The notes under the pieces: generated by a model
The model's input: only the letters and a program-made list of their open reading frames with translations
What the model was told of the DNA's origin: nothing
The model's database searches: none
Made by a program: the position numbers and the translations under genes
In this document: in pieces, positions 1 to 25,650 of the stretch
Layout: every line of letters begins with the position of its first letter
How positions within the stretch are numbered: position 1 is the stretch's first letter
Origin: a virus
Lineage: Duplodnaviria; Caudoviricetes
Reading direction: 5' to 3' (one strand)
Length of the DNA stretch: 25,650 nt
IMG/VR virus record: IMGVR_UViG_3300033067_000538
Span: 1-25,650 of that record

Positions 1-22
1 GGGCGACCGAAGGAGCCAGACG

Positions 23-118
23 ATGTGGCCGACCATCCCGTGGACCGTTGGAATACCGCTCTTGCTGCTTTTGGTGGCTGGCGTAGCAATCGTGGGCTGG
101 CTCAAAGACCGTCGTTGA
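23..118 (+). CDS. small single-pass membrane peptide (31 aa), not in ORF track
   Basis: AAGGAG at 10-15, ATG at 23, translation MWPTIPWTVGIPLLLLLVAGVAIVGWLKDRR, TGA at 116-118. The frame is open back to the window edge, so it could be the tail of a longer gene. Confidence 0.55.
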   Translation: MWPTIPWTVGIPLLLLLVAGVAIVGWLKDRR

Positions 119-123
119 CGCTC

Positions 124-152
124 TTGACGTTCCGGTGAAGTAGAACTACGTC
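124..152 (+). promoter_or_regulatory. sigma70-type promoter for the antisense RNA/antirepressor unit
   Basis: TTGACG (124-129), 17 bp, TACGTC (147-152). Same architecture as the TTGACA-17-TACATC promoters at 24826 and 25367. Confidence 0.5.
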
Positions 153-204
153 TGTAAGTGTTGCAGGGTCTCAAAAGCCCTTTAGTCAGTGCCCACAAGT
201 CATA

Positions 205-287
205 GTCCGGGGTCCGCACGCGCATGTCCAAGGCGCGAGCCCAAAGTCGTGCGGGGCCGCCACTGGCCGGTCTTTTGAGCCCCGGAC
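205..287 (+). ncRNA. C4-like antisense RNA in the antirepressor leader
   Basis: Closing stem GTCCGGGG (205-212)/CCCCGGAC (280-287), inner stem CCGCACG (214-220)/CGTGCGG (248-254), small GGCC/GGCC stem (255-268). CACTG (261-265) and CTTTTGAG (272-279) are complementary to upstream CAGTG (187-191) and CTCAAAAG (170-177). Lies directly upstream of an antirepressor-like gene. Confidence 0.6.
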
Positions 288-315
288 GATTCTTCCCATC
301 AAAAGGAAAGCCAGT

Positions 316-891
316 ATGAACGACCTCAGACTGCTCACGCCGCGTGAGATCAACAACGAACCGCGCATCCGCGACATCGACCTTGCGGAGCGCCTGGGCT
401 TCGAGCAGGCCCGCTCCATCCGTACGCTCATCGGCCGGAACCGAGCCGAGCTCGACACTTACGGCACGATCCCCTACAGCCGCGACGATGCCGAGGTTTC
501 GCCCCATCACGGGGCGAAACTCAACGCTGGGGAGGTTTTGCATCGAAGTGATGCAAAACCCAACAAGGGCGGAAGGCCGACTGTCAGCTACTGGCTCAAC
601 GAAGGCCAAGCGCTCCTGCTGTGCATGTTCTCCCAGACGGCCCGCGCCGCCCAGGTCCGCAAGCTGGTCATCGACACTTTCATGGACTACCGGGCGGGCA
701 AGATCGTGCACGTCAAAGAGCACATGCGCCGGCCCCCGCTGCCCGGCGCCACGCTGCAATACGATTTCGCCATGCGGCAACGGCTGCCCGGCGAGCCGTT
801 CGTCGTGCAGGCCATCGTGACGCCGGAACTCGCCATGGCGATGTTGACGCTCTGGACTGAGCGCGTGAAGCAACCCGATCTGCTTAGCTGA
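316..891 (+). CDS. phage antirepressor-like DNA-binding protein
   Basis: AAAGGA RBS. Motifs EPRIRDIDLAERLGF, GGRPTVSYWLNEGQALLLCMFS and AAQVRKLVI resemble phage antirepressor N-terminal domains. Confidence 0.7.
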   Translation: MNDLRLLTPREINNEPRIRDIDLAERLGFEQARSIRTLIGRNRAELDTYGTIPYSRDDAEVSPHHGAKLNAGEVLHRSDAKPNKGGRPTVSYWLNEGQALLLCMFSQTARAAQVRKLVIDTFMDYRAGKIVHVKEHMRRPPLPGATLQYDFAMRQRLPGEPFVVQAIVTPELAMAMLTLWTERVKQPDLLS

Positions 892-896
892 CCGGG

Positions 897-2885
897 TCAT
901 TGGCCCACCCCGTTGGCCGCTGCCCCAAAAACAGCGGCCAGCATCGCGGCGCGCTGTTGTGGCGAGAAGAACGGCTGGCGCTGCGGGACCGTCCAGTCGC
1001 CCTGGCCCATGATGATGTCGGCGATGTTCTGGTTTCGCTTGCCGACGGCCCCGTTGGTGATGGCGTCGATGACTTTGCCGGCGGCAGTCGTGGCGCCGTA
1101 GAGCGGCGCGAAGCCACCGGCCTTTACGACATCGGCGACCTGATGGCCGACGTGCCCGTTGAGGTCCTGCTGCGCGGCCGTGACGGCGGCCGTCTTCGAG
1201 CCGTTCACCGCGAGGTTCTCGGTCTCGGCCATGCGGCGTTCGTTCTGGACGATCTGCATGATGCGATCGGCCTTGTCCTGGCCGAAGAGTTGCGCCAGCT
1301 TCTGCGGATTCCAGTCGCTTTCGCCCTGAATGATGTTCGCCAGCGCGACGCGGTCGTTGGTCTTGGTGCCGACAATGCGCTCGATGTCGGCGCGGGCGCC
1401 CTGGCTCAGCCGGAACGTCGCGGCGGACGGGCCGACGAGTGCGCCCTGCGGCTGCACGCCCTCGGCGACGGCCTTGGCATTGTCGACGGGCCACACCGCG
1501 GACTTACCGCCGTCCAGCACCTGGCCGCCTGCGTCGAGCGCGTCGCCCTGCCGGGACAGTTCGCGGTACTTCGCGTCGACTTCCTTGATGCCGGGGGCGG
1601 CAGTCTCGAGTAGCGCGTCGATTTGCTTGCGCACGTCCTTGAGCGCGCCGTTGACCTTGGTGTCGCCGCTCGGCGTAATCATCCCGTCGATGGCGTTGCG
1701 GGTCTCGAACAGGCCGGAGGCCGTCGTGTCGAGCGTGTCGGTGCCGTTGGCGTTCAGCATGTCGCGCACCTGGCGAAGAGCCGCTTGCGCTGGCCCTTTC
1801 TTGGTGGCGATCAGGCCGTCAATGCTGGCGGCCAGCGGCGCCGGATCGACCGGCCCGGCATTCGCCAGCACCGTGTCATATTCCGGGCCGACGGCCTTCT
1901 TGTTGGCGGCGATGTCGGCGGTGATCGACGACGGCGGCGTAGCGGGGCCGAGCGTGTCGTTGACGGCTGCCGGGACGCGGTTCACCGAGTCCTTGGAGCG
2001 AGCCTTCATGGCGTTCGAAATGGTCGCGCCGGGTTCGCCGGGCTGCGAGGCGATGCCGGCGGCCAGCTTCTGCGTGTTGTCGCCGAGATCCGCCACGGTG
2101 CCGGCTGGGCCAAGGTCGGCGACCCGCTGGGGCACCTGGTCGAGCGGAATCTGATCGCGCTGAACGGCGGCCACCAACTTACCCGGAACGGCCTCGCCCG
2201 TGGCCGTGAGTGCCTTGGGGGTCGTCAGGGCGCGCATGGTGCTCATGGCGGTGCTGGGCACGACGCCGCCCAGCAGCTCGCCGGCCACTTCGGCCCCTGC
2301 GTTGCCCGGCGCGACGGTACGCGCGACCTCACCCCCCGCGCCGGACGTTGCCGCAGCGCCAAGGCCGCGAATGAAATCCATCAGCGTTCCGCCGGCACGA
2401 GCGGTAAGCCCGGCCTCGGGCAGAGCCGACGCGCCGATGGCCTCGCCGGACGACCGTGCAAGGCGATCGACGAAATTGGAGCTCGGCGGCGTGACCATGC
2501 CGACGTCGCTCATCTTCTGCGTGATGGCGTCGCCGAAGTTCGGGATGTAATCCGGCCCCTGAACGTGCGCGCCGAACAGGTTTGCAATCGCCGGGCCAAT
2601 CGACAGGGCCAGTTTGGGCAGATCGACGGTGTGCGCCAGCCCGGTATTCACGCCGGAAAGTCCCTGCTGCACGACGCGCGTTGGGGTCGTACCGACCGCG
2701 TTGAGACCCGCGTCGATCCCGGAGGTAAGCGGGTTCGAACGCATGGCCGCGTCAATGAAATCGGGCTGCTGCGGGGCGGCGGGGGCCGGCGCGGCGTCAG
2801 GCGCTGCGGTCTTGTACTTCTGCCACGGCCCAGCCGACGCGGCCGGCGCTGCGGTCTTGTACTTGTCCCAGGGTCCGGCCATCAC
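897..2885 (-). CDS. large internal virion/DNA ejection protein
   Basis: 662 aa, Ala/Gly/Gln-rich and likely helical, N-terminal GPWxKY repeats, last gene of the podoviral virion operon, ATGA overlap with the upstream gene. Confidence 0.7.
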   Translation of the reverse strand: MMAGPWDKYKTAAPAASAGPWQKYKTAAPDAAPAPAAPQQPDFIDAAMRSNPLTSGIDAGLNAVGTTPTRVVQQGLSGVNTGLAHTVDLPKLALSIGPAIANLFGAHVQGPDYIPNFGDAITQKMSDVGMVTPPSSNFVDRLARSSGEAIGASALPEAGLTARAGGTLMDFIRGLGAAATSGAGGEVARTVAPGNAGAEVAGELLGGVVPSTAMSTMRALTTPKALTATGEAVPGKLVAAVQRDQIPLDQVPQRVADLGPAGTVADLGDNTQKLAAGIASQPGEPGATISNAMKARSKDSVNRVPAAVNDTLGPATPPSSITADIAANKKAVGPEYDTVLANAGPVDPAPLAASIDGLIATKKGPAQAALRQVRDMLNANGTDTLDTTASGLFETRNAIDGMITPSGDTKVNGALKDVRKQIDALLETAAPGIKEVDAKYRELSRQGDALDAGGQVLDGGKSAVWPVDNAKAVAEGVQPQGALVGPSAATFRLSQGARADIERIVGTKTNDRVALANIIQGESDWNPQKLAQLFGQDKADRIMQIVQNERRMAETENLAVNGSKTAAVTAAQQDLNGHVGHQVADVVKAGGFAPLYGATTAAGKVIDAITNGAVGKRNQNIADIIMGQGDWTVPQRQPFFSPQQRAAMLAAVFGAAANGVGQ
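2800..2864. repeat. 20-bp exact direct repeat encoding the duplicated KYKTAAP motif
   Basis: ggcgctgcggtcttgtactt at 2800-2819 and 2845-2864 (45-bp period). Confidence 0.9.
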
Positions 2886-4174
2886 TGGCCCCCGGCTGGC
2901 GACCAGCTATTCGGGTCGCTGGGGTCGCCGCCGTTGAAGCGGTAGCCGTCCTCGACGGCGCCCACGGCCGGAGCGCCACCAACGCCGCCCGTTGCGGGCT
3001 GGGTCTCGGCGATCGGCGGGAACAACGGCGCGGCTTCGGCCTTCTGCTTCTCGAACGCGGTCCAGCCGCCGTCGATCTGGCCGTTGTGGGCGTCCTTGTA
3101 CTCTGCGGCCCACTGCGCCACTTCCATCTTGCGCTTGGCGAGCTTGGACGCGATATCGAGCAGCAGCTTGTTGCCCGCCGGGGTGTTGCCGAGGTTCGGC
3201 TTCGAGCCCTGCAGGAACTTCACGTCGCCGTTCGAAATCTGGTTGCCCAGCGAGCCGCCGGCCGCGTCGATGATGAGCTGATTGGACAGGCCGTTGAACG
3301 CTTCCATCGGCGAGGCGGCGTCCGGCACGGTCAGCCCGAGCATCGAGCCGATCTGCTTGGCCGCCTGAATCTGGTCGGACGCCGGGCCGGAGTAGAAGTT
3401 CGGTTCGGCCATCAGCGTGCGCATCGCGTCGACGGTGTTCATCGTGCCCTGCGCGCCCGCGGCGTCCTTCTGGATCGCCATGTCGGTTTCGGCGTAGCTC
3501 TTATCCGTCGTCTGCTGGTAGGCGCTCTGCGTCGCGCTCGGCGCGTAGGCCGGCTGCTTGCCGACGGACTGGAAGTTGTAGTCCACGACCGGCTTGCCAT
3601 CGGGGCCGATGACGTTGGCCGTCTTGGCGTCCGACATCGCAATGGCCGTAAGCTGATCGGGCGTCATGTTCGGAATCTGGTTCGTCAGAATGCCGCCCTT
3701 GACCTGCGTCTCGCTCAGCGGCGAGCGAAGGCCCGTGACCTGCGGCAGGTCGTGATTGACGCCGAACATGCTGGCCACGTCGGCGGGCACGGCCGGACGC
3801 ATCGCGTCCTGCGAGACCGGGCCGAACATGTCGCCGACGAACTTGGTCTGGTTGTCGAGGCGGTTCTTCGACAGGTCCGTCGCGTTGTTCTGGTCCTGGG
3901 CGTAGAAGCTCTGCGTTGGGGCGTAGTTGCCCGCCACGATGTTGCCCCGGTCGAAGATCGACTGGTTGAAGCCGTCCGGGCGCTGTGCCATGTCGAACAG
4001 CGTCGCGATCTCGTCGAGCTTCTGCTTCTTGAGCGCCGCTGCGGCGCTGCTATCCCTGGCGGACGCATAGCCGGCCAAGTCCGACCCGCTGGGCGGGGCA
4101 AACATGGAGGCGATGTTGGAGAACGCCTGCCCGATATTCGGGTCCGAAAAGGTGCGGTTTCCCACGATAGGCAT
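2882..4174 (-). CDS. internal virion/ejection protein
   Basis: 430 aa, C-terminal GAVEDGYRFNGGDPSDPNSW motif, position among ejection genes. Confidence 0.65.
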   Translation of the reverse strand: MPIVGNRTFSDPNIGQAFSNIASMFAPPSGSDLAGYASARDSSAAAALKKQKLDEIATLFDMAQRPDGFNQSIFDRGNIVAGNYAPTQSFYAQDQNNATDLSKNRLDNQTKFVGDMFGPVSQDAMRPAVPADVASMFGVNHDLPQVTGLRSPLSETQVKGGILTNQIPNMTPDQLTAIAMSDAKTANVIGPDGKPVVDYNFQSVGKQPAYAPSATQSAYQQTTDKSYAETDMAIQKDAAGAQGTMNTVDAMRTLMAEPNFYSGPASDQIQAAKQIGSMLGLTVPDAASPMEAFNGLSNQLIIDAAGGSLGNQISNGDVKFLQGSKPNLGNTPAGNKLLLDIASKLAKRKMEVAQWAAEYKDAHNGQIDGGWTAFEKQKAEAAPLFPPIAETQPATGGVGGAPAVGAVEDGYRFNGGDPSDPNSWSPAGGQ

Positions 4175-4884
4175 CAGGTCACCCCCAAGGCAGCACCACC
4201 GCCGACGCTGGACAGCCGGAACGGCGTGACGCCACGCGCGGCAGCCACGCCGACTGTCGCGGCTTTCGGCGCGAACAGGTCGGTCAGGAAATTATTGCCG
4301 TTGATACCGGCGCTCGTGCCGACGCTGCCCAGCCCGCCGAGAATGTCGCCGAGCAGATGCCAGCCGTCTCCGGCGTGCTGCGAGTTGTCGAGCTCAAGCG
4401 GCACGAGGCCATTGCTGGCCTGCTTGAAGCCGCCGATCTGGCCGATCTGCGCGGCGTCGCGGCCCTGCTTCGCCGAGATTTCGCCCAGCAGATCCCCGAA
4501 GGAGCGCATCTTGGCGAGCGCCCCGGCCTGCTGGTCGACATAGGTCTGCGCCGCGCCTTCCTGGCGCGCTGTATCTTGATTGACGACGGCAGAAGTGGAC
4601 GACGGGAGCACAGAAGCCGCGCTCGAGTTCGGGTCATTGACGCGCGTCGCCAGCACGTCGCCCAGCCGGGCCGCCGTGGCGTCCTGCTGCGGGACGAAAT
4701 TGACGTAGCGGTCGCGGCTCTGGTTGTTGAGCGCGGCGGTCTCGGCGTTGTAGCCGGTCTGCCGGATACGCTCGGCGGCCAGAACATCGTTCCGGGCGGA
4801 CGCCTGCGAGTTGCTGGCAATCGTGTTGGCGACCGCCGAACCGACGGCGAGAGCAGCGGATGCAATCAGGATTGGTGTGCACAT
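4174..4884 (-). CDS. internal virion protein (positional equivalent of T7 gp14/P22 gp7)
   Basis: Begins MCTP followed by a hydrophobic Ala-rich stretch, Gln/Ala-rich helical middle, Gly-rich hydrophobic C-terminal part, TGATG coupling. Confidence 0.65.
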   Translation of the reverse strand: MCTPILIASAALAVGSAVANTIASNSQASARNDVLAAERIRQTGYNAETAALNNQSRDRYVNFVPQQDATAARLGDVLATRVNDPNSSAASVLPSSTSAVVNQDTARQEGAAQTYVDQQAGALAKMRSFGDLLGEISAKQGRDAAQIGQIGGFKQASNGLVPLELDNSQHAGDGWHLLGDILGGLGSVGTSAGINGNNFLTDLFAPKAATVGVAAARGVTPFRLSSVGGGAALGVT

Positions 4885-5513
4885 CAGCCGTTCACCACGG
4901 CGCCGGAACGCGGCGCAAAGAGACCAGTGTTGATAGCCGGAGCGCCCGTCATCCCGCCGCTCAGCGAGAAGGCCCGCTCGGCAGCGGCTTGCTGACCGAG
5001 GCCGGACGTGAAGTCGGCAAAGAGTTGGCTGATCGGGCTGTAGGGCGGAACGGCGCTCAGGATCTGGGCACGGGCGTTCGCGGAGTTGACCGCGCCCGTC
5101 GTGTCGCCCGTAGCGTTCAGCGTGTTGATGAGGTCACTACGTGCGCCCTCGACGTTGGCCCTTGCTGTGTTGGCGTAGGACTGGCCCTGGTCCTTCACGC
5201 TCTGCTCCTGCAGAGCGCGGCGCTTCTCAAGCTCGGTCGCCAGCGACGAACGGCTCGACGAGTCGAGCGCACCGCGGCGGGCCAGCGAAAAGGTCAATTG
5301 CTTGGCGGCGTTCTTGTACTGGTCGCCGATCTGCGGGAGCGCATAGTCCTCGTAGGACTTCGCCCGATTGTTGTAGAATTGGTCGTTGAACTGACTATCG
5401 AAGAGGTTGCCGATCTGCGTCGTGCCGGAGCGAATAGCCTCCTGCCGGGCCTTCTCTTCGGCGCGCGCCGCAGCGACTTCGTTCCCGCTGCCGCCCTTAC
5501 CGCCACCGCTCAT
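4884..5513 (-). CDS. putative internal virion protein
   Basis: 209 aa, MSGGGKGGSG N-terminus, helical composition, coupled at both ends. Confidence 0.6.
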   Translation of the reverse strand: MSGGGKGGSGNEVAAARAEEKARQEAIRSGTTQIGNLFDSQFNDQFYNNRAKSYEDYALPQIGDQYKNAAKQLTFSLARRGALDSSSRSSLATELEKRRALQEQSVKDQGQSYANTARANVEGARSDLINTLNATGDTTGAVNSANARAQILSAVPPYSPISQLFADFTSGLGQQAAAERAFSLSGGMTGAPAINTGLFAPRSGAVVNG

Positions 5514-5962
5514 TGGGACCTAACCCGCTTCATGCTGTAGCCGACGATCTCGAAGCCGAAGCGGCCTAGAAACTTGGCGGTCTGCTCAGAATGAAACTTG
5601 TTGGAGTTGCCACCGATGTTCTCCCGCGCACCGAGCTGATCGCTCCAACGGGTGAACTCTCTCATCAAAAGCGCGGCGGCCCGAGTTCCGCGTTTTACCG
5701 GCGACACGAATAATACCTCCTGGACCGTGAAAAGGCCAGAGGTAAAGGCGTAGGTGTGCATCAGCGCCATCAGGTGGCCGATGACCTGGCCGTTGTCGAC
5801 CGCCACGAAGATGGTCGGGTCAGCCGTGTCGAGATACCGGCGGAACGTGCGCCGGGTGATGGCCTCGTCGAAATCCAGATGTGGCAGCGTCTCGGCGACC
5901 TGGCGACGCGCCAGATCGATCACGGCGTCCTCGTCGGAGGGTAGGGCGAGACGAACGAACAT
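5510..5962 (-). CDS. GNAT-family N-acetyltransferase
   Basis: VRLALPSD start, IFVAVDNGQVIG, motif A-like LFVSPVKRGTRAAALL, KFLGRFGFE. Confidence 0.85.
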   Translation of the reverse strand: MFVRLALPSDEDAVIDLARRQVAETLPHLDFDEAITRRTFRRYLDTADPTIFVAVDNGQVIGHLMALMHTYAFTSGLFTVQEVLFVSPVKRGTRAAALLMREFTRWSDQLGARENIGGNSNKFHSEQTAKFLGRFGFEIVGYSMKRVRSQ

Positions 5963-6198
5963 CAGGCCGGCAGGAGACCGCTGTCGAGCACGGCCAGCTT
6001 ATAACGCAGCAGGTGCGGCGCAGCGTCGCCCTCGACTTTCCGCTCGACGTTAGTCAATGCAAAACTGAGCATCGAGCCATTACGCCGTCCCCGCACGATC
6101 AGCGCCTCGCCGGACTTCTCTGCCTCGTAGGAAATGCCGTTACCGACCCGGTCAGCGAATAGTTGCTTGGCGTCGGCCTCTGCTTCATCGACTGTCAT
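5962..6198 (-). CDS. hypothetical protein (78 aa, MTVDEAEADAK...)
   Basis: ATG at 6198 overlaps the upstream TGA (ATGA), and its stop overlaps the next ATG. Start trimmed from the track ORF 5962..6327. Confidence 0.65.
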   Translation of the reverse strand: MTVDEAEADAKQLFADRVGNGISYEAEKSGEALIVRGRRNGSMLSFALTNVERKVEGDAAPHLLRYKLAVLDSGLLPA

Positions 6199-6668
6199 TG
6201 CTTCACCCATGCGAATTGCACGTAATCTTCGCCGCCCCGGCCAAAGCCGTGCAGCACCGCCTCGCTCTTTAGGCCCAGCACGCCCAACCAGCGATGCACT
6301 TCCTCGTAGCCGTCGAGCGATTGGCACTCGATGCGATGCACGCCGCGCTCGCGGTATCGCGGGAACAGGCGCTGCACGACGAACCGCGTGAAATCCGCCG
6401 CGACTGCGCCCTTGAAATCGTCGGTCGCGAAGAACAACAGCGTTGCCACGTTTGGCCGGTGCAGCAACATGCCGCCGACCGCCACCGGGCCGGGGTCGTC
6501 GAATACCGTGAAGCAGTCCGGGTGCTCGCCAAAGCGCTCGACCAGCGACGACACCAGATCGGCGTGCCGCTCGAAATGCGTCATCGGCATGAACTCGTCG
6601 CGGTCGCGCTGGCGCATGGCCTCGGCGACCAGACAGACGTCGCGGGAGTTGGCGGGCTCGACGATCAG
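6195..6668 (-). CDS. GNAT-fold virion-operon protein (T7 gp13/DUF2833-like)
   Basis: VAEAMRQRDRDEF, GPVAVGG, VHRIECQS, HRWLGVLGLKSE. Sits right after the nozzle gene like T7 gp13. Start uncertain: CTG at 6668 follows GGAGAGG, otherwise a downstream ATG. Confidence 0.7.
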   Translation of the reverse strand: MIVEPANSRDVCLVAEAMRQRDRDEFMPMTHFERHADLVSSLVERFGEHPDCFTVFDDPGPVAVGGMLLHRPNVATLLFFATDDFKGAVAADFTRFVVQRLFPRYRERGVHRIECQSLDGYEEVHRWLGVLGLKSEAVLHGFGRGGEDYVQFAWVKQ

Positions 6669-8416
6669 TCGTCCTCTCCGTCCGCGTAATGGCCCACCCA
6701 CGCGCTCAGCACATGCGGGCCGACGCCCGAGCTCTCGAACTGCGGCGAGACGTGCGTGCAGGTATGGTTGAAGGGAATGCGCTGCTTGTTGAACGTCGTT
6801 TCGGTCAGCGTCGTGACTCGGCTGCGCACACTGGTCGCCGTGGGCTGCATCGCCGCGTAGACGACCCACTGCCCGGACACTGCGGCGTCCATGCCCTGCC
6901 ATTCCTTGGCCTCGGTAGGCTTGCCCGCGTCGAAGTACGGCAGCCACGCCTTGGCGGTCACATTGTCGTAGGTCAGCCCGGCGCCGCTATCGAGCCCGCC
7001 GTACACGTAAATCTCGTCGCCGGAGCGGATATACGCCCGCTCGCCGAACACCGTCGCGGCGTCGATCGGGGCCTGATTACCGTCGCTGTCACGGAAAATG
7101 TAGCGCGTCCAGGCGCTGATCTTCGGGCTCGGGAAGTAGCTGAACACGTAGATTTCGCCGTCCGGGAAGCACAGCCAGAAGCGGTCGTCCACGGGGTTGA
7201 TGAGGCCGATGATTCCGGCGCGCTCGGTCGCCGACATGGACTGCAGCTTGGTCTTGAGATCGGAGTCGATCGGGCTGCCAAGGTCGGTCGTCGTGGCGTT
7301 GTTCGAGCTGTCGCGGGCGCGCATCGATCGCAACCCGGAGAGTGCCGCATAGAACACATCGGCGTCGCCGAACTGCGTCACGCTGCGGGGCGACGCCGTG
7401 CCGGTGTTGGTCAACACCTGACGCTTGGCGATGAGGTCCGGGTCGGGGTCGACGACCCAGATCAGGATGGCCTTCTTGCAGACCACGGCGACGAAGCCCT
7501 GATACAGCACCACGGCCTGTGCGTCGCCGGCCTTGGAGGCTTCCTTGGCCTGGTCGAAGAACGATGCTCCGGTGGTGTCCAGCGTCCAGTGCGTCGGCGC
7601 GTCGATGCCGCTGCGATACCAGCCGGTGCCGGAAAGCGCGTGCATCTGGCGGTCGATGGTCTTGACGAACGTGCCGGGCGTAAATGCCGTGGAGTCGGCC
7701 CCGCCGGAGAGCGACAGACCGAGTTCGGGCGTGACCGCCATGTCGCCGCTGAGCGTGAAGAACACCGAGCGGCCATTCGCCGCCGAGCCCGCCAGCGTCG
7801 CAATGATGTTCACCGTGTCGTCAACGGCGGTCGCGTCGTAATCCGGGCTGGACGTGTGCGAGTTGATTTCAGCCGCGATGTCCGCGGCGGTCGTCGCCAG
7901 ATCGGTATTGAACGGGACGGCCGAGCCGATGATCGCCACACCGTTGACGGTGAGACCGTCGAGTTGGGCCGAGCCCAGGGACGTGCCGGCCGTGACGCGG
8001 AACGACGTGCGAGCACGGCCATCGAACCAGTCCGTGACCTCGGTGCCGTCGAAGAAGTGGACGATCGTGCCGTCGTTGTAAACGGCCGCCGCATAGATGT
8101 CGTCGCCGAACAGGTCCCACGACGGAACGGAGGTCAGGGTTTTGGCGGCCTTCTGCAGACGCTGATAGGTGACGCCGGACGGCACGCCGGGGTCGGCGGA
8201 TGAGCCAAAGACGATGAGCCCCGTGGAGTCCGCGGCGAGATCGATGGTGCTGGCGGGCAGGGTGTAGGCCAGCACGAAGGCGGCCCGGCTCTCGAACTCG
8301 CCGCCCGAGTTGATGTGGCCGTCGTCGCCCTTGACCAGCACGCCGCCGGGCGTCGTCTCGGGCAGCCGGCGCGTGTCGAGGCCGCCGGTCAGTTCTTTGA
8401 CCCAGACCTTACCCAT
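6665..8416 (-). CDS. tail nozzle/head-closure protein (P22 gp10/T7 gp12-like)
   Basis: 583 aa, beta-rich, N-terminal LTGGLDTR, C-terminal YVFSY...ISAWTRY, follows the adaptor gene. Confidence 0.75.
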   Translation of the reverse strand: MGKVWVKELTGGLDTRRLPETTPGGVLVKGDDGHINSGGEFESRAAFVLAYTLPASTIDLAADSTGLIVFGSSADPGVPSGVTYQRLQKAAKTLTSVPSWDLFGDDIYAAAVYNDGTIVHFFDGTEVTDWFDGRARTSFRVTAGTSLGSAQLDGLTVNGVAIIGSAVPFNTDLATTAADIAAEINSHTSSPDYDATAVDDTVNIIATLAGSAANGRSVFFTLSGDMAVTPELGLSLSGGADSTAFTPGTFVKTIDRQMHALSGTGWYRSGIDAPTHWTLDTTGASFFDQAKEASKAGDAQAVVLYQGFVAVVCKKAILIWVVDPDPDLIAKRQVLTNTGTASPRSVTQFGDADVFYAALSGLRSMRARDSSNNATTTDLGSPIDSDLKTKLQSMSATERAGIIGLINPVDDRFWLCFPDGEIYVFSYFPSPKISAWTRYIFRDSDGNQAPIDAATVFGERAYIRSGDEIYVYGGLDSGAGLTYDNVTAKAWLPYFDAGKPTEAKEWQGMDAAVSGQWVVYAAMQPTATSVRSRVTTLTETTFNKQRIPFNHTCTHVSPQFESSGVGPHVLSAWVGHYADGEDD

Positions 8417-9150
8417 CAGGGCACGTAGCGGCTGATGAAGGGTTTGCGCGGCACGGGCCGGCGATCGACGGTGCCGTACAGGTTGAACGACGTCGTCTTG
8501 GTCTGCTTGCCCTTAAGCTTCGTGTAGAGCTTGTTGGCCGCCTCGAGCTTGAGCGACGCATCCTTCGCACCCTGGGCCGCCAGCACGCCGCCCGACACGT
8601 AGAGCGCCAGCAGCCGGTCATCGAGATCGGCACGGTCGCTGTCGGCGACGAACGTCCGCAGGTCACGAATGCCCGTGATGCGCAGATAGCCTTCCTTCGT
8701 CGTGGTGTCGGCGCTCGTGTCGGGGATGGGCCACACTTCAATCTGACTGCCCGTCGCCTGCCACTTGCGAACCGGCCACGAGCGCTGATTGAGGATGGTC
8801 TGGAAAGCCGAATAGTCGTCCTCGCCGATCTCGGGGTGCAGCGAGCGCCAGATGCCGCCGTCCATGACGCTGACATGCTCGACGCGGTCGATGTTCAGCG
8901 TGTAGGTGTCGGCGCCCTCGTCGAACGTGGCTTCGGGCAGGTCGTAGAGATACTGCCCGGCCGCCAGTGGGAGCAGGTAGTGCTTCCGCAGATGCGGCCA
9001 GGCGTAATCCTCCCACAGCCGCTCCTGCTCACGCTGCAGCAGGACGATGTGGGAGTCGCGGACATTGACGTTGTCGGCGGGCGTCAGCGAGAGGCGCGCT
9101 TCCGCGCGCATCAAATTCAGAATGCTCTCTAGCGTCTGCTCGCGTGCCAC
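8416..9150 (-). CDS. head-tail adaptor protein
   Basis: 244 aa, LQREQERLWEDYAWPHL and IEVWPIPD resemble podoviral adaptors. Lies between head genes and nozzle. Start may be a few codons downstream of 9150. Confidence 0.7.
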   Translation of the reverse strand: MAREQTLESILNLMRAEARLSLTPADNVNVRDSHIVLLQREQERLWEDYAWPHLRKHYLLPLAAGQYLYDLPEATFDEGADTYTLNIDRVEHVSVMDGGIWRSLHPEIGEDDYSAFQTILNQRSWPVRKWQATGSQIEVWPIPDTSADTTTKEGYLRITGIRDLRTFVADSDRADLDDRLLALYVSGGVLAAQGAKDASLKLEAANKLYTKLKGKQTKTTSFNLYGTVDRRPVPRKPFISRYVP

Positions 9151-9160
9151 TCAGCGGCCC

Positions 9161-9658
9161 CTACTTGAAGAGGGCGTCGTCGCCCATGTCTTTTTCGCCG
9201 GGCTCGACGGTGTCGGGCACAGCGGCTTCGGCTTCCGGCGCGGGCTCGGCGTCGGCCTTCTTCTTGCGGGTCTTCTTGGCGTCCACCGGTGGCGCATCGT
9301 CATCGGTAGCGGGTTCCGCCACCGGTGCCGGCACGGCCTTGGCGCGGGCGGTCGGCTTGTAGAAGCTGTCGTGCAGCCCGAGTTCGTCCAACGTCAGGAA
9401 GACGCGCGCTCCGGCGCCCGGATAGACGCTCTTGACCAGCGCGCGGCCTTCGCCGTCGGTCGCGCCGCCATAGAGATTGTATAGGCGTTCCAGTTCTTCG
9501 CGGTTCGAGCGCTCGACGTCGTCGGCGGGCTCGATGTCGGAAACGGCCTCGTCGCCGTGGATCGCCATCAGAACGGGGATCTCGGCGGCCGTGACAATCT
9601 TGGGGACCTGATGGCCCTTGTCGCCGCCGATATTGACCATGACTTTTGCGGTCTGCAT
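9161..9658 (-). CDS. hypothetical head-region protein with low-complexity acidic/Lys C-terminal tail
   Basis: 165 aa, AGGA RBS, fills the gap between neighbouring virion genes. Confidence 0.75.
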   Translation of the reverse strand: MQTAKVMVNIGGDKGHQVPKIVTAAEIPVLMAIHGDEAVSDIEPADDVERSNREELERLYNLYGGATDGEGRALVKSVYPGAGARVFLTLDELGLHDSFYKPTARAKAVPAPVAEPATDDDAPPVDAKKTRKKKADAEPAPEAEAAVPDTVEPGEKDMGDDALFK

Positions 9659-9691
9659 TGGTCGTCCTACTTCGTGGTGGGAGGGGAGAGT

Positions 9692-9716
9692 GGGGCGCAG
9701 CGATCAGCCGCGCCCC
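9692..9716 (-). terminator. GC-rich hairpin, possible weak terminator or processing site
   Basis: Minus strand GGGGCGCGGC-TGATC-GCTGCGCCCC followed by a C/T-rich tract, without a clean U run. Confidence 0.35.
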
Positions 9717-9734
9717 GACGTCGCGGGGAGGGAA

Positions 9735-10418
9735 CTAGTAGCGATCAGCCTCAGACGGGCGGATGTAGATCGTGATCTCGATCTCGCCTTCGACGAACGC
9801 CGTGGTGGCGGACGCCTCGATGCTGAGCTTGCTGGCGCGAGTGAGCGTGTTGGCGCCCGTCGGTGCCGCGCCGACCACGGCGCCGAGCGGCGTCATGGTT
9901 GCCGAGGTCAGCGCCAGATCGCCGCCGGTGACGTTCGTGGTGTCGATCTCAAGGTTCAGCGTCGACAGCTTCGAGCCGGTGGTGGCCGGGTCGGAAACGA
10001 CGGCCTCCCAATACTCGATGGTGCCGTCGATACCGGGACGAATCTCGGTCACGATGTCGCCGTTCGCGATCTTCGCCAGCTTGAGATGGAAGTGCAGCGG
10101 GATGCGCGCCGGCCCATCGTTCACGTCGAAATACGCATCGACCTTGGTGCCAATCGGCCAGGAGAAGCCCGAGTGGTTGGTGATGGTGATGTTCGCCGCG
10201 CCGAAGGAAATGCCGACGTAAACGCCGGACGTTCCGTAGGCGATCTTGTCGTTGCCGTTGAGCGTCACGTAGCTGTTGGCGAGTTTCGCCAGGCCGACGT
10301 TGAAGTCGAGCTGCGTGGTGCCGGTCGGATAGGCGACCGTCATGGTTGCGGAGTCAGCCACGGCCGCAGCGAGAACGGTCCCCAGCGTGCTGTAGTTCTT
10401 GTTACGAAGACTGGTCAT
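9735..10418 (-). CDS. putative capsid decoration/minor structural protein
   Basis: 227 aa from MTSLRNKNY, Thr/Ala/Gly- and beta-rich, immediately downstream of the major capsid gene. Confidence 0.55.
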   Translation of the reverse strand: MTSLRNKNYSTLGTVLAAAVADSATMTVAYPTGTTQLDFNVGLAKLANSYVTLNGNDKIAYGTSGVYVGISFGAANITITNHSGFSWPIGTKVDAYFDVNDGPARIPLHFHLKLAKIANGDIVTEIRPGIDGTIEYWEAVVSDPATTGSKLSTLNLEIDTTNVTGGDLALTSATMTPLGAVVGAAPTGANTLTRASKLSIEASATTAFVEGEIEITIYIRPSEADRY

Positions 10419-10444
10419 CTCTTGACCCTTTCGAAAGAGGTTGA

Positions 10445-10466
10445 GCGGGTCGCCGAAGCGACCCGC
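10445..10466 (-). other. perfect 9-bp hairpin with C(UUCG)G tetraloop after the capsid stop
   Basis: Minus strand GCGGGTCGC-TTCG-GCGACCCGC. Confidence 0.75.
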
Positions 10467-10478
10467 CAAGCGCTGGGG

Positions 10479-11546
10479 CTAGTTGATGGAGTAGATGCCG
10501 GAGCTGTTCAGCCGGCGGGCCACCATGACCGCGGTCGTGGTGATGCCGTTGTACATGACCATGCGGTCATACGGCCGCGCCGGGTTGTGCTTCTTGAGCC
10601 GCTGACCGTTCATGTAGAGCAGGCGGATGCCGCCGGCCGACATGTCGAGCGCCCACATGTACTTCGACAGCGAGTTGTCGTCGAACCACGGGTCGTAGAC
10701 GATCTGCTTGCCGCCGTGGCTCGGGTCCTTCATGGAGCCGTCGGGCACCGACGAGTCGGTCGACATATCCATGCTGTAGTAGCCGTTGGCGCGCAGTTCG
10801 TTCTTGTAGGCGTCGATGAAGGACGAGCCCGCAAAGAGCTGCAGGCCGGCGAGACCCTTCGGGTTGTAGCGGGCGAGCTGCCGGAACTCGGGATCGAGCG
10901 CCTTGATGAGCACGCCGCCGCCGGTCGGCGCCGACGCGATACCGAGCAACGCGCGATTGCGCCACCAGGAGTTCACGTCGCGGGACAACCCGCCGGTCGA
11001 GCCGGTGGTCGGTGCGTCGAGAATGAGCGAGTGGACACCAGCCAAAGCCTTGGCGTCGGACGTGCCGTCGCCGTGGATCAGGTTGTTGAGAGAGACGTTG
11101 TAGTCTTCCATCATGTCTTCGTTCTTCTCGTCGAGGATGTTCGCGAGACGCGATTCCTCGGCGCCGTCCATGTCGCGGGTCGTCTGGTCCGACCCGTTCT
11201 CGATCACGTCGATACCGCCCAGCTTGAGCTCGGTCATCGTGATCTTCTTGCCGATGTGATGCTCACGCCAGGTGTACTCGACGCGCTTCGCGTTGGCCGG
11301 GTTACCGAAGGTGAGCTGATCGTCCTGGGTGTAGCCGGCGAGGCTCAGACCGCCCTGACCCGACTTGACGGCCAGCGAGACCTTCTGGTCCGTGGTGCCG
11401 CCACCGGGGAAGTTGCCGGCACGCGCCTGGAAGGCCGCCAGCATGGGCTTGTCCTGGATGTTCTGCGCCCAGACCTTCCCTTTATCGAGGTAGACCTTGA
11501 GCGACAGGTTGTTGATATTCGAGATTTCGTCGACGGTGAAACCCAT
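10479..11546 (-). CDS. major capsid protein (HK97 fold inferred)
   Basis: 355 aa, AAGGA RBS, LIHGDGTSDAKALAGV, GGLSRDVNSWWRN, portal-scaffold-capsid order. Confidence 0.88.
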   Translation of the reverse strand: MGFTVDEISNINNLSLKVYLDKGKVWAQNIQDKPMLAAFQARAGNFPGGGTTDQKVSLAVKSGQGGLSLAGYTQDDQLTFGNPANAKRVEYTWREHHIGKKITMTELKLGGIDVIENGSDQTTRDMDGAEESRLANILDEKNEDMMEDYNVSLNNLIHGDGTSDAKALAGVHSLILDAPTTGSTGGLSRDVNSWWRNRALLGIASAPTGGGVLIKALDPEFRQLARYNPKGLAGLQLFAGSSFIDAYKNELRANGYYSMDMSTDSSVPDGSMKDPSHGGKQIVYDPWFDDNSLSKYMWALDMSAGGIRLLYMNGQRLKKHNPARPYDRMVMYNGITTTAVMVARRLNSSGIYSIN

Positions 11547-11563
11547 CGTCGTATTCCTTCACG

Positions 11564-12592
11564 CTAGGCGCGCTGGCGTATCTGTCTGATGACCTCGAGG
11601 GTCGTCTTCGGTGCCGGCGTGCCGCTTGCTGCGACCTGCCCCGCGGTGATCGGACGAATGGCGGGCTTGGTGCGTGGCGCTGCCGTGACGGCCGCCGCGG
11701 TCGCCGGCTTGGCGACGGGTGCGGTGGTGGTCTTGTTGACGTGCTCGTAGGCCTTCTTGAGTTGGGCCTTCACGCCATCGGGCGTGTTCGGAACACCTTC
11801 GGTGCGCTGCAACCAAGCAAGCCGCTCGACGACGCGGGGCTCCTTGGCGGTGAAGTTCGGGTCCTTGAGTCGACGCTGCGTCACCCACTGCTCGGCCGTA
11901 TCGCGCAACAGCGTGCCCTGCTGGACCTGCTGCTGGCGCTGACCGCGCTGCTCCTGGAACTGGCGAACCGCTTCCTGCGACGCTTGCGCGGCACGGGTGC
12001 GGCTCAGTTCGAGAGCAACGTCCTGGGACAGTTCCTTGTTGGCGACGCGCTGTTGAAGGTCCTGCGGGAGGACTTCGCCTGCGCCGATCAGCAACTGCTG
12101 AACCCAGGTCTTTGCCATCTCCCACGCCTTGACCGGGTTGGTCTTGGCGAGGCCCGCGATCGTCATCACATCGGCCGCTTCGGCTGCTGTGACGTTGTTC
12201 TGGTCGAGGAAGGACTCGACGTTCTGATAGCGGACGGCGTCTGCCTTGAACGTGTTGCGTTCAGCGAGCAGCTTGCGGAAACGGGGGTGGCTGTTGAACG
12301 GAACGTCCGAGTAGTTCTCGTCGTCCTGCTCGCCAGCGGCTTCGGCTTCTTCTCCGGTTTCTTCACCTTCGGCTGACGGGGCCGCCTCTGCCTGTTCCTC
12401 TTCGCGCGCTTCCACGACATCGCGGACAACGGAAAGAGTGTCGGCTTCGGTTTCGTCGGTCGCGGCAGACGACTCCGCAGGTGCTTCGACCTCTGCCGCC
12501 GGAGCGGTGTCGGTGTTGGCTTCGTCAAGGGCGGGCGCGGCGGACGAGTCCGCGTCCATGTCGATTGGTTCGTCCTGGGTATCTTTGGGCAT
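11564..12592 (-). CDS. capsid scaffolding protein
   Basis: Acidic disordered N-terminus, VPFNSHPRFRKL, Gln-rich coiled coil. GAGGA RBS before MPKDTQ at 12592. Confidence 0.8.
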   Translation of the reverse strand: MPKDTQDEPIDMDADSSAAPALDEANTDTAPAAEVEAPAESSAATDETEADTLSVVRDVVEAREEEQAEAAPSAEGEETGEEAEAAGEQDDENYSDVPFNSHPRFRKLLAERNTFKADAVRYQNVESFLDQNNVTAAEAADVMTIAGLAKTNPVKAWEMAKTWVQQLLIGAGEVLPQDLQQRVANKELSQDVALELSRTRAAQASQEAVRQFQEQRGQRQQQVQQGTLLRDTAEQWVTQRRLKDPNFTAKEPRVVERLAWLQRTEGVPNTPDGVKAQLKKAYEHVNKTTTAPVAKPATAAAVTAAPRTKPAIRPITAGQVAASGTPAPKTTLEVIRQIRQRA

Positions 12593-12614
12593 AGGGTCCT
12601 CAGATTGTGCTTCC

Positions 12615-12643
12615 AAAATATCACTTGTCAGTCGTGTCAGCAA
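12615..12643 (-). promoter_or_regulatory. internal promoter for scaffold/capsid genes
   Basis: Minus strand TTGCTG, 17 bp, TATTTT, with GACTGACA in the spacer. Confidence 0.5.
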
Positions 12644-12672
12644 CTAGCGCACGGCAGAAACTGACAAATGGC

Positions 12673-14931
12673 CTACAGAGCTGGTCGATCCACCTGATTT
12701 GAGCCGAACGCCGGCCCTGTCCCTTCGCCGGGTTGGCCGGGTGGCTGTGGCGCGTTGTTCCCGCCCTGCAGCCCCTGCTGCGCGGGGTCGGTCTGGGCGT
12801 TGCCCGTGGCGGGCTGCTTCTGGCTGTTCTGCGCCACAATCGACGGCGCGTTCGCCAGGATGAACTTGTTGACATCCAGCTTGTCGCCGAGACGCCGCAC
12901 GCCCTCCTTGGCGAGCTCCACCGTATCGAGACCGGGGATCTGCATGAGGATGGGCGCGATCTTGGTGAAGTTCTCGATCTCGACGGCCTGATTGGGGCGA
13001 CCCGACGAGCCGGCTTCGACCTCGAGGTACATTTCGTTGGCGATCTGGGCGAGCGTCTGCGTCGGCCACACGGCGCCGGGGCCGACGATGACCTTGACCT
13101 GCTCTTCGCTCATCTCGCCGAAGAAGATTTGCGACGACGCCCGCGCGACGACGGACAGGAAATCGTCGAGGTCATCCTTCGAGGACTCGTCGGACTGCTG
13201 GGTGGCATTCGCGGCGATCGTGCTCTCAGTGGCGGTCGCCTTGGTGATGCCGCCGTAGTTCGCATCCGACGATCCGACCGAAAGTTGACGGTCCTCGTCG
13301 AACTGGTTGGTCTCGTAGAGGTTCGGGTCGACGCCGGGCGTCGGGATGACCTCCATGACGTCGGCGAGCTTCGTCTGCCCGTCCTTGTTGACCTCGATCA
13401 CATCGAAGGCTTTGGCCTTCTTGAGCGCGTCGCGGGCCTCTTCGTCCACCAGCCCCTTGGACACGGCGAAGCGCGGCCGGGCGGCCTCGCGGTGCTCGCG
13501 TAGGCCCTGACGGGAGCGATTGTGCTCCATCGCGGCGTCGTGCAGCAGCGCCACGTCAGACTTCGGGAACAGCTTCTTTTCGTTCTCGGCGGCGTTGAAC
13601 GTCAGCGCGTACACCGGCCAGAAATCGTCCACGAACACGTCGGGCGGCGCGGGCGGACGCAGGAAGCACTTATGGCCGTCGGCCACGTAGTAAACCATGC
13701 CGCTCAGCTTGTCGTAATACTTGAAGACCGAGACCAGGCCCTTGCCGTTGATGTCGGTACGGTTGGTCTCGCCCGTGTCGTCGGAATCCTCGTTCCACAG
13801 CGGCAATTCGGGCTGCTGCGGCCCGTCGAGCGACTGGCCGTTCGACCCATAGCCCGTGTAGCCGCCGGCGCGGATGGTGGATTCGGGGAACATCTCTTCG
13901 ACCTGCTCGCAGGTGAACAGGTACTGGATGGTCAGGTGCTGCGCGCCGACAAAGCCGATGAGCTGCGTCGTCAACTGGTCGGGGATGACCTTGGTCGATT
14001 GTGGGAAGTCGAAAATCAGCCCTTCGCGCAGCACGATCTCGGGCTGGGATTGCAGCGTCTCGACGGCCTTCTGCAGTTCGAACATCTCGGCGTCGTCGGG
14101 GTCGATCTCACCCTCGACAGCCTCTTCCATGAGGCGCTGCATGTGACCGAGCCGGGCGCGGGCATCGGCAAGCTGCGCGGTGATGTCCGGCGCTGGGCCG
14201 ACCTCACGGATGAAGCCGAGCTCGATATAGCTCACGCCGCAAGTGCAGGCGCGGCGCACCAGCGCCTTGGCGGCCATCTTGAAGTTGAGCGGCTTCTGCT
14301 CCCTGAGGGCCTTGGCGAACAGAATTTCGAGGGTCTTACCGACCTTGTCGACCATCTGCCGATAGGCGGTGCCCTGCTGGAAGTCGGCGATGATCTTCTG
14401 GGCGTCCTCGAAGCCCTGCGGCAGTTGCGGCTGGACGGGGACCTGCATCCCGGTGATCGGGTCGGGCGGGCTCGCGGCAGTCATCTGCGCGGCCTGCGCC
14501 ATCGCCATCTGCGCCTGCTGGGTGATCTGGAACGCCAGCATCAGCGATTTGGGGTTTTCGTCCCAGACCGTGAAGTCGAGCCGTTCGTTCCGCGCCGCGG
14601 TCGCCTTGGGGTTCTTGGCGTAGAGCGAGTTGGTCTTCTGCTTGACGTGCCGGCCGGCGATGTTGGTCTTGTAGAGCTTGTCGCTCCACTCCATCTCGTC
14701 GAAGCCGTGATACGCCATGAACATGTCGCGGCGCATCTGCTTGAAGTCGTCGGCGAAGAACGCGATGTCGCTGCGGATCGTTTTCAGGATCTTCGTGACC
14801 TGGGCGGTCTCGTTCTCGGGCGGCTCGGGGGCTTCGGTGTCCGCTGACGCCGCGGCGTCCGGCATGACGGTCGGGTCGACGCTATCAGTCGGCGGCAGCG
14901 ACATGTCGTTCGTTGAAACTGACACTGGCAT
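12673..14931 (-). CDS. portal protein
   Basis: 752 aa from the ATG overlapping the TerL stop (TGATG). KATATES and LEVEAGSSGRPN resemble podoviral portals. Directly downstream of TerL. Confidence 0.85.
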   Translation of the reverse strand: MPVSVSTNDMSLPPTDSVDPTVMPDAAASADTEAPEPPENETAQVTKILKTIRSDIAFFADDFKQMRRDMFMAYHGFDEMEWSDKLYKTNIAGRHVKQKTNSLYAKNPKATAARNERLDFTVWDENPKSLMLAFQITQQAQMAMAQAAQMTAASPPDPITGMQVPVQPQLPQGFEDAQKIIADFQQGTAYRQMVDKVGKTLEILFAKALREQKPLNFKMAAKALVRRACTCGVSYIELGFIREVGPAPDITAQLADARARLGHMQRLMEEAVEGEIDPDDAEMFELQKAVETLQSQPEIVLREGLIFDFPQSTKVIPDQLTTQLIGFVGAQHLTIQYLFTCEQVEEMFPESTIRAGGYTGYGSNGQSLDGPQQPELPLWNEDSDDTGETNRTDINGKGLVSVFKYYDKLSGMVYYVADGHKCFLRPPAPPDVFVDDFWPVYALTFNAAENEKKLFPKSDVALLHDAAMEHNRSRQGLREHREAARPRFAVSKGLVDEEARDALKKAKAFDVIEVNKDGQTKLADVMEVIPTPGVDPNLYETNQFDEDRQLSVGSSDANYGGITKATATESTIAANATQQSDESSKDDLDDFLSVVARASSQIFFGEMSEEQVKVIVGPGAVWPTQTLAQIANEMYLEVEAGSSGRPNQAVEIENFTKIAPILMQIPGLDTVELAKEGVRRLGDKLDVNKFILANAPSIVAQNSQKQPATGNAQTDPAQQGLQGGNNAPQPPGQPGEGTGPAFGSNQVDRPAL

Positions 14932-17384
14932 CAGAAAACCCCACCGGCCCGAGTATCGTCCTGCGCCTTCTTCCAGGCGTCCATTTTCGTCAACCACGCG
15001 GCCGAGCCGACTTTTGGCTCAGCCTTCGTCGGTTTCGGCGCACTGACGCCGAACTGGCTTTGGAGGCCAATCCCGAAGAGCGACAGCATATCAACAAAAT
15101 CGTCGTGTGTCCCGTTCGGGAATGCCAGCATCTCTTCGATGGCCCTGTCCCAGATCGGACCCTTGGGGAACTTGACCTTTCTGACGGCGACGCGGGCGGC
15201 GATCGATTGCGCGCGGGTCTGCTTGTCGACGCTGGGCACGATTTCGCGCACGTTCAGGAAACGCTCGGTCTCAAGCATCCGCTTGTGCAGAAAGGGGCCG
15301 ATCGACTTGCTGATGTGGCCGGATTCCGCCCACCATATGATCGGCGCATTCTCGCCTGACCCCATCGACAGCATCTGTTCGACAGCGCGGTCGGTCGGCA
15401 CGCGCTCCCAGAACAGCTCGGTGAACCACAGATTGCCCTGGTCGTCGGCGCCGGCCTTGCCGAAACACGACGGGTCGTTGCGCTGCTTGGTGCCCACGGC
15501 GTGGTCGGACGCGGCATAGAAACGCAGGCCCTCGGGCAAGTCCTTGGGGTCGTACCGCTCGATGTTCTCGCGCCGGAACAGCGTGCCGTCTGCCACCGTC
15601 GGCGCCTGCTGGTAAAGCGCCGCGAAGCCGAGCGGGTCCAGTCGCTGCTGGCTCTCGAGGAAGTCGATGTCGTAGGCTTCGGGCCACAGCGCCTCGCCCG
15701 GCGCGCGGCCGAGCGGGTCGTCGGCCTCGGCTATCGCCGGCAACCGAATGATCTTCCACTTGCGGGCTTCGATCTCGTTGTACACCGGGTTGTCCGGGTC
15801 GGTGATGCGACCGATGATGTCGTCCGAGTGCCACCGCGTATTGTGGCTCACCAAGCCGTTGGCGATGAAGTTCTCGGTCTCGTCAACCTGGATGTCGTAG
15901 ACGTCTTCACGCCCGACCGGTTCAATCGAATACACCTCGTCCCTGGTTATCTCGTACGTATTTAGCGGCGGCGAGCAGAGTTCGCTCCGTCTTCCCGTAC
16001 CCGACAGCGAGGTTGCAGTCGTTGCACAACAGCCCTCTGATCTTGCCTGTTTCGTGGCAATGGTCGATGCACAGTTTCCCGCCCCAATGCGCGCGTACAT
16101 TTTTGCCAGGAAGCTCCCCGCAAACCGCGCAGCGACCCCCCTGACGTTCGACCAGTGTTTCGTAGTCTTCGAGTGTGATTCCGTAGCGCTGCTTGATCCG
16201 GACCCCTCTGCGTGACCGAGGATTGTTGGAGGCTGACCTAAAACCTTCTGCCCACCTGAGCTTATTGTAGTGCGGCAAGCAGAAGCCTTGGCACTTGGCG
16301 GGCTGGTCACAGCCATCGTGCTGGCATGAAACGCCTTTCCACTTGCCCCACTGGCCCGGACGATTACGTCCCCGCTTTTCAATCCGCTTAGGCGTATCCA
16401 CCGTAAGTCCCCATCAACGTCCACGAGAAACGGATGCCTCTCGTTTGCCTTGACGGTTATACCAGAAGTCATCCTGATCTCATAGCAGAAGTCAGAACCA
16501 TTGTTGATGTGATCGACGACGCGCGACGCGACCAACCGACCGTTGCTGTACGAAGCAACCATGTCGTTCGGTCGAACATCTCTGAGCGGCTTTTCCCGCC
16601 CGTCCGCCATTAGAACGGGAGTGTCGCCGGTCATACACATCGTCAGAATGACGATTTTGCGGCCCATGCGGCGGGTCATGAAGACCTTCGTAAACCAGTT
16701 CCACGCCTGGTCGCGGATGGTCTGCGATCGGGCCTCTTCGTGATCCTTGAACAGGTCGTCGCCGATGCCGAGGTTCATACCGCGGCCAGTAAGCGCGCCG
16801 CCGCGGCCCACGAAGACGAGGCGGCCCCCTTTCTCGGTCTGGATGTTGGCCTTCGCCGAGCCGCCGCGGCGCAGCCGATATTGCGGGAAAACGACGCGGT
16901 GCTGCGGGCTTGTCAGAATGGCGCGCGTGTCGGCGCCCATATCTTCGGCCATCGTGTCGCTGTAGGACGCAACACCAATGTCCCACTCGGGGAACTGCCC
17001 GCTCACCCAGGCCGACAGGCTCTTCGTCGAAAGCTGGGTCTTGCCGTGGCGCGGCGGCATCTCGAAGATGAGCTGTGCGCAGATGCTGCCATCGGGGTTA
17101 CGGAGTTCGCCCTTGATGAAAGCGGTGAGCGCCTTGGCGACCTCAACGTGCAGCTTCGTCGCGACGTAGCGCGAGCGGTGGACGTCGTTCGGCGCCGCCG
17201 GGTCTGGCATTGTAAACTGCGTGTAGGTCAGCAGGTCGTCATGCGCCTTCTTGGCGACGGCAAGGCGCTCGAGCAGGGCAATTTCCTGCTCGATCTTCTT
17301 GGGGTCGCGGGCCTTGAGCTCGGCCTGCTTGGCCTCCCACTCGGTCCTGCGACCCGTGAGAGGGTTGAAACCTGGTCTCGTCAT
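14931..17384 (-). CDS. terL: terminase large subunit precursor containing an intein (817 aa; 551 aa after splicing)
   Basis: Walker A MPPRHGKT, GRGGALTGRG, Walker B IGDDLFKD, M/TRW coupling motif split by the intein, nuclease acidic motifs ASDHAVG and HDDFVD. Confidence 0.95.
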   Translation of the reverse strand: MTRPGFNPLTGRRTEWEAKQAELKARDPKKIEQEIALLERLAVAKKAHDDLLTYTQFTMPDPAAPNDVHRSRYVATKLHVEVAKALTAFIKGELRNPDGSICAQLIFEMPPRHGKTQLSTKSLSAWVSGQFPEWDIGVASYSDTMAEDMGADTRAILTSPQHRVVFPQYRLRRGGSAKANIQTEKGGRLVFVGRGGALTGRGMNLGIGDDLFKDHEEARSQTIRDQAWNWFTKVFMTRRMGRKIVILTMCMTGDTPVLMADGREKPLRDVRPNDMVASYSNGRLVASRVVDHINNGSDFCYEIRMTSGITVKANERHPFLVDVDGDLRWIRLSGLKSGDVIVRASGASGKAFHASTMAVTSPPSAKASACRTTISSGGQKVLGQPPTILGHAEGSGSSSATESHSKTTKHWSNVRGVAARFAGSFLAKMYARIGAGNCASTIATKQARSEGCCATTATSLSGTGRRSELCSPPLNTYEITRDEVYSIEPVGREDVYDIQVDETENFIANGLVSHNTRWHSDDIIGRITDPDNPVYNEIEARKWKIIRLPAIAEADDPLGRAPGEALWPEAYDIDFLESQQRLDPLGFAALYQQAPTVADGTLFRRENIERYDPKDLPEGLRFYAASDHAVGTKQRNDPSCFGKAGADDQGNLWFTELFWERVPTDRAVEQMLSMGSGENAPIIWWAESGHISKSIGPFLHKRMLETERFLNVREIVPSVDKQTRAQSIAARVAVRKVKFPKGPIWDRAIEEMLAFPNGTHDDFVDMLSLFGIGLQSQFGVSAPKPTKAEPKVGSAAWLTKMDAWKKAQDDTRAGGVF
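15840..16637 (-). mobile_element. intein (266 aa) in TerL
   Basis: Block A CMTGDTPVLMADG, block B VKANERHPFLV, block F VYDIQVDETENFIANG, block G SHN followed by +1 Thr. Removal restores ILTM-TRWHSDD. Confidence 0.95.
15922..16401 (-). CDS. endonuclease VII-like (His-Me finger) homing endonuclease nested out of frame in the intein
   Basis: GGGGA RBS then GTG. N-terminal CxxxxC...CxxH, then RYGITLEDY, QGGRCAVC, IDHCHETGKIRGLLCNDCN. Confidence 0.9.
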   Translation of the reverse strand: MDTPKRIEKRGRNRPGQWGKWKGVSCQHDGCDQPAKCQGFCLPHYNKLRWAEGFRSASNNPRSRRGVRIKQRYGITLEDYETLVERQGGRCAVCGELPGKNVRAHWGGKLCIDHCHETGKIRGLLCNDCNLAVGYGKTERTLLAAAKYVRDNQGRGVFD

Positions 17385-17698
17385 CAGGCAGGAACGTCGG
17401 GCTTCTTCGATTCGAACAGCGCGAGCGGGTGGGCCACCATGCAGCCGTGAAGCGCCGGCCAGAGCTGGATGAGCCCGCCGAGATCGACGACCAGCAACTG
17501 GTCGGCCGCGTCGCCCGGCACGTCGATCAGCGCGACGAACTTGCCCTTCTGCTCGTCCGCCGCCTTCACGGCGTCGGCGACGTTGAAACAGGTCTGCTCG
17601 GTGACCGGGGCGTCGGCGGCCTTGGCGAACGTGACGATGGTCGCCAGACAGAGGCCGACGAAGAGGATGGTCGCGGGGATCGCAACTTTGGGGCTCAT
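17384..17698 (-). CDS. hypothetical exported/membrane-anchored protein
   Basis: 104 aa, N-terminal hydrophobic segment ending AKA-AD, coupled to genes on both sides. Confidence 0.65.
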   Translation of the reverse strand: MSPKVAIPATILFVGLCLATIVTFAKAADAPVTEQTCFNVADAVKAADEQKGKFVALIDVPGDAADQLLVVDLGGLIQLWPALHGCMVAHPLALFESKKPDVPA

Positions 17699-17982
17699 GA
17701 TTCGTCCTTTCTCCGTTCGATACGTAGGAATTCGTCGAAGCGGCTTGTCAGTCGGTCGAGCGCGGCGAATACGCGGTCCAGGGACTCGGTGACACCAGCT
17801 CGGGTGGCGAAGGTCTCGGCGGCGTGCAGCTTGTGATCTGAAAGGGTCTTCTCGGTGCGCGAGATGGCGGCGTCACGAGCGGCGAACTGCGCCGTCACCC
17901 ACGTCACGACGCCCCAGGCGAAGCCCGCCAGCGTCACGATGCCGATGCCGATCTGAATGAGAAGGTCGATCGTAATGGTCAT
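17695..17982 (-). CDS. single-pass membrane coiled-coil protein (holin/antiholin-like)
   Basis: 95 aa from MTITIDLL (ATGA overlap), N-terminal transmembrane helix plus amphipathic helix. Confidence 0.6.
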   Translation of the reverse strand: MTITIDLLIQIGIGIVTLAGFAWGVVTWVTAQFAARDAAISRTEKTLSDHKLHAAETFATRAGVTESLDRVFAALDRLTSRFDEFLRIERRKDES

Positions 17983-18299
17983 CGTTGCTTCGCCGCGCTG
18001 AGCCGATGGGCCAGATCGACGTAGAACGCCGTCAGCCCGCCGAGGGAGTAGCCGCACTTGACCAGCGTGGCGCGGTCGCGCGCCCACAACTTCTCGACCT
18101 CTGCCTTCGTCAGCGCTTTATCAGGCAGCACGACCGGGACGCACGAAGTCTTGATGTACTTCGTGGGCAGGTCCGGCAGGAAAATGCCGACGCTACTCGA
18201 AACGGGAGAGGCGGCGCACGCTGTCAGCATCCAGACACTGGTCAGCAGAACCAGGGCCTTGATCGGCAGCCAGATCGATGGCCTTGAGGACGTCCCCAA
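17979..18299 (-). CDS. o-spanin (Rz1-like lipoprotein)
   Basis: Lipobox LTAC after a hydrophobic stretch, Pro-rich body with two further Cys, overlaps the i-spanin 3' end. TTG start after AAGGA is inferred. Confidence 0.7.
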   Translation of the reverse strand: MGTSSRPSIWLPIKALVLLTSVWMLTACAASPVSSSVGIFLPDLPTKYIKTSCVPVVLPDKALTKAEVEKLWARDRATLVKCGYSLGGLTAFYVDLAHRLSAAKQR

Positions 18300-18555
18300 C
18301 TTGCAATTCCTTGAGTTCGAGTTTCTGATTGAGCGCGTCGAGCGCCTTGGTGGCCTCTTCCATCGCGCGGCGATTGGCGGCCTCCTGCGCGGCCTTCTCG
18401 GCTTCGCACTCGGCGCGGGCCTTGTCGTAGCCCCGCGTGTAGGCGTCGTACTTGATCTTCTCGACCCACAGGCCGGCGCCGCCAAGCAACACCACGACGC
18501 CGACTACCGCTGCGATCACTCGCCAATATCTGAGCGCGAAGAGCAGGGCGGGCAT
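18193..18555 (-). CDS. i-spanin (Rz-like)
   Basis: N-terminal transmembrane helix, coiled coil, C-terminal CLDADSVRRL, downstream of the endolysin. Confidence 0.75.
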   Translation of the reverse strand: MPALLFALRYWRVIAAVVGVVVLLGGAGLWVEKIKYDAYTRGYDKARAECEAEKAAQEAANRRAMEEATKALDALNQKLELKELQVGDVLKAIDLAADQGPGSADQCLDADSVRRLSRFE

Positions 18556-18686
18556 CAGCGGTACTCGTCCTCGCTGATCTCTGTGGGGTAGGGCGATTGT
18601 GGAGCGGCCATGGCCCACATCAAGCGAATGACGCCAAGCGTCACGATCACTGCAAAAACGACAGCGGAAAGGATGGTGGCGATCAT
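18555..18686 (-). CDS. 43-aa single-pass membrane protein, not in ORF track
   Basis: MIATILSAVVFAVIVTLGVIRLMWAMAAPQSPYPTEISEDEYR. ATGA overlap with the endolysin stop and TGATG overlap with the i-spanin start. Confidence 0.7.
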   Translation of the reverse strand: MIATILSAVVFAVIVTLGVIRLMWAMAAPQSPYPTEISEDEYR

Positions 18687-19204
18687 GCGACACCCGCGAG
18701 ACAGATTTCTCGATCACCGATGCGCGCGGCGTCACCGTTCTTGCGTCGCAGGTCCAAGCCCTTCACGACATGCCCGCCGGCCTTATTGAACCACGCCATC
18801 GCATCGCACGCGCCGGGCCAGTCTTTCGCCTCTGCCCGCCTGGCTGCAGTCGAGTTGCAGACCGCCGCGACGCCGACGTTCCACGCCAGATCCAGGAAGG
18901 ACGCCTGCACGCTGAACGGCACGCTGTCGAAATTGGCGATGCACTGACGCAGCGGCTGCTCGTAGTCGGCGAGAAGGCGCCGCTTGAGCATGTCCAGGCA
19001 CTGCTGGTCGGTGTAGCTGTCGCCCTGCTTGACGCCCTTGGTCTCGCCGTAGCAGACCGTCCAGACGTGGCCGATGGCGTCCCAATAGGCGACGTTGCGC
19101 TTCGACTCCCACGGCATCGTCAGATAGGTCGCGGTGAAGATCACCAGCGACATGCCGGTGGCTGCGGCAACGCCCAGCGCTGTCTTGGCGCGCTTACTCG
19201 CCAT
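18683..19204 (-). CDS. endolysin, T4-lysozyme-like (GH24), probable SAR type
   Basis: WESKRNVAYWDAIGHVWTVCYGET supplies the E, D and T catalytic residues. AWNVG and GLDLRR motifs. N-terminus is basic, then weakly hydrophobic and Ala/Gly-rich. Confidence 0.9.
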   Translation of the reverse strand: MASKRAKTALGVAAATGMSLVIFTATYLTMPWESKRNVAYWDAIGHVWTVCYGETKGVKQGDSYTDQQCLDMLKRRLLADYEQPLRQCIANFDSVPFSVQASFLDLAWNVGVAAVCNSTAARRAEAKDWPGACDAMAWFNKAGGHVVKGLDLRRKNGDAARIGDREICLAGVA

Positions 19205-19415
19205 CGGAGAGTCCCTTCTGCGGCAGGACTCGCGCCACGAGCGCGGCGGCGTTGAGCCCGAACGCCAGAGCCGGGATGAGGGCGGGGTGGCCGATGGCCT
19301 GGCCGTCGATCATCGAGATCGCCGCGGCGCCGGCCGACAGCAGCCCGCCCGCGAGCATGAAGCGCGAGCTCCACGCCCTCAGTAGAATGCGCCGCCATTC
19401 GGGAACGGGGCTCAA
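19194..19415 (-). CDS. holin (two transmembrane segments, pinholin candidate)
   Basis: 73 aa, WRRILLRAWS then two hydrophobic helices, ARVLPQ end, immediately upstream of the endolysin. Confidence 0.7.
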   Translation of the reverse strand: MSPVPEWRRILLRAWSSRFMLAGGLLSAGAAAISMIDGQAIGHPALIPALAFGLNAAALVARVLPQKGLSDGE

Positions 19416-19723
19416 TTGCCACCTCCGTTGATCGCCGCGAGCACGTCAGGGTTGGCCGCGAGGAACTCAGCCAGCTTCTGCTCCGGCGACTTCTCGGGGG
19501 CGGGCGGGGGAGGCTCCATCACCCACGGCTCAAGGCGATACACCTTGCCGTCGAAGTCCTCGTAATCGACGCCGACTTCCGCACAATGCACATGCGTCAG
19601 CTTGGTGGAGAGAACCAAGGGGTTGGGGATGCCGGGGCATTGCCCCCAGATGCCGCCCCAAGAACCGCATTCCACACCATCCGACACGGAGATCAGTTTG
19701 TATCCTACGATCTCACTGCTCAT
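19412..19723 (-). CDS. hypothetical tail-fibre-associated protein (possible chaperone)
   Basis: 103 aa, PPPP linker then SPEQKLAEFLAANPDV helix, follows the fibre genes. Confidence 0.55.
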   Translation of the reverse strand: MSSEIVGYKLISVSDGVECGSWGGIWGQCPGIPNPLVLSTKLTHVHCAEVGVDYEDFDGKVYRLEPWVMEPPPPAPEKSPEQKLAEFLAANPDVLAAINGGGN

Positions 19724-19724
19724 C

Positions 19725-20891
19725 TCACATCCCCAGCATCGGGCTATTGGTCGACACTATTCCACTCGCAGGCGTATAGGTCAGGACGATGATGCCCTGC
19801 TTGCCGGCACCGGTATTGCCAGCGCCGCTGCCCTTGGCTCCACCTGAACCGCCTCCATAGTTGCCGCCAGCACCCGAGTTACTAGCGCCGCTACCCAGCC
19901 CGCCGCCTCCGCCGCCGGAGCCGTGGGTTGCGTCCCACTCCGTTCCCGCGCCACCCGCGCCGCCACCCGATGTGCCTGCGGAGCCACCCGAGCCAGCATC
20001 CCCCGATCCACCGTTCGTGGCGGTATTACCTGCTGTAGAACTGCTATCGACCCCGGTGTTTCCCGCGCCAGCCCCGCCGGCAGCACCACCACCCCCGCTA
20101 CCACCGCTTCCGCCAGCGCCCGTGAGGTTCCCCCCGCGCCCGCCGTTGTTACTGGACGTGCCCACGCCGCTCGCACCGGTGCCGCCCGCCCCGCCATTCT
20201 GAGAGTTGTTGCCGGCTGCGCCGCCTACGCCGCCCTTGGACCCGACGCTCGACCCGCCCAGAGTAGTGCCGTTAAACCATGTGTCGCCGCCAGTGTTGCC
20301 GGCAACGTCGCCTGTAACGCCAGCGCCACCAGTCCCAAGCCGCCGCGTGGCCGTTGTCGTGCCCGGCGTGGCGAACGTAAAATTGGAGATGCTATTCCAA
20401 GCGCCACCTCCGCCCCCAGTCCCATGCGTCGTCGTGGTCTGGGCATAGCCGCCGCTTCCGCCCGCCCCGACCGTCTCGACGGTATTGCTCGAATTGTTCC
20501 AGTCAGACGGGCTCGTGTAGGTCTGGTTCGAGCCGGTTGTCGTGGTGATGAAAACCTGCGTGGCAAAATCGTATTCCAGCAGTTCGCCCATGCCCGGCAT
20601 CCAGCCGGGAGAGGGCAAGTCCCAATCCTCGCGCGGCATCGGCTCGCCATAGGCCAGATGCTTTGCCAGCGACCACGAGAAGGCGTCGAAGTCGTCGCGG
20701 CTGTCGAACCAGCCGGTCCATATCGTGCGGACGAAGCCATCGTGCAGCCGCTGCCGGGCGCGCACGCGGAAGCGCGTCATGTCAGGGTTGCCGAACTCGT
20801 CCTTGGGCTGCGCCAGAGACGGCGCGCGCCACTGCCGCTCGGGCACCGGCATGAACAGTTTGGACTGATATTTCTGCGGCAGAATTATCAT
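19725..20891 (-). CDS. glycine-rich tail fibre/receptor-binding protein
   Basis: 388 aa from MIILPQ (ATGA overlap). VETVGAGGSGG, GGGGGAW, GGNYGGGSGG and GAGKQGIIVLTY mark a phage glycine-rich domain. Confidence 0.75.
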   Translation of the reverse strand: MIILPQKYQSKLFMPVPERQWRAPSLAQPKDEFGNPDMTRFRVRARQRLHDGFVRTIWTGWFDSRDDFDAFSWSLAKHLAYGEPMPREDWDLPSPGWMPGMGELLEYDFATQVFITTTTGSNQTYTSPSDWNNSSNTVETVGAGGSGGYAQTTTTHGTGGGGGAWNSISNFTFATPGTTTATRRLGTGGAGVTGDVAGNTGGDTWFNGTTLGGSSVGSKGGVGGAAGNNSQNGGAGGTGASGVGTSSNNGGRGGNLTGAGGSGGSGGGGAAGGAGAGNTGVDSSSTAGNTATNGGSGDAGSGGSAGTSGGGAGGAGTEWDATHGSGGGGGGLGSGASNSGAGGNYGGGSGGAKGSGAGNTGAGKQGIIVLTYTPASGIVSTNSPMLGM

Positions 20892-21931
20892 TGCAGGGCG
20901 TAGATGCTGTAGGTGGAAATGCCGTTGATGCGGCGGATCGAGATGAGGAACTTGCTGGTGTTGGTCGTGGTCAGGGTCGAACCGGTACTGCTGCCCACGG
21001 TGAAGCCGGAGAAGGTGATGGTGCCGGCGGTGGCATCGTTGGTCACGAGGATGTCGACGGCGCAGTCCGAGGCCGGTGCGGTCCACGTCGCCGCGCCATG
21101 ATTGGTGCCATACTGGTAGTTGCCCAGCGTCGGGTCGATGGTGAAGCTGGTGATGTTGCCGAGGTTATTCGGCGTGATAGTAAAACCCGCAGTGATCGTA
21201 CCCGTAGTCCCGAGACGCAGATAAAACGTATCGAAGTACGCTTTGAGCGTCGCCTTGATGTTGGCCCACGTGACCTTCTTCGACACGTTCGACGCAGCGC
21301 TGTCGGAGATAGCCACCAGATCGGCATCGACCGGCGTGGTCTTGCCGGTGAAGCCGTTGATGAGCGGCCCGATCGCCACGCCCACCCACGTCTTGAGATT
21401 GGCGAAAGTGAGCTGCTTGGTGGCGTTCGTCGCCGCGCTGTCCTGGATGGGGAGCGAGTCCGCGTCAACCGGCGTAGTCTTGCTCGTGGCGGCGTTGACG
21501 AGCGCGCCGAACCCGGTAAACGCCGCGGCCCACAAATTGGCCAGCGTAACCTGCTTGGTGGCGTTCGACGCCGCTGAGTCGGCCACCGCGATGCTGTCCG
21601 CACCAACCGGGGTGGTTTTGCCGGTGAGCGCCGCGATGACGGCGCCGAGTTTGACGCCTGCGGCCGTGGCGAAATTCGCCCAGGTGATTTTCTTGACGAC
21701 GTTCGACGCCGCAGAATCGACCAGCCCGATTTCATCGGCATCGGCCAGCGTTGTCTTAGCCGAGGCGGCGTGAACCTGCCCCTCGAGCGCGAGCGGAAAG
21801 CCGCCGGCAGTGGCTCCGTCGTTGACGACGACAGTGTGCTTGTCGGTGTCGACCGTGACCTCGCCGGCCAGGCCGGTGAACGTCGCGTGTTGCGCGGTCG
21901 TGCCTCTGCGGGACTGGATTGCCGTGCTCAT
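20888..21931 (-). CDS. tail fibre protein with Mtd_N-like N-terminus and four 46-aa repeats
   Basis: IQSRRGTTAQHATFTGLAGEVTVDTDKHTVVVNDGATAGGFPLA resembles the major-tropism-determinant N-terminal domain. Repeated KTTPVDAD...DSAASN..K..T.AN. Confidence 0.8.
   Translation of the reverse strand: MSTAIQSRRGTTAQHATFTGLAGEVTVDTDKHTVVVNDGATAGGFPLALEGQVHAASAKTTLADADEIGLVDSAASNVVKKITWANFATAAGVKLGAVIAALTGKTTPVGADSIAVADSAASNATKQVTLANLWAAAFTGFGALVNAATSKTTPVDADSLPIQDSAATNATKQLTFANLKTWVGVAIGPLINGFTGKTTPVDADLVAISDSAASNVSKKVTWANIKATLKAYFDTFYLRLGTTGTITAGFTITPNNLGNITSFTIDPTLGNYQYGTNHGAATWTAPASDCAVDILVTNDATAGTITFSGFTVGSSTGSTLTTTNTSKFLISIRRINGISTYSIYALQ
21250..21757 (-). repeat. four tandem 138-bp (46-aa) degenerate repeats
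   Basis: KTT codons start at 21757, 21619, 21481 and 21343, exactly 138 bp apart. Confidence 0.9.
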
Positions 21932-22374
21932 GCGATGCTCCCGTAATCCAGGGGGGCCCCGGCGGCCTCTGTTATCGAGCCGTAGTCGCCAAAGTACCCG
22001 CCCGCAGCGACGATCTCAGCGACTGCCGCGAGCTGCGCTGCTGCGGCCTCAAGATCCGCTTCCGCTGCGGCGAGGCCAACAGCGGATGCAGCAGCGGCAT
22101 CCGCCGATGCCTGCGCCGCCGCCGCGTCTGCAGCCGTCTCCGCCGTGATTGTGCCGACCAGATCGACTGCCAGGCTATCCTCTGTGACGATGCCGTTCTT
22201 GAGCGCGCCATCCGATCGCCTCACGTCCTTGATGGCGTTGACGTGCGAAAGAATCGCGTCGCTGATGTCGGCGAACTGAATGTCTAGCTGCGCACCCGGT
22301 TTTGGCGTGCTCGGCTGCGAGGTCTCGAAGTCCGAGAAGTCGTAGCTCGGATTGTAGGGATTCGGGTCTGCCAC
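21928..22374 (-). CDS. short tail-fibre anchor/adapter protein
   Basis: 148 aa, GTG start after GAGG. Fibre-anchor-like N-terminus (VRRSDGALKNGIV), Ala-rich coiled coil, two C-terminal DYGSI motifs. Confidence 0.6.
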   Translation of the reverse strand: MADPNPYNPSYDFSDFETSQPSTPKPGAQLDIQFADISDAILSHVNAIKDVRRSDGALKNGIVTEDSLAVDLVGTITAETAADAAAAQASADAAAASAVGLAAAEADLEAAAAQLAAVAEIVAAGGYFGDYGSITEAAGAPLDYGSIA

Positions 22375-22422
22375 TGTCGGCCTCTGTCAGTCAAATGCGA
22401 CCTGCAGAATACGACAAACGCG

Positions 22423-22746
22423 CTACGGGCGCAATGCGTCGCTCAGATAGGCCACCAGATCGGGGTTGTCGCGCCAGACCTGGGCGAGCTGGTTCGACAG
22501 GTGCGTCACGGTGCGCTCTTCGGAGTCGGTGTCCTCGATGCCGGCCACGTCGAAGCACGCATGGATGACCTCGTGCAGCAGCGTCGAGGCCGCTTTGACC
22601 GGCCCGTAGGACGTATCGACGCGGATAATCGCGTTGGCCTTGTCACACTCGCCGTAGCGCCCCGCCGCGTTCGCGTGCTGGGTGACCCAGATCTCGACAG
22701 CGAAGTCCAGGTAGCCGACGCGAATAGACGCCGGGAGGCTGCTCAT
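22423..22746 (-). CDS. small HExxH zinc metallopeptidase-like protein
   Basis: GRYGECD, IIRVD, TLLHEVIHA, downstream EE. Confidence 0.7.
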   Translation of the reverse strand: MSSLPASIRVGYLDFAVEIWVTQHANAAGRYGECDKANAIIRVDTSYGPVKAASTLLHEVIHACFDVAGIEDTDSEERTVTHLSNQLAQVWRDNPDLVAYLSDALRP

Positions 22747-22937
22747 GCGACGCTCTCCGGCTGCCGCTCGCGGCGCCCGAAAGCCCGCTCGACGATCTGG
22801 CCCTTGGCGTCGGCCTTCTCCAGCCCGGCCCGCAACGAGGCAAAGAACTCGTTGCGCAGCTTGGCACCGTAGCCGCCCGAGGCGTGCGTGCCGAGCTCGT
22901 TGTCCGTCATGGCGAGAAGCTGGGCGGGGGTGAACAT
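22743..22937 (-). CDS. hypothetical protein (64 aa)
   Basis: Fills the gap between neighbours, ATGA overlap with the downstream gene. Confidence 0.55.
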   Translation of the reverse strand: MFTPAQLLAMTDNELGTHASGGYGAKLRNEFFASLRAGLEKADAKGQIVERAFGRRERQPESVA

Positions 22938-22941
22938 CGTT

Positions 22942-23217
22942 TTACTCGACGAAATCGCCGTGCGTGCTGATCTCGAACTTGGCGGACTGGCTCTGCGCAG
23001 TGCCGTCGGGATTATTCCATGCCGAGCCGCTGGCGACGATGCTCACGACCTTGTCGGCGGGCAGGCTTTTCAGCAGCGTCTCGGCCACTCCACCGAGGCT
23101 ATTCTTCGCGGCCTCTTCGGCCGAACCAGCGGGGCAGCCGCCGGTCTTCGAGAACGTGTCGGTGATGACTTCGGAGAGCTTGCCGGCGCGGCCGGTTTTG
23201 TTCAGGGACCAGGACAT
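22942..23217 (-). CDS. hypothetical protein (91 aa, MSWSLNKTG...)
   Basis: AAAGG upstream of the ATG at 23217, phage-like codon use. Confidence 0.65.
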   Translation of the reverse strand: MSWSLNKTGRAGKLSEVITDTFSKTGGCPAGSAEEAAKNSLGGVAETLLKSLPADKVVSIVASGSAWNNPDGTAQSQSAKFEISTHGDFVE

Positions 23218-23329
23218 CAGCGTTGAACCTTTGATCGTGTTTGTTGCCGATGCGGGCGACCGCGAAACGAACCGCAATCGACGTGCTGGGGTGGAGTTCT
23301 TCCGGTTCCCGCCTGCATCGGTGTCAGGG

Positions 23330-23359
23330 ACTGTAAGGCAGAATCGACTGACGCGTCAA
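23330..23359 (-). promoter_or_regulatory. sigma70-type promoter
   Basis: Minus strand TTGACG, 18 bp, TACAGT, with GTCAGTC in the spacer. Confidence 0.55.
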
Positions 23360-23362
23360 GGT

Positions 23363-23932
23363 TCAGTCGAAGACACTCGGCTTTGGTGCGCCGGAGTTGA
23401 AAAACTCCCCGTGCAGTTCTCGGCCACGCGCGCAGTACGCAGCGTGCGCCTCTGCCGGTGTGTCGTAGGCGCCCAAATACCACGTCACGCCGTCCTTCTT
23501 CGCCGATGCAGAGAACCGGCGACCAGAAACAGACACCCCCTTTGGCAACCCGAGTTTGGACCACCCACGCCTGTTCGCGTTGTTCTGGGACCTTGTCGCC
23601 GGCCTTAGGTTTGTGCGCCGATTGTCGACAGTGTCGACGTTTCTGTGGTCAACAAAATCCGGGCGCCGCCCCTGATTCTCCAAGGCGTATATGACCGAAT
23701 GAGCAAACGGCTTGCGCTCTCTACCCATGTACACGAACGTCAGGCGCACATAGCCTTCCGCGTCGCGTGTTCCTGCTAGGCGCCCGGCATATTTCCTGTT
23801 CCACGTGGTGCAGTGTGCAGCCGTGACGAAGTGACTCTCCGGCCGTGCGCGCCAGAAGACCTCGCCGGTCTCGGGCACGTAGCGAAAGCACTCGCGCAAA
23901 AATTCAACGGGTGGTAGGGGTCTTGCTGTCAT
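23363..23932 (-). CDS. free-standing HNH homing endonuclease with AP2-like C-terminal domain
   Basis: LRECFRYVPETG, VDHRNVDTVDNRRTNLRPATRSQNNAN, LPKGV, YLGAYDTPAEAHAAY, LHGEF. Start at MTARPL (23932). Confidence 0.9.
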   Translation of the reverse strand: MTARPLPPVEFLRECFRYVPETGEVFWRARPESHFVTAAHCTTWNRKYAGRLAGTRDAEGYVRLTFVYMGRERKPFAHSVIYALENQGRRPDFVDHRNVDTVDNRRTNLRPATRSQNNANRRGWSKLGLPKGVSVSGRRFSASAKKDGVTWYLGAYDTPAEAHAAYCARGRELHGEFFNSGAPKPSVFD

Positions 23933-23996
23933 AGCGCAGTTCCGATGCGTTGTGGCGATGAGGCCGAGCAGCGTTGACGCGCTGTTCGGCCCGACT

Positions 23997-24025
23997 ATTT
24001 TAGGCGGTCTGTCAGTCCGTTGCAA
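23997..24025 (-). promoter_or_regulatory. sigma70-type promoter upstream of the HNH gene
   Basis: Minus strand TTGCAA, 17 bp, TAAAAT, with GACTGACA in the spacer. Confidence 0.7.
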
Positions 24026-24256
24026 CCTGCAAAGACTGATCGGACTGATTGTCCGAATTGGTTTTTGAGCCGCGGATTCGTACAGGCGTGGAGCGACAGT
24101 TTCCGCCGAGCCGAGCGAGTATACCGGAGGGGTGCCCGACGCCTCGAGCGCCGCGCCTGCCACCCTTCGACTGCCACTGTCTAGATTACTGATCTAGTCA
24201 CACACGTTATGGATCAATGGGTTAGCCGGGTAGTTGGGCTAGGCTTGCGCACAACC

Positions 24257-24703
24257 CTAGTCGAAGACGCCAGGTTCGGGCGTCACGTCGCGCGCCGACT
24301 CGGCCCGTGCGTCCTGTTCGCGACGCAAGGTTTCGATGCTGGCTTGGAGCTCGTCGTAGCTCATCTCTGATGGCTCTTTGTCGGCCTTGCCTTCATCGAC
24401 GCCTAGCGTGCGATCATAGGCCAGCTTGGTGGCGCCCAGCGCCGCGCCGGCTGGCACGGTCTTGTCAGTCAGCAGGCGCTTATGTGTGGCGAGCGCAAGT
24501 GGCAGAATCTCGTCTCGCAACATGATCTCGGCCTGGCGGATGACCTCGTCGCGTACTGCCGGCCGCGCCATGAGCTGCGAGCCCGAAACGTGCGGGTGCG
24601 CCAATCCGGCCCTTGTGGCCGCGTATTCGCGATCATTGGTCCGCGCCATGTAGCGGCTAAACGCCTTTTCTTTGGGGGTCAGCGACCCGTTTTTTCGTGG
24701 CAA
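24257..24703 (-). CDS. terminase small subunit (probable)
   Basis: LTPKEKAFSRYM...AATRAGL...SQLMARPAVRDEV resembles the TerS helix-turn-helix region. SEMSYDELQ C-terminal motif, first gene of the late strand. TTG start after AAGGGG is inferred. Confidence 0.7.
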   Translation of the reverse strand: MPRKNGSLTPKEKAFSRYMARTNDREYAATRAGLAHPHVSGSQLMARPAVRDEVIRQAEIMLRDEILPLALATHKRLLTDKTVPAGAALGATKLAYDRTLGVDEGKADKEPSEMSYDELQASIETLRREQDARAESARDVTPEPGVFD

Positions 24704-24793
24704 AGCCGCCGAGCCCCTTCGCCGTTGTGCTGTAATAACATAACACCAGCAACAGCCTAAGCGCAAATATGACGATCATCATAAATGGGGAAC

Positions 24794-24868
24794 GGCCCGC
24801 ACGCAACTTTTTGTCAGTCTGTAAGTTGACAACGTAAGATAGTCGCCTTACATCATGCTTATCGAACC
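24794..24868 (+). repeat. 75-bp promoter repeat, copy 1
   Basis: 70/75 identical to 25335-25409. Contains TTGACA (24826-24831), 17 bp, TACATC. Confidence 0.9.
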
Positions 24869-24885
24869 GATGGAGACTGACAAAA

Positions 24886-25107
24886 ATGACCGACAGAAGA
24901 GGTTACACAACGGCGGAAGGGCAGAAGCGCCTGATGGCCGAAAGCATGAGTCTTCCGTCCGATACCTACACTCGGACGATCGACATAAACGCTCCGGGCG
25001 ACTACGGCGCCGACCCTATCGGCGATGGTACATTCCGCATGGTCCCAAGTGGCGACATAGTCGACTTCGCCGAGCGGAACCGCCGTCTGAACTCTCGGAA
25101 GGCATGA
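24886..25107 (+). CDS. small early hypothetical protein (73 aa)
   Basis: GGAGA RBS, directly after promoter repeat 1. Confidence 0.65.
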   Translation: MTDRRGYTTAEGQKRLMAESMSLPSDTYTRTIDINAPGDYGADPIGDGTFRMVPSGDIVDFAERNRRLNSRKA

Positions 25108-25110
25108 GCC

Positions 25111-25320
25111 ATGAGCTTCCACCGCGAATATCGTGACGCTTTCAACGCCGCTTGCGACTTGGCCCGCACCCTGCAGCGGGAAGTCGGGCTCGAGAAAGCC
25201 GACAATCCGCTGGATGGCAAAGGCTATCGCGTCATCCACCTGCCAAAGCCTGAGAACCGCTATGGCTTCGAGCTGCGTTGCCAAGTGGTCTCGCCGACCG
25301 AACCCAAAATGGCCGTGTAG
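25111..25320 (+). CDS. small early hypothetical protein (69 aa)
   Basis: Starts 3 bp after the previous stop, GGAAGG upstream. Confidence 0.65.
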   Translation: MSFHREYRDAFNAACDLARTLQREVGLEKADNPLDGKGYRVIHLPKPENRYGFELRCQVVSPTEPKMAV

Positions 25321-25334
25321 ACCCGAGCCTGACA

Positions 25335-25409
25335 GGCCCGCACGCAACTTTTTGTCAGTCTGTCAGTTGACAATGTAAGACTGTCACCTTACATCATGCT
25401 TATCGAACC
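25335..25409 (+). repeat. 75-bp promoter repeat, copy 2
   Basis: TTGACA (25367-25372), 17 bp, TACATC, overlapped by the inverted repeat TGTAAG-N8-CTTACA (25374-25393). Confidence 0.9.
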
Positions 25410-25426
25410 AAACGGAGACCCGCCAA

Positions 25427-25618
25427 ATGTGCGACGAGACAGACAGAGACGAAAACTTCATCGCCCTCCCCGACATGGACGCTTTCGAGGCGTTCTGGGA
25501 AGCAAACGCAGAGGCGCTTGACATGGACCGTGCTACGGCACTCGCCCTCGCGATGAACTGCAACCTTGTCATCGGCGGAGGCGCTGCCCCGCTCTTTCGT
25601 ATCGGTTTCATCGACTGA
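25427..25618 (+). CDS. small acidic early hypothetical protein (63 aa)
   Basis: GGAGA RBS after promoter repeat 2. Confidence 0.65.
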   Translation: MCDETDRDENFIALPDMDAFEAFWEANAEALDMDRATALALAMNCNLVIGGGAAPLFRIGFID

Positions 25619-25650
25619 AAGGCCCCAAGCCCAAAATGACCGACAGACTC

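Follow-up and report, generated by a model that had tools for sequence, protein, structure and literature searches.

Organization of the terL locus

The window, the whole 25,650-nt stretch of phage DNA analysed here and assembled from its source as one contig, carries on its minus strand the gene for a terminase large subunit (TerL) precursor of 817 aa, predicted to be 551 aa once spliced (Table 1). The intein within it corresponds to TerL residues 250-515, running from C1 to H265-N266 with Thr following, and interrupts TerL immediately ahead of the T-R-W coupling motif. Its GC content is 56.8% as against 64% in the exteins. A second gene is nested in the intein, beginning at intein offset 236 in frame 3 (frame +2), with a GTG start situated 6 nt 3′ of a GGGGA. 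A preliminary description of this DNA had placed a same-strand, shifted-frame ORF at 15922-16401; its frame and coordinates stand, while the strand, which it left unstated, is minus. The ribosome-binding site (RBS) and GTG start that it assigned to this ORF are both present and are conserved in homologues.

Both frames stay open over 480 bp, as had been noticed, and an overlap this free of stops is unlikely to be accidental. When the nuclease is recoded synonymously, 3.3 stops are expected in the intein frame (P(0) = 0.02), and when the intein is recoded, 3.4 are expected in the nuclease frame (P(0) = 0.03); the mean expectations over 53 representatives are 4.3 and 6.6, respectively. Assembly error does not explain the overlapping-gene locus; all 8 of the sequencing runs considered contain contig pieces that match the intein exactly, and the two studies richest in such pieces may include the source of the window. 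Rfam gave no matches over positions 14900-17500, and hence there is no sign of an intron.

Table 1. Features of the terL locus of the window
Feature	Position	Strand	Evidence
terL, terminase large subunit precursor	14931..17384	minus	Pfam Terminase_6N, E 2.8e-9; phrog_38, E 2.8e-78; motif positions
Class 1 intein, 266 aa, site TerL6-f	15840..16637	minus	Pfam Intein_splicing, E 2.6e-16; TIGR01443/TIGR01445 above cutoff
N-terminal splicing region, intein aa 1-98, with N65-x-x-H68 and W80	16344..16637	minus	pLDDT ~95 up to residue 90; invariant columns
In-frame linker, aa 99-221, predicted disordered	15975..16343	minus	pLDDT <50; no family match; position-2 differences
C-terminal splicing region, aa 222-266, D248/H265/N266	15840..15974	minus	Invariant columns; AlphaFold; NCBIfam
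Nested endonuclease VII-type gene, 159 aa	15922..16401	minus	Frame 3 relative to intein; profile matches; dN/dS 0.15
Endonuclease VII catalytic core (C91, C94, D113, H114, H116, R122, C126, C129, N130)	15952..16200	minus	Pfam, aa 68-150
N-terminal Cys/His finger of nuclease (C26, C31, C41, H44)	16267..16326	minus	Conservation
Nested start codon (third base of intein codon 79 and TG of Trp80 codon)	16399..16401	minus	Conserved
Shine-Dalgarno (SD) GGGGA on conserved Gly76 codon	16408..16412	minus	Codon bias
Predicted RNA hairpin reaching RBS	16411..16456	minus	Fold z; recoding tests; modest covariation
Predicted sigma70-type extended -10 box TG-G-TATAAC, intein codons 58-61	16456..16464	minus	Homologue scan
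-35 box position at 17-nt spacing	16479..16484	minus	Poor match in window; modest enrichment in homologues
GGTnnTGAT-type motif (codons 47-49) and imperfect inverted partner (codons 54-56)	16471..16499	minus	Flanks -35 position
Candidate co-conversion tract just downstream of intein	15725..15839	minus	Differences from empty allele L088

The intein and its linker

Class 1 inteins are recognized by an N-terminal Cys or Ser, a block B His, a penultimate His, a terminal Asn and a Cys, Ser or Thr at position +1. All of these are present in the window intein (C1, H68, H265, N266 and +1 Thr) and are invariant in 46 aligned sequences, which together with the Intein_splicing match bears out the earlier claim of intact splicing blocks in a 266-aa intein. 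In block B the usual Thr is replaced by Asn (N65), as is also the case in the intein of phage Chandler. AlphaFold predicts a confident HINT domain formed by approximately residues 1-98 and 222-266, and the model resembles mini-inteins of DnaB and RecA (E 1e-8 to 1e-7, with a TM to target of at most 0.89). In contrast, pLDDT is below 50 over residues 99-135 and 137-221, Ser, Ala, Gly and Thr make up 79 of the 160 intein codons overlapped by the nested ORF, and the in-frame linker has no match in Pfam, PHROGs or NCBIfam. The linker had been described as lacking a nuclease motif, and the searches and the model, which gives it no confident fold, agree with this. The AlphaFold limits of the HINT domain imply that the nested ORF runs at each end into genuine strands of the splicing domain (predicted strands E77-82, E91-96 and E229-239), as had been suspected. 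By analogy with the TerL6-f intein of Chandler, reported to splice in a reporter assay (PMC5050341), the window intein is predicted to splice out, restoring TerL.

The nested endonuclease

The nested ORF matches Pfam Endonuclease_7 (PF02945, E 2.5e-19, aa 68-150), as had been expected for it, and also matches PHROG endonuclease VII families. Both parts of the protein as previously described, an endonuclease VII-type core and an extra N-terminal Cys/His finger, are present. Among full-length homologues, DHxH is found in 120 of 122 and RxLLCxxCN in 122 of 122. The finger, for which NCBIfam gave no match, has C26, C31 and C41 invariant in the 46 aligned sequences and its pattern occurs in 118 of the 122, with a second finger in a class of nucleases of 180-200 aa. 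The nuclease aligns to residues 10-71 of T4 Endo VII (1e7d, E 9e-8), and structural comparison with it gave a VIA Z of 5.9 (rmsd 6.3, 84 aligned). Foldseek with the nuclease model returned nothing at E ≤0.001, the best match being again T4 Endo VII (0.018). T4 Endo VII, a protein of 157 aa, has an N-terminal catalytic domain and a further C-terminal domain; in the window nuclease the catalytic domain comes after the finger domain and is the last part of the protein.

The homing endonuclease F-CphI is encoded by a free-standing gene. It possesses the same C-terminal CX2C...DHxH...R...CX2C-N domain, the residues of which were shown to be essential (PMC6083498); the catalytic residues of the window nuclease are those essential in both F-CphI and T4 Endo VII. 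However, F-CphI does not reside in an intein, unlike the window nuclease with its N-terminal Cys/His finger(s) and intein host.

Conservation and selection across homologues

Homologues were obtained with nuclease and splicing-domain queries. The nested gene is full-length in 122 of 132 unique homologues and deleted or stopped in 10, so that stops in the nested frame, named earlier as evidence that would speak against the gene, are not the rule. None of the 132 unique inteins has the nuclease in frame. A splicing-domain-only query yielded 67 unique complete inteins from IMG/VR, 59 of them with a strictly intact nested gene, and 14 from GTDB genomes, in all 14 of which it was intact. One pattern scan of IMG/VR identified 514 splicing-domain relatives, and a pattern scan there with the whole window intein gave three candidates, none confirmed.

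Frame-specific dN/dS, proposed earlier as a check, was computed over 17 disjoint homologue pairs and gives purifying selection in the nuclease frame over the overlap (0.15, 95% bootstrap 0.13-0.18) and none in the intein frame (1.16, 0.99-1.36), with 0.11 for the splice-only part. The nearest homologue of the window is 66% identical over the overlap, the pair having pN 0.25 and pS 0.65. Among homologues, linker differences are most frequent at the second position of intein codons (0.33 vs 0.08/0.12). The proposal that the linker tolerates whatever the nuclease frame dictates holds in that the linker is shaped by the nuclease frame; however, the constraint is mutual, and at both ends of the overlap it is the splicing domain that dictates and the nuclease termini that follow.

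All 62 of the unique intact inteins have the nested start, as ATG in 50 and as GTG in 12 (22.7 expected for A), and part of it is supplied by the codon of the invariant Trp80. The Gly76 codon is GGA or GGG in 57 of 61 inteins, against 19.4 expected. Judged by this codon choice, the nested start and RBS are under selection.

Empty alleles and mobility

An empty allele is represented by a phage stretch that lacks the intein and has 98.8% identity to the window downstream of the insertion site. In a FastTree extein tree, the deep branches of which are not relied on, the TerL of the window nests among three empty alleles with support of 100. One sequencing run (X13) contains both an empty-site contig and a piece identical to the intein. 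Between the window and 105 others, median identity is 27% for the extein, 65% for the splicing domain and 52% for the nuclease, and 32 pairs have over 75% identity in both intein parts with under 55% in the exteins. Conversely, the exteins of L081 and L083 are 99% alike with nucleases 45% alike. Intein identity is shown by these alignments to be uncoupled from host-terminase identity. The distribution of frame-3 endonuclease VII inteins has been termed 'more ambiguous' in a recent preprint (bioRxiv 10.1101/2025.01.02.630785).

Compared with the empty allele L088, the window has 12 differences in the first 115 nt downstream of the intein and five in the next 794 nt, with none in +116..+694. The whole N-extein also differs (57 of 747 nt) and the tract cannot be polarised, so that ordinary mosaicism could explain it. 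It was considered whether L088 carries nuclease-escape codons, 8 of the 10 degenerate codons around the site differing from the window, but this was rejected because its +1 and +2 codons are common in occupied alleles (33 and 68 of 131) and because third codon positions at the insertion site are unconstrained.

Predicted promoter and hairpin within the intein

A simple promoter and terminator scan of the window gave no sites, the extended -10 box being missed by it. Over 90 homologues this box ranks top of 228 scanned positions (z 7-11, with related sequences treated as independent); its second base is A in 86 of 90 and TG is also enriched, while in actinophage members it is degenerate. The GGTnnTGAT-type motif occurs in 66 of the 90 (z 16-23, related sequences again treated as independent), with one mismatch in the window, and pair counts for its inverted partner rest on 45 of 90 homologues.

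The predicted hairpin has an inner stem (16444-16436 with 16431-16423) and an outer stem (16456-16450 with 16417-16411), with a fold z of -3.2 in the window. Synonymous-recoding tests indicate that codon choice is biased towards its pairing. Covariation is small (82.1% paired vs 80.4% in column shuffles), further pair types were not above shuffles (389/500), and RNAalifold on the homologues gave no consensus structure. A mutual-information scan was dominated by relatedness. Truncating the RNA at the predicted transcription start lowers the SD opening energy from 6.0 to 3.0 kcal (75 of 90 homologues), as against 3.7 to 3.3 (40 of 90) for the opening of a control stretch. An alternative helix, in which the His68-Phe70 codons pair with the start codon, would form on the short RNA too.

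No operator mimicking the homing site, as in I-TevI-type control, was found for the family, the best 14-mer scoring 6.66 in the promoter region and 6.70 in control codons 1-42 (88 inteins). One RNA run (X14) has contigs across the 5′ junction and none listed over the nested ORF, though contigs show neither starts nor strand. A promoter and a start-masking hairpin in intein codons 44-79 are predicted from these signals and would explain nuclease expression; neither was found in print for frame-3 nuclease inteins.

Comparison with known systems

Whether the arrangement had been described before was left open in the preliminary description. The frame-3 endonuclease VII intein layout is already published for related phages of the same family: inteins with a frame-3 endonuclease VII-like homing endonuclease are reported in actinobacteriophage cluster 47 (Affeca, Keitabear, Sedona and Angelicage; bioRxiv 10.1101/2025.01.02.630785). 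These Gordonia phages are the closest cultured relatives (intein 50.6% over 266 aa, nuclease 56-58%), with the same site before T-R-W, frame and start register. However, they are actinophages, whereas the window comes from an environmental phage, and among cultured phages the TerL closest to its own is that of Rhizobium phage RHph_N65 (58.7%). Second ORFs are said in that preprint to lie typically outside the splicing domain, unlike the window ORF, which overlaps it at both ends. The terms promoter, hairpin and start codon, and words beginning with ribosom-, are absent from the main text of the preprint.

The TerL6-f inteins of cluster B3/B4 mycobacteriophages (Chandler gp6) share the coupling-motif site, and in the available text of their description cleavage was tested only for two other TerL inteins, of LAGLIDADG type (PMC5050341). 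The Chandler intein is 43% identical to that of the window, with the same catalytic residues and the same nested gene, which is unannotated in its record. The text of PMC4472886 does not mention an intein, and no paper was found on one in AlanGrant or Vincenzo.

A cyanobacterial dnaX intein with a +2-frame LAGLIDADG nuclease (bioRxiv 10.64898/2026.09.14.751524) shares the same-strand out-of-frame nuclease, disordered linker and frame-specific selection, and has a putative SD and co-existing empty, mini and full alleles. Its nuclease family and host gene differ from those of the window, and its text contains no promoter or hairpin. Two further systems can be set beside the window by description: a brucellaphage terL intein (PMC4422536, 2015) also has an out-of-frame nuclease gene, though HNH, and the ShiLan methylase insertion (PMC11855218) has a nuclease nested out of frame but no splicing domain. 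In T4 I-TevI/II/III, segB and mobE, long transcripts have their RBS sequestered by a hairpin, and it is freed through a promoter situated in the upstream arm of that hairpin (PMC2988022). The control predicted for the window would work in a similar way, its signals being sigma70-like and located in protein-coding splicing-domain codons.

A probable two-product mobile element

The terL intein and the frame-3 endonuclease VII-type gene very probably act as one mobile element, and the nuclease is likely made from its own predicted internal promoter and start. The idea of a two-product element came from the preliminary description, and it passes the sequence-level checks proposed there (selection and linker); the conserved start and RBS and the empty alleles in near-identical phages also support it. 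The intein would splice out, restoring TerL, and the nuclease would cut intein-free terL alleles, into which repair would then copy the element; the bases that the nuclease recognizes are probably the non-degenerate ones in the T-R-W...D-L..G codons. In the long terL mRNA the nested RBS would be masked by the outer stem of the hairpin; a short RNA from the internal extended -10 promoter (start near 16449) would lack the upstream arm and could be translated. The element probably dates from the out-of-register insertion of a free-standing nuclease gene into a mini-intein, whose Trp80 and Gly76 codons it borrowed, and the out-of-frame state likely persists because a single frameshift would leave the nuclease stop truncating TerL.

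A more extensive reading stands at about even odds. Codons 44-80 would form a complete expression cassette (inverted-repeat control site, sigma70 promoter, RBS-masking hairpin, RBS and start) for a homing unit that is self-contained and does not depend on its host. This unit would have moved among terminases sharing no more than 25-35% identity, in phages present in the genomes of bacteria from many phyla, and the window would be a recent invasion with its co-conversion edge ~115 nt downstream.

The same element could instead obtain its nuclease by internal initiation on the long terL mRNA, the RBS being freed as TerL-frame ribosomes melt the hairpin, with the promoter-like signal incidental or host-limited. 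This is a real but lesser possibility. RBS and start are kept in nearly all members, including the actinophages with a degenerate -10, and the blank promoter scan and the persistence of the start-codon helix on a short RNA are in its favour. The rank of the -10, its conserved A, the TG enrichment and the -35 at 17-nt spacing argue for a promoter, as does the halving of the SD opening energy at the predicted start when the control barely changes. Programmed frameshifting into a TerL-N/intein-N/nuclease fusion is very improbable, although three individual records (P0001, P0002 and L018) show such fusions. The start codon and SD are selected, 25 of 53 representatives have frame 3 shut by a stop no more than five codons from the start (immediately before it in four), and the fusions are singletons that truncate TerL. 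Among 28 longer proteins (8 of 28 sequences inspected), inteins were found only in P0001 and P0002, both singletons with TerL truncated; the absence of viable in-frame forms is weak evidence, as only 7,996 candidates were scored.

A domesticated role for the nuclease in packaging, as a T4 Endo VII-like resolvase or terminase-associated nuclease kept for the benefit of the phage, is unlikely. The location of the nuclease inside terL and its closest solved structure, T4 Endo VII, point that way, and a terminase-associated role was raised for the brucellaphage nested HNH (PMC4422536). However, the near-identical phage stretch does without the intein, presence is patchy and uncoupled from host with repeated nuclease deletions, and the T4 match is limited to residues 10-71, with the catalytic domain C-terminal to the finger as in F-CphI. 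Just as doubtful is an intact-looking but inactive relic in a vertically inherited intein. Selection was measured on homologue pairs, the nearest homologue is not close, and decayed alleles exist; yet the catalytic and zinc residues are all present, the window's own pair follows the same pattern, the sister allele is empty and the GC of the intein is still below that of the gene.

Significance

The locus makes both expression and homing of such an element testable, as it offers a near-identical empty allele as natural substrate and has a relative known to splice, and mutations at the predicted positions of promoter, RBS and start can leave the intein protein unchanged. All 6 GenBank/RefSeq records examined lack an annotation of the nested gene, and surveys of in-frame domains therefore likely misfile active elements as mini-inteins. 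The intein family is far larger than its actinophage examples. It supports the view that full inteins arise through free-standing nucleases invading mini-inteins, and shows that remaining out of frame can be a stable outcome.

Genomic context and anatomy of the locus

The window is a phage late region carrying an HNH gene, a terS-like gene, tail-fibre-like genes, lysis genes, terL and a major head protein gene, together with what is, by its position, likely a portal gene. The HNH gene comes directly after the terS-like gene, and about 7 kb with tail-fibre-like and lysis genes lie between the latter and terL. The nearest cultured TerL is that of Rhizobium phage RHph_N65 (58.7%), while the labelled public sequencing runs best matching the window are river and freshwater metagenomes.

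Features of the window discussed in the text
Feature	Position	Strand	Remarks
TerL	17384..14931	-	817 aa
Intein in TerL	16637..15840 (TerL aa 250-515)	-	Flanks ILTM and TRWH
Nested ORF, 159 aa	16401..15922	-	Intein offset 236 (frame 3); GTG start, six bases 3′ of GGGGA
Gene with Mtd_N (major tropism determinant N-terminal) domain	20888-21931	-	Also tail-fibre PHROG matches
Free-standing HNH gene and weakly terS-like gene	23363-24163 and 24257-24766	-	Pfam HNH_3, phrog_99 (HNH)

An AlphaFold model of the intein (46 sequences) has a confident HINT domain, at about aa 1-98 and 222-266 with a low-confidence loop between, and matches solved mini-inteins in structure comparison. As the preliminary description anticipated, the in-frame linker has no family match in Pfam, PHROGs or NCBIfam, and the nested ORF, confirmed to have its own ribosome-binding site and GTG start, matches Endonuclease_7 of Pfam (E-value 2.5e-19) as well as PHROG endonuclease VII families. 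The chance of one frame being open given only the other was P about 0.02-0.03 for the window in a recoding test. Assembly error was ruled out as the source of the intein, because identical pieces are present in all eight public runs examined.

For the nuclease, both profile and model point toward T4 endonuclease VII and Hpy99I (profile match E 9e-8; VIA Z 5.9, rmsd 6.3, 84 aligned); Foldseek gave no significant match to the nuclease model. A second size class (L012, L020, L025, L084 and others; about 55 of 122 full-length genes) has inteins of about 890-915 nt and nucleases of 180-200 aa with an additional N-terminal Cys finger.

Breadth and integrity of the family

The best cultured-phage matches to the intein (50.6% over 266 aa) and to the nested ORF (56%) are terminases of the Gordonia phages Affeca, Sedona, Keitabear and Angelicage, and at least 80% of the intein is covered in 39 of 42 matched cultured-phage records. 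The kind, an intein with a frame-3 endonuclease VII, is already published in a preprint on actinobacteriophages (bioRxiv 10.1101/2025.01.02.630785). The Chandler intein, 43% identical to that of the window, is TerL6-f, sited in the coupling motif, and splicing was demonstrated for this relative (PMC5050341). Related layouts are seen with a dnaX intein (bioRxiv 10.64898/2026.09.14.751524), the brucellaphage terL HNH (PMC4422536) and ShiLan (PMC11855218).

Searching IMG/VR with the nuclease confirmed 106 of 120 candidates; of 80 kept, 78 adjoin intein halves in terL and two are free-standing. Together with six actinophage records and the window, these loci yielded 80 extractable inteins, 79 of them with the nuclease in frame 3; removal of 13 duplicates, three frameshifted inteins and two with a damaged N end left a set of 62. 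Of 537 candidates from a splicing-domain-only query, which takes no account of the nuclease, 514 were confirmed, and the best 80 gave 78 complete and 67 unique inteins (59 strictly intact, one full-length variant, one premature stop, six deletions). In GTDB genomes, TerL inteins were found at 17 of 25 loci, all 14 unique ones being intact, on contigs labelled Bacillota, Pseudomonadota, Chloroflexota, Verrucomicrobiota, Actinomycetota, Saccharimonadota and others, bin labels that do not prove hosts. The nested frame, said at the outset to be a gene, runs full-length without stops in 122 of 132 pooled unique inteins, and an in-frame nuclease occurs in none of the 132.

In-frame deletions of varying extent remove the nuclease partly or wholly in L100, L113, L162, L128, L139, L154, L116, L056 and L077, the nested ATG being retained in those printed. 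These alleles apparently form a natural decay series toward mini-inteins, deletion having produced mini-inteins of 144-149 aa in the first three. Distant inteins (L198-L205) in non-terminase host proteins, several of these hosts resembling radical SAM proteins, are without endonuclease VII, and several of the inteins have long open antisense frames of up to 381 aa. In the terL of Mesorhizobium phage Cp1R7A-A1 (L087), an N region resembling an intein (35% identical) sits elsewhere in the gene and has no nested endonuclease VII match.

Selection on the two frames

For 17 disjoint pairs (72-92% identical), the nuclease frame had a dN/dS of 0.15 (bootstrap 0.13-0.18); the same bases read in the intein frame gave 1.16 (0.99-1.36), and codons used for splicing only gave 0.11. 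This difference between the frames is in keeping with the preliminary description. Its view that the nuclease frame dictates holds in the linker, where intein codon position 2, the wobble position of the nuclease, carries the most differences, but fails in codons 80-95, where the intein protein varies less than the nuclease (0.12 vs 0.23). Constraint is mutual. Toward the C end, the nuclease stop varies in position, 43-103 nt from the intein end.

The nested start codon consists of the third base of codon 79 and the TG of invariant Trp80. Among the 62 inteins it is ATG in 50 and GTG in 12 (A expected in 22.7), and a purine ends all 12 four- or six-fold codons there (6.3 expected). The Gly76 codon, which forms the Shine-Dalgarno (SD), is GGA or GGG in 57 of 61 (19.4 expected). 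Stops just upstream close frame 3 in 25 of 53, which disfavours frameshifting.

Predicted expression signals

The start region is predicted to fold into a strong hairpin (z -3.2). In a set of 90 homologues (less than 85% alike), codons 1-42 show saturated synonymous choice and codons 44-71 uneven conservation of it, most of which is accounted for by a predicted -10 box, a predicted hairpin and a GGTnnTGAT motif. The predicted extended -10 box, 60 nt 5′ of the nested start, is the top of 228 positions scanned, and its z relative to base-matched recoding is 7-11 over three redundancy cut-offs, with z 3-5 for its TG and about 5 for a -35 at 17 nt; the motif, in codons 47-49 of 66 of the 90, has z 16-23, all these z-scores ignoring relatedness. 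An imperfect inverted partner of the motif in codons 54-56 has 21 double changes vs 10.8 shuffled (45 of 90). A simple promoter scan misses the window's predicted promoter, and actinophage members have a weak -10.

The predicted hairpin lies in codons 65-72, its outer stem extending to the SD. Its Arg codon is AGR in 72 of 85 (expected 17-24), its Pro codon CCG in 68 of 90 (expected 23-35), and Watson-Crick pairs number 481 of 810 vs 332; main-hairpin covariation is modest, and RNAalifold found no consensus structure for it. When the RNA is truncated at the predicted transcription start, the energy needed to open the SD falls from 6.0 to 3.0 kcal (75 of 90), and in the window from 6.1 to 1.7. 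The predicted geometry resembles T4 I-TevI control (PMC2988022), although, unlike T4-type control, no homing-site-like operator was found in the promoter region; split-intein nucleases are also preceded by hairpins (PMC2677866). No published description of the promoter-hairpin module was found, term checks of related preprints included, in a search with most subscription journals outside it.

Mobility and empty alleles

The window's median identity to 105 others is 27% in exteins, 65% in the splicing domain and 52% in the nuclease, and 32 pairs exceed 75% in both intein parts with extein identity below 55%. Affeca and Fosterous have exteins 99% identical and nucleases 45%. The actinophage pairs L081/L083 and L084/L085 have terminases 99% and 91% alike, splicing parts 84-86% and nucleases 45% identical, a pattern pointing to separate invasions or nuclease swaps.

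The allele L088 has an empty site and matches the window at 98.8% identity along 2,825 nt downstream; L089 and L090 are likewise empty, and the window TerL nests among all three in a tree. Twelve differences from L088 fall in the first 115 nt past the intein and five in the next 794, which is what a co-conversion tract would give; its direction is not proven, because the N-extein differs throughout (57/747). Run X13 holds one empty-site contig and an intein-identical piece. Conservation at the insertion site is confined to non-degenerate positions, which would fit an enzyme reading a protein motif in widely divergent terminases.

A variant terL allele in run X8 (record 28, window 15517-15847) has 16 differences in 15529-15743, whereas 15744-15847 is free of them. 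This hints at an intein that different alleles have in common together with about 100 nt of flank, though only eight letters reach the intein. In L054, empty-site sequence continues into an intein that lacks its opening residues, probably because the assembly is a chimera of an empty and an occupied allele.

Mechanism and origin

The anatomy of the locus, dual coding, selection, conserved start signals and empty sister alleles are established, and the two-product element proposed in the preliminary description is well supported. The nuclease would be expressed via a predicted internal promoter and hairpin switch and, as an F-CphI-like enzyme, a type whose catalytic residues are established (PMC6083498), would cut the empty site, after which gene conversion would copy the element.

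Free-standing endonuclease VII genes lie directly 5′ of terL in L079 (2501-2773) and L080 (2319-2636), distant relatives (42-44%) whose adjoining terL was read from P-loop motifs; they offer a possible model for the ancestor. A single frameshift yields solely TerL-truncating fusions, so moving the nuclease in frame requires two changes. The single-record fusions of TerL-N, intein-N and nuclease (P0001, P0002, L018) appear to be errors or dead alleles. The interest of the locus lies in the breadth of its family, its ready-made substrate and its expression module.
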